This document shows positions 1 through 64,000 of a stretch of 64,000 nucleotides of DNA, piece by piece; the first letter of the stretch is position 1; the number at the start of each line of letters is the position of its first letter. Made by a program: the position numbers and the translations under genes. The DNA lies in IMG/VR virus record IMGVR_UViG_3300044719_000048, positions 96,001 to 160,000 of that record; one strand, given 5' to 3'. This DNA comes from a virus. Its lineage: Duplodnaviria > Caudoviricetes. The notes beneath the pieces are model-generated. The model made no database searches. It had not been told where the DNA came from and saw only the letters and a program-made list of their open reading frames with translations.

Positions 1-256
1 TGAACAGCTGCGTGGGTAGTTTCTGCCGGTCGTTGGATGTGAACTTGGCGGAGGCTTTCAGCGTCTGCCGCGCCACGATCTTGCACAGGTAGCCTTTGAA
101 GAACTCGGGACACTCCAATGCTATAGGCTCCAGCGCCTTCCACAGAAAGTGGTTCAGGGTCTGCAGGTATTGCAGACTCGTGTAATTGGTACTGATGGAC
201 TCGCGTATGGTCTTGAGGGATTCAAACGCCCTCGAATGTTCGTACTGGGCCGCCAT
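1..256 (-). CDS. Hypothetical protein, 5' part only (MAAQYEHSRAFESLK...), runs off window start
   Basis: ATG at 256 overlaps the stop of the upstream ORF; frame stays open to position 1. Confidence 0.7.
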   Translation of the reverse strand, partial: MAAQYEHSRAFESLKTIRESISTNYTSLQYLQTLNHFLWKALEPIALECPEFFKGYLCKIVARQTLKASAKFTSNDRQKLPTQLF

Positions 257-681
257 CAGAGGGTTCCTGGTGGGAGCTTAGGACGAATGCGCTCCACCAG
301 AGCAACCATGTGCTTGCAGAGCGAGTTCCTGAGCTTGGGATTGGTAGTGCTCGGGGGTTCACCATTCGAGTACTCGATGACGGCGGCATCTTTAGCAGCG
401 TTGGCGAATTCCCAGCGGAACGTGTTGTCCTCGCACGAGCACGCGCAGTGGACGTTCAGCTTCTTGTCGATGAACGTGATGACCGTGATGTGGTGGTTCG
501 GATTCTGAGTCCGCACGAGCTTGCCCTGCGCGTTGACCCTGTGAGTCGAGTACGACTTGCACGCCACGTAGCCCAGACCGTTTTTCAGATGGCCGGTCTT
601 CACGCCGACGAGCTTCACGTAGCGCGCTCTGTGCTTGCGTTCGTCGTCCGTCTTTGCCATGAATCGTTTCAGTGTCAGCAT
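256..681 (-). CDS. SWIM-type zinc-finger protein
   Basis: CSC...CKH pattern (CACSCED...LCKHMVAL). Confidence 0.7.
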   Translation of the reverse strand: MLTLKRFMAKTDDERKHRARYVKLVGVKTGHLKNGLGYVACKSYSTHRVNAQGKLVRTQNPNHHITVITFIDKKLNVHCACSCEDNTFRWEFANAAKDAAVIEYSNGEPPSTTNPKLRNSLCKHMVALVERIRPKLPPGTL

Positions 682-682
682 C

Positions 683-1174
683 TCAACCTCCCTTAGCAGA
701 ATCCATGAAATTCAGGCTAGGTGCGCGACCCCATCCGTGTAGGCACGCCACCAGCGGATCACGGAAGGGCAGAACGACTGTTGGAGAGACAGGCGCTCGG
801 TGGTCGTCTGCCATGAGGTGTTGGCCTTCGACAGGTTGTCGCGCAGCTGGCTTCACCGGAGCGCCGTCCCAATCGGTAGGAAGCAGCTTCGTGGCTCTCT
901 CATAGGCGTCTTCGGTGATCTTGAACATCTTGAAGCCGGGACCGGCTGCGACGCGTGTGGTGTCGTAGTGCGAGAACTTCACCAGCCCCAGCTCAAGGAA
1001 CTCATTGAGGAATTCCCTGCCGGTAGAGGTCGACATGTCGAGATATGCGGCCACGTCTTCTGAGGAAGCAGTGCCCTGCTCCTCTACGTATTTCAGAGCG
1101 CGCAGCATGTTGACGTTGCGCAGCGCAGTGGCTTTCGTGAACTTGGTTCGTTGAGCGGCTTTAGGACGAGGCAT
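683..1174 (-). CDS. Winged-helix DNA-binding protein
   Basis: SSEDVAAYLDMSTSTGREFLNEFLELGLV HTH; likely start MPRPK; C-terminal RDPLVA motif. Confidence 0.65.
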   Translation of the reverse strand: MPRPKAAQRTKFTKATALRNVNMLRALKYVEEQGTASSEDVAAYLDMSTSTGREFLNEFLELGLVKFSHYDTTRVAAGPGFKMFKITEDAYERATKLLPTDWDGAPVKPAARQPVEGQHLMADDHRAPVSPTVVLPFRDPLVACLHGWGRAPSLNFMDSAKGG

Positions 1175-1619
1175 GTTGGCTCCGATGAAAGATGACAGAG
1201 GGTGCGATGCCACTCCCCATCAGGTATGCGACGAGTGGATCACGGCGAACATTGCACGGCTCCCACTCCTTCACGGGCTCTGCCGATTTAGGAGTTTCCG
1301 GCCGCCCGGACGTATGAGAGATCTCAAGGTCCAGTGGAAGTTCCCTGTTGAGGTCCGCCTCTGTGTAGGCAGTCACGCTGTACTTCTTGCGTGCGTCTTT
1401 ACCTTTCGTAGTACCTGAGACCCTAACGAGTTCACACGTCATAAGGTTGAGCACGATCTTGCTGCACTTCGAGGGGCTCCACTTATGTACTGAGTGAATG
1501 TCCTCCTTCGTCACGCCTGGGTTCTCTTTGATGAAGGCCAGGACCTTGCGCAGGTCCCGGATGCGAGCCAGAGTCGCTTTGTTGATGCGACCGAGTTTGA
1601 GTTTCGACTCGCTGGTCAT
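1161..1619 (-). CDS. Winged-helix DNA-binding protein, paralogue of 683-1174
   Basis: ENPGVTKEDI...SKIVLNLMTCELV HTH-like segment; shared RDPLVAxLxGxGxAPS tail. Confidence 0.6.
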   Translation of the reverse strand: MTSESKLKLGRINKATLARIRDLRKVLAFIKENPGVTKEDIHSVHKWSPSKCSKIVLNLMTCELVRVSGTTKGKDARKKYSVTAYTEADLNRELPLDLEISHTSGRPETPKSAEPVKEWEPCNVRRDPLVAYLMGSGIAPSVIFHRSQHASS

Positions 1620-2674
1620 TTGAGGCCTCTTTTTGCCCGGAGCTTCCGGATGCGGAGGGTCTCCTGAGAGGAATGGATCATCTTCTCTGCATCGCGAATA
1701 TAGTCGGCGCCGACCTTCCTCATGCCGAGCTCACGTTCAACGCACGAACGCACTAGCGACTTGAGGACAGTGCCTTCGTGGAAGGTCATGTTGAGGGCCT
1801 CTATAAGGTCTTCGACCTCGAAGACATAGGGCTTGCGTTCGGGTCGCTTCGGATTGTCTATGGGGACGCAGTAGTAGTTGACGTTACCGCCGCTATTCTC
1901 CTCTTTGAATTCACGGCGCTCGTGCTGTCGGCGATCCTCGCTGGTGTCAACGAAGGTCGTACCAGGGCAGGGCACAGGTTTAGCCGCGAGCACGTACGAA
2001 GATGGCTGCTGAGTACCTTTGTCAGGTGGAGGTAATACACTGACAGAACCACCACTTGGTAGCACAGTGGTCTGGGCATCCACCCTGTCGGTAAGCTCAG
2101 CAGCCGACTTGGTCGTCGGTTCGTAACCTTTCGTACTACCGTCAAGACATAGCGGAGCCAGGTTCATAGACGTGTCGCTGGTCAACGCAACGGGCGAGTC
2201 TGACGCAAGGATGTCGATGCTTGCCGTATTGCGAGCCGCTGTGCCAGCTATGGATTCCGCTATCCTTTGCGTCACGTACTCACCTGGGCGCAATTCCTCA
2301 GCCGCAGTGGTAGTGACGATGCCTAAACAGGTTCCAGTGCCTTCGATAGACCTTGTCATAGCCAGTTGCTCAGAGGGGCGCACCCCCGCGTCTACCGTGC
2401 CCACACCCTCAACCGGCTCGTTTGTGCGTAGGCTATCGACCATATCAGGCGTGAGTACCACCGCTGACATAGACACGATTCCCACACTCGCGTCCTGAAT
2501 TCGTTTCCTCATCTCGTCGGTCACAGGCACCCATCGAGTACCGCACGGCGTACGCACGATCTGTCGATTATCTCCATTCGTGTGCGTAATCTCTTCCTTG
2601 TAGCAGTTGATTTCGGCCAGCGTGCCGTCCTTGTTCAGCCGACCCGTTGGCAGACCGTCTTTCAATTCACTCAT
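1616..2674 (-). CDS. Hypothetical protein with C-terminal DUF3310-like domain
   Basis: SGGNVNYY...EVEDLIEALNMTFHEGTVLK resembles phage DUF3310 proteins; Thr/Ser-rich N-terminal region. Confidence 0.55.
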   Translation of the reverse strand: MSELKDGLPTGRLNKDGTLAEINCYKEEITHTNGDNRQIVRTPCGTRWVPVTDEMRKRIQDASVGIVSMSAVVLTPDMVDSLRTNEPVEGVGTVDAGVRPSEQLAMTRSIEGTGTCLGIVTTTAAEELRPGEYVTQRIAESIAGTAARNTASIDILASDSPVALTSDTSMNLAPLCLDGSTKGYEPTTKSAAELTDRVDAQTTVLPSGGSVSVLPPPDKGTQQPSSYVLAAKPVPCPGTTFVDTSEDRRQHERREFKEENSGGNVNYYCVPIDNPKRPERKPYVFEVEDLIEALNMTFHEGTVLKSLVRSCVERELGMRKVGADYIRDAEKMIHSSQETLRIRKLRAKRGLK

Positions 2675-3194
2675 TTGTCTCTCCTTTGATTCCTAAGTAT
2701 TCACGCCACGGAACTTTCTTGTCATCGACCTTGAAGCCCCATGTACCACGCTTCTTCCACGTGATGAACAGGGTCCACACTCCATCGTCAGGTACTCCCA
2801 CTATTCGGTGGAATTCGCCGAACTTGAGGCTTGCCGTAGTGCCTTGAGTGCGGAAGTAGAAATGCGTACGGCAGCGCGCTGGGCAGTCTTGGACCTCCCG
2901 TTCCTCCCTGTACCAGCTGCGCAGAATGAAGGTCCGCACGTTCCACGGATGATCGTGCAAGTGAAGATCAGGGTCCGGCATGCGTATGCAGTGGACACGA
3001 ATGCTCGGCAGCAGGGTCTTCCACCAGCGCTTCTCGTCATCGCCGGTCGGATAGGGGTTGAACAGCCAATAGCGCTCCATGTAGAGAGCGCCCTTGAGCC
3101 TGATGTGACTGTACGGCCGCCGCTGCGTCTTTTGGATCAACCAGTCGGCAACCATCGGACGAGCCAGTGTTCTTGCGAGAATGTTCCAAAGCAT
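2667..3194 (-). CDS. Cupin-like phage protein
   Basis: HLHDHPW ... FHRI metal-binding cupin pattern. Confidence 0.55.
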   Translation of the reverse strand: MLWNILARTLARPMVADWLIQKTQRRPYSHIRLKGALYMERYWLFNPYPTGDDEKRWWKTLLPSIRVHCIRMPDPDLHLHDHPWNVRTFILRSWYREEREVQDCPARCRTHFYFRTQGTTASLKFGEFHRIVGVPDDGVWTLFITWKKRGTWGFKVDDKKVPWREYLGIKGETNE

Positions 3195-3202
3195 AGATGC
3201 TC

Positions 3203-3730
3203 CTATAGGGCGTAACGCTCACGGATGAACCATAGAGGTCCCAGGTGGAAGACCCAACTCCAGACCTTGCGGCCGTCGTGTCCATCGTAGTCGTAAATGA
3301 CCAGGCGAGGGCGACTCCAGTTCCTGAGCCTTTTCGACAGGCGGAGGTCCCACATGCTCAGATCAAAAATCGAATCGTTCGCACGGGCTTTGGCCTCGCG
3401 GTCATCGGTAGAAGTGCCTGCACCACGCATATCCGTTACGACGATCACGAACTGGGCGTCGGTCACGATAACCGATTCGCCCATGCCTACCTTGATCGAC
3501 TCCCGCACCGTGTCGTCAACGCTGTCGGCAAGTTCGCTGATCACGTCATCGGCTTTCTTGTTGGGATGAGAATAACGAGCACCGATCCAGAATGGTGCAG
3601 TGGTGTCGATCTTGATACTGGTGCAGAGCAGGCGTTCGATGTTCAATTCGCCACGAAGATACGATTCACGGATCGAGGTCAACCGTTCGGGGCTGTTGCG
3701 TCCTGGCACGCGGATATGAGTGAGCTTCAT
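3203..3730 (-). CDS. Hypothetical protein
   Basis: 175-aa ORF coupled to folA, RBS upstream. Confidence 0.6.
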   Translation of the reverse strand: MKLTHIRVPGRNSPERLTSIRESYLRGELNIERLLCTSIKIDTTAPFWIGARYSHPNKKADDVISELADSVDDTVRESIKVGMGESVIVTDAQFVIVVTDMRGAGTSTDDREAKARANDSIFDLSMWDLRLSKRLRNWSRPRLVIYDYDGHDGRKVWSWVFHLGPLWFIRERYAL

Positions 3731-4218
3731 TTCCTCTCCTTTGATTTACTGATGTAGGTGACGAAGGTGTAGTCGACCGATGCAGAAACGGACCGCTTGC
3801 GCTCGCTGCAACGCACAGCTTCCCATTGGAGTGGATCGATCTCAGGGAAGAACGTGTCGCACTCGTAGGTATTGTGGAGGTGAGTGACGATCAACTTGTC
3901 GGCCATCGGCAAGGCTTGTCGGAAGATCTCGGCGCCACCTATAATGAAGATGTCAGAATCGTCCGCGTCCTTGATAGCCGCTTCGATAGAACCATAGAGG
4001 AAGCTACTGGTCGGATTGCGGGAAACCACTAGGTTCTTACGCATAGGCAAAGGCCTGCCAATCGACTCAAAGGTCTTGCGGCCCATGATGATCGGATGGG
4101 TGAGCGTAGTGTTCCTGAAGTGCATCATGTCCTCAGGAACGTTCCACGGCAACTTGTTCTTGAAGCCGATGCCGCGCTGCTCGTCCATCGCTACGATGAT
4201 AATGATGCTTGGTTCCAT
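3727..4218 (-). CDS. folA: Dihydrofolate reductase
   Basis: IG..NKLPW..PED, IIMGRKTFESIGRPLP.R.N, IIGGAEI, DTFFP. Confidence 0.97.
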   Translation of the reverse strand: MEPSIIIIVAMDEQRGIGFKNKLPWNVPEDMMHFRNTTLTHPIIMGRKTFESIGRPLPMRKNLVVSRNPTSSFLYGSIEAAIKDADDSDIFIIGGAEIFRQALPMADKLIVTHLHNTYECDTFFPEIDPLQWEAVRCSERKRSVSASVDYTFVTYISKSKERK

Positions 4219-4227
4219 GATAGCTCC

Positions 4228-5250
4228 TTAGACGGCGACCTGGGCTTTGATGGCCGGATGTGGATCGTAGCCGACGATCTCGAAGTCCTCGAACTTGTAG
4301 TCAAAGATCGATTCGGGCTTGCGTTTGATCACCAGCTTCGGCAGCGGTTTGGGGGCACGCGACAGCTGGAGTTCGACCTGTTCCATGTGGTTGGAGTAGA
4401 TGTGTACGTCACCTCCGGTCCAGATGAATTCGCCCGCCGCCATACCCACTTGGTGGGCGATCATGTGAGTCAGCAGCGCGTAGGAAGCGATGTTGAACGG
4501 CAAACCCAAGAAGACGTCACACGACCTCTGGTAGAGCTGGCAGTCCAGTGCGCGGCGCGGAACGCCCTGATCATCGAAACGTGCGTGTGCCAACTCGACG
4601 GCGTCTTTATCATCACCGCGTAGCGCCTCCGACCAGTCGAGACTACCTCGATAAGCAGTAGGATTCGGGCTGAGGTTGTCACGCTCAGACAACGACAGCT
4701 CGCGCGTGTAGAACTGGAACAGCGCGTGGCAAGGTGGCAGCTTCATGCGTGGAATGTCGGCCACGTTCCATGCACTGACAATTAGGCGCCTGCTGTCCGG
4801 GTTGGTCTTCAGCTGATTGACGACCTCAGCAATTTGGTCGATTGACTCATGCTCGACAGGCGTACCTTCCGTAATCAGCTGCCAGCCTTCGTTATCGCGG
4901 ACCTCGTATTGGGTACCGCTGTCTCTCACCGCAACGATGTTGCCCGGCCACGAACGCCACTGATAGCCATAGATGGGACCGAGCTCGCCATTCTCGTCTG
5001 CCCACTCGTCCCAGATTGACACGCCGTTCTGCTTTAGGTACTCGATGTTGGTCTGCCCGGACAGGAACCAAATCAGCTCATGGATAATCGACTTCAGGTG
5101 GAGCTTCTTGGTCGTGACCAGCGGAAAGCCGTCTTGCAGATTGAAGCGTGTTTGGTAGCCGAAGACCGACTTGGTGCCAGTGCCGGTGCGGTCGGCCTTG
5201 AACGTACCGTTGGACAGTACGTGACGCATGAGGTCGTGGTATTGTTTCAT
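4228..5250 (-). CDS. thyA: Thymidylate synthase, with two insertions
   Basis: [47 protein letters not shown]. Confidence 0.98.
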
Positions 5251-5576
5251 TTGTGTTCCTTGTTGGCGTTGTAGATGAAGGACGGACGCTTCGATTTGAT
5301 CCAGCGCCCTTCGACCTGGACGGCGTCTTCAACGTCGTCAAAGTTCACACTGTCGGTTGCCACTGCGTAGTTGACCTGGCAGCCTGCTACTGTTGTGTCC
5401 CCGATCTCGACGTACCAATTGGTTGAGCGACCGTTCGGCCGGATACCAAGCGTGGCCTCCGCTGTCTTGATGGCCGTCAGCGTACCCCAGATGGCCTTGT
5501 ACTGCAAACCGTCTGGAGCGTAAAACCAATTCTCGGTGGTGATGAGTACATTCTTTCCAACATAGCTCTCGTTCAC
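5247..5576 (-). CDS. Hypothetical phage protein
   Basis: Coupled ORF with RBS; WFYAPDG.QYKA.WG motif. Confidence 0.65.
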
Positions 5577-5586
5577 TTAAGGCTCC

Positions 5587-5976
5587 TTATTTGGGAATGA
5601 CGATCAGGTTGACGGTCCAGTGGAAATCGAAGTAATGCGATTCTGAAGGAGCCGTAGTGTTCGGCCGAACGTACACGGCTTTCACAAGCACGTCGTCCCA
5701 GTGGTGTCTCGGATCTTCCTTGGCCGGCAACTTCAAGGACAGTGCCACTGCGCTGTTCATGAGACGCTCAAGGGCATTTATCATGTGAGGAACGACTTCC
5801 TCGGCCGAGAGGTTGCCACCGCGGCCGTAGCCGATGACGAGCTCGCGCACATCCGAATGACCGATGTTGGTGGGAGAAGACGCGTACCACACAGACAGCG
5901 GACTCAGCGAGCGCAGAACGCCGTGTTTGGCAGCCCACTCGGCAACAGCTTTGGTCGATAGTTCTTGGAAAGTCAT
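5587..5976 (-). CDS. Hypothetical protein
   Basis: Coupled ORF in operon. Confidence 0.6.
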   Translation of the reverse strand: MTFQELSTKAVAEWAAKHGVLRSLSPLSVWYASSPTNIGHSDVRELVIGYGRGGNLSAEEVVPHMINALERLMNSAVALSLKLPAKEDPRHHWDDVLVKAVYVRPNTTAPSESHYFDFHWTVNLIVIPK

Positions 5977-6320
5977 TTCGGCTCCTTGTTAGGGTAGTAG
6001 AAGCGGCGTGAATACGGCAAGATGGTGAGCATGATCGCATCGACGCGCTGCTTGATCTCGGCTATCTTGCGACGGTATTCCTCGACCTCAGGTCCACTCA
6101 AGATGAGACGCGCAAAGCCGGGACTTGCCAGTTGGTCTTGCATATGCAGTACTAAGGCAGCGCCGACTGCTTCGAGACCTTTTGGGCGTGGTGCATAATG
6201 TTGAATGCACCGCTCGATGTAGGCCTTATAGGCCTTCGACTTGTAAGAGCCCTTGAGTCGATCACACAAAGCCTCTCGGAGCTGACGCTGGAAGCGCCGT
6301 TCCATCACGTCTACTTGCAT
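5973..6320 (-). CDS. Hypothetical protein
   Basis: Coupled ORF in operon. Confidence 0.55.
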   Translation of the reverse strand: MQVDVMERRFQRQLREALCDRLKGSYKSKAYKAYIERCIQHYAPRPKGLEAVGAALVLHMQDQLASPGFARLILSGPEVEEYRRKIAEIKQRVDAIMLTILPYSRRFYYPNKEPK

Positions 6321-6754
6321 ACTTCCTCCACTGTCGTGACGCCGCGATCAACCAGATAGGCCCATGCCATCTCTCGCGACCAATCGAACAAAAAGTTCTG
6401 CTGCGGGCATCCCCATTCGCCTGACTCGTAGTAGAGGGGCAGTGCGCAGCGCGCAACCTCCATGCCGCGTACGATGTAGGATGGAGGACCTTCGTAGGTT
6501 GTCCAAGGCGTAATCAGCGTCACGTCCTGTACTTCCCGTGGAGACTGCGGGTCGGACACTACTAGCTCAAATCGGTGCCCACCTTCGCGCAGCATGTGCC
6601 GGAGGGCAAAGAATACTGGAGTGTTCTCGTACAAGAGTTTCCAGCGAAAACTCGCGTCATCGAACGGAGCGTACTTCAGGCGCTTTGCGGTCTCATCGAA
6701 CATTCCCATAGACCGGGAGCTGTGAATCATGAACTTCAGGTAGTCAGGTGTCAT
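6311..6754 (-). CDS. Hypothetical protein
   Basis: Coupled ORF in operon. Confidence 0.55.
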   Translation of the reverse strand: MTPDYLKFMIHSSRSMGMFDETAKRLKYAPFDDASFRWKLLYENTPVFFALRHMLREGGHRFELVVSDPQSPREVQDVTLITPWTTYEGPPSYIVRGMEVARCALPLYYESGEWGCPQQNFLFDWSREMAWAYLVDRGVTTVEEVCK

Positions 6755-6966
6755 TCAGGCCTCTTGCAGGAATCGGGATCGAGTGTGTGCGTGCCGCACT
6801 CAGGGCAAGGAAGTCTCGACACGAATGCGACCTGAGTGCCGCTGAATTTCGTGTGCGAGACAAACGCATGGCCCTTGATGCACCGAGTCTCCACTTCAGG
6901 AAGACCTTCGCTCTCCGACCAATCCTCACTCGTCGTCTTTGGTTTTGTCACGATTGGCTTTCGCAT
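6751..6966 (-). CDS. Small zinc-ribbon-like protein
   Basis: CIKGH...CPECG. Confidence 0.5.
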   Translation of the reverse strand: MRKPIVTKPKTTSEDWSESEGLPEVETRCIKGHAFVSHTKFSGTQVAFVSRLPCPECGTHTLDPDSCKRPE

Positions 6967-7948
6967 AAGAGATCGAACGTTCCATCAGCTTGACGATCGG
7001 CTCAGGCAGCTTCTTCTTCACCATGTAGAAGGCAAAGCATTCGGCGAACAGCTCCTTGAAGTTGACCGTCGCGTAGTCTGACACGATAGGCGCCAGCTCT
7101 TTGTGGCTGATATTGCGGACCGGCCAGACCTTCGCCACCTCGTCCTTCATGTCGGCCTCGAACAAGATGTCCAAATCCTGTATCGATAAGCCGTTGACCT
7201 GTTGGATCGTGCGGATCAGCCACTTGAACGCCAGTGCGTCCTCTTCATCGAGACCGCGCTTGAAGTCAGACGGAGGTTCCTCGCCACCGATCAAGGCGTC
7301 CAGTAACTGTTGTGACTTGTCCTTCTTGATCGTGTCCACGCGAATCGACGTGTTGAACAGCTTGAGCCAAGAAGCGTTCAGCTTCTTGGCAGGCTTGCAG
7401 TAGTCGAGGTGCAGATTGTGCCCGAGCTCGTGATACCACACGTACTGATACTCGGAGGCAGGCATGATCTCGGGGCGAATCTGAATACGCTTCGGTAGCT
7501 TCTCGTTCTTCGACTTCAGAAACCTCCCTGCGAACTTCTCGCCGTTGTACGGCAGGACTTCAAAGATCATATTGTCGAGGAGGAACAGCAGATCTTGTCG
7601 CTTGAGGCGTTCGGCCACCTTGTCCATCGATTCTTTGAGGTCTGCCAGCACTTGCTTATCCGGCCGATAGAAGAAGTGCACGTCCCCGAACTTGTCGTGG
7701 GTCAGTCGCTTTCGATGCAACGTACCCACGTCGTAGCCATAGACCTTGCCGGGGTGTGGGTCAGAGCCCAAGTTCAGCACCACGTCAGAGAGGGCCACCG
7801 TCATAGTGTGGCGAAGACCCTGAACGTGGCAATCCTTTTCCAGTACAGCTTCTACCGACCTCGAGTCGGAGTCTGCCAAGGCCTTGAACAGATAGTCCTT
7901 GCCTTGGTCTTGCTTGGCGATACCATAGTCGCCTTTGCGCATCTTCAT
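6926..7948 (-). CDS. Putative zincin-type metallopeptidase
   Basis: WYHELGH (HExxH) with downstream YA...ELFAECF third-ligand pattern. Confidence 0.65.
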   Translation of the reverse strand: MKMRKGDYGIAKQDQGKDYLFKALADSDSRSVEAVLEKDCHVQGLRHTMTVALSDVVLNLGSDPHPGKVYGYDVGTLHRKRLTHDKFGDVHFFYRPDKQVLADLKESMDKVAERLKRQDLLFLLDNMIFEVLPYNGEKFAGRFLKSKNEKLPKRIQIRPEIMPASEYQYVWYHELGHNLHLDYCKPAKKLNASWLKLFNTSIRVDTIKKDKSQQLLDALIGGEEPPSDFKRGLDEEDALAFKWLIRTIQQVNGLSIQDLDILFEADMKDEVAKVWPVRNISHKELAPIVSDYATVNFKELFAECFAFYMVKKKLPEPIVKLMERSISYAKANRDKTKDDE

Positions 7949-7960
7949 TCGATACCCCTA

Positions 7961-7995
7961 AAGAAAAAGCCCAGCCCTGTTAAGGACCGGGCTTT
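7961..7995 (-). terminator. Probable intrinsic terminator
   Basis: AAAGCCC/GGGCTTT stem followed by a U-run on the minus strand. Confidence 0.55.
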
Positions 7996-8008
7996 GGTTG
8001 GCAGCTGC

Positions 8009-8929
8009 TTAGTGTGCGGCCACTTCGACTTGCACAGCGACCGGCGGCGTGGCGACTTCTGTGAAGGCGACGGTTTCCGGTTCGGTAGAGGCTTCGATTT
8101 CGGCCAGCTCCACGTCAGCGGCGGCCTCTTCAGCAGAAACGACTTGCGGCTCTGCTACGGGCGCAGTAGTCGACGTTTCCGGTGCGTAGGTGGTGAAGAT
8201 CACCTGGTACATGTGGCTTCCGTAGAAGACACACGGGTAGACGCCGAGGAACTCGTTCCAGTTCACGTGTACGGGAGCGCCCTCGATTTCGATCTCGAAC
8301 GTGAAAATCGACTTGCCACTCTGTTCCGACGACGGCGAGAACGCAGCAATCAAGGCGTCGCGCGTGATGCCCTTCTCGGAACGGATGAACAGCGAATGCT
8401 GAACCGAACGAGGGGAAGTTCCAGGCGACTGCTGATACGACGAGACGGCCTGCGCCAGATACTCGGCGTCGAGGACCGAAGGCAGGTCTGACGACGGAAT
8501 GAGCTTCACGATCGGACCTGCGTTGTCCGTGGAATCGCTGCCGTAGTCGTCTTTCTGGAGTTCTTGGCCGTCGGATTGAGTGCCGTCATCGTCACCCAGG
8601 TCTTCTCCGTCCTCGATGACCAGCTCATCTTCATCGGAGTTCAGATCGAGGGCGTCTTCGCTGTCGGAGTTGCTGATAGCCAGCAGGTTCATCAGACGGG
8701 CTTCCAGTTCCGGGTCGACCATATGGAACTTGCGCTTGTTCAGGAAGCGGTCGATGTCGCAGCTCAGAACGTTGTTGTTCTCGTCGGCATACACGACCTG
8801 TGCCGGATACTGCTTGCGCACCTTTTCGGGCAGAGCCATGTTGGTCAGGAACAGGAAGCGCGCTTCGCGGCCGTCCTCACGGACGAAGATGGAACCGGGG
8901 GTCAGGAAATCCAGATCAGCAATGTTCAT
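8009..8929 (-). CDS. Acidic hypothetical protein
   Basis: 306-aa D/E-rich ORF with its own AGTAAATA motif upstream and terminator downstream. Confidence 0.75.
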   Translation of the reverse strand: MNIADLDFLTPGSIFVREDGREARFLFLTNMALPEKVRKQYPAQVVYADENNNVLSCDIDRFLNKRKFHMVDPELEARLMNLLAISNSDSEDALDLNSDEDELVIEDGEDLGDDDGTQSDGQELQKDDYGSDSTDNAGPIVKLIPSSDLPSVLDAEYLAQAVSSYQQSPGTSPRSVQHSLFIRSEKGITRDALIAAFSPSSEQSGKSIFTFEIEIEGAPVHVNWNEFLGVYPCVFYGSHMYQVIFTTYAPETSTTAPVAEPQVVSAEEAAADVELAEIEASTEPETVAFTEVATPPVAVQVEVAAH

Positions 8930-8963
8930 TTAATCCTCATAGGGTTAGGGTAATTACGGACTT

Positions 8964-8971
8964 TATTTACT
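8964..8971 (-). promoter_or_regulatory. AGTAAATA putative phage promoter
   Basis: Recurrent octamer, intergenic, co-oriented with the gene. Confidence 0.6.
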
Positions 8972-8988
8972 AGTGCGCGTGTCGCACT

Positions 8989-9477
8989 CTAGAAAGGACC
9001 CGGCTGCGTCTGCCAGCAGGTGATACCACGTTCACGCCACATCGCAACGGTCGAATCGCGGTCTTCGATGACCAGCAGGATGCGGTCGAGCGAGTAGCCA
9101 GCCTCTTCGATCAGGCGGGGCTTGAGCACAGTGTCGTGCTCCTTCTCACTGTCGAGTGGACGCATCAGCAACTTGGACTGATCGATCTGAAAGCCGAACA
9201 GCTCTTGCAGCTGCAGGGTCGTGTACTCGCGGCAAAGCTCAGAACGGCCGGTGACGAACAAGTATTCCAGAGACTGGGTGTCTCGTACCATGTCGAGGAA
9301 CATCCCATACACGACATGCCCTGCCGGAATCGTCTTGTCCGTGTGGTACAGATTGTCGTATGTCTCGCGGTCGCCATTCAGGAAATGTGGGAGACGCTCC
9401 TCCGAATCTACGAGACACCCATCGATGTCCAAGATGATCAGGTTCTTTTGGGTTTGGGTGATCTGTACGTGGTTCAT
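8989..9477 (-). CDS. HAD-superfamily phosphatase (polynucleotide kinase 3'-phosphatase-like)
   Basis: [17 protein letters not shown]...K, IEDR...VAMWR..GITC. Confidence 0.85.
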
Positions 9478-10157
9478 TTATGGCTCAGGGTAACGAACTC
9501 GGAACGAGTTTCGGGATTGCGGAAAGCGCCGCCGACCTTGGACGTCACCGTATCGGAACAGGCGTCTTCCACGCCGCGCGTTTTCACGCACATATGTTCG
9601 GCTTCGATGATGACGGCAACGTCTTCGGTTTCCAGAATGAAGCACAGGGCGGCGTGAATCTGTGCGGTCAAGCGCTCCTGCACTTGCGGGCGGGCAGCAA
9701 AGAACTGCACGATGCGATTCATCTTCGACAAGCCCAAGACCTTGGCGCCCGGAATGTACGCCACGTGAGCCTTGCCGATGATGGGCAACAAGTGGTGCTC
9801 ACACGTCGAATTCAGCGTGATGTTGCGCTCGAGCACCATCTCGTCCACGTGCATCTTGTTCTCGATGACCGTGCACTTAGGGAACTCATCGTAGTTGAGC
9901 CCCTTGAAGACCTCGTTCATGAACATTTTCGCCACGCGCGTCGGCGTCTCGCTCAGGCTGTCGTCGAGCAAGTCGAGATGCAGTTCCTCCATTATGGCGT
10001 GCACATGGCGTTCGATACGACTCAGTCGGCCAGCATCGTACTGAGCGTCCTTTACGGAAAGAGCGAGAGACTGCGGCACCTGCAACATCGGCGTTTCGAT
10101 GCCGAGCTGCTTCAGATGCTCGTTGACCAGCTTGCCCAGTTGAGGGTCGTTCTTCAT
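9474..10157 (-). CDS. folE: GTP cyclohydrolase I
   Basis: [41 protein letters not shown]. Confidence 0.97.
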
Positions 10158-10167
10158 GTTGTTCCTT

Positions 10168-10965
10168 TCAGGCTAATGCACAGATGGTGTGCATCTGAAT
10201 AGACAGACGCAGATTGTTTTTCAGCGCGTACGCGGCTGCGTAGCGGTAGTTGGCGGCCGTCTGCTCCTGATCGACGAGCTCAGCGTCCCATATGCTGGAG
10301 ACTTCGCCTTCATAGGGCTTCCGGTAGACGGTCATTGGCGAAACCATCACGATCTTGTGACTGCGCAGCGCCCACTCAGGAATCGTGTGATGCGCCGACT
10401 CCGGATCGGCAGAGATCACGAACTTGTATGCGTGCGCCCACCACTGGACCTTCTCAGGCACTTGCGGGTACTTCTTGAGTCGCTCGTTCGCCTTTGGGCT
10501 GACGATGAACTCCAGTCGGTCGTCGCCAATCAAGCCCATGTGCTCGGCCTGCTCGAAGAACTTCGGCTGCGTGCCGTTCGTTTCCACTTGGATAGCAGAG
10601 AAATGGCACAGGGCTTTGGTGATCAGCGCCAGTACATTGGCTTGCAGCGTGGGCTCTCCGCCAGTGATGACCAAGATGTCTGAGGGGGAGTAGCCCTTGA
10701 CCCGCAGCAGGACCTCGAGCACGGTGTCGATGTTCAGAATCGAGGCCTTATCGAATTGGAACGACGTGTCGCAAAACAAGCAGTGGTCGGTCTTCGATCC
10801 GTAGTTGCATCCCGCGAGACGAAGGAAGACCGCGGGCTGTCCGGCCCGTGTTCCTTCTCCTTGCAGCGTACGGAACCAAGATGTCACGCGTAATCGATTG
10901 TCCATGAAGCGGTAGTCACGGGCACTGATATTGCGGTCTTGGTTTTGAACTTGGATGGGTATCAT
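10168..10965 (-). CDS. queE: 7-carboxy-7-deazaguanine synthase (radical SAM)
   Basis: [20 protein letters not shown]8CX2C + DT, ITGGEP, ETNG, SPK, LSIQMH; likely start MIPIQ. Confidence 0.92.
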
Positions 10966-11393
10966 GGCGCTTTCACCTTCGAGTTGAAGACCCGGTCGTT
11001 GTAGCACAACCGGGATTGCATACGAATGAAGGACTTGGGGAGCCCTTCCTCTACGTTATTTACGTAGTAGTCGTACAGCTGCTTCGTCGTCGGAATGTTG
11101 TTGTACTTGGGGATCTCTACTGAGACCTCGTTCGGCATCAGCGACTTCGGATCCGGCATACTAGTGCGCGTCCAGATGCCGGAGCCTTTTGTGTAATGCC
11201 ATCCGAGGATAGGCACACCTGCCGCGTGCAGATATGCCAGTCCGGAGACCACAACGAGAAATTTGTGCTTGCGCTTTGCTTTCTCGATGTTGTGGACTCC
11301 GATTGCGAGGTCGACGTTGCCCGAAGCCCATTTGCGGAACTCCGGTGACAGCGATGGATACCCGTAGACGTTCTTTGCTTTGAGTACCCTCAT
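10962..11393 (-). CDS. Hypothetical protein inside the deazaguanine operon
   Basis: 143-aa ORF with 4-bp overlaps on both sides. Confidence 0.7.
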   Translation of the reverse strand: MRVLKAKNVYGYPSLSPEFRKWASGNVDLAIGVHNIEKAKRKHKFLVVVSGLAYLHAAGVPILGWHYTKGSGIWTRTSMPDPKSLMPNEVSVEIPKYNNIPTTKQLYDYYVNNVEEGLPKSFIRMQSRLCYNDRVFNSKVKAP

Positions 11394-12832
11394 TTCTTCC
11401 CTTTCTTGGTTGACATGCCGTGGAATTCCTCATAGCGCATGATGGCCTTCGTCACGTTGGCCTCGGCCTTCTTGTGCTGCTCGTTGACCTTCTGCGCCGC
11501 AGTGAATAAGCCCTTGTCCTCCTTGTTCTTCCGCATGAACTCTTTCAAGGCTGGGCCGTGCTTGGTCCACGCCCTGTCGAAGCCCTTGTCCATGTCGCAA
11601 ACGAAAGCAAAAAGCATGCGGTAGAGAGGCCACAGGGCCTTGCGCGGCTGAATGGTCAGCAGCAACTCGTCCAGAGGCAGCTTGCCATTCAAATACATCT
11701 TGGTCATAGACGCAATGATCTCGGCCAATCGACGTTGCACGAACAGCGTATGGATTGCGTTGGCGTCCTGCGACATACGATAGACTTGTGCATCGCCAGC
11801 CAGATTGCAGACCGGGCAGTTGCACGCCAGCCCGAACGGAGCGGCGAGGGTCTCCAACGGACCTGCCGATACTTGGTCCTTGCGGCTGATGATCGTGCCC
11901 CTTGTCCAGAACGACAGGCTTGCCTGACTGTACGTCGAGGAGTCCGCAGTGATGAACGGCGCCGTCTCGTTCAAGGTCAGAATGTTGTAGAGCGCGATGT
12001 GCAGCGGGCTCATCGTCCCCAGAATGTGGAACCGATCATATACACCCTTGGAGCGGCACAACACATAGCACATGTTGATGACCGAGGCCGTTACCGAAGT
12101 CAACTGGTTGTCGTAGTTTGCTTGACCGATACCGCCCATAGACAGGCCGGAGCCCACCTTGTGCTTCAGCACGTAGTCGAGGAACTTGGCGCGATTCTCC
12201 AGTGTCAACCCGTGCGACACATCGTAGAGCTCGCAACCACTTCCCTTGATCTTCTTCGAGATGTACTCGTTGTTCTTCAGCATGACCTTGCACATGCGGA
12301 GGAACCAGTCGGTGCCCTGAAGGTGGCGAGGAACCGGAATGTCCATGCCGATGCCTATGTTTATCTTCTTCGCGTAGAAGTGCGAGACCTCATCGAGGTC
12401 CATGAACTCGGTCACGCCCTTCGACAGCTGGAAGCCACCTGAGTCAGACACCACATGGACCTTACCGTTGCGCCGCACGTAATCCGAAGTGGCCAGACGT
12501 TCCGGCGTGACCATCATCATGTTGTACCCGGCTTCGAGCATGAACTCAGGGGCTGTAAGCGGCGACAGATGCGTGGCCCGGTCGAACTCGAAGTCAGGAA
12601 TACCGAAGGTAGCACCGTTGCCGCGACCCACGAACACTGTCTTATCCTTGAGGTAGATCGTGTGCAGACCCTTCACTCTCTCGGACGTGTAAGGCTTCTT
12701 GGGTGTGCCGTAACGTACTCCGAGGAAGCTGTTCAGCGCCATCGAGTTGACGGCGGCCGGCATCAGAGATACGCGAGGGTTGACCGACTCTTTGTTCAGC
12801 AGCTTGTCGAGTGGAAGGCAGTCAGGTTTCAA
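11390..12832 (-). CDS. TGT-superfamily transglycosylase, probably DpdA-like (DNA 7-deazaguanine insertion)
   Basis: SDSGGFQ, MDIP, MGG, HILG, ADSST (nucleophile Asp), CNCPVC...H zinc site; preQ0 gene context. Confidence 0.85.
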   Translation of the reverse strand: MKPDCLPLDKLLNKESVNPRVSLMPAAVNSMALNSFLGVRYGTPKKPYTSERVKGLHTIYLKDKTVFVGRGNGATFGIPDFEFDRATHLSPLTAPEFMLEAGYNMMMVTPERLATSDYVRRNGKVHVVSDSGGFQLSKGVTEFMDLDEVSHFYAKKINIGIGMDIPVPRHLQGTDWFLRMCKVMLKNNEYISKKIKGSGCELYDVSHGLTLENRAKFLDYVLKHKVGSGLSMGGIGQANYDNQLTSVTASVINMCYVLCRSKGVYDRFHILGTMSPLHIALYNILTLNETAPFITADSSTYSQASLSFWTRGTIISRKDQVSAGPLETLAAPFGLACNCPVCNLAGDAQVYRMSQDANAIHTLFVQRRLAEIIASMTKMYLNGKLPLDELLLTIQPRKALWPLYRMLFAFVCDMDKGFDRAWTKHGPALKEFMRKNKEDKGLFTAAQKVNEQHKKAEANVTKAIMRYEEFHGMSTKKGKK

Positions 12833-13592
12833 AGTCAGCCTCGTTCGATGTGATGTAGTCGGGAGGCAAGGCCGGAAGGATCTCGCTCTTGCGATCTTCG
12901 TCGTAGTGGTCGCCGGACTTCATGGCGTTCACCAGCTCGCGTAGCTCTCTGGTCTGGAGTGGATCAACGTTGTATTGCTCTTGGGCGATGCCGAGCTGGC
13001 GGAAGATACCCCACCGGCGCAGGCAGACAACGCAGCGACCGCAGTTACCGGCCTCACCGGACAGGCAACTGCTGCTGTGCTTGATCTGCTGTTCCGTGAT
13101 GCCGTTCTTCAACGCCCACTCGACAGCGCGCAGCTTGTTCATTTTGGCTTCCGCCAGAGGAAAGCGAACCTGGACGTTCGACTTGAACGGAGCCAACACG
13201 TAACCGAGCGTCTCGTTCATGAGCTCTACGAACGCCCAGTTCTTGTCGGTGGCACTGTCGTGGGTTTCGCCTTGGAGTGCACCCATCCAGATTTGATCGG
13301 GCAGATACATGCAGGCAGCCGCAGTGGCCAACAGCATGTTGCGCCCCGGGATGTAGATGTTGCCGGAGGCCGACCCTTCTTTGGACTTCAGTTGGCCGTC
13401 GATGTCCACGTTCAGCCACGGCAGATCGCGCTGAATCACGTAATCAGGGAGAGCCGCGATCTCCTTGGCGGCATACTCCTGGCCGATGTTGTAGAACACG
13501 CAGGTAACGGTTGCGTCCGGGTAGTTGACCTCGGCGTAACGCTTCATGATGAGCGAGTCGAGGCCTCCGCTGTATAAGATGAGGATATTCAT
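12822..13592 (-). CDS. queC: 7-cyano-7-deazaguanine (preQ0) synthase
   Basis: LYSGGLDS PP-loop, GQ.Y...E, YIPGRN, SC...CGRCVVC. Confidence 0.93.
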   Translation of the reverse strand: MNILILYSGGLDSLIMKRYAEVNYPDATVTCVFYNIGQEYAAKEIAALPDYVIQRDLPWLNVDIDGQLKSKEGSASGNIYIPGRNMLLATAAACMYLPDQIWMGALQGETHDSATDKNWAFVELMNETLGYVLAPFKSNVQVRFPLAEAKMNKLRAVEWALKNGITEQQIKHSSSCLSGEAGNCGRCVVCLRRWGIFRQLGIAQEQYNVDPLQTRELRELVNAMKSGDHYDEDRKSEILPALPPDYITSNEADFET

Positions 13593-14126
13593 TTAGATTG
13601 GCTTGCTATTGTTAGAGGTTTGGTTCCTGAAAAGGCCGCGATCGCCTTCGACCACGTGATCGATTTCCTCGTGAGGGAAGACGATCCAGTCAGAAGTGGT
13701 CATACCTGCAATATTTACTCGACTGCGGATGGACTCATCCACGTTGTTATCGAGCACCGCAGGCACGAACTCGGCGCTTACGTGGCTCCCATAGTAGGCT
13801 GCGTGTGCCGTCAGAACCTTGGTCAGCGTGCGTCCCTGCGCCACCACGTCTTCCAGATAGACGAACACCGCTCGGTCATCGTTCGTCAGGTCATCCCACG
13901 TTGGGTGCTGCACTCGCATCGGGTGCGGCGAAGCCATAGGGAAGACCACTCCGAGAGGCAGTGCCATCTTGTAGGCTACGAGCTGGCCGAACGTCAGGCC
14001 GCCCCGGGCGATAGCGAACAGGAACAGCCTGTCGGCCTTGATCTGCTCGGCGTATTTCACTCGGAGTTGTTCAACCACGTGGTTGGCAACGTCCTTCAGT
14101 TGTTCGTAGGTGAGGTAGACTTTCAT
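13593..14126 (-). CDS. Type I phosphoribosyltransferase, Gpt/XGPRT-like
   Basis: AIARGGL, PRPP loop YLEDVVAQGRT, WIVFPHE. Confidence 0.85.
   Translation of the reverse strand: MKVYLTYEQLKDVANHVVEQLRVKYAEQIKADRLFLFAIARGGLTFGQLVAYKMALPLGVVFPMASPHPMRVQHPTWDDLTNDDRAVFVYLEDVVAQGRTLTKVLTAHAAYYGSHVSAEFVPAVLDNNVDESIRSRVNIAGMTTSDWIVFPHEEIDHVVEGDRGLFRNQTSNNSKPI
13712..13719 (-). promoter_or_regulatory. AGTAAATA motif, internal, about 120 bp before queC
   Basis: Exact octamer, co-oriented. Confidence 0.4.
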
Positions 14127-14989
14127 AGTGGGTACGTGACATTCAATCCGAAGTTGGCGGCCGGCGTGTTGTAGCTTTCCACCCAGCGCACGATCTCGTT
14201 GTAGTTCGCGAACATTGTCTCATAACCGGCCGCACTGAATTCCTTGGGGTGCTTAATCGCGAGCTCCTGCACCTTCAAGGCCTTGCACAGCGCATTCAGA
14301 GTAGCCGAATCGGACAGCTTGTCGGTCTCGACGTGAATGACGTTCGGCAAGGCGTGCACCAATCGTTTGTGAACATCGAGACGACGAAGCATACGGCGTG
14401 CGTAGTCTTCTGGCATCGCCAGCTTAGTGGTCTTGCGTGCTTCCTCCTGTTCCGGGCATGGAGCGAAGATGCCAGTGTAGTCGCAGGCAAAGTTGCTGCA
14501 CAGCCACTTGACCAGGTCCGAAGGCATGAGGTTGATGGTCACGTCGAAGCCTTTCAGCACGGCATCCATCCACAGGTCGTTGGGAGCTTCCACGTCGCCC
14601 ATGAGCGTGACGATTTGGGTCTTCACCACATAGCTGAACTCGCGGTATCGGTTCAGCAGCGTCCTCAGGTAGTAGATGTGCTGATCAGTCAACACTTCCT
14701 CGTAGTGGCATTCCACGTAGCACATGGAGTGGTGCCGCGCCACGGGCAGGAAGGAAGAACCGCTGAAGTCCTTGAAGTGCGGATGCGTGCGGAACAGGAT
14801 GGCGTGCTCTGGATCGAACGGCTTCACAGCTTCGTACCCGAACTTGTATCCGTGGAACGACCATCCGTGGAAGTACTCACCCAAGTGCTTCTCGCTGCCA
14901 ATGGTCAGCGTGCGGCCCAAGGCCGTGTTTATCGCGTCTTGCAGGGACTTGCTTCCCGTACGCTGCATGCTCAGGATATGGACCTTCAT
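14123..14989 (-). CDS. Putative PAPS-dependent sulfotransferase (Stf0-like)
   Basis: N-terminal ILSMQRTGSKSL 5'-PSB loop followed by GEYF; C-terminal YETMFANYNEI resembles the Stf0-like tail; start MKVHIL follows the APS-kinase stop. Confidence 0.7.
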   Translation of the reverse strand: MKVHILSMQRTGSKSLQDAINTALGRTLTIGSEKHLGEYFHGWSFHGYKFGYEAVKPFDPEHAILFRTHPHFKDFSGSSFLPVARHHSMCYVECHYEEVLTDQHIYYLRTLLNRYREFSYVVKTQIVTLMGDVEAPNDLWMDAVLKGFDVTINLMPSDLVKWLCSNFACDYTGIFAPCPEQEEARKTTKLAMPEDYARRMLRRLDVHKRLVHALPNVIHVETDKLSDSATLNALCKALKVQELAIKHPKEFSAAGYETMFANYNEIVRWVESYNTPAANFGLNVTYPL

Positions 14990-14990
14990 G

Positions 14991-15668
14991 TCAGAACTCC
15001 AGAATGAATTTGTTTCCGTCCCACGACGGGAAGCCTTTGGCACAGACGTTGTACTTCTCGACGCAGTACTCTACCGTCATCGAAGGCGTCATGTGGCCTC
15101 GGATGTCGAACGAAGAGGCCAGCCGTTCTTCTCTAGTAGCGGCGTCGATGATGCGCCACTTGAGGTCCGAACCATTGTGCAGAGTGTTGAACCGAATGTG
15201 GTAGGTCCTCATCTGATCGGTGACGGCCTGGACAACGATTTTGGCGGCTTCCTCAAAACGCGGTTCGTCCAGATACTTGTTGAACTGCAGATCGGGAGTA
15301 CCGACGTACGGCTGGAACAGCTTGTTGGTGTCCTCGAAACGGCCTTCCTGAATGGTATTCATGAACACCGTGAAGACCTTGTTCTCTCCGTCGGCCTCTG
15401 CCGCACTGAAGTAGGCAACGCGAGTGTCGTTCGTCGGATTCACGAAGTCCACGACTGTCCACTGATTCTTGACAGTCAGCGCTGCGATATGTCCCAGTGC
15501 GTAAGCCTGCTTGATGCGGTCCACTTCCGTGAAGCCCAGATGGGAAGTCACCGTGGACCGCGCCCAGTCGGCGTTGATGTGTACAGCGTTCAGAAGTGCG
15601 GCCACCTTGCGAGCCAGCGTGGTCTTGCCCGAACCCGGAAGGCCGATGATAGTGATGATCTTACGCAT
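14991..15668 (-). CDS. cysC: Adenylyl-sulfate (APS) kinase-like protein with C-terminal extension
   Basis: IGLPGSGKTTLA, NAD..R, LGFTEVDR..Q, VDFVNP, GRFEDTNKLF. Confidence 0.8.
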   Translation of the reverse strand: MRKIITIIGLPGSGKTTLARKVAALLNAVHINADWARSTVTSHLGFTEVDRIKQAYALGHIAALTVKNQWTVVDFVNPTNDTRVAYFSAAEADGENKVFTVFMNTIQEGRFEDTNKLFQPYVGTPDLQFNKYLDEPRFEEAAKIVVQAVTDQMRTYHIRFNTLHNGSDLKWRIIDAATREERLASSFDIRGHMTPSMTVEYCVEKYNVCAKGFPSWDGNKFILEF

Positions 15669-16118
15669 TTATGCTCCCATGTAGATTGCGCTGTTAGATT
15701 CGTGCTCGGAGACTTCAACCGACACGAGCGTGACGCGGTCTCCGTAACCGGCGTCCTTCAACCACTGCTCAGCCACCTGGTAGGTGTACTCGGCGAATTT
15801 CTCGCACCCGCCTGCAGGAAGTTCTACCAACCGCAGGACGCCTAGGCGATGACCTTCACGGAACCACTCGATCTGCGGGTCGTCGGAAGCCACGATGGTA
15901 GTGTGATCGAACGTATCGGCCAGAATCTGCTTGAGGGACTTGACGCCGCCGAAGTCGACCACCCAGTTGCGCGCGTCCAAATCCTCTGCCGAAAACACGA
16001 ACCTGAAAGCCAACGCGTATCCGTGCAGAAGACGGCAGTGCGAGTCAGCCCGCCACTGGCGGAAGGCGCAACTGAAACCAGTGGAATGCGGGTAGTGTTT
16101 TGTGCTCTGATAGGACAT
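15669..16118 (-). CDS. queD: 6-carboxy-5,6,7,8-tetrahydropterin synthase
   Basis: FRQWRADSHCRLLHGY, WVVDFGG.K, FDHT, GCEKFA, EHESNSAIY. Confidence 0.93.
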   Translation of the reverse strand: MSYQSTKHYPHSTGFSCAFRQWRADSHCRLLHGYALAFRFVFSAEDLDARNWVVDFGGVKSLKQILADTFDHTTIVASDDPQIEWFREGHRLGVLRLVELPAGGCEKFAEYTYQVAEQWLKDAGYGDRVTLVSVEVSEHESNSAIYMGA

Positions 16119-16137
16119 GTCGATCTCCGGTGTAGAC

Positions 16138-16173
16138 AAAAAAGTGCCCGGCAGATCGATTCAATCTACCGGG
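16138..16173 (-). terminator. Hairpin plus U6 in the queD leader (terminator or attenuator)
   Basis: CCCGGTAGAT/ATCTGCCGGG stem followed by CACTTTTTT. Confidence 0.6.
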
Positions 16174-16184
16174 TAATCACGTCT

Positions 16185-16192
16185 TATTTACT
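16185..16192 (-). promoter_or_regulatory. AGTAAATA putative phage promoter upstream of queD
   Basis: Exact octamer, co-oriented. Confidence 0.6.
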
Positions 16193-16478
16193 AGTTGTTC
16201 AGCGCCTTCTTGAGCACTCGATCGGCATCGCGTTTGCGGGCCCTGCAATCGGCATAAGGCGTCACGACCTGCTGAATGAACGCCAGAACGTCGGCTTCGG
16301 TGTAGGCTCGGTTCTCCATCTTGGGTAGCGGATCGCAATCGCGCAGCGTCTCTTTCGGAATATCGACCTTGGTCTGCTTGGGGACCAGCACTACGTCCTC
16401 CAAAGGTTTCTGTTTTGGCGAGTCGTGTGCGCAGCCGGCCAGCAACACAGCTGCGGCAATCATGATGTACTTGATCAT
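16191..16478 (-). CDS. Outer-membrane spanin (Rz1-like lipoprotein)
   Basis: Signal peptide with LLAGC lipobox; Pro-rich; two further Cys; follows the i-spanin candidate. Confidence 0.75.
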   Translation of the reverse strand: MIKYIMIAAAVLLAGCAHDSPKQKPLEDVVLVPKQTKVDIPKETLRDCDPLPKMENRAYTEADVLAFIQQVVTPYADCRARKRDADRVLKKALNN

Positions 16479-17023
16479 TTGTCCTCCGTCATGGTAGTGG
16501 TTGCCCCGCCAGCAGTGTCGCTGTGGACAGGGTTAGCAGGATCGCCGCTATCAAATGGAGCAGGTAAAGCAGCAGGGGTCTCATTGGGTTCCTCGTTCAC
16601 GTTCTCTATGAGGGCGTTGATAGCTTGCACGGTCTCGATGGACAGACCGCAGTGCTGCTGAATCTTCGGCTCTACGCTTGCGCGATAGTCCGAGATGATC
16701 TTGTCACGAGCGCGAATTTGTTGGTTCAGGTCCTTCACAGTCTCTACTGCCTGATTGGCTGCGTCCTTCTGGACGGCCTTGATCTTGTCGGCGACTGCTT
16801 TTCGTTCGGTGTTGACGAGCGCGGTCAACCCAGTCACGTTGTCTTTCAAGTGATCGACCTCTTCGTTACGGCTGGCGCGACCATCGGTAAAACCCTTCGT
16901 GTGCCCAGATGCGTAGCCGTCGGCGTGACCCCAGCTGTAGGCACCGAGACCAAGAGCAAACACTAGGGCGAGTAAGATCCATCCGGCGGACGACGAGAAA
17001 AATAGTTTGAGTGTTGAAAACAT
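16475..17023 (-). CDS. Inner-membrane spanin (Rz-like)
   Basis: N-terminal TM helix, coiled-coil region, one Cys, adjacent lipoprotein gene. Confidence 0.72.
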   Translation of the reverse strand: MFSTLKLFFSSSAGWILLALVFALGLGAYSWGHADGYASGHTKGFTDGRASRNEEVDHLKDNVTGLTALVNTERKAVADKIKAVQKDAANQAVETVKDLNQQIRARDKIISDYRASVEPKIQQHCGLSIETVQAINALIENVNEEPNETPAALPAPFDSGDPANPVHSDTAGGATTTMTEDK

Positions 17024-17033
17024 AGGCGGTTCC

Positions 17034-18047
17034 TTAGAAGTAGAGGCGTTTGATTTTTCGGATGATCCATTCGGGCATACAGCCGGGGTCCCACAATGTA
17101 ACGTCGGCCTTCTTCGCGGCCTTGGACGGGTACTCTTCGTGCTTGAACTGAATGTACGGTGATCCTTTCATGGACCACAGCTTGAGGACCTTCACCTTGA
17201 ACATAGATTCGACTCGAGGCTTAAGCAAGGCCGTTGCTTCCTTGCCAGCACAGTCGCCATCGAACAGTAGGATCAGGCGCTGTACACCAGCAAGTTCTAA
17301 GAGCTTGGCTTTGGTGTCGCTCCAGCTCTGCGTCCCCAAAATACAGAGCGCCGGTATGCCAGCAGCAATCAAGCGTAAGGCATCGCGCTGACCCTCAACT
17401 AAGACTATGGTCTTCGAGTCGAGCTCTCGCATCAGCTTGATGGAATAGTCAAACGGGAATAGCCCATGTGTCTTGGACCAAGGACCTTTGGCATTGATGT
17501 ACGAAGGAAAGTCAGGATGCTTGCGAAAGCGTGCCTTGATGTACCCGCGAAGCTCTCCGCTGATGTAGACCGGCAACCACAGACGAGGTTTCAGCAACCC
17601 GTATTCCTTGGATCGAATCCGACATACCTTTGCACCCAGGTCGATCAGCAAGTTGGTTTTGATGTCGCGCCACTTCTTGTTCTTTGGTAGGTCTGTGAGC
17701 TCCATAGGCTCGTTGACGAAGTCCTCATTGGCGTCCTCCGTAGGCTCGCCTGTTGGCAGCAGATTGAAGTTCGCGAATTCTTCGGACGGCTTCTCCCGCT
17801 TGAATGGCTTTAGACCAAGCAACGGGGCAACCTTATCCCAAGGACCTTTTCCGCCACAGCCGTAGCACTTGAGGAAGCCCGGACTCTTGGTAGTCTCCGA
17901 AACGAAGACGCGAGCGCTCGGCGTTCTCTCCGAATGGAACGGGCACAGTACGAAGACCGAACCGCTCTGTTCCTTCTTAGGTCCGGCGTATTGCTGGAGC
18001 TGGGTTCGTACGAAGTCCAGCTTTGATTGAGTCTCAACGTAGTCCAT
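17034..18047 (-). CDS. DNA primase (DnaG-type)
   Basis: CPFH.ERTPS...CYGC zinc finger; TOPRIM LVEGQRD and FDGD. Confidence 0.92.
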   Translation of the reverse strand: MDYVETQSKLDFVRTQLQQYAGPKKEQSGSVFVLCPFHSERTPSARVFVSETTKSPGFLKCYGCGGKGPWDKVAPLLGLKPFKREKPSEEFANFNLLPTGEPTEDANEDFVNEPMELTDLPKNKKWRDIKTNLLIDLGAKVCRIRSKEYGLLKPRLWLPVYISGELRGYIKARFRKHPDFPSYINAKGPWSKTHGLFPFDYSIKLMRELDSKTIVLVEGQRDALRLIAAGIPALCILGTQSWSDTKAKLLELAGVQRLILLFDGDCAGKEATALLKPRVESMFKVKVLKLWSMKGSPYIQFKHEEYPSKAAKKADVTLWDPGCMPEWIIRKIKRLYF

Positions 18048-18732
18048 GATCTATGGAAGGAAGTTCAGGGTCCTTGTAGAGGATGAGCTCTAAGGCATTG
18101 CACGCCTTCATAAGGCCCCATTTAGTGGAGTGCCTTTGAGTCAGCCTCCACCACTTGGAGCACAGGGCTAACGACGGAACGAACAGAGGTCGCTTCGTTA
18201 GCGTAGGCATAGCGTACACGGAGTAATTGAATGCCTTCATGGCCTGAAGCGTCTTCTTGTGGTCGAATGTACTCCACACGAGTTGAGCACTCCCCGAGTT
18301 CGAGTCCAAAAGGACCGACACGTAGAGAGGTTCGTTAGACGCCATTAGGTAGAAGGCACCGCTCACGGGATGGTCATCGACTCCCGTGTTCAGAATATTT
18401 ACCGTAGCGGCGTATGTAGCCGAGTCGAAGCGTTTCAGCAGCTGATGCAGCTTGTAGAGCTGCCGAGCATCTGCGTACTGCGCGTCCAACGTGGACAGTT
18501 CCTCAGCCAAATCGTGTCGAACGACCCAGCTGTCGGATAGAACGGTCATGCGTTTATATCGTTGGGGGATCAGGACCTCAACGGGCTCGGTGTCGAAGTA
18601 TTCGACGAAGCTGCCGTTGTACCGACCACTCACATGATGGCCGGATTTCTTGGAGAGAGTGGTCAGCTCTGGCAAAACCAGCTCAGCCACCGGCCTCTCT
18701 GATTGCAGGACAAGGGAACCTAAAATGGTCAT
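18034..18732 (-). CDS. Hypothetical protein
   Basis: Coupled ORF between polymerase and primase. Confidence 0.65.
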   Translation of the reverse strand: MTILGSLVLQSERPVAELVLPELTTLSKKSGHHVSGRYNGSFVEYFDTEPVEVLIPQRYKRMTVLSDSWVVRHDLAEELSTLDAQYADARQLYKLHQLLKRFDSATYAATVNILNTGVDDHPVSGAFYLMASNEPLYVSVLLDSNSGSAQLVWSTFDHKKTLQAMKAFNYSVYAMPTLTKRPLFVPSLALCSKWWRLTQRHSTKWGLMKACNALELILYKDPELPSIDHGLR

Positions 18733-19097
18733 TAGTGTGCTCTCTCAGTTTCCCATTCGACGTGCTGTCCATGAAGATCAGCACCGAGTCGAACAGCGAT
18801 TTCGATTGGATTGGCGACATCAGCACCGCCATGAAGTTCATCCATTATGTAGTCGACTACGTCTTTGGCTACGCTGATGTCGGACACTTGGACATTGCAG
18901 ACCAAGATCTCGCGCATGTACACCAAGTAGCGTGAACTCTGCTGGTGCATTGGAACCTCAGCCAGCGAGATCTGGACTATCAAATTGTCTAGGCACGTCA
19001 GCCCAAGTACATAGACCTGGGCGGCGTGCGTGTCCAGTATGGACCAAGTGCAGTCATCGAAAGCCTGTATTACGTAGCGACTTTCGAGGTCTTGCAT
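18732..19097 (-). CDS. Hypothetical protein
   Basis: Likely start MQDLES after GAGGAG. Confidence 0.55.
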   Translation of the reverse strand: MQDLESRYVIQAFDDCTWSILDTHAAQVYVLGLTCLDNLIVQISLAEVPMHQQSSRYLVYMREILVCNVQVSDISVAKDVVDYIMDELHGGADVANPIEIAVRLGADLHGQHVEWETERAH

Positions 19098-22000
19098 TTC
19101 TTCTCCTCGTAGACTGGTTTGATTGCGGCTTTGATTTGCTCGTCCAGCTCCGAGATTCCGAGCAGCGGATACTTCTTCTGGAGGTAGGCTCGCATCTTCT
19201 TGTTGCGCCACGGCTCGAAGATTTGCTTGACCACCTCCGCGCGCGTTCCCTCTAGCAATCCGTCTTTCTCTGCCTCATCCACTGAAGACAGCAACGAAGT
19301 CACCAGCTGCGGAATGCTCCAATCCCACTTGTACGTGTTGTCGTCACGAGCACCCACTTCGATTTCGATTTCAGGCTCGACGCCGAACTCCACGTTGAAC
19401 TCCTCGGCATAGACCTTGGTCACACCATAGGTCGACGCGTATTGCAGGATGTGGATGAACGGCAGGATCATCGGGTAGATGACGCTGAAATAGTTCGCGT
19501 CGTGAACCACTCGATTGTAAGGCACGCGCAGAGCCCATTCGTCGTACTCGATGCCGAGGATCTCGCAGAACTTCGGCAGCTCCTTGTAGTAGAGCTCGAT
19601 GATTAGACGGCCGGCCTTGATACCGATCTCCGATGCAAAGCCTTGGATCGGTGCGTTGGAACCCCTGCGAGCCTGTTTGTTGATGATCGTCCTGTCCCCA
19701 GTCATCGCAGCGTACAGGCGACGGACACGGCCAATAGGGGAATACACGTAGTACTTCTCGACCGCCAGCTTCTTCATCTTCTCGGTCCACGCTGCCGACT
19801 TCTTGAACTCCTTGAACAGCTTGTCCAGAATGTCTTGCGCGTACGGCGTACGATCCTCGGCCATCAGCGCCTTCAGCTCTTTCTCGGCCTTGGCGATGTC
19901 CTGGGCGGTCGCGTCCTTAGCACCGATGCGCTTCATCAGAGCCTGCCGGTCGCCCATCTTCGTGTCTTCGCCGAGCGTCTCTGCACCCTTGGAATAAATG
20001 GCTCCGAAGATAACGGCCTTAACGGCGTCACGCAGCGGGTGATCCTTGTCGACCTGTTTGTTGAAGAAGCGCTTGACGTTCAGAATGTGCAAGTCGCCTT
20101 TCTCTTTCACGGCCTTGCGGTTCTCGTCGGACGGATTCTGAATGAATGCCTGCCGGAGTTTCTGGCCGATCTTGAAGATGCCTGCCAGCACTTGATCCTT
20201 ACCGACGTACGACCAGACACGAACTTCGTGTGCCGAATAGTCGAAACGAACCAGCAGCGTGCCCTTGCGCGCCACGAACATCCGCTTGATGATCTTGGCC
20301 AACTTGCCGCGCGAAGGAATCTGCTGGAGATTTGGATTCTTACTGTTGAGGCGGCCTGTCGTCACGTCGAAGAACGAGTAGTCAGCCCTTAAGTGCTGGT
20401 CCTCGATCGAGTCCCTGTTGGAACGCAGTTTCTTCAACCACCCCTTGGCATAAGTGGACATCAGCTTGCCCAACTTGGCGTATTCGCCGTATGCCGCAAC
20501 CACGTGGTTGCGGGCCTCCATCTCTGCAACGAACGCTTTGTCCACTGACTTCTCGCCCTGTTTGGTCTCGTTGACGGGCTCCATGCCCATCACATCGAAG
20601 AACAGGGTACGCAAATGGTTGGGCTTCGTCATGGACAGCGCCCACTTGGCGGAGGCTTTGGCCTTGCCGAACAAGCCCTTGGCCTTCATACCTGACTCGC
20701 CGAGGATGCGTTGATTGGCTTCTTGTACCTCGGGGAACTTCCTGAACTCGGCGGCCAGTCGTTTCATTTCCGTGCGCAACGGCGACTCGGTCGAAACCAG
20801 ATGCTTGAGGTATTTGATGTCGACCAGCGAACCGTCCTCACGCAGATGGGACAGCATGTGCGCCGTATCGCCCATCTGGTCGATCATGTGACGAATGAAA
20901 TACGGCTTGTAGTTGCGACCCTCGATGTCGAACTTGGAGGCCCGTCGAATCTGCTGGTGGCGAATCTTCAACAGCGACTGCACGTCCATTGCGCCGTACT
21001 TCTGGAAACCCTTATCGGTAGGTTTGACCGCAGCGATAGTTGAACGGTCTTCCTTGCCGAAGTCCGCCGTGTAGTAGTAATCGCATTCGTACGAGCACAA
21101 GACCGCAGCCAAGTTACCGGGCTTGGAGTTGAAGTTGGCCAAGTCGGAAATGTTCTCGTCCAGCTCGTGCTCGCCTGCTGTGATCTCCCACACGTCATGC
21201 CAGATGATCGCCAGCTTCAGGCAGCGACGAATGACCCTTAGGTCGTACATGATGTTGAAGCCCACCAGCAGCTTCTTCTGCTTGGATCGGAAGAGCTTGC
21301 GCAGACGCTGCTTGATGTACTTGCGTTGTTCCTTTGTCCAGCAGTCTTGCAAGGGGTGATCGATTGGGATCACATACCCGTACTCGGGGCTCGATTCCAA
21401 AGCGAACTGGATTGTGTAGAGGGCGTTGCCGAGCACTGAGAGGTCGCGCGTCTCCGTGTCGACCGCGATGATCTCCTCGGCCTCTACCTTGTCCATCAGA
21501 CGATCGAATTTCTCGATGGTGTCGATGTATCGCGGGGTCGGCACAAAACCCTTGAGGGAATGCGGGTGGCGTCCCAGCATCAGATAAGTCAGGTGCCTGC
21601 ACCAGAAACCCAGGAGGTTTGCGAACTGACCCTGCTTCTCCAGCAAGCGGGAGAAGTCCAGCGTCGAGGTGACCTTGACCTTATGGTCGCCGGATTTCAG
21701 TTCGTGCACCCAGCCGCGTTTGTAGGCATGCTGTTCGATCTGAGGCCACATAGCGTGGAAGGCCTCATCGCCCGCGACCAACACATGGGTCGGCTTGAGC
21801 TTGCGGATCAGCTTGTGTGCATGCGCGGCGAACTCGTTCTCCATTCCCTTGCGAGCGGAACCTTTCAAGTTCAAGTGACGCTTGCGGTTGAATGGAGCCA
21901 CGACGTAGGCCGGGCTCTTCATATTCTCGTCGTATCGACGTGCGGTCTCCAGTGCATACTTGAGGGCGTTGACCGCACAGGTGCGAACCGTCTTGTCGCC

Positions 22001-22153
22001 GAGCATACCTTTTGCCTTGAGGTCTCGACTATCGACGGTCTGCATGAAGATCAAGATCTTGGTCTTGGCCGAGTTCCACGAGGCGCACTTAGGGATGCTC
22101 AACTCGTAGGCGTCCTCAGCCTCGAAAGGGAAAGTGAACCGTTGCTCAAGCAC
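19070..22153 (-). CDS. Family A DNA polymerase with 3'-5' exonuclease and N-terminal UDG-like domain
   Basis: Exo AVDTET, GFNIMYD, YGAMD; TTGRLNS.NPNLQQIP; motif A DYSAHEVR; motif B RDAVKAVIFGAIY; NAPIQG; motif C VHDA. Confidence 0.95.
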   Translation of the reverse strand: MLEQRFTFPFEAEDAYELSIPKCASWNSAKTKILIFMQTVDSRDLKAKGMLGDKTVRTCAVNALKYALETARRYDENMKSPAYVVAPFNRKRHLNLKGSARKGMENEFAAHAHKLIRKLKPTHVLVAGDEAFHAMWPQIEQHAYKRGWVHELKSGDHKVKVTSTLDFSRLLEKQGQFANLLGFWCRHLTYLMLGRHPHSLKGFVPTPRYIDTIEKFDRLMDKVEAEEIIAVDTETRDLSVLGNALYTIQFALESSPEYGYVIPIDHPLQDCWTKEQRKYIKQRLRKLFRSKQKKLLVGFNIMYDLRVIRRCLKLAIIWHDVWEITAGEHELDENISDLANFNSKPGNLAAVLCSYECDYYYTADFGKEDRSTIAAVKPTDKGFQKYGAMDVQSLLKIRHQQIRRASKFDIEGRNYKPYFIRHMIDQMGDTAHMLSHLREDGSLVDIKYLKHLVSTESPLRTEMKRLAAEFRKFPEVQEANQRILGESGMKAKGLFGKAKASAKWALSMTKPNHLRTLFFDVMGMEPVNETKQGEKSVDKAFVAEMEARNHVVAAYGEYAKLGKLMSTYAKGWLKKLRSNRDSIEDQHLRADYSFFDVTTGRLNSKNPNLQQIPSRGKLAKIIKRMFVARKGTLLVRFDYSAHEVRVWSYVGKDQVLAGIFKIGQKLRQAFIQNPSDENRKAVKEKGDLHILNVKRFFNKQVDKDHPLRDAVKAVIFGAIYSKGAETLGEDTKMGDRQALMKRIGAKDATAQDIAKAEKELKALMAEDRTPYAQDILDKLFKEFKKSAAWTEKMKKLAVEKYYVYSPIGRVRRLYAAMTGDRTIINKQARRGSNAPIQGFASEIGIKAGRLIIELYYKELPKFCEILGIEYDEWALRVPYNRVVHDANYFSVIYPMILPFIHILQYASTYGVTKVYAEEFNVEFGVEPEIEIEVGARDDNTYKWDWSIPQLVTSLLSSVDEAEKDGLLEGTRAEVVKQIFEPWRNKKMRAYLQKKYPLLGISELDEQIKAAIKPVYEEKKCKTSKVAT

Positions 22154-22394
22154 GTGTGGACTCCTGTTGTTTAGGCAAAGGCTTTAGGGTGACGATCATG
22201 AATTCCCCTGTGCTTGTGTAAGTGACGCGCTGTACGCTACGGACCTTGCGCTCTTGTCCGTCGATCAGTACTGTGGTGCCACCTATGCGCTCGTTTACCG
22301 CATGGACGAACACCCGGTTGGCGTGTGCTCGATGTATCCGGTGAATCGTGTCGCGTGTCTGATCTGGAAACACCATATGCTTGAGCTCTATCAT
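22146..22394 (-). CDS. Hypothetical protein
   Basis: Coupled ORF. Confidence 0.55.
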   Translation of the reverse strand: MIELKHMVFPDQTRDTIHRIHRAHANRVFVHAVNERIGGTTVLIDGQERKVRSVQRVTYTSTGEFMIVTLKPLPKQQESTRA

Positions 22395-22870
22395 TGCGCC
22401 TCCAGTTGTTGCAGACGTTGTCGACCTTTATCAGTCAGGAAGACCTGGCACTCACAGAATACACCATCAGCGTTGTACTGAGTGAGGTAGCCTTTGTGGA
22501 TCAACGTGTCTGTCTTCCTCTTTATGAGACGAACTTCGTCGAAGCCCGAAGCGTTCAGCCATTGACGATAGTAGCCCATGACCGGCCAGATTTCGTGGTC
22601 TCCGATGTAGCGAAGGACTTCGACGGTTGGAATGTCTGCGCAGCGAAGACGCGGAATCTCGTAGCGCTTGAGTGGCTTGCAGTGGACCAGAATGGTCTTG
22701 TGGAACCCGGGAACGACTTCGATGCGCGAGGTCGAGTAGACGAAGCGTTGGACTCCGTTGATGATGCACGTCGTATAGCTCAGACCTTCGGCGTGATGGT
22801 GCTGGACGCGGAAGTGGTTGTCGTCTGTCGGATCGGTGGGCAGCTTGGGTACTACGAACAGGATTTTCAT
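22391..22870 (-). CDS. Hypothetical protein, possible C-terminal winged helix
   Basis: RBS and AGTAAATA upstream; LIHKGYL...FLTDKG tail. Confidence 0.6.
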   Translation of the reverse strand: MKILFVVPKLPTDPTDDNHFRVQHHHAEGLSYTTCIINGVQRFVYSTSRIEVVPGFHKTILVHCKPLKRYEIPRLRCADIPTVEVLRYIGDHEIWPVMGYYRQWLNASGFDEVRLIKRKTDTLIHKGYLTQYNADGVFCECQVFLTDKGRQRLQQLEAQ

Positions 22871-22890
22871 GAGGCCTCCATTAACACTAA

Positions 22891-22898
22891 TATTTACT
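22891..22898 (-). promoter_or_regulatory. AGTAAATA putative promoter of the polymerase operon
   Basis: Exact octamer just downstream of a terminator. Confidence 0.65.
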
Positions 22899-22921
22899 GC
22901 ACTTGAGTCGGTACAAACGAC

Positions 22922-22941
22922 AAAAGGTGCCCGAAGGCACC
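22922..22941 (-). terminator. Intrinsic terminator
   Basis: GGTGCC-TTCG-GGCACC-TTTT on the minus strand. Confidence 0.8.
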
Positions 22942-22960
22942 AATTGTGTTGAGGCTTGAG

Positions 22961-23593
22961 TTACAGCTGGACGCGGCCGCGTGCCACTGCGACCTGTTCG
23001 GTCAGCGCTCTCACTCGGCTGGTCAGCTCGAGGAGTCGGCTGTGCATCGGCGAATAAGGCACTGGCTGCGGATCACCGCCGCACTTCAGCTCGTTACTGT
23101 CGAACGTGAGGATTGGTTCGATGGACTGGATCAGTGCCTGCGCTTGGGTTTCCAGGTCGTACAACGCACCTGCCAGGTCGTTGAAGGCGCCGTCGATAGG
23201 GGAGACCTTGATCTCGGGGTCGCAACACCGCAGCTGCGACATGGACTGGAGGTTGGTCTGGAAAGCCGTGTCTTGCGGTGCAGTAAGCGGAGGCATTGGC
23301 GTCTGCTGCATATTGGCCGCGATCTTCCGTGCCAGTTCGTCCATGTCGATGTCGGCCGGTACCTGGACGCCGAAGACCCTCGACTGAACGTCGTCTGCAC
23401 GTTGATTGGCTGCACGAGCCTTGACGCTGGACGATTTCGTTTTCGGAATGTTCTGCGCGGTTGCGCCGACGATGCTGCCAGTGGTACTGCTGATGCGACC
23501 AGTGTTACTGCTGATGCGACCAGTGGTGGCGCCGGTGCCGACGCGAGCGGCAGCAGTGGAGGAAACGGTTTTCAGGCCTTTTACTTTGGTCAT
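22961..23593 (-). CDS. Hypothetical protein
   Basis: 210-aa ORF; Thr/Ser-rich N-terminus with a short tandem repeat. Confidence 0.7.
   Translation of the reverse strand: MTKVKGLKTVSSTAAARVGTGATTGRISSNTGRISSTTGSIVGATAQNIPKTKSSSVKARAANQRADDVQSRVFGVQVPADIDMDELARKIAANMQQTPMPPLTAPQDTAFQTNLQSMSQLRCCDPEIKVSPIDGAFNDLAGALYDLETQAQALIQSIEPILTFDSNELKCGGDPQPVPYSPMHSRLLELTSRVRALTEQVAVARGRVQL
23478..23527. repeat. 21-bp tandem repeat, about 2.4 copies, encoding TGRISS
   Basis: ccagtggtactgctgatgcga / ccagtgttactgctgatgcga / ccagtggt. Confidence 0.8.
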
Positions 23594-23595
23594 GT

Positions 23596-23928
23596 TCAGA
23601 TCGCTTTCGGTTGGTTATTGTTTTCGGCCGCGTAGGCGGCCAGCAGTTCTTTGTGGCGGTTGAGGGCCTTGCCGCGATGCATGGCCTCCTGCATCTGCAT
23701 CGATGCATAGTCGAAGACCGCCACCATTGCCTTCTTGTGCGCAGCTTCCTTGCCCATCTGCTCGTCGTAGTTCTCGAGGTCGATGACGCTGGCGATGCCG
23801 TGGCAGGTCCAGCCAGTGTCCAGCACGATCTCGCAGACGATGGCCTTACCTGAAGGCAGGCGCGTATAGGTCGTGGACTGGATCATAGCCTTCACGTCCT
23901 CGACGCTGAGCCTCGTGTTGTGGTTCAT
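23596..23928 (-). CDS. N4 gp49/Sf6 gp66-family protein
   Basis: IVCEIVLDTGW...G.ASV.D.ENYD..MG.E.A pattern. Confidence 0.75.
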   Translation of the reverse strand: MNHNTRLSVEDVKAMIQSTTYTRLPSGKAIVCEIVLDTGWTCHGIASVIDLENYDEQMGKEAAHKKAMVAVFDYASMQMQEAMHRGKALNRHKELLAAYAAENNNQPKAI

Positions 23929-24419
23929 TCTTCGGTCCTCGTCGTGGTTTCACTGTCTGGGCGCATGTCGCGGGTCAGGAAGCCCGGGCCACCGCCCATG
24001 CCATTACCTCCTGGGTAGCCGGAGACGGGCTTGGCGACATCAGAGACCACGTTGGTACGAATCGTGACGTTACGCAGGAACGCGTCCATGCTGGTCTTCA
24101 CGCCGCTGAGTTCGGCCTGCGCGATCTTGGCATCGATGCCGGCTTCGCGCTTGATCAGGTCGATCTCCTTCTGCTGAGCCGTGGCCTCACGTACGGTCAG
24201 TGCGGTCTCACGGGCAGTCAGCTCTTGGTGAGCGCTGAGCTTCGCACGCAGCTGTTCGACCTCTGCTTGCACCGACTTGAATGCAGCTTGGGTGCGTTCG
24301 AGCTCCTTCGCTTGCTCATGGGCCTTCTCGATGAAGCTCTTCAGCTCGCCTGCTACGACGCCGTTGAGGTTTTCTGCGATTGCCGCTTGAACTGCTTGGC
24401 TCAGATTTTGGGCACTCAT
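23925..24419 (-). CDS. Coiled-coil hypothetical protein
   Basis: AAGGAG before MSAQNL; heptad-rich. Confidence 0.7.
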   Translation of the reverse strand: MSAQNLSQAVQAAIAENLNGVVAGELKSFIEKAHEQAKELERTQAAFKSVQAEVEQLRAKLSAHQELTARETALTVREATAQQKEIDLIKREAGIDAKIAQAELSGVKTSMDAFLRNVTIRTNVVSDVAKPVSGYPGGNGMGGGPGFLTRDMRPDSETTTRTEE

Positions 24420-24444
24420 TTCTGCTCCTTTAATAGAAGGTGTG

Positions 24445-24849
24445 TTACGGGTGGGGTTGTGAACGAGCGCGGTCAACAAAATGATAGCTGTTGGCGTAGC
24501 TCAATACTGCGAAGAAGCCCTGGCTTGGTACGTGCTCCCAGAAAGTGCCTCTGTAGGAAACCATACCGGAGGGCACTGCTCCCTCCAGCTTCAAAATCTC
24601 GTAGAACTCAGTTTCCTTTTCCTTCAGTTCTTCGACGATTTGCTCTTTCATCCAGAAGAGGTTGCCGCCTGTCAGAAAGCTGAGCAGATTCTCAGGAGTA
24701 GTGATATAGCGATCCCGAGTACCTAGCTCGAAGCGTGGAATGCAACCGTCTCCGACTTGAAAGAGTCGAAGTTGGGGCCACGTTGTGGTACGCCATTCGG
24801 TTAGCTGCGCATTTATGTAGTCTACGTCGGCTGCGGTAAGTGCAAGCAT
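24445..24849 (-). CDS. Hypothetical protein
   Basis: ORF in operon. Confidence 0.55.
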   Translation of the reverse strand: MLALTAADVDYINAQLTEWRTTTWPQLRLFQVGDGCIPRFELGTRDRYITTPENLLSFLTGGNLFWMKEQIVEELKEKETEFYEILKLEGAVPSGMVSYRGTFWEHVPSQGFFAVLSYANSYHFVDRARSQPHP

Positions 24850-25223
24850 TTGATAGCCTCTATTTGTAGTGGGTTGATGTCCTTAATGGTCGGAGCCTGC
24901 ACGATCTCCGAACCATTGCGAATGATAAAGGTGGGCGGCTCTTCCTTGAAGCTCCAGCGACTTTGAGGCACCGTGCGCTGGCAGTCCGACGCAGCAAGGA
25001 AGCACTTGTCCGGCTCAAGGTTCACGTTGAGGATCAGATAGAAGTCGCCCTTGCGTATGTCCTTGAAGAAGGCCGGCACCCAGTTCCCGGTTGCTGGATT
25101 CCAGATGTCGACCGGCCGGTCGTTAGGTCCATCCGGTTCGGTGGACCACTGACGCGCAGGCACGACAGCGACTTCTGTGCTAGGGTTTGTAGGATCGGTA
25201 CTGCTTGAAACAATCGAGTTCAT
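24822..25223 (-). CDS. Hypothetical protein
   Basis: ORF in operon with AAGGAG RBS. Confidence 0.55.
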   Translation of the reverse strand: MNSIVSSSTDPTNPSTEVAVVPARQWSTEPDGPNDRPVDIWNPATGNWVPAFFKDIRKGDFYLILNVNLEPDKCFLAASDCQRTVPQSRWSFKEEPPTFIIRNGSEIVQAPTIKDINPLQIEAIKCLHLPQPT

Positions 25224-25401
25224 CTGTGATCCACTCCTTATGCTTGATGAACCGCATGCCGTCGACTATTCCCCACTCTCCACCTCCGTCCTCAAATCGC
25301 GGCTCATGGCTTTGAAAGATGCGGACCTGCATGCGAAGACCGCCGACCAAGTGATGCTCAATCAGCTCTTTTGGGTAGTGCACGTCAGCATAGAGGTCCA
25401 T
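25180..25401 (-). CDS. Hypothetical protein
   Basis: Short ORF in operon. Confidence 0.5.
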   Translation of the reverse strand: MDLYADVHYPKELIEHHLVGGLRMQVRIFQSHEPRFEDGGGEWGIVDGMRFIKHKEWITDELDCFKQYRSYKP

Positions 25402-25402
25402 G

Positions 25403-25729
25403 TCACTTCCTCTCAGGAACCTTGCTCACGCTTCGGAACAAGTTCGCGGCGTTGCGTGTAGCCTCGTCTGCAAAGGCAATAGCCCAGCGCCATGTCTTGA
25501 GGCGGGCGACGTTCTCCGGCGTGTTCTCGACCAATGACCAGTCGTAGTGTGTTCGGAATCGACCTTCCTTGCCGTGAACGCTGAACTCCCAGACGGCTGC
25601 GCTAACACCTACGTCTACTACGTCGTAGCAGATCAGCGTGTCCCTGTCGACCATAATGCCGCCACCTGGATCAGTGTCCAGAGAGCGATCAACAGGGTAG
25701 AGGCGGTCAGATGTGAAGATGTACTCCAT
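25403..25729 (-). CDS. Hypothetical protein
   Basis: Likely start MEYIF overlapping the AAA ATPase stop. Confidence 0.6.
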   Translation of the reverse strand: MEYIFTSDRLYPVDRSLDTDPGGGIMVDRDTLICYDVVDVGVSAAVWEFSVHGKEGRFRTHYDWSLVENTPENVARLKTWRWAIAFADEATRNAANLFRSVSKVPERK

Positions 25730-27417
25730 CAGGCCTCCGTCTTCTGCTTCGCTGCGGCCTCTGCCGCCTTCTCGGCGGCCATCTCCTCGTCGCTCAGAAC
25801 CTTGATGCCCCGGAAGACCGCATTGTGGCGGAGCTCCTCGAAGGAGAATTCGGTCTTCAACGAAACGCACACGCGATGCGTCAGCTTGATCAGGTTCTGG
25901 ATGTCACGACCGACGATCTCGGGGAACGCACGAACAGCCTTGACCAAATCGGCCTTCGGCAGTTCCAGATTGAACTGCTGGAGCTGCATCTGCCACAAGC
26001 GCAGACGTTCCTTGCGGGCCGGCGCCTTGAACTGGATCATGGCGATGCAGCGCGACTTGATCGCATCGTCGATGTCTTGCTCGCGATTCGTCGTAAGGAA
26101 GACCAGACCGGTGTGATACTCCAGCAAGCGCAGGAAGACCGCAACGACAGCGTCCTGATCCAGCGACTTGCCACGAGCACCGACGAATGCATCAGCCTCG
26201 TTGATAAGCAGCGGCATTTTCAGGCGCAGCGAACGACTGAGAATGGCACGAAGGTTGGACTCGATGGTCTCCGGGTCCGACCCCAACTGGGCGCCTTGAA
26301 TCTCGTACAGCGGACGCTGAATCGTTTCAGCATAGACCTCTGCCGAAAGGGTCTTGCCCGTACCCGGAGGACCGAAGTTCAAGATGACCGACGAGGCAGC
26401 CTTCGATTTCAGGATCTTCGACTTGTCCGGGCCGTCCGTCTCGTCACGCAGAGCATCCAGATTGGAAACCAGCGCGCGGATCAATCGCGTGTGCGACTCA
26501 GGCAGGATCAACCGCTCTTGTACCTTGTCGTCATACTCGTAAGGCCGCATGTTGCCGACGTTGACCCACACCATCTGATGGTGGACCAGCGAGAACAACG
26601 GCAGCACCGGATGCATCGGAACGGCGCACGATGCGTTGTAGATTTCGCTGTAGACCGTGTTCTTGGCGTAGTTGCGGTTGTACTTCTCTTGGCCGTATTC
26701 AGTGTCGAGCACGGCCTTGGAAGGCTTGCCGAAGACCGTAAGGTCCAGTTCCGATTCGGACCACCAGCGACGGCCCCCGCTTGAGAACGCGGTTCCGCGA
26801 ACCTCGAATTGATCGCCATGCATCTCGCTGTACTTCAGGTACCGACGCTTGATCTTCTCGTAGTCCTCGACCATCGTCTCGTCGGGAGACATCAGGTCTT
26901 TGCGGCGCAGGATCTCCGGCACGGTGCGACCCAGCTCGTGTCGAGTGAACGTGATCGACTCTTCGGAGAAGCCGTACCGGCTGTTGAAGCAGTACTTGAG
27001 CCTGACGTAAGCCTCGCGATGGCTCGTCATTCTCGTTTCCTTGATCTCCGGAACATATTCTATGCTCGTAGGCAGATAGGCCACACCTTTGAGCGTCGCG
27101 TGCAGCGAGTGCAAGGTCTTTGCCTCCTGCGCGTTGAGGAATGCCTTCATAGCAGCGCACAGTTCCGAGAGGTCCTCGACCTTCTTATTGGTCGGGTCTT
27201 TCAGCGAACGGCACAGCTTGTTGACCTTCGGGTAGGCCTCGTCCTTGTGGGCCTTCAGGAACGACGTGAGAACCGTCAGATCGTCGAGGTCCAGGTCGTA
27301 CAGCGGGAGCGTCAGCTCGTCGCCCGGTTTCTTCTTGCTCGTGAACAGCGTGGGAAGACGATCTCCCATCTTCTCCTTGGCGGCCTTGTAGCAGGCTACT
27401 GAGATAGCGATTTCCAT
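25729..27417 (-). CDS. AAA+ ATPase
   Basis: GPPGTGKT, LLINEAD (variant Walker B), FLRLLEY..G..FLTTNR...ID.AI.SR. Confidence 0.9.
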   Translation of the reverse strand: MEIAISVACYKAAKEKMGDRLPTLFTSKKKPGDELTLPLYDLDLDDLTVLTSFLKAHKDEAYPKVNKLCRSLKDPTNKKVEDLSELCAAMKAFLNAQEAKTLHSLHATLKGVAYLPTSIEYVPEIKETRMTSHREAYVRLKYCFNSRYGFSEESITFTRHELGRTVPEILRRKDLMSPDETMVEDYEKIKRRYLKYSEMHGDQFEVRGTAFSSGGRRWWSESELDLTVFGKPSKAVLDTEYGQEKYNRNYAKNTVYSEIYNASCAVPMHPVLPLFSLVHHQMVWVNVGNMRPYEYDDKVQERLILPESHTRLIRALVSNLDALRDETDGPDKSKILKSKAASSVILNFGPPGTGKTLSAEVYAETIQRPLYEIQGAQLGSDPETIESNLRAILSRSLRLKMPLLINEADAFVGARGKSLDQDAVVAVFLRLLEYHTGLVFLTTNREQDIDDAIKSRCIAMIQFKAPARKERLRLWQMQLQQFNLELPKADLVKAVRAFPEIVGRDIQNLIKLTHRVCVSLKTEFSFEELRHNAVFRGIKVLSDEEMAAEKAAEAAAKQKTEA

Positions 27418-27429
27418 GTGGGCTCCCGA

Positions 27430-27924
27430 TCAGAGGACGGTGTCGCTGTCGTACACGTCGAAGGTCAGGCCGACGACCAGGTCTTCTGGCGACTTGTTGC
27501 CGCTGCCGAGGCTGAGGAAGGCATCCGGATCGACCTCGAACTCACGGCGGATCGTGCCGACCGTTTCATTACCGTAGATGAAGCTGATCTTGATGGTCGC
27601 GTCTTCCGACGCCTGCAGTGTCTTGATGTCTTTCAGGACCTCAGCGTTGAGCGTCGTAGTAACGTAGAGCGTGCTGTCCGATTCGGCGGCTTCTTCCTCT
27701 TCTCCGTCTTCGTCCGAGCCTTCGCCGTCCACTTCGTCTTCTTCGTCACCGTCCTTAGGCAAGAGGAAGCCGTTGTCGTCTGCTTCCTCCTCCGGTTCGT
27801 CTTCGTTGAACTCGCGCTCCCAGCTCGTGATGGAGGCCGCGAGATTCTGGGCAATGATCTCCGGTGCGTCCGGGTTAGCGAGGCTGGTGATTTCGACAGT
27901 GAAGTTTTGGCTGATGTTGATCAT
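27430..27924 (-). CDS. Acidic hypothetical protein
   Basis: 164-aa ORF with central D/E tract; AGTAAATA upstream. Confidence 0.7.
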   Translation of the reverse strand: MINISQNFTVEITSLANPDAPEIIAQNLAASITSWEREFNEDEPEEEADDNGFLLPKDGDEEDEVDGEGSDEDGEEEEAAESDSTLYVTTTLNAEVLKDIKTLQASEDATIKISFIYGNETVGTIRREFEVDPDAFLSLGSGNKSPEDLVVGLTFDVYDSDTVL

Positions 27925-27946
27925 GATTGTCCTTGTTGAAAAACGC

Positions 27947-27954
27947 TATTTACT
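27947..27954 (-). promoter_or_regulatory. AGTAAATA putative promoter
   Basis: Exact octamer, intergenic. Confidence 0.6.
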
Positions 27955-27957
27955 GCT

Positions 27958-28098
27958 CTAGTGAAGGCCCAACAACTGGGCTATCAAAGTGAACGGATAC
28001 ACTCGTTCATACAGCAGATGTTCGATTGGGTATCCTACAGTGGTGCCGACACAGAATCCCACCACTGCGTAGAGAAAGCGACGGGTCCTGAATCGCAT
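27958..28098 (-). CDS. Small membrane protein
   Basis: MRFRTRRFLYAVVGFCVG... hydrophobic. Confidence 0.5.
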   Translation of the reverse strand: MRFRTRRFLYAVVGFCVGTTVGYPIEHLLYERVYPFTLIAQLLGLH

Positions 28099-28100
28099 GC

Positions 28101-28310
28101 TCAGTCCTCCAAGACCTGCCAATCCAGGCGAAGCAAGTCGCGTTGGGTCGGCACCCAGTCTTGCTCCAACCCGGTCTTGTAGTTGAAGAGCCGCAGCGCC
28201 TGATGGCGTCCTTGGACCTTGACGTAGCAATGACGCTCTACCATGTCTGCGTGCGACATGTACTTGGTGGTCTCGTCTTTGATGGTTGTGAGTGCGTCGT
28301 CGAACCTCAT
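28101..28310 (-). CDS. Hypothetical protein
   Basis: Start MRFDDAL after AAGGAG; W.PTQ.DLL..DW tail resembles DUF2829-type phage proteins. Confidence 0.55.
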   Translation of the reverse strand: MRFDDALTTIKDETTKYMSHADMVERHCYVKVQGRHQALRLFNYKTGLEQDWVPTQRDLLRLDWQVLED

Positions 28311-28831
28311 TCTGTCTCTCCTTGTGCTTTCCTGAAATCGATCTCGTGTTTGAGCCACGCGAAGACCTTCTGCTGCGTGGCCTCATCGTGATGCAGGTCT
28401 TTGACCGTGAACGAGAGCGGAAGATTGCCGCCCGTGCGCAGGGTGTACAGCTTGCAGGGCTCCTTCGTACGAGGCAGCTCCGCAATGGTATTGATCGCCT
28501 TCTCCAGATCGAGCGCCAACTTCAGGGGCTTGGCGCCTCTCAGCTGAACGAATATGGCCGGAGTGAACCTAATCGGCAGATCGTTCAACTCGATTCGACT
28601 GATAGGAGCAGTGCTCGAATCGCCATTGATCTCGATTGGCAGAACCGATATGCGATGCCACCGTCCGTTGATCTTTATGAGATGCACCGCGCCTACATAG
28701 AAGTGGTTCTTCGTGGCTTTCCCAATCGCGTGTGCCTCGTCCTTCGTCCAGGCGTACCCATGAACATGGCGCTTGTTGTACCCACCGCCAGTCAAGGTGT
28801 ACACCTCAAAACCCTGCTTAATCACTTCCAT
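28307..28831 (-). CDS. Hypothetical protein
   Basis: Start MEVIKQ after AAGGAG. Confidence 0.6.
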   Translation of the reverse strand: MEVIKQGFEVYTLTGGGYNKRHVHGYAWTKDEAHAIGKATKNHFYVGAVHLIKINGRWHRISVLPIEINGDSSTAPISRIELNDLPIRFTPAIFVQLRGAKPLKLALDLEKAINTIAELPRTKEPCKLYTLRTGGNLPLSFTVKDLHHDEATQQKVFAWLKHEIDFRKAQGETE

Positions 28832-28851
28832 TCTCCTTCGGTCAAAAACTG

Positions 28852-28859
28852 TATTTACT
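28852..28859 (-). promoter_or_regulatory. AGTAAATA putative promoter
   Basis: Exact octamer at a gene junction. Confidence 0.55.
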
Positions 28860-29043
28860 GTTCGTCCTCGAGTGCAAGGCCGACTGCGAGTGCGACGCAG
28901 CCGACCAGCATGATGAAGTAGACGACCGTGCTCGGCCCTTTGAACTCGCCACCGCCGATGACGAAGCCGATAGTCATGACGACACACAGGACAACGGAAA
29001 TCAAGGACGCGAGCTTCATGCGGCGCTTCAGCTTGTCTTTCAC
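28855..29043 (-). CDS. Small two-TM membrane protein
   Basis: Two hydrophobic helices. Confidence 0.55.
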   Translation of the reverse strand: MKDKLKRRMKLASLISVVLCVVMTIGFVIGGGEFKGPSTVVYFIMLVGCVALAVGLALEDEQ

Positions 29044-29261
29044 TGTTCCTCCTTGATCTGCTCAGGGCGCTTCAACGACACTTTGATGACCAGACACGCA
29101 AGGTAGATCTCCAGAATGGTATAGATGAGGAGACCGATGTTCCAAGCGTGGAGCTTGAACGTGCCACCCACCGTCAGGTAGATAGCAGTGATTCCCGCAC
29201 TCACCAGCAGGAACGTGATGAGTGAAGAGGCGACGATGACGAAACGTTCTACAGACTTCAT
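29040..29261 (-). CDS. Small two-TM membrane protein
   Basis: Two hydrophobic helices. Confidence 0.55.
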   Translation of the reverse strand: MKSVERFVIVASSLITFLLVSAGITAIYLTVGGTFKLHAWNIGLLIYTILEIYLACLVIKVSLKRPEQIKEEQ

Positions 29262-29262
29262 G

Positions 29263-29454
29263 TTACCCTCGTGGTTGAAGTGACGAGAGATAGCGCTCTC
29301 GATCGCGGGTTAGCTGCTCTAAGACGAGACCCGAGTAACCGCACTCTTTCAAACGCTTGATGTGCCACTCACGGAAGTCGTCGATCTGCTGTTGGGTCCA
29401 AGTAGGTTTCTTCATCTCAGTTGTGGAAGTTGGGAATGCACGGCACACCGTCAT
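29263..29454 (-). CDS. Hypothetical protein, start uncertain
   Basis: Short ORF in operon. Confidence 0.45.
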   Translation of the reverse strand: MTVCRAFPTSTTEMKKPTWTQQQIDDFREWHIKRLKECGYSGLVLEQLTRDRERYLSSLQPRG

Positions 29455-29770
29455 GATGCGCCTGACTGTCTAAGGTACGAATCAAGTCAGTGAAGTCGGC
29501 CAACTGATCGTCGTGATAGTGGAGAACCGCCGTCTCCAGTTCGCATAGCAGCTTGGGGTTCTTGCAGATGCAGGCCACCATCCTCAACTCAGGCAGACCA
29601 CGCAGGATGACCTGACAGTGAGCCTTCACTGCGCTAGTCAGGAGCAGAGGGTGCCACGCCACTATATTCGGAGTGACTCGCGTGCCTTGTATCACATCAC
29701 CACTACTTGTGAGGATCATGATCTTACCTGCCGGTGGATCGCTGTCGATGCCTATGTAGTTCCAGTTCAT
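29417..29770 (-). CDS. Hypothetical protein
   Basis: Coupled ORF. Confidence 0.55.
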   Translation of the reverse strand: MNWNYIGIDSDPPAGKIMILTSSGDVIQGTRVTPNIVAWHPLLLTSAVKAHCQVILRGLPELRMVACICKNPKLLCELETAVLHYHDDQLADFTDLIRTLDSQAHHDGVPCIPNFHN

Positions 29771-29979
29771 TTGTCACTCCTCTTCAACGCCTGAGCACGT
29801 TCCCACGTGATGCACAGCTGCACGGCGGCGAGAAGCATCAATATGAGAACACCCGGAGCACGATCATCGCCAGCCACGTAATAGGTCAGCTTGACTATCC
29901 CAAATACGATGCCAGCTAGGATTGCCATCATCAGCATTCCACCCAGTTCGTAGACCAAAGCCTTGATAAAATACTTCAT
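29767..29979 (-). CDS. Small two-TM membrane protein
   Basis: Two hydrophobic helices. Confidence 0.55.
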   Translation of the reverse strand: MKYFIKALVYELGGMLMMAILAGIVFGIVKLTYYVAGDDRAPGVLILMLLAAVQLCITWERAQALKRSDK

Positions 29980-30257
29980 ACCACTCTCCTCAGCAGCTTT
30001 GCGTGAATGGTGGGCACCCGTACTGAGCGCACCAGCTTGAAACCAAGTGCATCCAATGCGGCACCGTATTCGTCAGCACGGGTGAGCAGTTGAGCCTCAT
30101 ACATCACACCTACTGCACCGCTCGGATGAGCGTATAGCAGCAGACCGACGGACTGAATATTTCTGGCGATAGCCCGGTCTCTGCGTACAGAATTGCGCCA
30201 GCGATCTTCGACTGCAGTCAGGTCTTCGTTGCAGTGCAGATGGATTGGTAACTTCAT
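29976..30257 (-). CDS. Hypothetical protein
   Basis: Coupled ORF. Confidence 0.55.
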   Translation of the reverse strand: MKLPIHLHCNEDLTAVEDRWRNSVRRDRAIARNIQSVGLLLYAHPSGAVGVMYEAQLLTRADEYGAALDALGFKLVRSVRVPTIHAKLLRRVV

Positions 30258-30817
30258 GTGCCCTCCAGTTGAGGCAATGCGAACGGCAGACCAGTGGTCT
30301 TGATCTCAACGCCGAGCTCTTTGGTCATCTCCCGCGCCGTCTGAACGAGCTGCGCAGGGAACTCCAAAGTGGTTGCGCCGTCGAGCCAAGCATTGAAAGC
30401 CTTACTCATGCCAGCCATGATGGGCAGGATCTCCGCGCCAGTCAGTACGATTTCTGGCAACGTTGGACCTGGGTAGGCCAATGTGTCCCACCACTCGTCC
30501 TCCACGACCCTTACACAATTATGAGCATAGCTGGCATGCCACAGCTCGAGAGGCCGGTCGAACAATGGCAGAAGATAGAGCTCAACCAACGCCATAAGGC
30601 AGAAGTCATCGAACGTTGTGGTCTGCTTTTCTGCGTAGGCACGATCCTGCGTGGCCTCGAGCTCAGGCACTTCATACAGGTAGTCGTCGAGTAGATCACC
30701 ATCGTTGAATCCGTTCTTGCACCAGAGATGATGCCCCACGAGACGTATGGGGTAGTTAGGCAAGTCAGACCGCCTCATGAAGGGCTGAAAGTTCACGAGC
30801 CTCATATAGCACCCCAC
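30254..30817 (-). CDS. Hypothetical protein
   Basis: K.GF.DGD.L and HN.VR motifs; coupled ORF. Confidence 0.6.
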   Translation of the reverse strand: MGCYMRLVNFQPFMRRSDLPNYPIRLVGHHLWCKNGFNDGDLLDDYLYEVPELEATQDRAYAEKQTTTFDDFCLMALVELYLLPLFDRPLELWHASYAHNCVRVVEDEWWDTLAYPGPTLPEIVLTGAEILPIMAGMSKAFNAWLDGATTLEFPAQLVQTAREMTKELGVEIKTTGLPFALPQLEGT

Positions 30818-31200
30818 TCTGATAATTTTTCACCTGGTAGTCGAATTACCGTAAGTGAGTCCTCATCATAACCCCCAAGCAGTGCACCCTGAGCCCGACT
30901 GTGACACATAACGTAGAGACCATCTCTACGAAGAGCGTCAGCGTTCTTGTCAACCTCTTCGAGTTTCTCCTGAGCCTTACGACTGAATGACAAACTGTAG
31001 AGTGGACTACCATCACAATCTCTACTATGGTGCACGACGAACAAGCGAAGACCTCGCGTAGGCTCTACGTCAAGGGGATCATCAGCGCTAATAATCTCAA
31101 CCAGAGCGCCTATAGGTATTTTGTGAGCACGTTCAAGATTGTTCTGTCGTATAGTTTTGCCGTTTTCTTCGACAATATCACTAGCCATAATGATTTTCAT
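30802..31200 (-). CDS. Hypothetical protein
   Basis: Start MKIIM after GGAGG; H.RDCDG.PLY motif. Confidence 0.65.
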   Translation of the reverse strand: MKIIMASDIVEENGKTIRQNNLERAHKIPIGALVEIISADDPLDVEPTRGLRLFVVHHSRDCDGSPLYSLSFSRKAQEKLEEVDKNADALRRDGLYVMCHSRAQGALLGGYDEDSLTVIRLPGEKLSEWGAI

Positions 31201-31217
31201 ACTTCCTCCCGTTACTC

Positions 31218-31225
31218 TATTTACT
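31218..31225 (-). promoter_or_regulatory. AGTAAATA putative promoter
   Basis: Exact octamer just downstream of a terminator. Confidence 0.65.
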
Positions 31226-31233
31226 TCCAAACG

Positions 31234-31270
31234 AAAAGAGGGAGCTACCAATGCGAACGGTAGCTCCCTC
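31234..31270 (-). terminator. Intrinsic terminator
   Basis: 12-bp stem GAGGGAGCTACC/GGTAGCTCCCTC plus U-run. Confidence 0.8.
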
Positions 31271-31274
31271 CTCG

Positions 31275-31472
31275 TTACAGCAAGTTGCTGAACCAACGAG
31301 ATATGCGCTGCCACCACGTTGGTTTCTTCACGGTCTTCACTTGCTGGACTGTGCGCTCAGGACCATAGAGCGCAGCTCCTCGCGTGATGCGAACGTGATC
31401 GATTGCTCCACTTGAAGGAGCGTCAGTCACTGCTGTGTCGGAACGGGAATCCGATGGTTGTACGAAGGTCAT
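31275..31472 (-). CDS. Hypothetical protein
   Basis: RBS; C-terminal amphipathic WWQRISRWF. Confidence 0.55.
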   Translation of the reverse strand: MTFVQPSDSRSDTAVTDAPSSGAIDHVRITRGAALYGPERTVQQVKTVKKPTWWQRISRWFSNLL

Positions 31473-31484
31473 CTACTTCTCCTA

Positions 31485-31979
31485 TCACAGGTTGTTGACC
31501 AACCACTGCAGACGTTGCAGTGAGGTCTTGATGTCGCCGAGATGATGAACGGTGAAGCCTCCTGCTGTCTCCCACGCCGCGCAGTTGTCCTCTCGATCAT
31601 CGATCAGAATGTCGCCGGGCTTGCAGTGGCGCCACTTGTCTTTCGAGTGCGGGCCGATCAGGACCTCAGGTGGCGAGCCCAGAAAGATCCTGTCCTTGTG
31701 ATCCAACACCCAGTCCCGCTTGTTGCCCTCCGCAGAGGGCATAGAGGACTTGCGCGGGATAGCGGTCAGGATCTTACTAGGCAGTGCGTGATGACAGATG
31801 GCGGCCCACAGCTGCGCGGCATAAGGCGTGGGCTTCATCATCCTGAAGACGTTGGGAATCTCCTGGAGCTCGGCCCACATCGTGTCGTCATCCACCTGAG
31901 CCTTGGCAGAAAGGTGCTCGCGCTTGAAGCGGTCGAAGTCGACGAGAACTCCGTCCATGTCGCAGTAGATAGTAGTCAT
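31485..31979 (-). CDS. HAD 5'(3')-deoxyribonucleotidase-like protein
   Basis: IYCDMDGVLVDF, ILTA, K..WV, ILIDD...N...W...GG. Confidence 0.85.
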   Translation of the reverse strand: MTTIYCDMDGVLVDFDRFKREHLSAKAQVDDDTMWAELQEIPNVFRMMKPTPYAAQLWAAICHHALPSKILTAIPRKSSMPSAEGNKRDWVLDHKDRIFLGSPPEVLIGPHSKDKWRHCKPGDILIDDREDNCAAWETAGGFTVHHLGDIKTSLQRLQWLVNNL

Positions 31980-32251
31980 TTGTTCACCATGAGGTTGATG
32001 GCTTCTTCGATCTCAGCCACTGATTGCTGGGTCTGTTTCAAGGTCGCGTGCATATCCTTGCCGCTCCACATGCAGAGGCGCCCGTGATTGGTGGTCAGGG
32101 CCTTGACCTTGCCGTCTTCGCACTGGACTATCCAGCCCTTGTTGTCGGCCTCCCAGCCGACGTGCATGATCGTCGCTTCGAGGAGGACCTTGACGATCTT
32201 GGTCTTGACGAGACCCTTGCGTAGCGCGGTGTCCTTCTGGAGTTGATTCAT
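31976..32251 (-). CDS. Hypothetical protein
   Basis: Start MNQLQK; GWEADN.GW and TNHG motifs. Confidence 0.6.
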   Translation of the reverse strand: MNQLQKDTALRKGLVKTKIVKVLLEATIMHVGWEADNKGWIVQCEDGKVKALTTNHGRLCMWSGKDMHATLKQTQQSVAEIEEAINLMVNK

Positions 32252-33162
32252 CGTGGTCTCATTAAAAGGGTGTTGGCAATGGCATCTCGGTCGGATTGCC
32301 ACATCTGAGCGGGCAGCATATCGACCTCGAACCACTTGAGATCGGAGAACTCGTGATGGGCAGTGATCTTTGGCTCTTCGCCTGCCACGTAGGCCGTGAA
32401 GTACAGCATGAGGTACTTGCGCGTCGGGTTCTCATTGTTGTAGGAGAACGAGACCGGGCGCAGACCCACGAGGTTGGAGACTCCGATTTCCTCTCGTGTC
32501 TCGCGTCGCACGCAATCCTCTGGCGACTCGTCGGAATTCTGTTTGCCTCCCGGCAGGACCCAGTGGTCGAAACCCTCTTCTTTCTTGCGCTTGCCAAGCA
32601 AGACCTGCGGCGTGCGTGACGAAGGGAACTGGGCTTTGAGTGCGACGAGTGCACAGCCGATGAGATCGATGGCCGGCCCCTTCTCAGCAGGCGGCTCATG
32701 TAGGACTGGTCCCAGGTAGAGGGGCGTGAACCCCTTCAGACTCGGGTACAGCAGCTTACCTGGTCGCTGCCAGCACCAGCCTTTGTAGACCTCTATCTCA
32801 GGCGGGCAGTCAAGTTGCGGCGTAGTGTATAAGCCGCGCACACGAGCACTCTCCGTACCAACCTCCTTGGCATAGTTCTCTGGAGTCTGGTACACGTAGT
32901 CACCCGGACGCCACTCCAATCTGTAGCCCAAGAGGACAGACCTAGGTGGTTCAACGTCTTTCGTGATACTCGCAGTCACGAGCTCAGACACGCGCTGCTG
33001 GAAGTCAGTATCCTCCGCGGCAGTAATCAAGTCGGTGGCCGGACCTGGCTCCGCGCTGAAAATCAGAGGCGCACGAGTGTCGCACTCACCTGTGCCTTTG
33101 CAGACATCGCAGTTGGGGTCAACCGTGTACCCGCAGCTAGTGCAGGCATCTTTTTTGTTCAT
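32248..33162 (-). CDS. Nudix hydrolase with N-terminal Cys-rich module
   Basis: Nudix box GGKQNSDESPEDCVRRETREEIG; CTSC...CDVCKGTG. Confidence 0.88.
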   Translation of the reverse strand: MNKKDACTSCGYTVDPNCDVCKGTGECDTRAPLIFSAEPGPATDLITAAEDTDFQQRVSELVTASITKDVEPPRSVLLGYRLEWRPGDYVYQTPENYAKEVGTESARVRGLYTTPQLDCPPEIEVYKGWCWQRPGKLLYPSLKGFTPLYLGPVLHEPPAEKGPAIDLIGCALVALKAQFPSSRTPQVLLGKRKKEEGFDHWVLPGGKQNSDESPEDCVRRETREEIGVSNLVGLRPVSFSYNNENPTRKYLMLYFTAYVAGEEPKITAHHEFSDLKWFEVDMLPAQMWQSDRDAIANTLLMRPR

Positions 33163-33335
33163 TTTCTTTTCCTTGCCGCTCTCGCGGCTTTAGCTTTCTT
33201 GCGGTTGAGGGGCTTGGACTTGCTGATTGGTACGGCATTGCCTACACGAGAGCGATGTTCGTACTTGCGTAGTACGCCGGCCTTCCATTCAGCTATATCG
33301 AAGTCAATAGGATTTACAGTGAGTAAGGATTGCAT
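33159..33335 (-). CDS. Small basic protein (58 aa, not in ORF track)
   Basis: MQSLLTVNP...KKAKAARAARKRK; stop overlaps the Nudix start. Confidence 0.5.
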   Translation of the reverse strand: MQSLLTVNPIDFDIAEWKAGVLRKYEHRSRVGNAVPISKSKPLNRKKAKAARAARKRK

Positions 33336-33342
33336 TGTACAC

Positions 33343-33522
33343 TCAAGGCTGGTCTTGCCGTTTTCGACGAATGTTTCTCAAGTTGCGTATGTGCTGTGCC
33401 CTATGATGCAAGATCAGCAGTAAGGCAAGGAGCAGGACGGCCAGGGCGATTACGACGAGCACTGACACACCCGCAACGAAGTCAGAAACGCGGTGAGCTG
33501 CCCAATACAAGTTGGCTTTCAT
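33343..33522 (-). CDS. Small membrane protein
   Basis: Start MKANLY; one long hydrophobic helix. Confidence 0.5.
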   Translation of the reverse strand: MKANLYWAAHRVSDFVAGVSVLVVIALAVLLLALLLILHHRAQHIRNLRNIRRKRQDQP

Positions 33523-34064
33523 TTTCCCTCCTGCGTTTTGTTCAAAGCCTCGAAGTACCGATCCTCTGCATGGGCCTTGGCGTCGTCTAGATCGCAGTAG
33601 CTCCGCACACCAACGACATCTTGCAACGGGTGCTCGTCGACTGTGAACCCGGGATCGTCTTTCCAGCCCTTCCACGTGATCAGGATTCGACCGAAAGGGG
33701 TTTCAGCAATCACGTGGTTGTACATGATCTCCGAGTTAGCCTTAGAGGGATTCGACCACTCCAAGGTTCGGCGCTTGGTCGGTTGAGGAGCCGAGGCCTC
33801 TGCGGACTTGCGTGCCTCCCGTTTGCGCGTGATCTCTTCCTGTGCGGCCTCTCGGTTGCCCTTCACGGCCTCCACGATTACGGTGGCGCTGACCTGGGTG
33901 AAGCGCGACTCCCACTCGGCTAAAGGGCGATGCCATGTACTGGGCTCGAACGGCCACACGTGCTCATAGACCACCCAAGTGGACTTATCGACTGTCGATG
34001 TCGAGAGCTCCTTGAGACGATAGAGACCACCATCGGTGTGTTGGAAGAACTGAACGCTACTCAT
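33519..34064 (-). CDS. DUF1653-like domain protein
   Basis: FQH.DGGLY...VVY......W.RP..EW..RF. Confidence 0.7.
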   Translation of the reverse strand: MSSVQFFQHTDGGLYRLKELSTSTVDKSTWVVYEHVWPFEPSTWHRPLAEWESRFTQVSATVIVEAVKGNREAAQEEITRKREARKSAEASAPQPTKRRTLEWSNPSKANSEIMYNHVIAETPFGRILITWKGWKDDPGFTVDEHPLQDVVGVRSYCDLDDAKAHAEDRYFEALNKTQEGK

Positions 34065-34176
34065 CGCGTCCTCCCGTGCTGCCAAGCTGTGGCGGATCGC
34101 CATGCAGTGGTGAACTGACGCACAGTCTTCCCTTGGTTGCTCAAGGCTCGACTGAGTGCTTTGTGCAAATCAGGCA

Positions 34177-35334
34177 TCATTGCTGTTCTCCCCTAGTTAC
34201 TTCGGTTGAGGTCCTTCGCTCTGCGTCGCCTACGTCGAACGACAGGGACGGCTTGCCGCCAAACCTGTTTTCCTTGAAACGCCACTTCCCGGCGTGACGC
34301 TCGATTGGCCACTCAACACCCTGATCGTTGAGAACTAGCAGATCGGTGGGTATTGGAGCGTTGTAGCCGCTGTGCTTGTCGAAGTCGTATCCGTCATCCA
34401 TCATATCCGGCTTCTCAGCTCGTTCGCCTATCAGCCAGCGAACACGGTCGGCCTCGTATCGCACGCGGTCAGGATATTCAGATCGGTCGATGGTTATGCC
34501 TTCGGTGAAGATGTCGAAGCCTTTTGAGCACTTGCGATACAGAACTGCCGTAAAGTTCGATTTGCCGTTCGACTCCGGCATCGCACCGTACCAGACTGTC
34601 AAGGCAGGTTGCTGTTCACGACTTGCTCTGTCAGGTGCGTCGTCCTTCGACAGGAGCTTGCCACAATCCGCGCACTTCCAGCCTGTGTTGGTCACAACAC
34701 CCACAGCAGTAGTGGTAGTCCTCTTGCGCTCGCACTCGGTCTTCGTCTCAGCAGCTATAGCTGCGCGAATGTCTTCCGCGAGTTCCGTCAGTGTGTCGTG
34801 ATATTCTCGGCCAGCGTCCCCGTAGTGCCAGATGGTCGAACCGTCGTCCGGGTCTTCGCTCGTGTTCTCCTGCATGTACTGTTCGGCGCGCTTCTCGATG
34901 AACTTGATGGCGAAGTCGCTGGCTCTAATAGGAGCGGTGTACAGTTTCGTGCCGTCTGGAAGAGGCGGTTCCACAAGACACTGAAATCCTTGTTCATGGT
35001 TGACCCATTCTGCTACCGGCGCAGCATCACCCAAGGCGCGGTCGGCGGATTCAACTTGTGTGAGTGCGAGCTCGCGATACTTGGCGACTATCTCATGAAA
35101 CACTGAGCTCACGTCTGCGTCGCGGTGGCTGTTAAGCCACTCCTGAAAGGCACGAACAACTGGCAGTTCTCCGTGGGCGGATTCATCTGTCTTCTCATGT
35201 GCCGCCTGGAACTCGAAGGACGAGTCATCCTTTCGGTGCTCAAACTCGGCTTGCGAGATCGGCCTCCAGTCAGTCCAGCTCTCATCACCTGCGCAGTGTC
35301 TCCGTGCCAGCCACGGCAATTTGGTTTCGCTCAT
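34177..35334 (-). CDS. Mosaic hypothetical phage protein
   Basis: 385-aa ORF; PVA.W...LPDGTKLY and VWYG.MPESNGK.N.TA.L modules typical of accessory phage proteins. Confidence 0.7.
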   Translation of the reverse strand: MSETKLPWLARRHCAGDESWTDWRPISQAEFEHRKDDSSFEFQAAHEKTDESAHGELPVVRAFQEWLNSHRDADVSSVFHEIVAKYRELALTQVESADRALGDAAPVAEWVNHEQGFQCLVEPPLPDGTKLYTAPIRASDFAIKFIEKRAEQYMQENTSEDPDDGSTIWHYGDAGREYHDTLTELAEDIRAAIAAETKTECERKRTTTTAVGVVTNTGWKCADCGKLLSKDDAPDRASREQQPALTVWYGAMPESNGKSNFTAVLYRKCSKGFDIFTEGITIDRSEYPDRVRYEADRVRWLIGERAEKPDMMDDGYDFDKHSGYNAPIPTDLLVLNDQGVEWPIERHAGKWRFKENRFGGKPSLSFDVGDAERRTSTEVTRGEQQ

Positions 35335-35672
35335 CGGTTGTTCCTCCTGGCCTTACGTGCGGCCCTCGTCTTCGCTCTGTTCTTCCACTTGCGGACCTTC
35401 GGCTTGTTGCCGGACCTGTCGCGCTGACGCCGCTCCATCACCATATCGTATGGACCTGATTGACAGGCCTCCTCGAAGTTGGTTACTGTAGTCGGAAGAT
35501 CAGTGACCGCAGCGTTTGAGTAGACGACGCTCAGGTCTATAACTGAATCGGTGACGCTGCCTGCCGCCAAAGGCACATCTAGCCCTCGCATGACCTTCTT
35601 GGTCACATCAGAGAGACTCGGTACACCTACAGGATCGAGCTCCTGCAATTTCTGGAATTGTTCATCTTTCAT
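35331..35672 (-). CDS. Hypothetical protein with basic tail
   Basis: Start MKDEQF; RAKTRAARKARRNNR. Confidence 0.6.
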   Translation of the reverse strand: MKDEQFQKLQELDPVGVPSLSDVTKKVMRGLDVPLAAGSVTDSVIDLSVVYSNAAVTDLPTTVTNFEEACQSGPYDMVMERRQRDRSGNKPKVRKWKNRAKTRAARKARRNNR

Positions 35673-35842
35673 TTCTGCACTCCCCTGTAGAGTTGTTTGT
35701 GCAGGACGTCCATGACTGCGTACGCACCTTTCGGCGTCGTGCCCCATCCGATGACGTAGTCCTTGACGCAGTACCACAGCTTGTGTGTCATGCACTTGCC
35801 GATCTTAGGCTTCTCGTTGGTTGGTACAGCAGTTGCGATCAT
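35669..35842 (-). CDS. Small hypothetical protein (57 aa, not in ORF track)
   Basis: MIATAVPT...GWGTTPKGAY; 4-bp overlaps on both sides. Confidence 0.55.
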   Translation of the reverse strand: MIATAVPTNEKPKIGKCMTHKLWYCVKDYVIGWGTTPKGAYAVMDVLHKQLYRGVQK

Positions 35843-36015
35843 TCGTCGTCCTTTCGTTTAAAGGGAAATATCAGTTGGTAGGAGGTCACGAAGATGCCCC
35901 ACATAGAAGTCAGATCGACAGGTAGGTGGTGCTTGAGTTGCTGTGCTTCCTGTTGGGTCCGTACCTGCTGTTCACGCTTGGCTCGGTATGCTGCAAGGTC
36001 AATAACGTTACTCAT
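35839..36015 (-). CDS. Small hypothetical protein
   Basis: MSNVIDLAAYR start after GGAGG. Confidence 0.6.
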   Translation of the reverse strand: MSNVIDLAAYRAKREQQVRTQQEAQQLKHHLPVDLTSMWGIFVTSYQLIFPFKRKDDE

Positions 36016-36035
36016 CGTATCCTCCATTTGTCTTG

Positions 36036-36043
36036 TATTTACT
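36036..36043 (-). promoter_or_regulatory. AGTAAATA putative promoter, leftward
   Basis: Exact octamer at the divergence point. Confidence 0.65.
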
Positions 36044-36074
36044 GGTTGGGTGCAACAGGGCACGGAGTCATAAT

Positions 36075-36211
36075 TTCCGCGTACTAGTATGTTACGAGAG
36101 GGAGCAGTGGAGAAATTCCTGATTCGAGAAGCTAGGTCAGTCGTGAATACGTAATATACCTTTGTATATACATGTACTTATGAATTCTTGGAATCAACCT
36201 AGTACGCGGAA
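36075..36211. repeat. 13-bp perfect inverted repeat flanking an AT-rich core (candidate origin)
   Basis: TTCCGCGTACTAG 36075-36087 and CTAGTACGCGGAA 36199-36211; TGTATATACA palindrome inside. Confidence 0.7.
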
Positions 36212-36214
36212 CTT

Positions 36215-36222
36215 AGTAAATA
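36215..36222 (+). promoter_or_regulatory. AGTAAATA putative promoter, rightward
   Basis: Exact octamer 20 bp before the start codon. Confidence 0.65.
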
Positions 36223-36242
36223 TTTGGCAGGAAAGGAGCACC

Positions 36243-38639
36243 ATGTTTACCACACAAATACCGCACACTTTGGACCCTTCAGAGGGTGAGGAAGACCGGG
36301 TAATCTACTACGTCAATGCACTGCCCGGCTCTGGCAAAACCTACCAATTCGACCATCACCTGGCTTTACCTCACGTCAAGAACAGACACAACTCTTTGTT
36401 GGTCTACGCTGCACCTACTCTTGAACTCCTACAGGAGCGAGAGCGCTCACTGCTGGATCTAGGAGTGACGAGGAAGAACCTCATGGTCATATCGACCAAG
36501 GACTCGACTGTTCCTGTGGTGGAGCAGTTCCGTAATGCAGTGCTTGGCAAGAAGGGTCAACCCGGGAAGCCCAATGGGTCGATCATCCTGTGTACCCATG
36601 AATGCGTTGCCCGGATTCAGGAGACGATGAAGGGTCGTGAGCGCGTCGTCTTGGTCTACGATGAGGCGCGTGCTTGCCTGCAAGACAACTATGCTTTGCA
36701 CCTGCCTGATGACGTGTACGCCTACTTGACCGAACCGCGAGAGCACCTCACGGAAGGCGGAAAGAAAGTGAAGGTCCAGCTGATAGCGAAGTTGCCGGTC
36801 TCGGTTAGCTCATCGGAGAACGACAGCTCTAGCATTTACATTTGGAACTGGTCGAACTACCGGATACCGCTTCCGACGTTGGCTCAGCTGCAGGAGCATT
36901 TGCCCAAGACTACTCGACAGCGTGATCGAGCCCGCAACATCTTGGACTTTCTGACCAACATCCACTCCTCTGCGTTGGATGTCTACGTCTCCATCGAGCG
37001 GAAGAAGTCGGAAGCTGAGTACGTGGTGTCCAACGTCTTCAGCCCTTCGAGGATGTTCAAGGGCTTTGCGAAAGTTCTGATCCTCAGTGCATTCTTTGAG
37101 TCGTCGCAGATGTACCAGTTCCTGACCAAAAGCAATCAGATAGACCGGGAACCTTTGGAACTGCGCAATATCACTGCCTCATACATCAACAAGAAGAGGA
37201 TGGTCTCGTTGCTGGAGCGGATGCGCCATGTCTACCTGACTTACATCTATGATCTTGGTGGCAAGAAACGCACGCTGTCCAAATCGGAGATGCAGCAAGC
37301 CGTAGTTGTTCAACGTGCGCTGTCTCCTGCTCAGATAAGAGTGGTGAACGCCAAGTGGCACGAGCTGTACGAGAAGAAGCCAGAGAGCTATCGCACGATC
37401 TACGACTCGTATCTGGAGTACGAGCACCGAGGTGAACGTGCGTCAGACGCCGAGCGGTCGGCCGCATACGACCTCATGTCTAGGTTGGACGAGAAAGTGA
37501 CTATCATAGGCGGTGTCATCCCTCACATGGTAGAGACCTCCATTCGACTACAGCAGGCGTTCATGAAACGCGCCAAGCTCAAGTTGGAAAGTCTTCCGGT
37601 GGGCATCAATCCACGATACAACTCGTACAAGGAAGGGGACTCGAAGATATGGGAAGATGAGAGGTTGGACGATTTCAACAAGCAGACAAAACGCTTCCGG
37701 GTCCCCAAAAATGGAAGTATCATCACCCGACTGCCCATCACTGCTCATGGACTGAACGCGTACCAGCGGTTGCATAGTTGTGCCTTCTTGGCTGCGATGA
37801 AGTACAGCAATCGAGAGCGAGATTTCTTGAAGCGCACTATCGATGCGTACGAACCCGAGACGGATCGCACACTCGACTACGCTTTGCAGCTACTCTGGCG
37901 ATGCAACGTGCGGTTGCCTTCCGAAGAGCCCGTGCTGTTGATCGTCACCGACCGCGCACTGGCTAAACAACTGCAAGCGCGGTTTCACAAGCTGGCCAAA
38001 GAATGGCTCGGGGAGTACTACGCCAAGAACGACGAGTTCGACTGGGACCAACCAGTGCTTCCCATAGTCAGTCCAAAGCGCCTGCTCAAAGACTATGAGC
38101 TGCCGACCATTTTGCGGTACACGTTCAACACCAAGGAGGCTCAACGTCGAAGCAACGCAAATAGGAAAACGTCGGTTCGAGGCCAAGAGGCTGCGGCTTT
38201 ACTCAAGGCCTATAGAGCAACTGAGGAAGGCAAGCGGTACTTCAACTTGTCGAATCAAATTTCGTACGCCAAGAGGAATGGAAAGGAGTTTGCCGCACTT
38301 GAGGCCGAGCGCAAGACTCTCATGACTCTGGCTCAATGGAAGCTAACGGACGACGGCCGCGAGGCATTCCGCAAACTAACCAAACCCGAAGAGACGATAC
38401 AGGAGAAGATCAGGCGTGTTTTGCACAGCATAGATATTTCCAAGATCGGAGACCGCAACGAGCGACTGAAGATCGTGTCGGCCATCAAGAACGACATGCC
38501 TGAGTTGAAGAGGGACGTGAAGCGCTGGTATGAGCAAGTGGGCGACAATTTCGAGCACAACTGGAAGACCGCAGAGGTCTATGGCAAGCGATACAATCTT
38601 GGCTGGGTCGTCGCTCAGGCCAAGAAGTATCCGAAGTAA
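36243..38639 (+). CDS. SF2 helicase-like protein, possible replication-origin-binding protein
   Basis: NALPGSGKT (Walker A), YAAPTLELLQE (Ia), CTHE, VYDEA (Walker B), ILSA; AAGGAG before MFTTQ. Confidence 0.75.
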   Translation: MFTTQIPHTLDPSEGEEDRVIYYVNALPGSGKTYQFDHHLALPHVKNRHNSLLVYAAPTLELLQERERSLLDLGVTRKNLMVISTKDSTVPVVEQFRNAVLGKKGQPGKPNGSIILCTHECVARIQETMKGRERVVLVYDEARACLQDNYALHLPDDVYAYLTEPREHLTEGGKKVKVQLIAKLPVSVSSSENDSSSIYIWNWSNYRIPLPTLAQLQEHLPKTTRQRDRARNILDFLTNIHSSALDVYVSIERKKSEAEYVVSNVFSPSRMFKGFAKVLILSAFFESSQMYQFLTKSNQIDREPLELRNITASYINKKRMVSLLERMRHVYLTYIYDLGGKKRTLSKSEMQQAVVVQRALSPAQIRVVNAKWHELYEKKPESYRTIYDSYLEYEHRGERASDAERSAAYDLMSRLDEKVTIIGGVIPHMVETSIRLQQAFMKRAKLKLESLPVGINPRYNSYKEGDSKIWEDERLDDFNKQTKRFRVPKNGSIITRLPITAHGLNAYQRLHSCAFLAAMKYSNRERDFLKRTIDAYEPETDRTLDYALQLLWRCNVRLPSEEPVLLIVTDRALAKQLQARFHKLAKEWLGEYYAKNDEFDWDQPVLPIVSPKRLLKDYELPTILRYTFNTKEAQRRSNANRKTSVRGQEAAALLKAYRATEEGKRYFNLSNQISYAKRNGKEFAALEAERKTLMTLAQWKLTDDGREAFRKLTKPEETIQEKIRRVLHSIDISKIGDRNERLKIVSAIKNDMPELKRDVKRWYEQVGDNFEHNWKTAEVYGKRYNLGWVVAQAKKYPK

Positions 38640-38642
38640 ATA
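38635..38642 (+). promoter_or_regulatory. AGTAAATA putative promoter
   Basis: Exact octamer overlapping a stop codon, upstream of an RBS. Confidence 0.6.
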
Positions 38643-38660
38643 TTTGAAGAGGAGGAACTC

Positions 38661-38831
38661 ATGTACAAAGACCACGACACTGCATTGAAGCACGCGCAGC
38701 TCCAAGCCAAGCGCCGAGCAAAACTGGAAGCCAAAGCAAAGGCCTTCGATGCCATCAAGGCCCTCGTCGAAGGCGAAGACTATGATGGCGTGCTGGCCCG
38801 TATTCGAGAAATCGTTCAGGAGGTCAAATGA
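38661..38831 (+). CDS. Small hypothetical protein (56 aa, not in ORF track)
   Basis: GAGGAGG RBS; MYKDHDTALK... Confidence 0.65.
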   Translation: MYKDHDTALKHAQLQAKRRAKLEAKAKAFDAIKALVEGEDYDGVLARIREIVQEVK

Positions 38832-39037
38832 AGATCATCAAGCCCGGCGTGCTCCCGGGAACCACAGAGCTCAAAGGTGAGTGCGGCCACTGCAAGGCCG
38901 TTGTTCAGTTCGCGATCTCCGAAGCCCGGTGCCACACGCACCGCAACGAGACACACTACTCGGTGAAGTGCCCTACTTCTAAGTGCCCGGAAGCCATATC
39001 GGTCGAAGACCTCCCACAGAACAGGGTGCAGCAATGA
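38828..39037 (+). CDS. Small zinc-ribbon protein
   Basis: CGHC...CPTSKC. Confidence 0.65.
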   Translation: MKIIKPGVLPGTTELKGECGHCKAVVQFAISEARCHTHRNETHYSVKCPTSKCPEAISVEDLPQNRVQQ

Positions 39038-39615
39038 CCGAAACAGAAATCCAAGCCAATGGTTTCAAGCAACTGGCGAACCTGACTGCACGAGGTGTGC
39101 CGCGAATCCAGCTCGTAGAAGCCGTCAACAGGACGCTGACAGAGTTGGCCGACCATCATTCGCAGCTGTTCGACATTCGGAACGAGCTGGCGCGCACTCG
39201 GTTGGTTCGACTGCCTCGCGCGCAATTCGTGTATTGGCCTCACAAGCAGCACCCACAAATGGTCAATGGTACCTCCGTGACCTATCTGCAAGAGCAGTAT
39301 GCAGTCTACACTGTGGCGAAGGACGCGGCCTTTGAGTGGATGTCCAACAACGAGTATGAGCTGTGGCACACCGAGACCGCAGAGGCCAAAGTGTTCTGGC
39401 GCGACTGGGTGGTCACTGAGATTGCTGACCAGCAACTGCAGTTCGCCTGCACCTACTGCGTGGCTTACATCCATGAAGGCAGGGTCTACGCAGACAATAA
39501 GATCACGCTCACAGAAGCCTACCGACGTTCCCCTTCGTGGGGACCAACTACGGTTCATGAAGACCCGGCGTCCGTATTTAGCAAACCATGGTTGACGCTG
39601 GAGGTGACGCGATGA
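39034..39615 (+). CDS. Hypothetical protein
   Basis: Start MTETEI, coupled. Confidence 0.6.
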   Translation: MTETEIQANGFKQLANLTARGVPRIQLVEAVNRTLTELADHHSQLFDIRNELARTRLVRLPRAQFVYWPHKQHPQMVNGTSVTYLQEQYAVYTVAKDAAFEWMSNNEYELWHTETAEAKVFWRDWVVTEIADQQLQFACTYCVAYIHEGRVYADNKITLTEAYRRSPSWGPTTVHEDPASVFSKPWLTLEVTR

Positions 39616-39661
39616 TCGTGCTCACTGAGGTCTACCGACGTTCAACTTCACGGAGATCAGA

Positions 39662-40585
39662 ATGATTCACACACTAAAGGAAGTAAAGACCTATCTATCA
39701 ACGTATTTGCAACGTGTTGGCGCCAAGGAGCGCAGGCTGAACGTGGGGCAGGTACTTGATCCGCTGACCTTCATCAAGGAGGACCACTCGACTTTGGTTG
39801 GCAAAGTCGAGACCATCACACTCAGCACGTTGAGTGGCCCTTGCTGCGGACCAATGAGAAACTATGGGACTCCAGAGCACACGGCCTTAGCCTTGTGGGA
39901 AAAGCTGGAACCCCTCATCGCGTTGGTTCCATCTGCTTACGTCCACATTTCCAATCCGTACATCGACTACACAAAAGGCACTATCTATCACGAGAATGCC
40001 AACTGGACAACTTTGATAGACGTTGCGATCTACAGTTACGACGGTATGATGTTCAAGACAATACGTAACGCTAATGGATCAGCCTCTGGTCTTTCCTCAG
40101 AGCTGACTCCTACTGTCGACTGCGCGACTCATGTTCTTTGCACGGTTCAGCCTTTTCAGATCAAGGTTTTCGAGCCAAACGTTCTGAGCCAATTGCAGTA
40201 CACGGTCGACCATGTTATCGGGAAGAACAAGCAACAGTTCTTTGAGGACCTACGCAATGACTTTGACAGAGCAGTGGAGTACGCGTGGACACAACTATCA
40301 AATATTGAGAGCCGGGCGACTCCCGCCAAACAGGAGGTTTCTCCTGAGGAATCCACTTCTGCCTACGCTAAGGCTGATGACCTACTTCGTGCCGGAAAAT
40401 ATCAAGAGTTTGCCGAGGTAGTTGCCAATCATTTTGATAGCCCTGTGACCGTTCATTTGAACGCGGGCTTTATTGAGGGGTTTGAACTCAACGGTAAGCA
40501 CTACCTGTCTACCGAACTTGTTGCTATGATGAAGATAGCAGGACAGCCTCAGTCTAAGCTGGAGCCTCAGGGAGACCCAACGTGA
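39662..40585 (+). CDS. Hypothetical protein
   Basis: 307-aa ORF. Confidence 0.65.
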   Translation: MIHTLKEVKTYLSTYLQRVGAKERRLNVGQVLDPLTFIKEDHSTLVGKVETITLSTLSGPCCGPMRNYGTPEHTALALWEKLEPLIALVPSAYVHISNPYIDYTKGTIYHENANWTTLIDVAIYSYDGMMFKTIRNANGSASGLSSELTPTVDCATHVLCTVQPFQIKVFEPNVLSQLQYTVDHVIGKNKQQFFEDLRNDFDRAVEYAWTQLSNIESRATPAKQEVSPEESTSAYAKADDLLRAGKYQEFAEVVANHFDSPVTVHLNAGFIEGFELNGKHYLSTELVAMMKIAGQPQSKLEPQGDPT

Positions 40586-41589
40586 TTGAATTAGTGGGGA
40601 TCGGGGATCTGCATCTAACCGACGAAAAGGGGCAAGGAGGACTCGCCAAATACATCGAAGACCCGAACGGCTATGTCATGAGCGAGGCTCAACGTGTCGT
40701 CAACTGGGCGCAGAAGAAGGGTATCAACTTGGTGATCCTCTACGGTGACATATGCGAGAACGCGCGCATGAGCTACGAGGCCAATCTCGCGTTGGTGAAG
40801 TTCTTCCGTCGTAACAAAGATATGGACTTCATCGTCTATCGAGGCAACCACGACTCGGTGGCTCACGGCGCTGACGAAGGCCACTCGCTGGAGATCTTGA
40901 TGAGCCATCGCCTGAAGAACGTGCGGGTCTTTGTTGAAGACACCTACGTGGATGTTGGCAAGCAGCGGATAAAGATCTGCCCGTGGCCTTCGACAGCGTT
41001 CGATCCAAAGGTCCTGAACTTCGGTCACATCGAGGTCTATGGATCCAAGCTCGACAGCGGCCGCAAGATGGAGTCAGACGAGCTGCCGAAGTCGAAGGCC
41101 GTCATCGGCATGGGGCACCTGCACACGAACCACCGGGTACGCAACACCTACTACTCAGGCACTCTCTATCAGACGAATTTCGGTGAGTCGCTCCCCAAGT
41201 TCTTCCACCACGTGAAGTTTTCATCACCTGATGACTTCGAGTTCGAGTCCGTGCCCTTCGACCCGAAGTACAAGCTGTTCAACTGCGTAATCGAAACCGC
41301 CGAAGACGTCGCGGCTCTACCGACCGATCCACACCACCTGGTCAAGCTCGTCGTGAAGGACGGCGCCGATGTTGAAGTCCCGGCACGCCCCAACATCGTC
41401 ATCAACAAGACGTTCAAGACCAAATCCGACTTGGCGCAGATCCTGACCGAAGACCTGATGCACGGCAAGGAACTGATTCTCAACAGCGCCGAATTCTTCC
41501 ACGACTGGATCGCCCAGCAGTCTGTGCCTCAACGTCTGAAGAAGCGCACGACCGCATTGCGCGAACGACTCCTAGGAGCATCGCAATGA
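40582..41589 (+). CDS. Mre11/SbcD (gp47-like) recombination nuclease subunit
   Basis: Metallophosphoesterase motifs GDLH, GDI, GNHD, GH, GHLH, YSG..YQ.NFGE. Confidence 0.9.
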   Translation: MIELVGIGDLHLTDEKGQGGLAKYIEDPNGYVMSEAQRVVNWAQKKGINLVILYGDICENARMSYEANLALVKFFRRNKDMDFIVYRGNHDSVAHGADEGHSLEILMSHRLKNVRVFVEDTYVDVGKQRIKICPWPSTAFDPKVLNFGHIEVYGSKLDSGRKMESDELPKSKAVIGMGHLHTNHRVRNTYYSGTLYQTNFGESLPKFFHHVKFSSPDDFEFESVPFDPKYKLFNCVIETAEDVAALPTDPHHLVKLVVKDGADVEVPARPNIVINKTFKTKSDLAQILTEDLMHGKELILNSAEFFHDWIAQQSVPQRLKKRTTALRERLLGASQ

Positions 41590-42116
41590 ACATCTTCAAA
41601 GAGCAGCAAGAAGCCGTAGACAAAATGGCGGAAGACCTCAAAGCCCATCGCTGGTCCTTGGTGAAGTGCGGACAAAGGAGCGGCAAAGGTATCATGGTCT
41701 GGACGCTGGTGAAGCAGAGCGACTACGAACGCATAGTGTGGCTTTCCACTCTTCCTGAGAAGGACCTCAGACAGTCGGTGAGGTCCATGCGTATCATGAT
41801 GAGCATTCCTGACGAGCTGGAGGTCGTGTATTGGTCACAGCCTGAGCGCGCATCAAAGCGGACCCTCGTGATCATCGACGAGGCCATGCACATGCCTGAT
41901 TCTTATTCCGTCCTTGAGCAAGAGCTTTTGAAGGGGTGCGACGTGGTTGTTATTGGTTCGCGAGGTCCGGAATATGATTTGGACATTCGGTGGACCAAGT
42001 TGAAGGGCCATTCCTATCATGCGTGGGAACTGAACCCGCTGGTGACACGCGCTAGTCTCCAGCCGTTCTACGCAGAAGACTCCCTGAGAGCAGCGCGTGA
42101 CTATGAAGGCTACTGA
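41586..42116 (+). CDS. Small P-loop protein resembling a terminase ATPase domain
   Basis: Q...; CGQRSGKG; VIIDEA; VVIGS; WELNP...RDY. Confidence 0.55.
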   Translation: MNIFKEQQEAVDKMAEDLKAHRWSLVKCGQRSGKGIMVWTLVKQSDYERIVWLSTLPEKDLRQSVRSMRIMMSIPDELEVVYWSQPERASKRTLVIIDEAMHMPDSYSVLEQELLKGCDVVVIGSRGPEYDLDIRWTKLKGHSYHAWELNPLVTRASLQPFYAEDSLRAARDYEGY

Positions 42117-42342
42117 CATGACTCCTGTGATTCTGATTGCCAACCCGACTGACGAGCAGGTCGGTCAGATTGAGGCTTCCATTCGAGAGTGGGAGATGAA
42201 GGCTGCTCGAGGAGAGTGCAGTTGGATTTGCTCCGACTGTTCGATGACCTTCCCGGAAGGCATGCCTGACAAATGCGAGCACGGCCACCAACGCTGCACC
42301 GACATCATCCAATCCTATAAGGAGACGGTCAAGGCCAGCTAG
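42097..42342 (+). CDS. Small Cys-rich protein
   Basis: CSWICSDC...CEHGH..C. Confidence 0.6.
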   Translation: MTMKATDMTPVILIANPTDEQVGQIEASIREWEMKAARGECSWICSDCSMTFPEGMPDKCEHGHQRCTDIIQSYKETVKAS

Positions 42343-42348
42343 TAAATA
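42341..42348 (+). promoter_or_regulatory. AGTAAATA putative promoter
   Basis: Exact octamer before an AGGAGG RBS. Confidence 0.65.
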
Positions 42349-42365
42349 AAGCACAGGAGGAATCG

Positions 42366-42593
42366 ATGAAGACTTTCTGTGTAGTTGTTGGGCAACCGCT
42401 GGTGGTGGCGCGGTGCCCACTACCTAGTGGTGCTTGCGCGTGGCAGCACCGAGCATCCAACTTCTGCAAGTACACCGACAAGGACCTGACGGTGAGTGAA
42501 CATGCCGAGCTCGTCGGTTTGCCTCCACCCAAGTCGCAAGATGTGCAGGCACTGGAACAGCGTTTGATAGAGGCCATCAGGTCCTCAGTTTAA
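42366..42593 (+). CDS. Small Cys-containing protein
   Basis: AGGAGG RBS; four Cys. Confidence 0.6.
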   Translation: MKTFCVVVGQPLVVARCPLPSGACAWQHRASNFCKYTDKDLTVSEHAELVGLPPPKSQDVQALEQRLIEAIRSSV

Positions 42594-42611
42594 TGAGCAA
42601 TTCGGATTGCG

Positions 42612-43400
42612 ATGAGCAACCACTTTCAACTGCCCTCCGAGGTACCCAAAACAATGCCCACTGGGCGGAGGTCACAAATGAAGTTTCTTCCAATCTCGTA
42701 CTTCGACAAGAACCCGAAATCCACCAAACCGATCTGGGGCGTCAACACTGCGTCCGAGTCGGACCTGGGTGTCGTCGGTGAAATCCTGCTGGCTATCCCG
42801 GGCCCGAACGGTGGCACCCCGGATCGCCTGCTGATTCCGCAAACGTGGTTGCCGCAAGAGCTCACGCGCGTCATCGGGCGTAAGCGATTGCTCAACTCCG
42901 TCGAGTTCCGCTCGGCAGTCGACAAGAAGCTGATCGGCCTGATTTCGGAAGAGGACGCGCAGCGTCTGCTTCGCCAAGATGGTGCCGTCGAGGAGCAGGA
43001 GAAGATTCGTGCACGTGCTCGCCAGATTCGTCAGGCCGGCGCCGCTCGTACTCTGGCCGACTCCAAGACCGAAGTCACTCGCGCTGACGGAGTGGCCGTC
43101 GAAGAGGACGACGATCAGGGTGGCCGCAACAAAACGGTCATCATCGATCCGAGTGAGCAAGCCAACGCGGCAGAGCTCGCTGCCTCTGGCGTCGAGGACG
43201 TGGAGCCCGGCATCTCGGTGCAATTCAAGATGTGGGTCGATCGCCTGGCGTTGTCGAAAGACGTACTGGCGAAAAACGACATCAAGTCGCGTCGTAAGTT
43301 TTCGTCCGCCGAACTTCGCTATCTCCAACGCGAGCTGCCGCGTAGCTTCACGCAGACGCTCACGATGGTGAATGCTACCCTGTCGAAGATGACGAAGTAA
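42612..43400 (+). CDS. Hypothetical protein
   Basis: 262-aa ORF with strongly biased codons. Confidence 0.75.
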   Translation: MSNHFQLPSEVPKTMPTGRRSQMKFLPISYFDKNPKSTKPIWGVNTASESDLGVVGEILLAIPGPNGGTPDRLLIPQTWLPQELTRVIGRKRLLNSVEFRSAVDKKLIGLISEEDAQRLLRQDGAVEEQEKIRARARQIRQAGAARTLADSKTEVTRADGVAVEEDDDQGGRNKTVIIDPSEQANAAELAASGVEDVEPGISVQFKMWVDRLALSKDVLAKNDIKSRRKFSSAELRYLQRELPRSFTQTLTMVNATLSKMTK

Positions 43401-43469
43401 CCAGTAGTGCTGTAGCAAACCTGAGCGTGGGCAGGAGACGTACCCATGCAATCCCTAGTTTTGGACTTT

Positions 43470-43503
43470 GCCCTAGGCCCTAAAAAGCCTAGGGTCTTTT
43501 TTT
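43470..43503 (+). terminator. Intrinsic terminator
   Basis: CCCTAGGC/GCCTAGGG stem followed by TC and T8. Confidence 0.75.
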
Positions 43504-43679
43504 CGCCCCTCGCATCCTCTGTACATACGCTTGCACGTACTCACTCCCCTTTTGACCGCGTTCTTGCGCCAAAAGCGGCTTTCCTTCCCTATTTCCGCCA
43601 AACAAGCCTGAAAAGCCACGATTTTTGACGAAAATCAGAGCCAAAAGGCGTCCAAAAGCCCCACACTGAGCAAAATCCG

Positions 43680-43688
43680 TGTTATACT
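43680..43688 (+). promoter_or_regulatory. Extended -10 sigma70-type promoter
   Basis: TG-T-TATACT preceded by phased A-tracts. Confidence 0.55.
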
Positions 43689-43716
43689 GAAACCGTAACA
43701 CCCTTCCCTAAACAAT

Positions 43717-43730
43717 CCCTATGAAAAGGA
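43717..43730 (+). promoter_or_regulatory. CCCTATGAAAAGGA leader/RBS box, copy 1
   Basis: Exact 14-mer 6 nt before ATG. Confidence 0.75.
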
Positions 43731-43736
43731 AATATC

Positions 43737-44033
43737 ATGGCTATCACTACCGAAGAAAAGGCTTTCCGTCAATTCCTGCGCTCGACGTTCAAGGCTCGCA
43801 TGGCTTGCGACGAATCCGGCAACAACATCACCTCGCTCAAAGGCAAGACCGCGAAGGCTCAAATCCGCAACGTCGACACGGTGCTGGAGAACCTGCGCGC
43901 CAAGGCCAAGGTCCTGAAGGAGACGAATCGTTCGGTGACTTTCGCCTACCAGCAAGGCAAGAAAGGCCCCTCGGCGGAAATCACGGTGTCGCTGGCTGAC
44001 GATCGCACGCTGACGATGGTCTCGAAACACTAA
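43737..44033 (+). CDS. Small basic early protein
   Basis: Own promoter, leader box and terminator; biased codons. Confidence 0.8.
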   Translation: MAITTEEKAFRQFLRSTFKARMACDESGNNITSLKGKTAKAQIRNVDTVLENLRAKAKVLKETNRSVTFAYQQGKKGPSAEITVSLADDRTLTMVSKH

Positions 44034-44049
44034 TGCGCAACGTACTCTG

Positions 44050-44080
44050 AGGCGGCCCTGCAAAAACGGGGCTGCCTTTT
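44050..44080 (+). terminator. Intrinsic terminator
   Basis: AGGCGGCCCTG/CGGGGCTGCCT stem plus T-run. Confidence 0.7.
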
Positions 44081-44105
44081 CTCACCTCAGTTCACTCAAT
44101 CGGCT

Positions 44106-44387
44106 ATGAAAACCGCATACGAACTCTTTCTCGAATCTCTGGGCTTCACTGACGTACGGCAGATCAAGACCTCCGGCGTAGTCGAGCTCTACGTCGGCCA
44201 AACGATGAAGGCTGCAAAGAAACTCTTGCGCGGAAAGCGCCTGCGTTTCCCACTCATCGAGAAAGGGAGCATCGCTAACGCCCAGTTCCAGAAGCTGTAC
44301 GCCGTACAGGACCAGAGGGTCGTCGGCCAGGTCCAGATTCTCGGGTACACCACCCACACTATCATCCAACTGGAGAACCTTTCGTGA
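44106..44387 (+). CDS. Hypothetical protein
   Basis: ORF in early-type cluster. Confidence 0.6.
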   Translation: MKTAYELFLESLGFTDVRQIKTSGVVELYVGQTMKAAKKLLRGKRLRFPLIEKGSIANAQFQKLYAVQDQRVVGQVQILGYTTHTIIQLENLS

Positions 44388-44764
44388 GCTTACCCGACGA
44401 CGTGCGCAGTCAGCTTGAGGCTTTCGTGAGTCGGCCAGTAGGGGACATGATGCAGGTCGCGCGGAGCAATCTTGCGATTGACCAGTCGGGCATCAGTGCC
44501 TACTTCCGACTCAGCTACCGTTCTATTCGTGGGCTCATCAGTCCTGCTGTTGACTTTGCGCGCATCAGCATCGACCCTGAGTGCAGGGGACGCGGATACA
44601 TGAGAGACATCTTGTCGATCTTGGAAAGCAACCCGAACAGGCTTCCGGTCTACGTCGAGTCGATGATAGACCCCGACCTCATTCCCGTGTTCGAGCGACG
44701 CGGGTACATCGTGTGTTCCGACGACGGGTACGGCGTCGTCGACTTAGTTTATCAACCCAAATAA
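44384..44764 (+). CDS. GNAT-like acetyltransferase
   Basis: ISIDPECRGRGY motif A; FERRGY. Confidence 0.6.
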   Translation: MSLPDDVRSQLEAFVSRPVGDMMQVARSNLAIDQSGISAYFRLSYRSIRGLISPAVDFARISIDPECRGRGYMRDILSILESNPNRLPVYVESMIDPDLIPVFERRGYIVCSDDGYGVVDLVYQPK

Positions 44765-44784
44765 CCTCTTCGGAGGGAGAAACA

Positions 44785-45099
44785 ATGCAGATCGTAATGT
44801 CCAATGGCGCTTCTAAAGAGGCACCGCTCAAACTCAAGACCGTTTATACGTTCCGCGGTCAGATCGTCAAAGTCACTCGGGGCACCAACCTTTTCGAGGC
44901 CGGCCCCAACGTGCAACGCAACTTACAGATCAACAAGTACGGTGCCAACTACGTGGAGGTCTTGGACGCCGAGACCGACCAACTGTATTACTCGCAGTCC
45001 CGCAGCATGAGCGGTAAGATCGGTGCGCCTCACTATGAATGGAATCCCGAGGAGACTGAGCGCCGCTACGGCGCCACTGCTCTTCTACTCCCGAAGTAA
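44785..45099 (+). CDS. Hypothetical protein
   Basis: GGAGG RBS, start MQIVMS. Confidence 0.65.
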   Translation: MQIVMSNGASKEAPLKLKTVYTFRGQIVKVTRGTNLFEAGPNVQRNLQINKYGANYVEVLDAETDQLYYSQSRSMSGKIGAPHYEWNPEETERRYGATALLLPK

Positions 45100-45233
45100 T
45101 CGCAGGTCAGCATAGGCGACGTGCTTTATTAAAGGCCCACTCGATTGGGCATAAGTCGCCAATCCATAACTAGAGGAGACCGTGTCCTGATGCCCCAAAC
45201 TAAACGGTCCATCATCCTGCCCAGGAGTCTACA

Positions 45234-45809
45234 ATGTACACTGCAATCGAATTCAATGACGCAACTGATCGTGAACTACAGATGGCGGCGAAGTTTGCCG
45301 ATGCAGGTGAGTGTCCTAAACTTCAGGTAATGGTCGAGCGTCCCGATCTTCGGGAACGCGACCGAGAAGCGTTGCGTGAGTACTTGGTTGATCGCGGCTA
45401 CAAAGCGTTGCTGATCGAGACCGCGCGTCTTACTAGCAGTAGTCGCAACGTGGCATTCAGCACGGCTTTGCCGTTGACGCATAGTGCTGACGTGTCGAAC
45501 CGAGGCAAAACCTTCTTGAGTGACCTCGGCTTCTTTCGGGTCACTCCGATGATGAGCTTCGGTGCCCCGTCGCTGAAATACACGGTGTCTCACTCGTTCG
45601 AGGGGACTATCGAGATCCTGCACACACGTCATGATGTGTGGGACTTCGAGCTCGCGGACATCAAGCCCAACATCGTGTGCCGGGACGGTCGATACGACGA
45701 CTACATCTACAGTGTTCGTGCCAGCGGCACTGTGATCGGTCGATTGACCGTACGCCGGTTCACTGACGAGCGTAGTGTTACCCATATTGAACTGCACCCA
45801 CTTAACTGA
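45234..45809 (+). CDS. Hypothetical protein
   Basis: AGGAG RBS. Confidence 0.65.
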   Translation: MYTAIEFNDATDRELQMAAKFADAGECPKLQVMVERPDLRERDREALREYLVDRGYKALLIETARLTSSSRNVAFSTALPLTHSADVSNRGKTFLSDLGFFRVTPMMSFGAPSLKYTVSHSFEGTIEILHTRHDVWDFELADIKPNIVCRDGRYDDYIYSVRASGTVIGRLTVRRFTDERSVTHIELHPLN

Positions 45810-45820
45810 TCGGAGGACGT

Positions 45821-46159
45821 ATGCTCAATCTTCGCGAAGGCTTCTTCAAGTCGGAAGCCGAACCTGAGTTGCCCGCAGCTCGTGCACGCACAAAGCCGTG
45901 GCGTGGTCGTCGTGTGTTCTTGGAAGCACTAGCCAAAGTGCAGGCGTCCGAGAAAGTCTCGAAGAAGAAGTTCAAGGGCGCGAGCACCTGCCGGTGCTGT
46001 GGCGAAGCCAACGGTTCGGCAGAGTACCACCTCGTCATGGGCGATGTTCTGACCGTCGTATGGCCGCAAGGTTTTGAGCACTACGTGCGCGAGCACAACG
46101 TCAGACCCGGTCTGATGTTTCATGATCTCATCCTGCAAATGGCTCAGGATCTCGAGTAG
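45821..46159 (+). CDS. Zinc-binding hypothetical protein
   Basis: G.S.CRCC...NG..EY...WP.G..HYV..H. Confidence 0.7.
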   Translation: MLNLREGFFKSEAEPELPAARARTKPWRGRRVFLEALAKVQASEKVSKKKFKGASTCRCCGEANGSAEYHLVMGDVLTVVWPQGFEHYVREHNVRPGLMFHDLILQMAQDLE

Positions 46160-46198
46160 TTTCCCACAACAGTTCCCAAAACAATAACAGAGGTTCTC

Positions 46199-46396
46199 AT
46201 GAAGTACCTGACTCTCCCAACTTGGTGTGCCCTGAAACTTCTGATTCACGGTATCCCGGAGCACCCTTACGCTACGTGGTACCCGACGTTGGAATCATGG
46301 GCAGCTGATTCGCCTTCAGTCTATCGGCTTATCGACTTCGCGCTGCTCGCTATCATCGGCTCCTTTTTCTACAACTTTTTATCCACCTTCTTTTGA
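46199..46396 (+). CDS. Small membrane protein
   Basis: C-terminal hydrophobic helix. Confidence 0.5.
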   Translation: MKYLTLPTWCALKLLIHGIPEHPYATWYPTLESWAADSPSVYRLIDFALLAIIGSFFYNFLSTFF

Positions 46397-46407
46397 AAGG
46401 ATTAGAT

Positions 46408-47166
46408 ATGAACTTTGACAAACGCTTCAACCACGCAATGGAATACCTGCTGTTTTTCAACGCACGTCCCCCGGCGGAAGGCACTCGCGTTGTGCAGCCA
46501 GGCGTAGACGTGGAGGCCCGTGAGACTATCCTTGCACTGCAAGCACAGATAGAGGCCCTACAGCGCGGCATGGCTACCATTCACGGTTGGTTGATCGCAC
46601 CGGGTGGTGGCAACATGAAAGGAAGTGAGCTCGACAAGATGCTCACCGACGCCACCGACATCAAGCCTGTGGAGTTTCCACAGGCGGTCTTACACATGGC
46701 CTCTAAGCCGCACTCTTCTAGAACAACTAGAAACGAAGACCACGAAGACGACGGCGACGGCATGCCGCGCCTCAGCAAGATCAAACCACGCAAGCCCACG
46801 TCGGCAGCCGGGCAGCAACCTGCCCACAGCAGCGGCCGGAAGCAACGAGGTCCGAAGCTGGAACAGCCTGCGACACTGAACCAGTGGTTCCGCAAACTCA
46901 TGGACAGTACTGGGGTGATCCTCGACTTTGATCGGGTCTTGTATCGTCATGCTCGATTCGAGCAGCCGAAAATCATCTTGCTTCCAGACTCCGACGAGGA
47001 TCATCAGAAACTGATCGAGTGGACGCACTCTCATGCCAGCGACTACGCCGTGCAGTACGGCACTGAGGAGGGCTCTCAGCAGCATTGGATTTCTATTCCT
47101 GTGGCTGCTTTGTCCGAGCTCGGACTCGCAGTCCCCAATGACGGCGACGGTCTCAGTAAAGGCTGA
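46408..47166 (+). CDS. Hypothetical protein; C-terminal domain paralogous to the next gene
   Basis: RFEQP...DS...W...AVQYG.EE shared with 47223-47777. Confidence 0.7.
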   Translation: MNFDKRFNHAMEYLLFFNARPPAEGTRVVQPGVDVEARETILALQAQIEALQRGMATIHGWLIAPGGGNMKGSELDKMLTDATDIKPVEFPQAVLHMASKPHSSRTTRNEDHEDDGDGMPRLSKIKPRKPTSAAGQQPAHSSGRKQRGPKLEQPATLNQWFRKLMDSTGVILDFDRVLYRHARFEQPKIILLPDSDEDHQKLIEWTHSHASDYAVQYGTEEGSQQHWISIPVAALSELGLAVPNDGDGLSKG

Positions 47167-47222
47167 ACCGAAGGACGCCGCTTCAATACCGGAGCAGCAT
47201 TTGAACGAATAAAGGAAAGCAT

Positions 47223-47777
47223 ATGAACATTACCCGTAGCACCCCGTCATTCGACGCCTGGGCCGAAACCCTATCCGATAAGTGCGGCATCGTCTTCGCG
47301 CGCAAGGAAGTGCAGCACCGTACGCAACGGTTCGATGAACCCTGTTTGGTCTTCCTGCTGGACAGCAGCTCCTATCCCACGTTCACCAAATGGCTGGACG
47401 GCCAGGTCAGCCACTTGTGCGCCGTTGACTACGGCCAAGAGGAAGACACTAGCCAGTTCTACGCGGTCGTGCCTGAGTGGGCCGTCGCCGAAGTCATCGG
47501 CGCCCACTTCCCTTATGAGGAAGCGCTGCGTGACTGGAAGACGGCAGTGTTCGGGCTGACGCCTTTGCGTCACTACGGATTCAACATCTCGTTCTACGAG
47601 GACAAGGTCATCTTCACTACTCAATACAGTGCCGTCACTGATTTGATTCGCAAAATCTTTGCCGAGGCCGGGTTGCCGTATCAGTGTACGAGTGACACCT
47701 TCAGCAGTGCGGTTTCGGTGAAGGCCTCCTACCTTAAGGCCCGAGACCTCATGCCGCCCAAACCACTCGACAAGTGA
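47223..47777 (+). CDS. Hypothetical protein
   Basis: AAGGA RBS; shares a domain with the upstream gene. Confidence 0.7.
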   Translation: MNITRSTPSFDAWAETLSDKCGIVFARKEVQHRTQRFDEPCLVFLLDSSSYPTFTKWLDGQVSHLCAVDYGQEEDTSQFYAVVPEWAVAEVIGAHFPYEEALRDWKTAVFGLTPLRHYGFNISFYEDKVIFTTQYSAVTDLIRKIFAEAGLPYQCTSDTFSSAVSVKASYLKARDLMPPKPLDK

Positions 47778-47784
47778 GCGGAGC

Positions 47785-48105
47785 ATGGACCTGAGACTGA
47801 ACCACATCAACATCGAGGGCTTGACCACCGAGACCTTGATGGCTGATATGAAGAAGCGTATGGCGGAGAGCAGAGGTGCACCTGTGCTGTATCCGTACGA
47901 GACGGTCGAAGCCCTTCTGGCTAAGATCGACGACCTGGGGACTGCTATGGTCCTCATACGAAGCCAGCTCGCACAAGCGGCAATGGCACTGCCGGAAGCC
48001 ACCACCATCGAGAAGCGCCAAAGAGCATTGGCGCACGTTCACGCCGCTCTTGGCGTGATCAATGTGCAGATCGGCAAACCACCTGGAACTAACTCGACTA
48101 ACTGA
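47785..48105 (+). CDS. Hypothetical protein
   Basis: ORF in operon. Confidence 0.6.
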   Translation: MDLRLNHINIEGLTTETLMADMKKRMAESRGAPVLYPYETVEALLAKIDDLGTAMVLIRSQLAQAAMALPEATTIEKRQRALAHVHAALGVINVQIGKPPGTNSTN

Positions 48106-48118
48106 AAAAGGAACTACG

Positions 48119-48922
48119 ATGAAACAAGGAATCGAACACGGCACTATCCCCTTCACCAAAGACCGCTATGGTCGCGCTCGCAAGATCATCTTCACGCCGG
48201 ACAAGGTAGCGGTCGAGTTGGTTGATCCTCTGCCGGGAGTCGATCCCGACGTGACGAGTCAGTTGACTCGTGACGAGAGCTTCACAGTGATCACGAAGAT
48301 CAGCGCGATTCGGTCGCTGTGCAGTCAACTCGCAGACGCTTCCTCCTCGGAGACCTCGGCGACAGCAGCAACGGCATCCTGTGAGGGTTCGCGTGTTGTA
48401 GTTGTTACCGAAGCGATGGTCGACGCGTGCTATGATCATCCAGATAAAGTGCCGTTACCCGGCAAGACTCTGATGAGGAAGACGCTGGAGCGGGCGTTGC
48501 AGGCCGCGAACGTGGTGACGGTGGACCTGCCGTATCTGCATTTGCACGCGCGCCTGTCCGGTGACTACCTGATGAAGGCCAAGGCTCATTTGGGTCATCG
48601 CTGGACCGGAGCATTGGACGAGGCGCTCAATCACGTCGACTACGTGAAGACCGCCCTCGATCCGTACGTTGAGGACAAACCGATGGAATCGCCGCCCGAC
48701 TACAAGAAGTTGTTTGAGGACGCGATGTATCATCTGCGCGTCCTCAGCGGTTCGCGTAATTCGTTCACGTCTGACGCGACAGACAGGTTGTTCGATCTTG
48801 ACCAACCGAGAATCGAATTGCGTACACCTGAGGTCGAAAAGATGCACCGCGAGGCCCATCAATGGCTGACGCAGCACGAGCACTTGATTCCCACTGAACC
48901 TGAACCGAAAGAGGAGGACTGA
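48119..48922 (+). CDS. Hypothetical protein
   Basis: AAGGA before MKQGIE. Confidence 0.65.
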   Translation: MKQGIEHGTIPFTKDRYGRARKIIFTPDKVAVELVDPLPGVDPDVTSQLTRDESFTVITKISAIRSLCSQLADASSSETSATAATASCEGSRVVVVTEAMVDACYDHPDKVPLPGKTLMRKTLERALQAANVVTVDLPYLHLHARLSGDYLMKAKAHLGHRWTGALDEALNHVDYVKTALDPYVEDKPMESPPDYKKLFEDAMYHLRVLSGSRNSFTSDATDRLFDLDQPRIELRTPEVEKMHREAHQWLTQHEHLIPTEPEPKEED

Positions 48923-48923
48923 A

Positions 48924-49787
48924 ATGCCCATTCAATCACCGAAGTTTGAGGAGCTGCTGACTGGCTTGTGTTTGACATCGCCTGGTCCCGAGCGCGAGGC
49001 GGCGACAAGCAAGCTCACGCAGTTCATCGAGGCGCACGTGATGTTGCGGCGTACTCAGGCCATCAACGCATTCAAGCGCGCCTGCCAAGCACAGGGATTG
49101 ATCGCCGTACGCAAGGACGGTTTCGAGCAGTTGGTGAAGGACCTCGAACACCTGCCCGATGGTGACATGGCGGCCGAGGCCCAACAGCTCCGGCACGACG
49201 TATTAGACGTTTCCCTGCCCGATGAAGACGGCAAGCCCGAGTTCACGGTTGCGGAAGACGAGGACCTCGACCGCCTGCTGAACAGCACAGCTGCCTTGTT
49301 GAGTGGCCGCGCCAATCAGGACGTCGGCATGGCATGGTACGAGGACTTGCAGGCGGTGCTGCGCAAGCTCTCACAAATACCGCGCGTCGTTGACCCCAAT
49401 GACAGAATCAATGTCGAAGGCTTCGATTACCCGACTACGTATGCTGATCTCGCTCGCTTGCCGGTCGAGAAGCTGTGGAATCGTTTCGTTACAGGTCGGC
49501 CGTACCCCGATGCGAAGGTCGCGTTCATGGTGGCACGCGCGATTCCGTTCCTGTACCAGGTGATCACAGTACCAGGTCAGTGGCATTACGACCCTGAATT
49601 TCCACCGGACTATAGGCCGGTGTTGGCTGAGTTGGTACCCAAGCGCAAGAACGCCAAGGAGCCAGTCTACGCGGTCGTCTGCTATCACCGAACGCAGAAG
49701 GGCGTGCATGACGCCGAGCCTGGTTGGTTCGATCCTCGCACCGATGACACTTGCGAGGTCCTCCGCTGGCAGTACATCAACGCCTAA
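48924..49787 (+). CDS. Hypothetical protein
   Basis: GAGGAGG RBS. Confidence 0.7.
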   Translation: MPIQSPKFEELLTGLCLTSPGPEREAATSKLTQFIEAHVMLRRTQAINAFKRACQAQGLIAVRKDGFEQLVKDLEHLPDGDMAAEAQQLRHDVLDVSLPDEDGKPEFTVAEDEDLDRLLNSTAALLSGRANQDVGMAWYEDLQAVLRKLSQIPRVVDPNDRINVEGFDYPTTYADLARLPVEKLWNRFVTGRPYPDAKVAFMVARAIPFLYQVITVPGQWHYDPEFPPDYRPVLAELVPKRKNAKEPVYAVVCYHRTQKGVHDAEPGWFDPRTDDTCEVLRWQYINA

Positions 49788-49795
49788 TTAAGCAA

Positions 49796-49803
49796 AGTAA
49801 ATA
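49796..49803 (+). promoter_or_regulatory. AGTAAATA putative promoter
   Basis: Exact octamer, intergenic. Confidence 0.55.
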
Positions 49804-49851
49804 GGTGTCAGGACCTCCACGTTGGAGGTCCGCTTTCAAGAAAGTGCAGGA

Positions 49852-50187
49852 ATGAAGAAACGCAAACTCAATGCAGCCCAGCGCCAGTTGCAGGCCGACT
49901 GGGAGAAGATGATGAAGCAACACACGAAGCCTTTGGAGAAGGGCGCCAAGGCCAAATCGCAAGTCTCTAGCGCAGCGCCGCTGTCGAAGAAGCCCATCAA
50001 GCTGCTGGAATCCAGTAGGGTCAACAAGCAGCCTTCGCTCGACACGGGGTACACGTCAACGGCACCGCGAGCGCAAATGATGTACAGTGGCGATAAGGTA
50101 CTCGGAGTGGCTCTGATGCACAAGAGCTCGTACGCGCCGGTCTTCGATACGGAGTCGGCACAGGAAATCGCGAAGATGCGTCGATGA
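49852..50187 (+). CDS. Basic phage protein with Y.G..V.G...MHKS...PVF tail
   Basis: C-terminal motif recognisable from myovirus hypothetical proteins. Confidence 0.65.
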   Translation: MKKRKLNAAQRQLQADWEKMMKQHTKPLEKGAKAKSQVSSAAPLSKKPIKLLESSRVNKQPSLDTGYTSTAPRAQMMYSGDKVLGVALMHKSSYAPVFDTESAQEIAKMRR

Positions 50188-50216
50188 CGCTTAGATGAAA
50201 TGAAGAGAGGATTATT

Positions 50217-50660
50217 ATGAAGGCCCATGAAGACGACCTCGCAGTGGCGAGTGAATACCTCAACGCCAGAAACGCTTCGGTCAAGCAGCTCACCGAACTG
50301 GCGCTTCGACTGCAGAACCACGCCTCCGAGCTGGAGGGCGATCCTGATTGCTGCTCATCCACGAGGGCCCACCTCCGGCTTCAAGCCGCGCAGTTGCTGA
50401 ATCAGGCTGCGCGCATGCAATCAAGCCTTCTCGATGACGTACAGCGCGTGTCCAACCTGCTGAACGACCGGCGCCTCGCCGACGGCCTGGAGCTGGATGC
50501 AAGCACCTTGTCGCGTATGCGCTCTGGTCATCTGCGCATCGGTGCGACCTTGATCATCAGCATACACGAGCTGACAGGCTGGCCTGTACGCAACATCAAG
50601 ACACGACTGAATTTGTCGTGCCTGCCTTCGCTGGCCGCGTATCAGGCGGCCGCCAAATGA
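50217..50660 (+). CDS. XRE-like HTH transcriptional regulator
   Basis: NDRRLADGLELDASTLSRMRSG.LRIGA.LII.IHE.TGW. Confidence 0.7.
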   Translation: MKAHEDDLAVASEYLNARNASVKQLTELALRLQNHASELEGDPDCCSSTRAHLRLQAAQLLNQAARMQSSLLDDVQRVSNLLNDRRLADGLELDASTLSRMRSGHLRIGATLIISIHELTGWPVRNIKTRLNLSCLPSLAAYQAAAK

Positions 50661-50995
50661 GCGCGTCTGAGAAGGGCCATCTGCGTAGGGCATTCGAGAA
50701 GGAACTACGCTTGAAGCCCGAGCAGTGTTCAGTGAACGAATACGGCGAGTACACGCACAAGTTGACGCATGCGCTGTGGGCCGCGTTCAAGGCCGGACAC
50801 GGATTCATGCACAAGCGGGGCACGTTCGTGGTCGCAGAGATTCATGACAACCGACCGCAGTTCAAGCCCTTGCCAGTCACCTATGACTACCTGGATCACG
50901 CTCGTGACGCGCAGCGTAGAATAGCGATCCAGACGCAGTCGGTAACGGCAGTGTTCCAACGCGTCTCAGCATTCAATCCTGTCAAGCCTGCCTAA
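50657..50995 (+). CDS. Hypothetical protein
   Basis: Start MSASEK, coupled. Confidence 0.6.
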   Translation: MSASEKGHLRRAFEKELRLKPEQCSVNEYGEYTHKLTHALWAAFKAGHGFMHKRGTFVVAEIHDNRPQFKPLPVTYDYLDHARDAQRRIAIQTQSVTAVFQRVSAFNPVKPA

Positions 50996-51005
50996 TTTTT
51001 GAGCA
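50989..51005. promoter_or_regulatory. 17-bp pseudo-palindromic operator, copy 1
   Basis: TGCCTAATTTTTGAGCA. Confidence 0.65.
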
Positions 51006-51026
51006 CATCATATGTCTTTATGGGTG

Positions 51027-51055
51027 TTGCATTGCGTAAAGACATATGATATACT
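51027..51055 (+). promoter_or_regulatory. Sigma70-type promoter
   Basis: TTGCAT-17bp-TATACT with extended TG. Confidence 0.75.
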
Positions 51056-51082
51056 GTAGGCAAAGCAAACCCGCCTCTTAAC

Positions 51083-51099
51083 TGCCTAATTTTTAGGCA
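51083..51099. promoter_or_regulatory. 17-bp operator, copy 2
   Basis: TGCCTAA-TTT-TTAGGCA, perfect 7-bp arms. Confidence 0.7.
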
Positions 51100-51129
51100 A
51101 TTTTCCAGCGAAACCTGACGTTTCGCTCT

Positions 51130-51143
51130 CCCTATGAAAAGGA
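51130..51143 (+). promoter_or_regulatory. CCCTATGAAAAGGA box, copy 2
   Basis: Exact 14-mer before ATG 51152. Confidence 0.75.
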
Positions 51144-51151
51144 GCTACATC

Positions 51152-51313
51152 ATGGCATTGACCCCTGAACAAATTCTCGAACGATTGAACACGCGTGACC
51201 CTGACGACAGCTTGCACGACGATTATTTCGTCGATGCCGAAGACGAGCAGGCTCGCATGCGTCGCGGTACGCGCACTCCGACCTCGGCTGCTATGAAAGG
51301 AGACGCGAAATGA
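51152..51313 (+). CDS. Small acidic protein (53 aa, not in ORF track)
   Basis: MALTPEQILERL...; leader box; coupled to the next gene. Confidence 0.7.
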   Translation: MALTPEQILERLNTRDPDDSLHDDYFVDAEDEQARMRRGTRTPTSAAMKGDAK

Positions 51314-51576
51314 GCAAACTCTACGACAATGCAAAGACCGTCACCTTGAAAGCTGTGCGCGCTCTGTATCCCGGATGCCGAATCGAAGCCTACTTCGTAG
51401 ACGAAGAAACGCCCACCAACTACATCGTAGTCGAGCGCCCAGACGCTCACGCGTCAGTCTGGGACGTCAAGGTCGTTCCCGAGGAAGCGTGGAAGAATCC
51501 GAAAGCACGGCGCGAATACGCTCATCCCAGTTCGCTGAACACCGACCGCTGGACGCTGCTCGGCGAAGCGCCTTAA
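51310..51576 (+). CDS. Hypothetical protein
   Basis: AAGGAG RBS. Confidence 0.65.
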   Translation: MSKLYDNAKTVTLKAVRALYPGCRIEAYFVDEETPTNYIVVERPDAHASVWDVKVVPEEAWKNPKARREYAHPSSLNTDRWTLLGEAP

Positions 51577-51605
51577 CCCAATCCCGCCCGGCCAAGCCGG
51601 GCTCT

Positions 51606-51619
51606 CCCTATGAAAAGGA
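51606..51619 (+). promoter_or_regulatory. CCCTATGAAAAGGA box, copy 3
   Basis: Exact 14-mer preceded by a CCCGGC-CAA-GCCGGG hairpin. Confidence 0.75.
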
Positions 51620-51625
51620 GACATC

Positions 51626-51886
51626 ATGTCTATGTACTTCGGCGACATCGCCAAAACCGTCAAGCCCATCCCAAACGTTCGTATAGGGACTGAAGTCCAG
51701 ATTTCCGCAGTCGGCGTGTACAAAGGAAAGCTCTCGTACACTGTCGTAGTACGCGACGCAGCTGGAAACCTCGTCGACGAGGTCGGCCCTTACCCTGCCT
51801 CTGCGTTCCAGTTCGTCGACCGCTGCACCACTGGCAGCGAGCTCTTACTTATCGACTGGCTCTCCAAGCACGGAAAGGGTAAATGA
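51626..51886 (+). CDS. Hypothetical protein
   Basis: Leader box. Confidence 0.7.
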   Translation: MSMYFGDIAKTVKPIPNVRIGTEVQISAVGVYKGKLSYTVVVRDAAGNLVDEVGPYPASAFQFVDRCTTGSELLLIDWLSKHGKGK

Positions 51887-52128
51887 TGCGTATCGTCTTC
51901 ACTCGCGGCAACATGGTCGACACTGGCTGGAAGCTCACCAACACGCCACTTGGCTTGTTCGCAGAGCGCGAGGACCCCGAGGGAGGTATAACACTGTTCA
52001 TGCGCGATCAGGGCGGCGACCGCCTGGAGTTCACCCCTCCGAAACTCGAATCGTTCAACGACGGCAAGTTCATGGCCCATCTGTTCGACGTGCTGGCCGA
52101 GAACAACACCAACTACACTCTCGTATAG
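51883..52128 (+). CDS. Hypothetical protein
   Basis: Coupled ORF. Confidence 0.6.
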   Translation: MMRIVFTRGNMVDTGWKLTNTPLGLFAEREDPEGGITLFMRDQGGDRLEFTPPKLESFNDGKFMAHLFDVLAENNTNYTLV

Positions 52129-52137
52129 GAGTCTCTA

Positions 52138-52353
52138 ATGAATCTCGGACACTTGCGCGCGTTTCTTGCACGCGCCGATGTGCAAGCGCTGGCTGACGAT
52201 GTTGAAGTCGGGTGCGTCGGTCACTATGGTGAGCTGTGCCGCTTCCAAGGAGACGATCCTTCGCTTCAGACGCTGAAGCGTAATACCTTCGACTACACTA
52301 TGGTTCAGGCCGTCATCTTGCCCGGCATTGATGTTGGACCTGAACCCGATTGA
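52138..52353 (+). CDS. Hypothetical protein
   Basis: AGGAG RBS. Confidence 0.6.
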   Translation: MNLGHLRAFLARADVQALADDVEVGCVGHYGELCRFQGDDPSLQTLKRNTFDYTMVQAVILPGIDVGPEPD

Positions 52354-52379
52354 TCTTTCCCGGCTGTGGAAGCCGGGTT

Positions 52380-52393
52380 CCCTATGAAAAGGA
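52380..52393 (+). promoter_or_regulatory. CCCTATGAAAAGGA box, copy 4
   Basis: Exact 14-mer preceded by a CCCGGCT-GTGGA-AGCCGGG hairpin. Confidence 0.75.
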
Positions 52394-52403
52394 ATTATCT
52401 ATC

Positions 52404-52730
52404 ATGTCTTTCCGTGACGATCTGGTCAAAGACCACCTCGAACAGAAGCACCGGGCCTCGCAGCAGCCGCCCTCGTACGTGCTGATGCTGCACATGAATC
52501 CGGACGCGTACAATCTCGACCTGCACTTGTGCGTTCAGCACGTGCTGTTGGACCACCTGAACATCTGTGCGGCCGACGCCGAGAAGGCTATCAAGGGCGC
52601 CGCCAACAGTGGCGCTTCGGTAATCAAGCCCGTGACCAAGGACGTCGGCGAGTCCATGATGCAGCGAGTCGAGACCTGCATGGTATTGCTACTGAGTACC
52701 AACTTCAAAGTCGCCCTCGAACTGCTGTAG
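52404..52730 (+). CDS. Divergent ClpS-like adaptor protein
   Basis: QPPSYVLMLH...V..VL...L.....AE......SG.SV....TKDVGE aligns by eye to the ClpS core. Confidence 0.6.
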   Translation: MSFRDDLVKDHLEQKHRASQQPPSYVLMLHMNPDAYNLDLHLCVQHVLLDHLNICAADAEKAIKGAANSGASVIKPVTKDVGESMMQRVETCMVLLLSTNFKVALELL

Positions 52731-52738
52731 CCTCGTTT

Positions 52739-52752
52739 CCCTATGAAAAGGA
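52739..52752 (+). promoter_or_regulatory. CCCTATGAAAAGGA box, copy 5
   Basis: Exact 14-mer. Confidence 0.75.
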
Positions 52753-52758
52753 ATGACC

Positions 52759-53076
52759 ATGAAGTTCGTCTATGACAAAACGCCTGCTCACCATGCCCTC
52801 CGCCTGCGCAAGCTGCAGGAGCAAATCGAGAAGGAGCGCGCCAAACTGCGCGACCTCGAAAAGGAGGCCGAGCAACTCAAGACCTTCCTGCTGAAGGTGA
52901 ATCGTGGTAAATCGTTCGCATTCAACGGCACTCTGTATCAGATGTGCGTGAAGGTTACGCGGTCGGCGCGCATGGTCCTCGACCAAGAGGAATGCAAGCG
53001 CCTGCTGAAATCCAGAACCCCCTACAAACCCGCCAACGTGGTCAAAGTGGCCATCGATTACGTCTACGAGGACTGA
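52759..53076 (+). CDS. Coiled-coil hypothetical protein
   Basis: Leader box; heptad N-terminal half. Confidence 0.7.
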   Translation: MKFVYDKTPAHHALRLRKLQEQIEKERAKLRDLEKEAEQLKTFLLKVNRGKSFAFNGTLYQMCVKVTRSARMVLDQEECKRLLKSRTPYKPANVVKVAIDYVYED

Positions 53077-53077
53077 C

Positions 53078-53953
53078 ATGAACAAATACGAACTGTTGAA
53101 GAACGACATCATCGAAGTCGACGGCCAGAAGCTGTACCGCATACGTGCGTTGCGTACCTTCGGCCACGTTGTCGAGGGAGACGAGGGCGGATACATCGCC
53201 ACCGAAGACAACCTCTCCCATACAGGTAAGGCGTGGGTTGGCGAAAGGGCGAAGATCTACGATACTGCCCGTGTCCTCGACAACGCCCACGTCGCCTGGG
53301 CTGCCTCTGTCTATGGTGCAGCTACCATAATGGGAGACGCCAAGGTAGGCGGATTCTCGCGAATCTACGACTCAGCCACCGTGAGTGGAAGGGCTCAGGT
53401 TCGTGGCGAGTCACACGTCTTCGGCTCTGCCTCGGTTGCAGGCGACGCTCATGTAGCGCTCTCTTCTCGGGTCTATGGTTCTGCCTGCGTTGAGGGTCAC
53501 GCACGCGTACTCGGTGCTCAGGTCTATCAGCACGCCATTGTTAGTGGTAGTGCCATTATCCGCGGCTCCGTTACGGTTCGGGGTCACGCTAACATACACG
53601 GCAACGCTGAGATTCGACGTGCTGACGCATACGAACCAGTACTCACGTGCACTGACGACTGGGTCGTGTTCACCAACGTCGGTTCTGAGAACGGTGCTCT
53701 GACCGTCTACAGAGCAAGTTCCAGCATCTTTCTGTGCACGCGCGGGTGCTTCACTGGCACGGTTGACGACTTCCTCCACGCGGTACGTATGGAACACGGA
53801 GCCAGCGTCATCGCACAGGAATACGAACTTCTGATTCAAATGGCGAAGCTGCGACTGAATCGGCCTAAGCCGGCCGATTCGCCCGCCATTGAAGGCAGCG
53901 CGGACCTCAATCCTCTTGCAACTCCGGCCATCGAAGACTGGGAGGAAGCGTGA
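53078..53953 (+). CDS. Hexapeptide-repeat (left-handed beta-helix-like) phage protein
   Basis: LYRIRALR.FG.V..GD.GG..E.NLSH.G.AWV, then (A.V.G.)n repeats and a GCF.GT tail. Confidence 0.8.
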   Translation: MNKYELLKNDIIEVDGQKLYRIRALRTFGHVVEGDEGGYIATEDNLSHTGKAWVGERAKIYDTARVLDNAHVAWAASVYGAATIMGDAKVGGFSRIYDSATVSGRAQVRGESHVFGSASVAGDAHVALSSRVYGSACVEGHARVLGAQVYQHAIVSGSAIIRGSVTVRGHANIHGNAEIRRADAYEPVLTCTDDWVVFTNVGSENGALTVYRASSSIFLCTRGCFTGTVDDFLHAVRMEHGASVIAQEYELLIQMAKLRLNRPKPADSPAIEGSADLNPLATPAIEDWEEA

Positions 53954-54276
53954 TCATCGAGTGCTACGTGTTTATGCCGTACGAAGGCCAACTACGCTTC
54001 TCCTACGACACTGAGACCAACCAGATCGGAAAGTCCAATCCTACTGCTGACGCGCCTCTCGGCGTCTTCAAGTTGACGGGCCAAAGACCGCCGACCTGCA
54101 AGGAATTCATCTATTCGGGAAAGCATCACTTTGATGACAACATTCGGCTGATCATCCTCCGTTGGATCATTCCACGCCTCGCCAACGAGGTTCAAGTGGA
54201 GCTTGGCGACGAACTACTTGGGGCCTTTCCGTTCAGTCAGGGCTTCAAGTTCACAGCACGCCGCGTTGCTCAGTAA
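53950..54276 (+). CDS. Hypothetical protein
   Basis: Coupled ORF. Confidence 0.55.
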   Translation: MIIECYVFMPYEGQLRFSYDTETNQIGKSNPTADAPLGVFKLTGQRPPTCKEFIYSGKHHFDDNIRLIILRWIIPRLANEVQVELGDELLGAFPFSQGFKFTARRVAQ

Positions 54277-54305
54277 ATAGTAGTACACAATCCCTATGAA
54301 AAGGA
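54272..54305 (+). promoter_or_regulatory. AGTAAATA promoter plus CCCTATGAAAAGGA box, copy 6
   Basis: Octamer 54272-54279; 14-mer 54292-54305. Confidence 0.7.
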
Positions 54306-54312
54306 ACTAATC

Positions 54313-54759
54313 ATGGCACTCCAAATCCGGCTCCGCAATCAACTCGACGAAGACACGGTCCACGCTACAGTGCGTTGCGATCAACACACGTACAAGGCAT
54401 TGAAGCAGTTCATGCACTGCAACGATCTCGTCGGCATTCGTTTCCCTCATGGCGTCCGCTTGCTGCCTCGTGGCCGCGGCTGGTATCGTCTGGAGGCGTC
54501 GAATTCGCACCGCGCAGCTGAGAAAGTGGAGTTCGCTGTTAAAGCCATGAAGCGTTTCCAGAAGGAGCAGGAGCGTGGAGTCGATGAAGCCATCAAGCTC
54601 TTTGCTCCCGTCATGAAGGATCCCGATCTCAAGATCGTCAGTTTCAGCAACGCGTACTCGGAAGGCGAGTACGGATATATGGGCGTCCCGCAGCGCAAGC
54701 CGGCGTCTCAACACAAACTCAACGCGCTGGTCGCCAAGTTCGGCCGGCCGCAAAACTAA
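54313..54759 (+). CDS. Hypothetical protein
   Basis: Leader box; AS..KL.AL..KF tail. Confidence 0.7.
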   Translation: MALQIRLRNQLDEDTVHATVRCDQHTYKALKQFMHCNDLVGIRFPHGVRLLPRGRGWYRLEASNSHRAAEKVEFAVKAMKRFQKEQERGVDEAIKLFAPVMKDPDLKIVSFSNAYSEGEYGYMGVPQRKPASQHKLNALVAKFGRPQN

Positions 54760-54780
54760 GGCTAAATCATGGAGCTCGCA

Positions 54781-55104
54781 ATGTCTCTCACCACGCACCA
54801 ACTGGGTCTGGTCCAAGAACCGACCAAACGAAAGTTCGTCTCCCGAGCGGAGACCGTGCCGAAAGTCAATACGGTAATCGACATCGACATCAACTTCGTC
54901 GTCTTCGAGGACGCTGACGGCAATCCGAAGACGCCGATGACGAAGGCCCGCTATGACAGCAAGGTCAAGAAGTGGGTGCAAGTGCCCGTGTCGATGGCCG
55001 GTCTCATGCTGTTCTTCAACACAACCCCCACCGAGAAGCACACGAAAGCACGCATTCAGTCAATCATTCCGAATGGCCGCGCGTGCTATGTGGAGCCCGA
55101 ATGA
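54781..55104 (+). CDS. Hypothetical protein
   Basis: GGAG RBS. Confidence 0.6.
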   Translation: MSLTTHQLGLVQEPTKRKFVSRAETVPKVNTVIDIDINFVVFEDADGNPKTPMTKARYDSKVKKWVQVPVSMAGLMLFFNTTPTEKHTKARIQSIIPNGRACYVEPE

Positions 55105-55865
55105 AGCTCGTACTGTGGCGGCCGCCACTGGATCTTGCAATGCTGGCGGCCTACAACAAGATGCGAGCGGCAGCGGAGAAGCAGCGCACGTACTATGAGC
55201 GCGTCATCAAGCAGGTGGACCACATCGTAGGCCGGTTAGCAAACGATTACTGCGAGAAGGAGCTGCTTCACATAGAAGACCTCCAGCGCGAGCTCCGCCT
55301 GATCACGAAAGGCACGCCTCTGACGGAGGCCTTGTCACCTGATGACAAGGAGCCGATTCTCACATCGACTCCGGGCTTTAGTCAGCGACAGTACGATGCG
55401 CACACGGAACTGCTGAAAAAGGCGTACCGCAAGGTGGCAATGCTGTGTCACCCGGACCGCGAAGGCGGAGATCATTCAGTCTTCCAAGAGGTCGAGATCG
55501 CGTATAAGATGCGAGACCTCAATCGCTTGAACGCGATCTATCTGTCGATCCTGCAGGGCCGCAATTTGTATTGGCAACAATCAGAAGGTGTGTACCACGT
55601 CAGTTCTGAGTACCATCGCTACGGCGTGGAGCTTGAACTGCTGCAACAAACAGCCGGTTGGCGGGCTACACGCCTGTATCTTGCTGGGCAAGTAAATAGT
55701 GCTGCGGAGATCGTTCGTGTGTATCTCACGGACAAAGTCGCAGCATTGCTTAACGAAATCAACTACGTCATAATCAAAGGACAACCAAATGGCAAAGAAG
55801 GAACAGAAGGTCGAGAAATCAGACAAGAAGTCGTCGAAGAAAAATTCTTCTACCAAGGGAAGTGA
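55101..55865 (+). CDS. J-domain (DnaJ-like) protein
   Basis: LKKAYRKVAMLCHPDREGG....FQEV..AY. Confidence 0.85.
   Translation: MKLVLWRPPLDLAMLAAYNKMRAAAEKQRTYYERVIKQVDHIVGRLANDYCEKELLHIEDLQRELRLITKGTPLTEALSPDDKEPILTSTPGFSQRQYDAHTELLKKAYRKVAMLCHPDREGGDHSVFQEVEIAYKMRDLNRLNAIYLSILQGRNLYWQQSEGVYHVSSEYHRYGVELELLQQTAGWRATRLYLAGQVNSAAEIVRVYLTDKVAALLNEINYVIIKGQPNGKEGTEGREIRQEVVEEKFFYQGK
55691..55698 (+). promoter_or_regulatory. AGTAAATA motif, internal, about 90 bp before the next gene
   Basis: Exact octamer, co-oriented. Confidence 0.45.
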
Positions 55866-56457
55866 CAAAGATCTGACTCCGCTTGAAAAAGCACGATTGG
55901 CCCGTGCAGCTGGCAAAGGAAAGGCAAACGGCAAGGCCAAGGCCGGCAAGAAAAACGCGCTGCCGATCTTTAAGGCCCCCGAAGACTTCAAGCCCCACTT
56001 CGTGACCGTCCTGATGAAGGTCGAAAAAGACGGCCTGCTCAGCTCGTCCGTGAAGATGACGCGCTACCAAGGCCGCTACGACCCGGAGGCCGACGACAAG
56101 AAGAAATTCGATGTAGCCACCTACGATCAGAAGACCGTGCAAGGTGTTCTCTCGCGCTTCGCGATGGTGACCTACGTCACGAACGCCGCCAAGCGTCTTC
56201 CGGCTGGCGCCGTCTACCAGGTGCTGCTGCGTATCAATCGCAAGTCGGCAGACGGCTCGATCTCGGTCCTGTTCAAGGGCATGGAGCAGGCGCAGAAGTC
56301 GGCCAAGACCGGCCGAGTCAAGATGGTGGCGCTGGACAAGACCGATCCGGTGTATCGCAAGTTCCGCAAAGCCGCGCGCCTGCTGCCGTCGGCCTTCAAG
56401 GAAGTGTTGATGCCGCCGAAGCGTACCCGCGGCGCCAACAAGAAAGAAGATGAGTAA
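55789..56457 (+). CDS. Lysine-rich, probably nucleic-acid-binding protein
   Basis: AAGGA RBS; strongly basic; biased codons. Confidence 0.75.
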   Translation: MAKKEQKVEKSDKKSSKKNSSTKGSDKDLTPLEKARLARAAGKGKANGKAKAGKKNALPIFKAPEDFKPHFVTVLMKVEKDGLLSSSVKMTRYQGRYDPEADDKKKFDVATYDQKTVQGVLSRFAMVTYVTNAAKRLPAGAVYQVLLRINRKSADGSISVLFKGMEQAQKSAKTGRVKMVALDKTDPVYRKFRKAARLLPSAFKEVLMPPKRTRGANKKEDE

Positions 56458-56881
56458 TCCTCCGCTCTTTCCGTACCAGCAGGAGATCGTAGACCGCCTG
56501 AAAGCCCTTGGCACAGGCCGCGCTGTCTACGATCTTCCTTTCGGTAATCGTCTTGGCTTGCGTAGTGCAGATCGTGCACTCGAGCGTGCTACGCTGGCTG
56601 TAGACATCGAGGCTTCCGGCCTCAGTGCAGTAAATGAGGTGAAAACGCTGGATCTCACGAACGTCGAGCAGCGCATCGCGAAATCCATTTCCAGACGTGA
56701 TCTGCAGAACGCACTGTTCGGCATTCGCTACGGCAACTCGCGGATCAGCACCTACGTGCACGAAGACAATGCCCTCAGGTTCTTCGGTGGCAAAGTCGAC
56801 ACTGGTGCCACTCCGGCATTGTATCTGCGCAAGACCCTGATGTACTATCATGTGCAGTCTGCACTGATGAGCTGGAGCTAG
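56450..56881 (+). CDS. Hypothetical protein with a string of polymerase-A-like motif fragments
   Basis: AVDIEASGL, LDLTNVEQRI, R...ALFGIRYG, YVHED. Confidence 0.55.
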   Translation: MSNPPLFPYQQEIVDRLKALGTGRAVYDLPFGNRLGLRSADRALERATLAVDIEASGLSAVNEVKTLDLTNVEQRIAKSISRRDLQNALFGIRYGNSRISTYVHEDNALRFFGGKVDTGATPALYLRKTLMYYHVQSALMSWS

Positions 56882-56884
56882 TAA

Positions 56885-57265
56885 ATGAAGATCACAATCG
56901 AAGTGCCTGACGAGCAAGGCCCTGCTTTCGAGGAATGGCTACGCAGTGTCAAGAAGCCAGTCAGTACGACGCACGCCAGAGAAGTATCGCTGGTGATCTC
57001 TACGGAGATTCGGCGGTACAAACCAGCGCGTACTACATGGATGGATACCAACGCCCTGCGCATTCCGCTGCTCGCAATTACACATGACTACGTTCGTCAG
57101 TTCGCGGTCTACGACGTAGTGGAGAACGCGCACTCGGGCGACTGGGGCGTGGTGACGAAGATCGAAGGCGATGTTCTGACCGTCAAGGCCTCGAAGGAAA
57201 CAGTCGACAAGACCGGCGCGGCAAAACTGGAGATCCATATTTCCAATGCGCGTCACCTGGTCTAG
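56885..57265 (+). CDS. Hypothetical protein with SH3/KOW-like tail
   Basis: DVV.....GDWGVVTKIEGD.LTV. Confidence 0.6.
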   Translation: MKITIEVPDEQGPAFEEWLRSVKKPVSTTHAREVSLVISTEIRRYKPARTTWMDTNALRIPLLAITHDYVRQFAVYDVVENAHSGDWGVVTKIEGDVLTVKASKETVDKTGAAKLEIHISNARHLV

Positions 57266-57289
57266 TAAATGCTCGGAAAGTGAGATCAA

Positions 57290-57628
57290 ATGTTCAAGTG
57301 GAAGACCGGGCGGCAAGGGACAGGGTACGAAGTGCTCACGCTCTTGTGCAGTGAGTGGCTGAAGGCGGATTGCTACATCATCCGCTATCGGGAAGGCTCA
57401 AGCATTCCGCAGCACACCGACAAGGTCGAAACTGGCTATAAGCACTTTCGCCTGAATCTCGTGTTGCGCGCTGCGAGCGCAGGCGGCGTGCTCCAGTGCG
57501 AGCGCTCGATCTTCAGACTAGGGCCATTGAACCTCTTCAGACCGGACGAGGTGGCGCATTCAGTCACTAAGGTAACAAAAGGCAGTCGGTATGTGTTGAG
57601 CATCGGCTGGAAGTGCCGCAGTAAATAG
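57290..57628 (+). CDS. 2-oxoglutarate/Fe(II)-dependent oxygenase (minimal)
   Basis: Y..G..I..HTD, GG.L, H.V..V..G.RY.LS. Confidence 0.85.
   Translation: MFKWKTGRQGTGYEVLTLLCSEWLKADCYIIRYREGSSIPQHTDKVETGYKHFRLNLVLRAASAGGVLQCERSIFRLGPLNLFRPDEVAHSVTKVTKGSRYVLSIGWKCRSK
57620..57627 (+). promoter_or_regulatory. AGTAAATA putative promoter of the tRNA
   Basis: Exact octamer 10 bp before the tRNA 5' end. Confidence 0.65.
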
Positions 57629-57637
57629 TAGTACGTA

Positions 57638-57714
57638 GGGCCGTTAGCTCAGTTGGTTAGAGCAGTTGACTCATAATCGAAAGGTCGCCGGTTCAAGCCC
57701 GGCACGGCCTACCA
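57638..57714 (+). tRNA. tRNA with CAT anticodon, most likely tRNA-Ile2 (lysidine, reads AUA)
   Basis: Cloverleaf with GGGCCGT/ACGGCCT acceptor, TAGCTCAGTTGGTTAGAGC D-arm, GACTCATAATC anticodon arm typical of Ile2, GGTTCAAG T-loop, encoded ACCA. Confidence 0.92.
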
Positions 57715-57723
57715 AGCATTCGC

Positions 57724-57759
57724 AGTAAATAGCAGTACGCACAATCGTGCTAGTAAATA
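57724..57759 (+). promoter_or_regulatory. Tandem AGTAAATA promoters
   Basis: Copies at 57724-57731 and 57752-57759. Confidence 0.65.
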
Positions 57760-57831
57760 GTAGTGCAGCAAGCATCATTGATGATGCATCATCCCGGGTA
57801 GTATCTCAATTCATTTTCAAAGGAAATCGCA

Positions 57832-58794
57832 ATGCCTATCAAGAACAACGCCAAAGCCGGTAAAAACGCCAAAGCAGGCAAGAAAGCCAAAGCCGAGAAG
57901 GATCTGAAAAAGAAGAAAGGCGCGAAAGCCGAGCAGGAAGCGAAGGGCAAAGGCAAGAAGGGCGCCAAGGCCGAGAAGGAAGTGAAGGGCAAGAAGGGCG
58001 CCAAGGCCAACGCCAAGACCGACAAGAAATCCAACAAGAAGGAAGCACCGGTGAAGTCGTCGAAGAAAGCCAAGAAAGCCGCAGCAACCGAAACCGCGCG
58101 CACGCTGTTCCTGAAGACCGTGACAACGACGAGCGCTGAATCGATGAAGGACCTGAGCGCTTCGGCCGCCGCCATCACCGTCAACGGCAAGGCAATCCCG
58201 CGTTCCTCGATCCTGGCCGTCGTCGGCGCCACCGTTCACCACGAAGTCCTGCTGCCGCTGGGCGAGATCGCCGAGATCGTGGACGTGAAGGGTGTCGCCT
58301 GCTACGTGCTGGCCGACGGCACGAAGGTCTCTCCGTTCGCCCAGGGCGCACTGCTGGTGTCGGAAGGCGGCGCGGCGCCTGCAGCATCGTCGGATTCGGA
58401 AGACGATGACGAGCTGGAAGTGAGCGACGAGGACGAGGACGAAGACGGTGACGACGAATCGGATGACGACGGCGACTCCGACGACGATTCGGACGAAGAC
58501 GGCGACGAGGAGGATGGTGACGAGGAATCGGACGACGAAGACGGAGACGATGACGAGGAATCGGACGACGACGAAGATGGTGACGACGAAGACGGCGACT
58601 CGGACGACGACGAGGAAGAAGAGGAAGAAGAGGAGGAAGAGAAGCCGAAGAAGGGCAAGAAGGGCGCCAAGGGCAAGAAAGCCAAGAAGGGCAAGAAGTC
58701 GAAAGACGACGAAGACGACGACTCGGATGAAGACGAAGACGGCGACGACGAGTCGGACGACGGCGAAGACGGTGACGACGACTTCGACTTCTAA
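57832..58794 (+). CDS. Bipolar low-complexity protein (Lys/Ala-rich histone-like N-terminus, long Asp/Glu tracts)
   Basis: Composition seen directly; AAGGA RBS; terminator downstream. Confidence 0.85.
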   Translation: MPIKNNAKAGKNAKAGKKAKAEKDLKKKKGAKAEQEAKGKGKKGAKAEKEVKGKKGAKANAKTDKKSNKKEAPVKSSKKAKKAAATETARTLFLKTVTTTSAESMKDLSASAAAITVNGKAIPRSSILAVVGATVHHEVLLPLGEIAEIVDVKGVACYVLADGTKVSPFAQGALLVSEGGAAPAASSDSEDDDELEVSDEDEDEDGDDESDDDGDSDDDSDEDGDEEDGDEESDDEDGDDDEESDDDEDGDDEDGDSDDDEEEEEEEEEEKPKKGKKGAKGKKAKKGKKSKDDEDDDSDEDEDGDDESDDGEDGDDDFDF

Positions 58795-58807
58795 GCAGTA
58801 ACTCGAC

Positions 58808-58833
58808 GGGAGCACCGCAAGGTGCTCCCTTTT
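58808..58833 (+). terminator. Intrinsic terminator
   Basis: GGGAGCACC-GCAA-GGTGCTCCC-TTTT. Confidence 0.88.
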
Positions 58834-58850
58834 CCATATGGGAGACAGAT

Positions 58851-59162
58851 TTGGAACTCGAATACTTGGCCCTATACAGCAACGACTGCATGACATGCAA
58901 ACACCTATGCGAAACGGGGGTTCGGGATTTTCAGGCCTGCCATTTCAGCAAAGGAAACCGGCTGTGCCCCGCTTCCGAAGTCCGCCTCGTTGTTGTTGGC
59001 GAGGCCTTAACCTACGCACGTCGCGTCCTGCGCGCCCGCGATAAGCGGCAGCCCAAGCGCGAAGCAAAACTCATGAAACACGTCGCCGCGCAGTCTGCGG
59101 CCTTCCAATCCCGCTTCTACGAGTATCTCGACAATGGCGGTCGTTCAAACCTCAAGGGTTAG
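58851..59162 (+). CDS. Cys-rich hypothetical protein
   Basis: CMTCKHLC...CHF..GN..CPA; TTG start after GGAG. Confidence 0.6.
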   Translation: MELEYLALYSNDCMTCKHLCETGVRDFQACHFSKGNRLCPASEVRLVVVGEALTYARRVLRARDKRQPKREAKLMKHVAAQSAAFQSRFYEYLDNGGRSNLKG

Positions 59163-59167
59163 AGTCT

Positions 59168-59872
59168 ATGAAAAGCTCTACGGTGAAGCTCACCAAAATC
59201 AGGCAGTTCTATTTCCCGGTTGACGCGGAAGACTACAAGCTGCTGCGCGAACACGGCCTTCCTGCAATCCGCATTCACGAAAACCTGTTGCCCACGTTCG
59301 GGCTCGTCTTCAAGAAGTACAACATCAAGCCGCAGAACGTCTCGTTCAACGATGCGATCATGAATCCGTACCTCGATAAGATCGGGGAGACGTGGCAGTC
59401 GAAGCCCCACCGGAAAGCCTCGATCACAAAGTCGGTCATGAAGTTCGAGACCACGCACTCGTCGATCCAGTTGCAGTCGCGTGAGGCCCTCCACAAACTG
59501 GAGGCATCCCTGCGCAGATTCTTCCAGCGTTGGGGCTTTGCTGCCTCGTTCGAGCTCTCGGAGTCGCGTGGCAAGCTCAAGCTCCACGTCAACTACAGGT
59601 TCGATCCTGAACGCAGCCCCGTCATACCGTTAGTGGAAGACCCAACGAGCCTGCCTTCGGTCAAGATCGATCTTGGCTTCATACGGTTGACCATGACGCT
59701 GATGAAACGCGAGATCGAAATCAACATTTCCATCGCAGCAGGCCCCGGCTGGAATTCGATTCACACGTCGCGCTGCCTCTACTCTCAGGTGTCCGACGTT
59801 CGGCCTATGCTTGCGACCTTCGTGGACATCGTTAATCGGGACCCTCACAACGCAGACAACAAACTGAAGTAG
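59168..59872 (+). CDS. Hypothetical protein
   Basis: 234-aa ORF. Confidence 0.7.
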   Translation: MKSSTVKLTKIRQFYFPVDAEDYKLLREHGLPAIRIHENLLPTFGLVFKKYNIKPQNVSFNDAIMNPYLDKIGETWQSKPHRKASITKSVMKFETTHSSIQLQSREALHKLEASLRRFFQRWGFAASFELSESRGKLKLHVNYRFDPERSPVIPLVEDPTSLPSVKIDLGFIRLTMTLMKREIEINISIAAGPGWNSIHTSRCLYSQVSDVRPMLATFVDIVNRDPHNADNKLK

Positions 59873-59905
59873 ACAATTAAATGTGCCACACATTAAGGAG
59901 TAGCG

Positions 59906-61864
59906 ATGGCAAAGGAAAAGAAAGTCGCGGAGTACAGTAGCGGCTCTATTGAAATCCAAGGCGGTCTCGATGGCGTTCGCAAGAACGCGTCGATGTACAT
60001 GGGATCGACTGGAGTGGATGGCGTATGGAAGTTCGTCGGCGAACTCCTCGACAACGGCGTGGACGAGCATCTGGCGGGCCGCAACAAAGCCGTCATGCTG
60101 CACGTCGACTCGGATGGCTCCTACTGGGTGCTCGACCAAGGCAAGGGCATTCCGCAAGGCGTCAAGGAAGTCCACATGCATGTCAACGGCAAGGACATCG
60201 TCAACAAGATTCCGACGATGCAGGCCGTGTTCGGTGAACTACACACGTCCGGCAAGTATCGTTCCGACGCCTACAAGAATTCGATTGGTACTCACGGTAT
60301 CGGGTCGAAGGGAACGAACGCCACGTCTGAGTTCTTCACCGTACACACGTACTACAAGGAACAGTGGTACACGGTCGGGTTCAAGAAAGGCAAGCTCATC
60401 TCACCAGTCCAGAAGCTCAAGAAGGCTCCGAAGGGTCCTGACGGGAAACCGCTCAAAGGCGGTACGTGCATCCACTGCAAACCTGACCCCACGATCTACT
60501 CAGCCAAGGCTTTCCCGCTGTCGATGGCCGTCGAGTGGGCTGAGATCACGGCCTACCTGAATCCCGGTCTCGGCATCGTCTTGTCGTCGCCGAAGAGCCG
60601 GAAGACCTATCTGTCGAAGAAGGGACCTACCGAGTACGTGAGCAACCGCGTCACCAAGCTGAAGGCCGAGTACCTGACCGACAAGATTTTCGAGTTCAAG
60701 TCCGACGTTGGTGAAGTCGTGCTGGCATTCACGAATGCCGAAGGTGTAGACGTGCGAGGCTTCACGAACGGTCTGTCCAACAAGGAAGGCGGCACGCACG
60801 TCTCGTCGGCAGTCGACGGCATCTACGATGGCCTATGTCAGGCACTGGTGAAGGCAGGGAAAGAGAAGCTGGTCTATGCCAAACAGAAGAAAGGCGAGAA
60901 GGGTAAGCGTACGATCTTCAAGGTATCCGACTTGAAGGAAGGCATGGTCGGTCTGGTGAATGCAAAGCTGCACAAGGCAGAGTTCTCGTCGCAAGACAAA
61001 GCGCGCTTGACCGACGCGCGCATGGGCAAACCCTTCCACGAGCTGGTGGTGAAAGACGCAATCGCGTTCTTCTCCAAGCACTCGAAGGTAGCGATTCAGC
61101 TGGCTGAACGGGCCGGCAAACTCGCGCAGCTGAAGACCAACTTCGCGCTGTCGAAGAAGACGCTGACCGAGTTGAACAAGTTGAAGAAGAAAGGCATGAG
61201 CACCAAGTATGTGCCGCCGTCAAGTGGCAAGGCATCCGAGCGCGAGATCTTCATCGTGGAAGGTGACTCGGCAGGTGGCCCGGCCAAGCAGGCCCGATTC
61301 CCCTACCAAGGCATTCTTCCCATCCGAGGCAAGATCAAGAACGTGATCGCCGCGAAAGGCGACAAGGGGCTGGATTCGGAGGACATCCTCAACATTCTGG
61401 CAGCGATCGGGTACGACCCGAAAGCCAGCGATCCATATGCGAAGCTGGCCACTGGCAAAATCATCTATCTCGCAGACCCGGACCCTGACGGGCACCACAT
61501 CAACTGTCTACTGCTCGGCCTGACGTACAAGTTTCTGCCCGAGTGCTTCGACCGCGGTATGGTCTTCGTTGCGAAGACGCCCGAGTATTACGCGATTCAC
61601 AAAGGCCGCATGTACACAGCCGACGGTGCACGTGCCCTACGGTTGAAGATGGACAAGGACAAAGTACCGGCCTCAGTAAATCCGATTCACATAAAGGGCT
61701 GGGGTGAGATTGACCCTGCCGTGATGCGTGTGCTGGCAATGAATCCCGACACGCGGACGCTGATCAAGATCAATCCTCTCAAGGATTCGGACAGTGCGTT
61801 TGCCAATCTCATGGCCGAGTCGGCGGACTCCCGTCGCAAACTGGCTTGGGGAACTGAAGAATGA
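59906..61864 (+). CDS. gyrB: Type IIA topoisomerase, ATPase/TOPRIM subunit (GyrB/ParE-like)
   Basis: ELLDNGVDE, D.GKGIP, LHTSGK, GTHGIG, GGTH, EGDSAGG, PIRGK, ADPDPDGHHI, KGWGE. Confidence 0.93.
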   Translation: MAKEKKVAEYSSGSIEIQGGLDGVRKNASMYMGSTGVDGVWKFVGELLDNGVDEHLAGRNKAVMLHVDSDGSYWVLDQGKGIPQGVKEVHMHVNGKDIVNKIPTMQAVFGELHTSGKYRSDAYKNSIGTHGIGSKGTNATSEFFTVHTYYKEQWYTVGFKKGKLISPVQKLKKAPKGPDGKPLKGGTCIHCKPDPTIYSAKAFPLSMAVEWAEITAYLNPGLGIVLSSPKSRKTYLSKKGPTEYVSNRVTKLKAEYLTDKIFEFKSDVGEVVLAFTNAEGVDVRGFTNGLSNKEGGTHVSSAVDGIYDGLCQALVKAGKEKLVYAKQKKGEKGKRTIFKVSDLKEGMVGLVNAKLHKAEFSSQDKARLTDARMGKPFHELVVKDAIAFFSKHSKVAIQLAERAGKLAQLKTNFALSKKTLTELNKLKKKGMSTKYVPPSSGKASEREIFIVEGDSAGGPAKQARFPYQGILPIRGKIKNVIAAKGDKGLDSEDILNILAAIGYDPKASDPYAKLATGKIIYLADPDPDGHHINCLLLGLTYKFLPECFDRGMVFVAKTPEYYAIHKGRMYTADGARALRLKMDKDKVPASVNPIHIKGWGEIDPAVMRVLAMNPDTRTLIKINPLKDSDSAFANLMAESADSRRKLAWGTEE

Positions 61865-63357
61865 AAAAGACAAAGACCAAAAACGTAGAGGCGTCCAAGG
61901 GCAAGATCCTCACGCAAAGTATTACCGACTTCGGTTTCGTCTCGTTGAAGCTGTACGCCGACGAGGTGAATCTGGAGCGCGCGATTCCAGACATCATCGA
62001 CGGCCTCAAACCCGGCCTGCGGTTGACCATTCACGGCTCTGCTGAAATCGCGAAGACGCAGTTCGCTAAGGCCGCTCTGATCGTCGGTCACGTCATGGGT
62101 AACTACTACCCGCACGGCGACAGTGGCATTTACGGTGCAATGGTGACGAACGTGCAATCGCTGATTCCTCTGCTGCACGGCAAGGGCAACTGGGGTTCGA
62201 TCACGGATGGCCCTGCCGCCTATCGTTACACGAACGCGCGGCTCTCCAACTTCGCGCGACTGGGGTTCGACCCCCACTACGCTAACCCGGAGGTCTCGTC
62301 GTACGTACCGAACTATGACGAGCGGTTGACCGAGCCCGTGTCGATTCCGTTTCCTCTGCCTGTCATCTTGTTCAGCGGGGCTGAAGGTATTGGCTACGGC
62401 GCGGCGTGCTCGATTCCGTCGTTCACTCCTGAGTCTGTTGCGGAGGTCATCAAGCGCCTCCTAAAGGGCGAGAAGATGAAAGTCGAAGACTTCGCGAAGG
62501 CGATGGAGCCCGATTTCAAGTGGGGCGGTCAATTCGTGCGGACAAAGGAGAACCGCAAGGCGTGGATGGAAATGTTCACGTCCTCGCGAGCCTCCGTGTT
62601 GTTCGAGTCGCCTCTTCAAATCGACACGGCCAAGCACATCGTGAAGATCAACGAATGGCCGAATGGTGTAGACCCCGAGAAGGTCTGCCTGTGGGCGCGC
62701 GGCCTGCCTGAGACCCAGCAGGCATTCCCTTCCAAAGGCGGCACCGAATTCACCTTCGTGATGAAGAAGGGCTACAACTCGGTGCAGTTCGATGCATGGG
62801 TGAAGAAGCTGGCGCAGAAGACTCGCGCGAAATCCAGCTTCAACATAAACGTGACGCGCCGCACTGCAGTGGTGAACGATGGCGTCGTCGGCTACAATGT
62901 CAAGCTCATGAGCCTGTCCGTCCCGCAACTGATCATGACGTGGCTGAAAGAGCGTCTGGCCACTGAGATTCGTTCGCTGGACTACCGGATTCGCAAGCAG
63001 CAGGAAGCCATCGCCTACTCTGAACTGCTGATCATGGCGGCCCAAAAACTGGACATCATCGTCCCCATCATCAAGAAGTCGAAGCAACCAAAGGAGGAGC
63101 TCGCCAAGAAACTGAAGATCACGCTGGAGCAGGCGAATCAGATTCTGGACCTCACGCTGCGCAAACTGACGCGCCTGGATCAGGAAGCCATCGAGCAGAA
63201 GCGCAAGGAGCAACTGCAGGAGTTGAAGCAGCTGGAGAAGTGGCGCAAGAATCCGAAACCCAAGATGATCGAAGACACCGACCGCGCGCTCGAAGCCATC
63301 GAAGCCGACCGCAAGTGGTATGCGTCGAAAGACAAACAGGAGCTCACGCTGTCGTAA
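61861..63357 (+). CDS. gyrA: Type IIA topoisomerase, cleavage subunit (GyrA/ParC-like, no CTD)
   Basis: RAIPD..DGLKP, VMGNYYPHGD, GKGNWG, AAYRYT (catalytic Tyr), PNYD, QA..ILDL.L.KLT. Confidence 0.92.
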   Translation: MKKTKTKNVEASKGKILTQSITDFGFVSLKLYADEVNLERAIPDIIDGLKPGLRLTIHGSAEIAKTQFAKAALIVGHVMGNYYPHGDSGIYGAMVTNVQSLIPLLHGKGNWGSITDGPAAYRYTNARLSNFARLGFDPHYANPEVSSYVPNYDERLTEPVSIPFPLPVILFSGAEGIGYGAACSIPSFTPESVAEVIKRLLKGEKMKVEDFAKAMEPDFKWGGQFVRTKENRKAWMEMFTSSRASVLFESPLQIDTAKHIVKINEWPNGVDPEKVCLWARGLPETQQAFPSKGGTEFTFVMKKGYNSVQFDAWVKKLAQKTRAKSSFNINVTRRTAVVNDGVVGYNVKLMSLSVPQLIMTWLKERLATEIRSLDYRIRKQQEAIAYSELLIMAAQKLDIIVPIIKKSKQPKEELAKKLKITLEQANQILDLTLRKLTRLDQEAIEQKRKEQLQELKQLEKWRKNPKPKMIEDTDRALEAIEADRKWYASKDKQELTLS

Positions 63358-63376
63358 CTAATTGTCAATGTCGAAT

Positions 63377-63393
63377 TGCCTAAATTTTGTGCA
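63377..63393. promoter_or_regulatory. 17-bp operator, copy 3
   Basis: TGCCTAAATTTTGTGCA. Confidence 0.6.
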
Positions 63394-63421
63394 TCAGCTT
63401 GCCGTTGTTTTTCTGCCTGAC

Positions 63422-63438
63422 TGCTCAAAATTTAGGCA
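63422..63438. promoter_or_regulatory. 17-bp operator, copy 4 (inverted)
   Basis: TGCTCAAAATTTAGGCA, reverse complement TGCCTAAATTTTGAGCA. Confidence 0.65.
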
Positions 63439-63458
63439 GCATTGAGCCCCGTCAGAGC

Positions 63459-63488
63459 TTGCTGTTGAGAAACCGCATGTGATATAAT
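63459..63488 (+). promoter_or_regulatory. Sigma70-type promoter
   Basis: TTGCTG-18bp-TATAAT with extended TG. Confidence 0.7.
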
Positions 63489-63515
63489 GAACACGCAGCG
63501 TCTCATTTATCATGC

Positions 63516-63532
63516 TGCCTAATTTTTGAGCA
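63516..63532. promoter_or_regulatory. 17-bp operator, copy 5
   Basis: TGCCTAATTTTTGAGCA, identical to copy 1. Confidence 0.7.
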
Positions 63533-63536
63533 GCTT

Positions 63537-63550
63537 CCCTATGAAAAGGA
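63537..63550 (+). promoter_or_regulatory. CCCTATGAAAAGGA box, copy 7
   Basis: Exact 14-mer before ATG 63558. Confidence 0.75.
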
Positions 63551-63557
63551 AACCATC

Positions 63558-63758
63558 ATGACTCAACAGGAACTGTATGGCTTGGCTCTGATCTCGCTGG
63601 GACACGTTATGTACCGTGAAGGCATCGACGCCGACGCAGCGTGGTCGTCCGAGTACGAACTCGATCACGTGAAGTACCTGACAGACAAAGGAGTTGACCC
63701 GCTCGTCGTGCAAGATCTCCTGAAGCTCACGGCAGCCGGGTTGTTACGTCGCTGCTAA
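63558..63758 (+). CDS. Small hypothetical early protein
   Basis: Promoter and leader box upstream. Confidence 0.7.
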   Translation: MTQQELYGLALISLGHVMYREGIDADAAWSSEYELDHVKYLTDKGVDPLVVQDLLKLTAAGLLRRC

Positions 63759-63806
63759 TCGCAGGCGCCTCGGCCACTTCGGTGGCCTAACTCTTGGAGT
63801 TCCAAA

Positions 63807-64000
63807 ATGATCATCACTCTGAATACCTCCGACAAGCTGGTCGTCCATTTCGCAGAAGTCAACGGCGAGTTCGAGATCCACTTCGACACTTCGGAGTATC
63901 CGAAGCAACTGGTCGTGCGCGAGACCGCAGGATTTCCCGGTAATCGAGTCGGCGCCGCGAGTAGTCTGCTGTATCACGAAGACTGGCGTAGCCCGGTCAT
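63807..64000 (+). CDS. Hypothetical protein, runs off window end
   Basis: GGAG RBS, MIITLNTSDK..., frame open to the end. Confidence 0.6.
   Translation, partial: MIITLNTSDKLVVHFAEVNGEFEIHFDTSEYPKQLVVRETAGFPGNRVGAASSLLYHEDWRSPV

Follow-up and report, generated by a model that had tools for sequence, protein, structure and literature searches.

An APS-kinase homologue and a sulfotransferase-fold protein are encoded within a putative 7-deazaguanine DNA-modification operon of an uncultured phage

What might an APS-kinase-like gene and a sulfotransferase-like gene do inside a phage operon for 7-deazaguanine DNA modification, a process carried out by FolE, QueD, QueE and QueC together with DpdA (Hutinet et al. 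2019, PMC6884629; Cui et al. 2023, PMC10516641)? The locus lies in a stretch of 64,000 nucleotides (the window) from the 189.5-kb record, 80% complete, of an uncultured phage of about 190 kb. Ten co-directional, abutting or overlapping genes occupy its minus strand from 8989 to 16139 in the order QueD, APS-kinase homologue, sulfotransferase-like protein, Gpt-like phosphoribosyltransferase (PRTase), QueC, TGT/DpdA-like protein, 143-aa orphan, QueE, FolE and HAD phosphatase, and all ten ORFs of the originally predicted operon were present at their coordinates in that order. The QueD stop is directly followed by the kinase start, and one base separates the kinase stop from the ATG of the sulfotransferase-like gene (14989); a GGAG precedes this ATG by 9 nt. 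The remaining junctions are a 4-nt overlap between the sulfotransferase-like and PRTase genes, abutting PRTase and QueC genes, overlaps of 11 nt (QueC/TGT-like), 4 nt (TGT-like/orphan) and 46 nt (orphan/QueE), a 10-nt gap (QueE/FolE) and a 4-nt overlap (FolE/HAD). Two strong terminator-like hairpins on the same strand (16173-16147 and 7995-7966) flank the gene set. The one at 16147..16173 (12-pair stem, 7 G-C pairs, T-rich tail) lies just upstream of queD and closes the preceding transcription unit, while that at 7966..7995 (13-pair stem, 7 G-C pairs, T-rich tail) comes after both the operon and the 306-aa gene behind it. We found no hairpin of comparable strength inside the gene set.

The deazaguanine genes were assigned by family matches, all on the minus strand. 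QueD (6-carboxytetrahydropterin synthase; 15669..16139), the first gene of the operon, matched PF01242 (1.3e-17) and the QueD-like PHROG (3.6e-43); the ATG at 16118, the start chosen in the original prediction, is an alternative start. The QueC-like PP-loop enzyme (7-cyano- or 7-amido-7-deazaguanine synthase; 12822..13592) matched PF06508 (1.5e-13) and the QueC-like PHROG (1.2e-29), and its translation carries SGGLDS and a C-terminal Cys cluster. QueE (7-carboxy-7-deazaguanine synthase, radical SAM; 10168..11007) matched PF04055 (1.2e-8) and the QueE-like PHROG (9.4e-36), and FolE (GTP cyclohydrolase I; 9474..10157) matched PF01227 (2.9e-62) and NCBIfam NF006824 (4e-87; 291 bits against a cut-off of 202). 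Together, these four enzymes would convert GTP to a 7-deazaguanine base (CDG, ADG or preQ0). The 480-aa protein (11390..12832) forms a divergent subfamily and, unlike the transglycosylases of the described systems, matched no Pfam TGT or DpdA model; indeed, this protein, the sulfotransferase-like protein and the 143-aa orphan had no Pfam, PHROG or NCBIfam match. The motif-based naming of the 480-aa protein as TGT/DpdA-like held when tested by fold, motif and context: DSGGFQ, GLALGG, D297 and C337-x-C339-xx-C342...H361 are invariant, it is 30% identical to the 'tRNA guanine transglycosylase' of phage Motura, and in the ESM Atlas it scored 0.96 to viral clusters with PF01702 and 0.90 to a DpdA cluster. 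This enzyme, probably with the orphan (10962..11393; no family match), would exchange guanine in DNA for the deazaguanine base. The orphan always lies behind the TGT-like gene and is kept in L002, L004, L011, L018 and L021 at 31-77% identity. The HAD phosphatase (8989..9477; HAD_PNKP PF25109, 9.2e-17), of the PNKP 3'-phosphatase type and also within the operon in L011 and L021, could be either a nucleotide phosphatase or a PAP 3'-phosphatase.

Achromobacter phage Motura likewise carries all four preQ0-pathway genes in one operon with a transglycosylase of the TGT superfamily, and the two operons share their backbone position, close to genes for primase, peptidase and thymidylate synthase. In Motura, by contrast, an AsnB-like amidotransferase is present, and kinase, sulfotransferase and PRTase are all missing. 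The tailoring enzymes of the described systems (QueF, ArcS, Gat-QueC, DpdL/M/N) are absent from the phage studied here: the lack of QueF, ArcS and Gat-QueC, originally noted for the window, extended to the 189.5-kb record (80% complete), in which QueF, an ArcS-like gene, an Asn-synthase-type amidotransferase and a Pfam TGT were not found. The text of Cui et al. 2023 (PMC10516641) makes no mention of kinase, phosphoribosyl or sulfotransferase.

The predicted APS-kinase-like identity of 14991..15668 (minus strand) was borne out by sequence and modelled fold, which make its product an APS-kinase homologue. It matched PF01583 (8.3e-10) with 39.3 bits, over the cut-off of 21.1, and scored far under the NCBIfam equivalog cut-offs. 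In a PDB sequence search the best match was the APS kinase 2yvu (2.2e-10), and all matches were APS kinases save for a single marginal row for adenylate kinase 9. The five best structural matches of its AF2 model (pLDDT 82) were all APS kinases (Z 18.5-15.8), including M. tuberculosis CysC (4rfv; Z 18.5, rmsd 1.8 A over 135 aa) and Aeropyrum pernix APE1195 (2yvu; Z 18.1); gluconate kinase gave Z 15.5. Compared with CysC and the kinase domain of PAPS synthase (PF01583), the phage kinase keeps the Walker A, LGF[ST]xxDR and F[IV]xP motifs, but it has NAD where CysC has DGD, a shortened lid reading GRFEDTNKL instead of the canonical one, and an added all-beta C-terminal domain of about 70 residues (residues 154-225, behind the kinase core of residues 1-153). 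This domain is shared with ORF238 of Ralstonia phage phiRSL1 and is missing in L020. Neither CysD nor ATP sulfurylase was found in the 189.5-kb record (80% complete), and the kinase most likely makes the sulfate donor PAPS, for which the host would supply APS.

The neighbouring gene (14123..14989, minus strand) encodes a 288-aa protein that had originally been named sulfotransferase-like from motifs. Structure prediction (AF2, pLDDT 86) gave a sulfotransferase fold, with Stf0 topping both structure aligners (Foldseek E 1.1e-4; VIA Z 10.4 over 197 aa) and sulfotransferases filling the first seven places of the VIA list. Its ESM Atlas neighbours were Sulfotransfer_3, Stf0 and NodH clusters (TM 0.56-0.66), and 8 of 33 homologues had weak Sulfotransfer_4 matches. 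The best structural matches are Stf0 (mycobacterial trehalose 2-sulfotransferase, PDB 1tex) and NodH; unlike these, to which it is only 12-14% identical, it reaches no Pfam sulfotransferase model and sits in a viral DNA-modification operon. The loop MQRTGSKSL, predicted to be of the 5'-phosphosulfate-binding type, fits that assignment, with R10, S13 and K14 invariant in the 33 homologues; elsewhere in the protein E38, K123 and S165 are invariant too. After strand 1 the loop reads R-[ST]-G-S, as in Stf0-type enzymes. R10-x-x-S13-K14 is invariant, and distant family members have the canonical R-x-D-x-x-x-W-x-x-S. The 3'-phosphate-binding Arg is replaced by Pro156 in the window's clade. The protein belongs to a rare, previously unnamed sulfotransferase family, for which we found no homologue in 50,697 sequenced phage records. 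These models support a sulfotransferase fold with a loop suited to PAPS, and we propose that the protein is a Stf0/NodH-like, PAPS-dependent sulfotransferase.

The 288-aa model bears a likeness to NMP and nucleoside kinases as well (VIA Z 8-8.8), which raises a different reading of the pair: the PRTase, host kinases and a host reductase would supply a deazaguanine dNTP to the phage polymerase, and the APS-kinase homologue and the P-loop-like 288-aa protein would be nucleotide kinases or activators rather than a PAPS system. It is in keeping with this that a PRTase yields a nucleotide, that APS kinases phosphorylate a nucleotide 3'-OH and that the operon holds a HAD nucleotide phosphatase. However, the QRTGSKS loop does not conform to Walker A (GxxxxGK[ST]), and the model aligns over a longer stretch with sulfotransferases (180-210 residues) than with the kinases (about 150-165). 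Moreover, CysD and CysN adjoin the sulfotransferase-like gene in L018, a highly conserved TGT-like base exchanger is in the operon, and guanylate kinase, the large subunit of ribonucleotide reductase and MazG were not found in the phage record. We regard this dNTP route as very improbable.

Linkage in relatives had been named in advance as a test of the pair, which the pair withstood. Besides the window, at least eight uncultured phages have the kinase and sulfotransferase-like genes within a que/dpdA operon (at least nine loci in all), and in the que-linked clade the pair is always inside this operon. The gene order from the kinase through the sulfotransferase-like, PRTase and QueC genes to the TGT-like gene is repeated in L002, L004/L012, L011, L013, L014 (a contig that stops within the PRTase), L018 and L021, at identities to the window of 29-50% for the sulfotransferase-like protein and 40-83% for the TGT-like protein, which is far beyond chance. 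The two genes neighbour each other in the window, L002, L004, L011, L013, L014, L016, L018 and L021, of which L016 is a 1.2-kb fragment confined to QueD, the kinase and the beginning of the sulfotransferase-like gene. They are likewise neighbours in L005 and L020, which are distant members of the family. In L018, CysD (NCBIfam 241.7 bits against a cut-off of 195) and a CysN-type G domain are inserted between the two. The arrangement is thus like that of NodPQ-NodH in rhizobial Nod-factor sulfation, in that genes for PAPS supply adjoin the transferase, with homologues of CysD, CysN and CysC in L018.

The kinase also occurs with another partner. In phiRSL1 (ORF238-ORF230), a kinase 48% identical over its full length, extra C-terminal domain included, lies in the same backbone region with a HAD_PNKP gene and a different sulfotransferase nearby (Sulfotransfer_2, PF03567, 3.9e-21), and que genes are absent there. 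Distant members of the sulfotransferase-like family adjoin an ATP-grasp gene, an anti-Thoeris Tad6 gene, or Asn-synthase-like and 2OG oxygenase genes, with no que gene seen in their contigs. The sulfotransferase-like gene also evolves fastest in the operon: in L002 its identity is 48%, whereas the TGT-like gene reaches 83%. The first two of these observations loosen the deazaguanine link, and all three would suit a movable accessory pair in a hot spot for early-expressed genes, whose target, unrelated to deazaguanine, could be a glycan, a small molecule or a protein of phage or host. Yet in the que-linked clade the pair is flanked by queD and the PRTase even where identity falls to 29%, and the distant contigs, at 1.6-9.7 kb, are short enough that que genes could be present just beyond their ends. 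In the phiRSL1 cassette, moreover, the neighbours comprise a thymidylate-synthase-family enzyme and a protein with a 5-hmdU DNA kinase domain, along with two sugar nucleotidyltransferases and three genes that carry a glucosyltransferase annotation; this is a cassette for thymidine, not guanine, modification. Since these neighbours are again DNA-hypermodification genes, the common theme is DNA modification and not a random slot, and we consider an unrelated target unlikely.

If the target belongs to the deazaguanine pathway, an acceptor group is needed. The Gpt-like type I PRTase (13593..14126, minus strand; PF00156, 1.3e-6, 28.3 bits against a cut-off of 26.3) keeps RGG, ED..A.GRT and DWIVFPHE in alignment with E. 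coli Gpt, and the residue aligned to Gpt D92 is Ala (Ala96) in 63 of 63 homologues. In HGPRT this Asp contacts purine N7; its replacement throughout suggests that the PRTase probably ribosylates 7-deazaguanine, and the riboside could supply the hydroxyl that preQ0 lacks. The original prediction had passed over a role for this gene, of which no homologue was found in 50,697 sequenced phage records. The Ala-type PRTase also adjoins QueC in T4-like phage contigs that have neither the kinase nor the sulfotransferase-like gene, indicating that it is a member of the deazaguanine core rather than of the sulfation pair, and hence that it may lie beside the sulfotransferase-like gene by coincidence.

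The PRTase need not, then, supply the acceptor, and the sulfotransferase could act directly on the side chain of a 7-deazaguanine, such as the carboxamide nitrogen of ADG, either ahead of insertion by DpdA or afterwards, leaving a sulfated nucleobase in virion DNA and a separate job to the PRTase. The embedding of the pair at these nine or more loci is compatible with such a role, as is the lack of any other tailoring gene in the record; in related phages the same slot holds other tailoring enzymes, namely the AsnB-like amidotransferase in Motura, a glycosyltransferase and PIG-L in BCSR5 and a further one in L035. However, CDG, ADG and preQ0 have no hydroxyl, the record has no QueF to give the preQ1 amine, and we know of no precedent for carboxamide N-sulfation. 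The closest structural relatives are O-sulfotransferases on sugars or phenols, with Stf0, NodH and heparan sulfate 2-O-sulfotransferase sulfating sugar hydroxyls. Direct side-chain sulfation thus appears improbable to us.

Precedents for the separate steps come from bacterial secondary metabolism. In the toyocamycin/sangivamycin pathway, ToyD, ToyB, ToyC and ToyM lead to preQ0, and these genes together with a purine PRTase (ToyH) and a HAD phosphatase (ToyI) yield a 7-deazapurine nucleoside. Clusters for 5'-O-sulfamoyl nucleosides (nucleocidin, ascamycin) combine a PRTase, sulfate-activation genes and a sulfotransferase acting on the ribose 5'-OH. Neither type has a TGT-like enzyme, and the likeness, one of gene content, may serve as a lead rather than as a test.

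Taken together, we slightly favour the reading that the operon is a phage 7-deazaguanine DNA-modification system with a two-gene sulfation branch, in which the Stf0/NodH-like protein would transfer sulfate from PAPS to a hydroxyl of a deazaguanine-pathway molecule. Our leading guess is that the acceptor would be a ribose hydroxyl on a riboside or ribotide that the Ala-type PRTase builds from PRPP and the deazaguanine base; the role of the HAD phosphatase would be either to free the 5'-OH or to clear the PAP by-product. Because TGT enzymes cannot use an N9-riboside as substrate, any sulfated riboside would end up as a by-product and not as a DNA base. We found no description of a sulfated deazaguanine in DNA in the literature on DNA, and that the product would enter DNA at all seems doubtful to us. 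The sulfation reading of the kinase-sulfotransferase pair itself is well supported, and the phage may make a sulfated deazaguanine derivative.

The ten genes of the operon lie on the minus strand (window positions 8989-16139) of a 189.5-kb IMG/VR phage record with an estimated completeness of 80%, of which the window covers bases 96001-160000. They abut or overlap one another and are flanked on each side by a strong minus-strand hairpin resembling a terminator (16173-16147 and 7995-7966). An ORF check on the window reproduced the coordinates, gene order and junctions of the original prediction. HMM searches against Pfam, PHROG and NCBIfam identified seven of the ten genes: QueD (15669-16139; PF01242, 1.3e-17; PHROG QueD-like, 3.6e-43), a P-loop kinase with APS kinase as its closest family (14991-15668; PF01583, 8.3e-10), a type I PRTase (13593-14126; PF00156, 1.3e-6), a QueC-like protein with an SGGLDS PP-loop and a C-terminal Cys cluster (12822-13592; PF06508, 1.5e-13), QueE (10168-11007; PHROG, 9.4e-36), FolE (9474-10157; NCBIfam, 291 bits, above the cut-off) and a HAD phosphatase of the PNKP type (8989-9477; 9.2e-17). 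The 288-aa sulfotransferase-like protein (14123-14989), the 480-aa TGT-like protein (11390-12832) and a 143-aa orphan had no family match in these three collections. QueF was not found in the phage record, and megablast of the operon against 50,697 phage records gave no match. Directly downstream of the HAD gene, at 6926-8929, are two conserved genes of 340 and 306 aa with no Pfam match, the 306-aa gene preceding the terminator at 7995-7966. Judging by gene order and size, their counterparts in Ralstonia phage phiRSL1 and Achromobacter phage Motura may be genes annotated as 'peptidase' and 'hypothetical'.

We then examined the kinase. It scored 39.3 bits against PF01583 (cut-off 21.1), covering profile positions 4-112 of 152, and 31.8 bits against NCBIfam apsK, far under the cut-off of 138.7, so that the equivalog level was not reached. 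A search of PDB sequences returned APS kinases and one marginal adenylate kinase 9 match, the best being Aeropyrum pernix APE1195 (2.2e-10). For the AlphaFold model (pLDDT 82), the five top-scoring structures were APS kinases (Z 18.5-15.8), including Mycobacterium tuberculosis CysC (Z 18.5, rmsd 1.8 A over 135 residues), with gluconate kinase (Z 15.5) and shikimate kinases (Z about 13) as runners-up. The GLPGSGKTT Walker A, LGFTEVDR and FVNP motifs are kept. The DGD motif of CysC is NAD in all 11 phage kinases aligned, the second Asp being kept, a short GRFEDTNKL segment stands in place of the canonical lid, and an extra all-beta domain of about 70 residues is found at the C-terminus (residues 154-225; window 14991-15206). 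These three features are common to the eleven phage homologues, except that the kinase of locus L020, from a related phage, is without the extra domain. The extra domain carries conserved RxNT...WRII...E.L...F...V.K.NV positions and is present in phiRSL1 ORF238. Judged by sequence and predicted structure, the kinase is an APS-kinase-family enzyme, yet no textbook CysC.

The adjacent 288-aa protein belongs to a rare family, with 16 clusters among 5.8 billion proteins, 26 representatives among 1.84 billion, and two loci in IMG/VR and five in JGI metagenomes among public collections; tblastn against the 50,697 phage records found no match. Its AF2 model (pLDDT 86, pTM 0.85) ranked Stf0 (1tex) first in Foldseek (E 1.1e-4). 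The exhaustive aligner VIA also placed Stf0 first (Z 10.4, rmsd 4.2, 197 aa), followed by six more sulfotransferases and then by P-loop nucleotide kinases at Z 8-8.8 over fewer residues (about 150-165 aa). The closest ESM Atlas models belonged to Sulfotransfer_3, Stf0 and NodH clusters (TM 0.56-0.66). The loop after strand 1, S-[LM]-Q-R-T-G-S-K-S-L (SMQRTGSKSL in the window), has the character of a 5'-phosphosulfate-binding loop and differs from a Walker A motif; its R10, S13 and K14 are invariant in 33 homologues. Ser165 of the 3'-phosphate-binding motif is likewise invariant, but the Arg of this motif is absent, Pro156 occupying its position in the window protein and all close homologues. 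Distant family members keep the canonical R-x-D-x-x-x-W-x-x-S motif, and the invariant K123 might stand in for the lost Arg. Eight of the 33 homologues gave weak Sulfotransfer_4 matches (best E 0.012), and the family profile found no sulfotransferase among PDB sequences. On this evidence the 288-aa protein is very probably a sulfotransferase. Both names given to this pair in the original prediction were borne out, APS-kinase-like by the PF01583 match and the fold, and sulfotransferase-like by an alpha/beta fold on which the AF2 model, Foldseek, VIA and ESM Atlas agree. In another locus (L019:6760-8864), a distant member of the family (30% identity) follows a kinase of the AAA_28/AAA_18 type, not an APS kinase; this kinase gene immediately follows a Tad6 anti-Thoeris gene (7.1e-40), and some 1.6 kb upstream of the kinase is a HAD_PNKP gene.

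Next, we asked whether the pair stays linked to que and dpdA genes, as the original prediction had proposed to check. The order QueD, kinase, sulfotransferase-like, PRTase, QueC, TGT-like, orphan, QueE and FolE recurs in related phages (L002, L004/L012, L011, L018 and L021), L004/L012 being a complete 218.9-kb genome with terminal repeats, and the shorter contigs L013, L014 and L016 hold parts of the same order. An APS-kinase homologue adjoins the sulfotransferase-like gene in at least 10 loci, and the distant family members of L005 and L020 (25-27% identity) also adjoin one. In L018 (5970-8828), the kinase and the sulfotransferase-like gene are separated by a CysD gene (NCBIfam NF003587 / PRK05253.1, 241.7 bits against a cut-off of 195) followed by a CysN-type G domain; this G domain is a stand-alone protein of 170 aa, with CysN as its best families, and is without the C-terminal domains of CysN. 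This gene set is complete for sulfate activation and constitutes a minimal phage PAPS pathway. The kinase is linked to a sulfate adenylyltransferase in L018 and to a sulfotransferase in both L018 and phiRSL1. Neither CysD nor ATP sulfurylase (Sat) was found in the window's record or in the complete relative G002, so that for most of these phages the source of APS must be the host. We also considered that the kinase and the HAD phosphatase, which is of the PNKP type, form a split polynucleotide kinase-phosphatase; the fold of an APS kinase and the neighbouring CysD and CysN genes of L018 led us to reject this.

Comparison with other phages placed the kinase in a wider setting. In the same backbone region as the window, the jumbo phage phiRSL1 (NC_010811.2, 161848-180498) encodes a 48%-identical full-length kinase homologue, ORF238. 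The ORF238-ORF230 cassette holds three genes annotated as glucosyltransferases, two sugar nucleotidyltransferases, a Sulfotransfer_2 protein (3.9e-21), a 5-hmdU DNA kinase helical-domain protein (2.5e-39) and a thymidylate-synthase-family enzyme. Its make-up resembles that of a cassette for thymidine hypermodification in which sugar and sulfate are added; our literature search turned up no paper on this cassette. A single kinase lineage thus works with unrelated sulfotransferases in two distinct cassettes for DNA hypermodification, which supports PAPS synthesis as the role of the kinase and DNA modification as the theme, and also means that the kinase is not deazaguanine-specific. The window itself carries, at 3727-5250, a 340-aa thymidylate synthase (PF00303, 3e-121) adjoining DHFR; this synthase carries an insertion, as its PF00303 match falls in two stretches. 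The arrangement suggests ordinary thymidine in the window phage, unlike phiRSL1.

The slot occupied by the sulfation pair varies among relatives. Motura has QueD, QueC, an AsnB-like amidotransferase, a TGT-like gene, QueE and FolE, without kinase, sulfotransferase or PRTase. The stretch from QueD to the TGT-like gene in Burkholderia phage BCSR5 (MW460245.1, L032 4132-7982) encodes an AAA_28 kinase, a PP-loop protein, a PIG-L-type deacetylase and a group-1 glycosyltransferase, each annotated as hypothetical, and the deazaguanine of this phage possibly bears a sugar. In L021, a homologue of the BCSR5 PIG-L protein (31% identity) lies ahead of the APS kinase. These varying contents indicate that the sulfation pair occupies the place of the other tailoring enzymes of relatives. 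In the window's record, tblastn searches of limited sensitivity with the relatives' glycosyltransferases, sugar nucleotidyltransferases, Sulfotransfer_2, 5-hmdU kinase, PIG-L, CysD, CysN and AsnB found none of them.

The 480-aa protein was named TGT/DpdA-like in the original prediction. It had no Pfam match at E 0.01 or better to TGT or DpdA models, a PF01702 search of the phage record found nothing, and hhalign of its family profile with E. coli Tgt gave a probability of 0.9%, which is no match. Its 16 homologues share an invariant D130-S-G-G-F-Q135, GLALGG (G233-G234), D297, C337, C339, C342 and H361, corresponding to the DSGG[FY]Q catalytic Asp, the second Asp and the CxCxxC...H zinc site. 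ESM Atlas matched it to viral clusters in which 22-30% of members carry PF01702 (score 0.96, 222 of 256 shared features) and to a PF23859 DpdA cluster (score 0.90). It shares 30% identity with the Motura protein that bears the annotation tRNA guanine transglycosylase, and Vibrio phage homologues also carry TGT annotation. We therefore accepted the name on motifs, ESM features and annotated homologues despite the absent model match, and the protein is very likely a divergent DpdA-like enzyme. Its operon with FolE, QueD, QueE and QueC suggests that it would exchange DNA guanine for 7-deazaguanine. The 143-aa orphan (window 10962-11393) always lies directly after the TGT-like gene (31-77% identity, five relatives), and may be an accessory subunit of the transglycosylase. 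In two T4-like uncultured contigs, the TGT-like gene is followed by small unannotated genes of 134 and 163 aa (L035) or by an unannotated 441-aa gene (L034).

The PRTase scored 28.3 bits against PF00156 (cut-off 26.3). Its R41-G-G, E92-D93, G98-R-T100 and W147 align with R37-G-G, D88-D89, G94-G-T96 and W134 of E. coli Gpt, so that the PPi loop, PRPP loop and stacking Trp of a type I PRTase are all present. The position of Gpt D92, which we take to be the counterpart of human HGPRT D137, the PRPP-loop Asp contacting purine N7, is Ala96 in the window protein and Ala in 63 of 63 homologues (family P0061-P0123). A 7-deazapurine has no N7, and loss of the N7-contact Asp therefore suggests, from sequence, that a deazaguanine base is the most likely substrate of phosphoribosylation by this family. 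Another role that we weighed for this enzyme, salvage of the guanine that DpdA sets free, is disfavoured by the same invariant loss. The Ala-type PRTase also adjoins QueC in L034 (9001-9483) and L035 (9001-9540), in the latter following a weak Pfam TGT match and preceding a methyltransferase. These contigs have no kinase or sulfotransferase, and we thus rejected the idea that the PRTase, although encoded next to the sulfotransferase-like gene, is part of the sulfation module. Two Ala-type PRTases had no tblastn match in the 50,697 sequenced phage records; the enzyme is widespread in deazaguanine clusters of uncultured phages.

Based on these gene assignments, we propose that the que genes would synthesize a deazaguanine base, the TGT-like enzyme would insert it into DNA, the kinase would convert host APS to PAPS, and the Stf0-like enzyme would transfer sulfate onto a hydroxyl. 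The HAD phosphatase would expose a 5'-OH or clear PAP. A dedicated PAP 3'-phosphatase was retained just as one of these two options: HAD lies near the kinase in phiRSL1 and Motura has neither, but the BCSR5 HAD adjoins FolE without any APS kinase. A phage-encoded pre-replicative dNTP route was set aside, as the 80%-complete record holds no guanylate kinase, RNR large subunit or MazG, although host enzymes could serve.

PAPS-dependent sulfation is highly likely, the adjacent APS-kinase homologue and the CysD and CysN-like genes of L018 being the basis for the transfer. Given sulfation, the acceptor probably lies inside the deazaguanine pathway. CDG, ADG and preQ0 carry no hydroxyl. Because these bases offer none, QueF is missing, the PRTase is the sole sugar-adding enzyme here and the nearest structural relatives of the sulfotransferase sulfate sugars, our best guess for the acceptor would be a ribose hydroxyl of the PRTase product. 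The weak point of this proposal is that an N9-riboside is unusable as a TGT substrate. It follows that a sulfated riboside would be a separate small-molecule product, or the ribose would sit on the side chain, or the sulfate would go directly onto the base, as the original prediction had it. In the side-chain version, the Ala-type PRTase would phosphoribosylate the C7 side chain (e.g. the ADG carboxamide nitrogen) rather than N9, the HAD phosphatase would strip the 5-phosphate, the Stf0-like enzyme would sulfate the ribose with PAPS from the phage kinase, and the TGT-like enzyme would place the bulky base in DNA. This version employs every unexplained gene and is the most coherent form of the sulfated-DNA reading. 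That sulfate reaches DNA at all is possible but rather unlikely overall, and we consider it doubtful that virion DNA of this lineage carries a sulfated 7-deazaguanine derivative; if true, DNA would have its first natural sulfate ester and its first sugar-bearing purine.

The described phage 7-deazaguanine modifications are dPreQ0, dADG, dG+, dPreQ1 with methyl and formyl forms, dDG and dCDG, whose side chains are small and neutral, carboxylated or cationic. We know of none that involves sulfur or PAPS. Our literature search turned up no account of sulfation genes in the DNA-modification clusters of phages, be they deazaguanine clusters or others, nor of a role for the Ala-type PRTase in deazaguanine systems. 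The text of Cui et al. 2023 (PMC10516641) does not mention kinase, phosphoribosyl or sulfotransferase, and the jumbo-phage survey describing the system of Motura does not mention sulfation. Two enzyme families represented in the operon have no described members: the Stf0-like sulfotransferases and the Gpt-like PRTases in which Ala takes the N7-contact position. As phiRSL1 is cultured and has the same kinase with another sulfotransferase, this phage offers a direct way of testing whether phage DNA is ever sulfated. The conserved PAPS supply encoded by the phages, together with a new sulfotransferase family within the operon, points to unexplored chemistry. Its product may be a base in DNA that carries sulfate, or a sulfated nucleoside of the 7-deazapurine type formed during infection, and either would affect how such DNA is seen by restriction enzymes, glycosylase-type defences and sequencing chemistries.

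What the first reader, a model, noticed from the sequence alone, without database searches (positions are those of the whole stretch)
13593..14126. Gpt-like PRTase lacks the N7-binding Asp: a possible 7-deazaguanine PRTase
Seen: a Gpt-type scaffold (IARGG, WIVFPHE) whose PRPP loop reads LEDVVAQGRT. Established: HGPRT and Gpt have (E/D)D-x-x-D-T-G, and that last Asp contacts purine N7. Inference: Asp to Ala removes the N7 contact and makes room for a 7-substituent, as expected for a CDG/preQ0 PRTase. This would open a nucleotide-level route to modified dGTP analogues alongside transglycosylation. Alternatives: it salvages guanine released by the transglycosylase; APRT and Xpt also have Ala at this position.
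Basis: partly seen in the sequence, partly recalled or inferred. Interest (0 to 1): 0.7.

Follow-up and report, generated by a model that had tools for sequence, protein, structure and literature searches.

The report
Rewired purine phosphoribosyltransferase beside phage QueC
A large uncultured phage carries, inside its operon for putting 7-deazaguanine into DNA, a guanine-salvage-type enzyme whose two guanine-reading residues have been replaced. It belongs to a small phage-only clade that always sits next to the QueC gene, so it probably attaches ribose-phosphate to a 7-deazaguanine base rather than to guanine, though no assay has shown this.

Summary
Window 13593-14126 (minus strand) encodes a 177-aa type I phosphoribosyltransferase (PRTase) with a Gpt/HGXPRT-type fold. 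Its PRPP loop reads LEDVVAQGRT.

Ala96 aligns with the Asp that contacts purine N7. Invariant Asp126 stands where 6-oxopurine PRTases have the Lys that contacts O6. An invariant C-terminal tail, EGDRGLFR, is added.

These traits define a small clade, "class A", of about 82 clusters among 1.84 billion proteins. It separates from the other Gpt-like PRTases sampled with 100/100 support. No member was found in cultured phages.

In 26 of 26 informative loci, on at least three phage backbones, class A lies beside a variant QueC. It also occurs fused to a small HAD phosphatase or to a SAM methyltransferase.

Other phage Gpt-like PRTases ("class B") keep the Asp, yet they also sit in 7-deazaguanine clusters. 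These include all three cultured phage groups that replace every G. So linkage to que genes does not depend on the Ala. Earlier notes of this scan report that general link in at least 56 other genomes. The class A traits were not in them.

Best reading (about 0.45): a PRTase for a 7-substituted 7-deazaguanine, comparable to TubE and ToyH. Main rival (about 0.25): guanine recycling. A route to a modified dGTP is not supported: this phage record shows no ribonucleotide reductase, MazG or T4-type dNMP kinase.

The parts
13593..14126 (-). Class A Gpt-like phosphoribosyltransferase, 177 aa (P0001). Key residues: RGG 41-43, ED 92-93, Ala96, GRT 98-100, Asp126, W147..E153, tail E160-R167.
13827..13853 (-). 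PRPP loop E92-T100 (EDVVAQGRT). Ala96 (13839-13841) stands in place of the N7-contacting Asp.
13749..13751 (-). Asp126, invariant in the 42-sequence alignment A1. It aligns (within one residue) with the O6-contacting Lys (K115 of XGPRT, K165 of human HGPRT).
13626..13649 (-). C-terminal EGDRGLFR tail. It is clade-specific and has low pLDDT (61-66), so it may be a mobile lid.
12822..13592 (-). Variant QueC, 256 aa. The PP-loop and four Zn cysteines are kept, but the canonical SGYPDCR segment reads SATDKN. Its ATG directly follows the PRTase stop codon.
11390..12832 (-). TGT/DpdA-like transglycosylase, 480 aa, with DSGGFQ, MDIP, DSS and C-x-C-x2-C motifs.
10962..11393 (-). Conserved 143-aa orphan that follows the TGT-like gene.
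10168..11007 (-). QueE, a radical SAM enzyme. The true start is probably the ATG at 10965.
9474..10157 (-). FolE, GTP cyclohydrolase I.
8989..9477 (-). Cap-less HAD phosphatase (PF25109 HAD_PNKP). It is related to the small HAD that lies directly upstream of class A PRTases elsewhere, or is fused to them.
14123..14989 (-). Protein of about 288 aa with a weak Stf0-sulfotransferase-like / P-loop-kinase-like fold. It is the immediate upstream neighbour of the PRTase and occurs only in the window-type subclade.
14991..15668 (-). APS-kinase-like P-loop kinase, 225 aa.
15669..16139 (-). QueD (PTPS family).

Best explanation
The gene encodes an active type I phosphoribosyltransferase that descends from Gpt/HGXPRT-type guanine-salvage enzymes but has been re-specialised. 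It keeps everything needed to bind PRPP-Mg and to stack and read the pyrimidine face of a guanine-like base. These parts are the RGG PPi loop, the Glu-Asp pair, the GRT phosphate loop, the Trp147 platform and Glu153. It has replaced both side chains that read the O6/N7 edge of guanine (N7 Asp to Ala96, O6 Lys to Asp126) and has gained a conserved C-terminal lid. I infer that its substrate is a 7-substituted 7-deazaguanine made in the same operon. Candidates are the product of the adjacent variant QueC (the amide ADG or preQ0) or its substrate CDG. The enzyme would join this base to PRPP and give the ribonucleoside 5'-monophosphate, as TubE does with CDG in tubercidin biosynthesis. Ala96 would make room for the C7 substituent. 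Asp126 could accept a hydrogen bond from an amide or amine on that substituent. The fate of the nucleotide is open. It could be dephosphorylated by the conserved HAD phosphatase to a nucleoside, as in the ToyH/ToyI logic. It could be tailored further by the methyltransferase, or here by the sulfotransferase-like and kinase-like neighbours. Shown here: fold, motifs, residue replacements, clade structure, gene neighbourhoods and fusions. Inferred: substrate, product and downstream use.
For: (1) PRPP-binding and catalytic scaffold residues are invariant across 42 aligned members, while A96 and D126 are also invariant. 123 of 133 family proteins have Ala. (2) Profile alignments to four solved 6-oxopurine PRTases place A96 on the conserved Asp; the three that extend that far (1VDM, 4Z1O, Yersinia XGPRT) place D126 on the conserved Lys. 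In human and Leishmania HGPRT-GMP structures these two residues make the side-chain contacts to N7 and O6: O6-Lys165, N7-Asp137 and N7-Lys165 (PMC2228302 Table 2). (3) Class A is one clade with 100/100 support on a long stem of 2.57 substitutions per site, a pattern consistent with a change of function. (4) Loci were fetched by PRTase motifs alone. In 26 of 26 informative non-redundant class A loci a QueC gene is the next or next-but-one gene. The loci lie on PolA-type, PolB-type and T4-like backbones. (5) There are natural fusions: HAD-PRTase (L010:9545-10525) and methyltransferase-PRTase (P0117/L050). (6) There is a precedent. TubE is a proven CDG-specific PRTase that rejects plain 7-deazaguanine, and its authors aligned it with S. 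solfataricus HGXPRT, which is also the best structural match here. Toyocamycin and tubercidin clusters pair a PF00156 PRTase with a phosphatase. (7) A salvage enzyme that had to exclude 7-deaza bases would be expected to keep its N7 contact, as class B does. This point is inference.
Against: There is no biochemical evidence. Ala at this loop position is ordinary in APRT, OPRT, UPRT and Xpt, so it is not diagnostic (my own knowledge). The operon encodes a TGT/DpdA-like enzyme that needs the free base, and the published view is that all phage 7-deazaguanine marks are added after replication (PMC10516641). A PRTase would then compete for the base. The triad of HAD, variant QueC and TGT-like gene exists without any PRTase in cultured Stenotrophomonas Menderavirus phages. 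So the PRTase is an accessory, and the HAD need not act on its product. Asp126 would repel the carboxylate of CDG, so the TubE analogy is imperfect. I could not obtain the TubE or ToyH sequences to compare the two positions.
Confidence: 0.45

Rival explanations
1. Guanine recycling. The enzyme converts the guanine released by the TGT/DpdA-like transglycosylase into GMP. GMP becomes GTP, which feeds FolE. This pulls the base exchange forward and closes a cycle. Class A would simply read guanine in a different way.
For: Gpt-like PRTases with canonical Asp (class B) sit next to FolE, QueD or QueE in IMG/VR loci L011-L017. The same holds in the cultured phages immuto_2-6A, Brevundimonas StAshley and Synechococcus BUCT-ZZ01. 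They also occur in phiST and in Campylobacter CPt10 and CP20. Those include the three groups with 100% G replacement. In the L005-type loci the order is TGT-HAD-PRTase, and in L010 the PRTase is fused to the HAD that follows the TGT-like gene. Earlier scan follow-ups on other genomes reached the same reading.
Against: Both side chains that contact O6 and N7 of guanine are replaced throughout the clade. The NCBIfam HGPRTase equivalog scores 21.6 bits against a cut-off of 150. Class A is placed beside QueC, the late step, and not beside FolE. Losing the N7 contact would make it harder, not easier, to tell guanine from the 7-deazaguanines that fill the infected cell (inference).
Confidence: 0.25
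2. A PRTase for another base, such as adenine or another 6-aminopurine. One source would be adenine released from 5'-deoxyadenosine or SAH made by QueE and the methyltransferases. Here Asp126 would accept a hydrogen bond from a 6-amino group, and the loop would be APRT-like with Ala.
For: The ED-x-x-A-x-G-x-T loop resembles the APRT loop DDLLATGGT (my own knowledge). A Lys-to-Asp swap reverses hydrogen-bond polarity at position 6 (inference). S. solfataricus APRT shows that an adenine enzyme can arise on this fold (Z 13.1). Radical-SAM and SAM-methyltransferase genes are neighbours.
Against: The Trp-x-x-x-Pro-x-Glu motif shared with 6-oxopurine enzymes is kept. The strict pairing is with QueC, which makes no adenine. 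The closest folds are 6-oxopurine enzymes, not APRTs.
Confidence: 0.12
3. First step of a pre-replicative route. The 7-deazaguanine ribonucleotide is phosphorylated, reduced and incorporated as a modified dGTP analogue by the phage polymerase.
For: Gpt-like PRTases are present in all three cultured groups with complete G replacement. The ADG nucleoside was reported in CP220-infected cells, and DpdA3 activity could not be shown in E. coli (both as stated in PMC10516641). A P-loop kinase lies two genes away. The T4-like carrier of a class A gene has an RNR.
Against: This phage record has no RNR of class I/II/III, no MazG and no T4-type dNMP kinase, although it is only about 80% complete. No enzyme that would deplete dGTP was seen. 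A TGT-like transglycosylase is present. The conserved partner is a phosphatase, which works against building a triphosphate.
Confidence: 0.1
4. A regulatory or non-catalytic PRTase-fold protein that senses PRPP or a nucleotide, like PyrR.
For: PyrR proteins are among the structural matches (Z about 14).
Against: All catalytic and PRPP-binding residues are invariant. The fusions to enzymes (HAD, methyltransferase) point to metabolism. No RNA- or DNA-binding feature was seen.
Confidence: 0.03

Closest known systems
Gpt-type and archaeal-type 6-oxopurine PRTases (S. solfataricus HGXPRT 4Z1O/5BQP, P. horikoshii PH0095 1VDM, E. coli XGPRT 1A95, H. pylori XGHPRT 7KL6)
   Same: The fold is the same small type I PRTase fold of about 150-180 aa (Z 15-16; profile E 2e-12 to 4e-7). 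The RGG loop, the acidic pair with the G-x-T PRPP loop, and the W-I-V-F-P-x-E base platform are shared.
   Different: The N7-contacting Asp is Ala and the O6-contacting Lys is Asp. An invariant EGDRGLFR tail is added. The protein scores far below the HGPRTase equivalog cut-off. The family is phage-only and always adjacent to QueC.
TubE (CDG-PRPP phosphoribosyltransferase, tubercidin pathway) and ToyH (toyocamycin pathway), Streptomyces
   Same: Both are PF00156 PRTases encoded with FolE, QueD and QueE (plus QueC for ToyH). They load a 7-substituted 7-deazaguanine onto PRPP and are followed by a phosphatase. The TubE authors aligned it with S. solfataricus HGXPRT, the best structural match here.
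   Different: They act in secondary metabolism in clusters that lack a transglycosylase, whereas this gene is in a phage DNA-modification operon with a TGT-like gene. I could not test the sequence relationship or the residues at the two key positions. Asp126 does not fit a carboxylate substrate well.
Class B phage Gpt-like PRTases (Flavobacterium phage immuto_2-6A gp211, Cellulophaga phiST gp064, Campylobacter CPt10 gp143, Brevundimonas StAshley, Synechococcus BUCT-ZZ01)
   Same: They are small Gpt-like PRTases with the W-I-V-F-P-W-E motif. They lie inside or beside phage 7-deazaguanine gene sets.
   Different: They keep DD-I-x-D-[ST]-G-x-T and lack the tail. They lie next to FolE, QueD or QueE rather than QueC. 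They fall on the other side of a 100/100 branch.
Adenine phosphoribosyltransferase (APRT)
   Same: It has Ala at the same PRPP-loop position (my own knowledge).
   Different: It belongs to a different subfamily. The closest folds and profiles for this protein are 6-oxopurine enzymes.

Membership tests
Type I phosphoribosyltransferase (PF00156) | PRPP-binding loop: an acidic pair followed by small residues and G-x-T | tested here: met
   E92-D93 and G98-R99-T100 are invariant. PF00156 scores 28.3 bits against a cut-off of 26.3.
Type I phosphoribosyltransferase (PF00156) | PPi loop (R-G-G) and a five-stranded Rossmann-like core | tested here: met
   R41-G42-G43 are invariant. The AlphaFold2 model has pLDDT 89.9 and Z 15.9 to solved PRTases.
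6-oxopurine PRTases (Gpt/XGPRT, HGXPRT, HGPRT) | Overall fold, aromatic base platform and W-x-x-x-P-x-[ED] motif | tested here: met
   W147 and E153 are invariant.
6-oxopurine PRTases (Gpt/XGPRT, HGXPRT, HGPRT) | Asp in (E/D)D-x-x-D-[TS]-G that contacts purine N7 | tested here: not met
   Ala96 aligns with that Asp in four solved enzymes. Ala occurs in 123 of 133 family proteins. The contact is documented in PMC2228302.
6-oxopurine PRTases (Gpt/XGPRT, HGXPRT, HGPRT) | Lys at the end of the strand after the PRPP-loop helix that contacts O6 | tested here: not met
   Invariant Asp126 aligns with the Lys of 1VDM, 4Z1O and XGPRT. A MAFFT alignment places it within one residue.
6-oxopurine PRTases (Gpt/XGPRT, HGXPRT, HGPRT) | Score above the NCBIfam HGPRTase equivalog cut-off | tested here: not met
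   TIGR01203 scores 21.6 bits against a cut-off of 150.
7-deazapurine PRTases (TubE/ToyH type) | Encoded together with the CDG/preQ0 synthesis genes FolE, QueD, QueE (and QueC) | tested here: met
7-deazapurine PRTases (TubE/ToyH type) | Phosphoribosyl transfer to CDG or preQ0 | not testable with these tools
   This needs an enzyme assay. TubE activity was shown in PMC6112128.
7-deazapurine PRTases (TubE/ToyH type) | Sequence kinship with TubE or ToyH | not tested
   No tool gave me the TubE or ToyH sequences. The alignment figure in the supplement is an image.
Adenine PRTase | Closest relatives by profile and fold are APRTs | tested here: inconclusive
   The top matches are 6-oxopurine enzymes. 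S. solfataricus APRT scores Z 13.1 against 15.9 for HGXPRT. Classical APRTs are not in the rows listed.

The most novel reading that the evidence does not exclude
Class A PRTase and its HAD phosphatase form a branch that turns a phage-made 7-deazaguanine into a free ribonucleotide or ribonucleoside. Lineage-specific neighbours then tailor it: a SAM methyltransferase in some phages, and in this window a Stf0-like sulfotransferase with an APS-kinase-like enzyme. The product would be either a diffusible nucleoside-antibiotic-like effector made by a phage, or the activated precursor of a DNA base not yet described.
Probability: 0.15. Interest if true: 0.85.

Novelty: new variant of a known kind. 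Interest (0 to 1): 0.6.

Why it matters
Phage 7-deazaguanine DNA modification is currently explained entirely by free-base synthesis followed by DpdA base exchange. None of the papers I could search mentions a PRTase in these clusters.

A phage-only PRTase clade that has lost both guanine-specific contacts and is fixed next to QueC points to an unrecognised nucleotide or nucleoside branch of this pathway. If it uses a 7-deazaguanine, it would be the first such enzyme outside Streptomyces antibiotic clusters. It would also be a ready biocatalyst for 7-deazaguanosine nucleotides.

The result bears on an open question as well. Phages that replace every G all carry a Gpt-like PRTase, and it is not settled how they achieve complete replacement. 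If the enzyme proves to be a guanine recycler, it still adds a missing helper step to the pathway.

Tried and rejected
- tblastn of P0001 and P0054 against 50,697 cultured-phage records found no match. megablast of the operon found no match.
- The window TGT-like protein gave nothing against immuto DpdA3 by BLASTP or hhalign (probability 3%). Its DpdA subfamily remains unassigned.
- The single TGT-like sequence gave no PDB hit. Only the family profile reached ArcTGT.
- The small HAD (alignment A3) gave no Pfam or PDB sequence hit. Its identity rests on the DxDGV / TGR / K / ESD motifs and on hhalign to the HAD_PNKP family (94.5%).
- The 143-aa orphan is not related to that HAD.
- The profile of the 306-aa neighbour had no PDB sequence hit. 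Only a mediocre model (pLDDT 65.7) matched Stf0.
- The ESM Atlas returned only generic PRTase clusters.
- TubE and ToyH sequences could not be obtained. Crippen et al. 2019 is not held.
- I considered that the HAD must act on the PRTase product. I down-weighted this after finding HAD, variant QueC and TGT-like genes together without a PRTase in Menderavirus.
- I considered variant QueC and class A PRTase to be an obligate pair. The same result rejects that.

Full report
**Observation.** The ORF at 13593-14126 on the minus strand encodes 177 aa (P0001). Pfam PF00156 is just above its gathering score, at 28.3 against 26.3 bits. PHROGs gives only a weak "phosphoribosyl transferase" hit. The NCBIfam HGPRTase equivalog scores 21.6 bits against a cut-off of 150. 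An AlphaFold2 model built on 42 homologues is confident (pLDDT 89.9, pTM 0.88), except for the last 18 or so residues.

Foldseek and VIA-align agree on the closest structures:

- S. solfataricus HGXPRT: Z 15.9, 147 residues aligned.
- P. horikoshii purine PRTase 1VDM: Z 15.4.
- H. pylori XGHPRT: Z 15.2.
- E. coli XGPRT: Z 15.0.

So the "Gpt-type scaffold" is confirmed.

**The active site.** A profile of the family aligns with 1VDM (E 2e-12), 4Z1O, XGPRT and H. pylori XGHPRT. In all four alignments Ala96 falls on the Asp of DD-x-x-D-[TS]-G. In the three alignments that extend that far (1VDM, 4Z1O, Yersinia XGPRT), invariant Asp126 falls on the Lys at the end of the next strand (AMKPW, YLKPW, FAKPAG). 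A MAFFT alignment puts it within one residue of that Lys. The contact table for human and Leishmania HGPRT with GMP lists O6-Lys165, N7-Asp137 and N7-Lys165 (PMC2228302).

Both side chains that read the O6/N7 edge of a 6-oxopurine are therefore replaced. What binds PRPP (R41-G42-G43, E92-D93, G98-R99-T100) and what stacks and reads the other face of the base (W147, P151, E153) is invariant. The family also has an invariant C-terminal EGDRGLFR motif, which the Asp-keeping PRTases examined here lack.

**The family.**

- Two independent protein searches find only 63 clusters (90% identity library) and 82 representatives (of 1.84 billion).
- 123 of 133 retrieved proteins have Ala at the loop position. 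Only one, an outlier, has Asp.
- tblastn of two divergent members against 50,697 cultured-phage records finds nothing.
- In a maximum-likelihood tree the Ala/Asp126/tail proteins ("class A", 22 rows) form one group. Support is 100/100 and the stem is 2.57 substitutions per site. They separate from Asp-keeping Gpt-like PRTases of phages ("class B") and of four MAG contigs.

**Genomic context.** I fetched loci from IMG/VR, metagenomes and GTDB genomes using PRTase peptide motifs only. I then located pathway genes by tblastn.

Of 28 non-redundant class A loci, 26 have a QueC gene immediately next to the PRTase, or separated from it by one small gene. Of the two exceptions, one contig ends at the PRTase itself. 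The other ends after a methyltransferase gene that elsewhere lies between the PRTase and QueC. In the window, the QueC ATG directly follows the PRTase stop codon.

The carriers have different backbones:

- PolA/primase phages of about 190 kb, syntenic with the window (L001, L003, L019).
- A PolB phage (L007).
- T4-like phages of about 128 kb (L005).

Three further features recur.

1. A small cap-less HAD phosphatase (DLDGV...ITGR...K...ESD; alignment A3) lies directly upstream of the PRTase in most non-window lineages. It is related to the window's HAD_PNKP gene (hhalign 94.5%, E 8e-8). In L010 the HAD and the PRTase form a single 327-aa ORF.
2. A class I SAM methyltransferase lies between the PRTase and QueC in L007, L010 and L026. 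It is fused to the PRTase in P0117/L050.
3. A TGT/DpdA-like gene is present. Its profile matches archaeosine TGT 1IQ8 at E 2e-5, and the DSGG-Q, D-P, DS and Zn motifs are invariant. The L010 homologue reaches Pfam TGT.

The adjacent QueC is itself a variant. It scores 53 bits against the equivalog cut-off of 150. The canonical SGYPDCR segment is replaced by ATDKN, with Asp and Lys invariant.

**Limits on the context argument.** The same variant QueC (45% identity), the same small HAD (hhalign 97.8%) and a TGT-like gene occur together without any PRTase in cultured Stenotrophomonas Menderavirus phages. The PRTase is therefore an accessory inserted between HAD and QueC. The HAD does not need it.

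Class B PRTases keep DD-I-x-D-[ST]-G-x-T, yet they too are embedded among QueD, QueE and FolE in IMG/VR loci L011-L017. The same applies to cultured phages:

- Flavobacterium phage immuto_2-6A has the order QueD-QueE-PRTase-FolE...DpdA...QueF.
- Brevundimonas StAshley has FolE-PRTase.
- Synechococcus BUCT-ZZ01 has QueE-PRTase-x-QueD-FolE.
- Cellulophaga phiST and Campylobacter CPt10/CP20 also carry one.

immuto, phiST and the CP220 group are the three groups reported to replace 100% of G (PMC10516641). That paper does not mention a PRTase. No paper in the searchable library links a PRTase to phage 7-deazaguanine clusters.

I found this wider link before opening the scan's earlier notes. Those notes show that other agents recorded the same link in at least 56 other genomes, and mostly read it as guanine recycling. 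The class A hallmarks were not in those notes.

**Interpretation.** Class B looks like a true 6-oxopurine enzyme placed at the GTP-consuming end of the pathway. Guanine recycling is a reasonable reading for it.

Class A is different. It has an intact catalytic scaffold, but both guanine O6/N7 contacts are gone. It has a new lid, a long stem branch, and a fixed position beside the late enzyme QueC. The simplest account is a change of base specificity toward something that differs from guanine at the O6/N7 edge. A 7-substituted 7-deazaguanine from the same operon fits that description.

There is a proven precedent. TubE transfers phosphoribosyl to CDG and rejects unsubstituted 7-deazaguanine (PMC6112128). 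Its authors aligned it with the same S. solfataricus HGXPRT structure. Toyocamycin and tubercidin clusters pair the PRTase with a phosphatase.

Chemically, Ala96 makes room at C7. Asp126 would suit a hydrogen-bond donor on the substituent (the amide of ADG or the amine of preQ1) better than the carboxylate of CDG. This last step is inference only.

**What is not supported.** The record is a 189.5-kb IMG/VR contig, about 80% complete. It shows none of the following:

- a class I/II or class III ribonucleotide reductase;
- MazG;
- a T4-type dNMP kinase;
- a second PRTase.

The conserved partner of the PRTase is a phosphatase. The route is not excluded, because host enzymes could serve, and the T4-like carrier of a class A gene has an RNR.

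**Neighbours in the window.** The gene just upstream of the PRTase (14123-14989) has no sequence-level family. A moderate model (pLDDT 65.7) best matches M. smegmatis Stf0 sulfotransferase (E 1.8e-5, TM 0.42-0.54) and then NMP kinases. The next gene is APS-kinase-like. This pair occurs only in the window-type subclade. It partly bears out a lead in the earlier notes. A sulfotransferase needs a hydroxyl or amine acceptor, and a ribosylated base would offer one. This is speculation and is scored only under the novel case.

**Verdict.** The enzyme is best filed as a new, phage-specific variant of the Gpt/HGXPRT-type PRTases that fails two defining 6-oxopurine features.

My estimates are:

| Reading | Probability |
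|---|---|
| 7-substituted 7-deazaguanine PRTase | 0.45 |
| Guanine recycling | 0.25 |
| Another base, such as adenine | 0.12 |
| Regulatory protein | 0.03 |

An enzyme assay with PRPP and the panel of bases would settle the question.

Noticed in passing
window 14123-15668 (minus strand): A Stf0-sulfotransferase-like protein and an APS-kinase-like P-loop kinase lie between QueD and the PRTase. The first has a model of pLDDT 65.7 that matches 1TEX at E 1.8e-5. The second scores 31.8 bits on apsK against a cut-off of 138.7. The pair occurs only in the window-type subclade. It may be a sulfation or kinase module acting on the modified base or nucleoside.
   Followed up: partly
window 12822-13592 (minus strand); L053:5992-6741: The QueC next to class A PRTases is a variant: the SGYPDCR segment is replaced by ATDKN, and it scores below the equivalog cut-off. 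The same variant occurs in cultured Stenotrophomonas Menderavirus phages, so its product could be tested there.
   Followed up: partly
L053 (Stenotrophomonas phage Ps15, NC_070951.1 83.4-89 kb): The Menderavirus cluster reads FolE, a hypothetical gene, a gene annotated as myo-inositol-1-phosphate synthase, the small HAD (annotated as polynucleotide kinase and probably N-terminally truncated by annotation), variant QueC, TGT-like gene and QueE. It has no PRTase.
   Followed up: partly
L010:9545-10525; L050:289-1326: Two natural fusions exist: HAD phosphatase with class A PRTase (327 aa), and SAM methyltransferase with class A PRTase (345 aa, P0117).
   Followed up: yes
L047, L048, L049, L051, L052 (cultured phages): Asp-keeping Gpt-like PRTases lie in or near the 7-deazaguanine genes of immuto_2-6A, phiST, CPt10, Brevundimonas StAshley and Synechococcus BUCT-ZZ01. 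These include every cultured group reported to replace all G. The papers I could search do not mention this.
   Followed up: partly
window 10962-11393 (minus strand): A conserved 143-aa orphan (NVYGYPSLS...NDRVF) always follows the TGT-like gene in window-type loci. It has no detectable family and is not related to the HAD.
   Followed up: partly
window 14989-15043 and 10965-11007: The longest ORFs of the sulfotransferase-like gene and of QueE start at upstream GTG codons. Homologues indicate the real starts are the ATG at 14989 and the ATG at 10965, which gives near-zero intergenic gaps along the operon.
   Followed up: partly
P0130 (195 aa, metagenomic): The N-terminal half of a class A PRTase is joined to a Por secretion (T9SS) C-terminal sorting domain. 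It may be a chimeric or misassembled ORF.
   Followed up: no
L026:1-1044: The class A PRTase frame ends early here, at residue 119 and before the W-I-V-F-P motif. It may be a decayed copy. A methyltransferase gene follows it.
   Followed up: no
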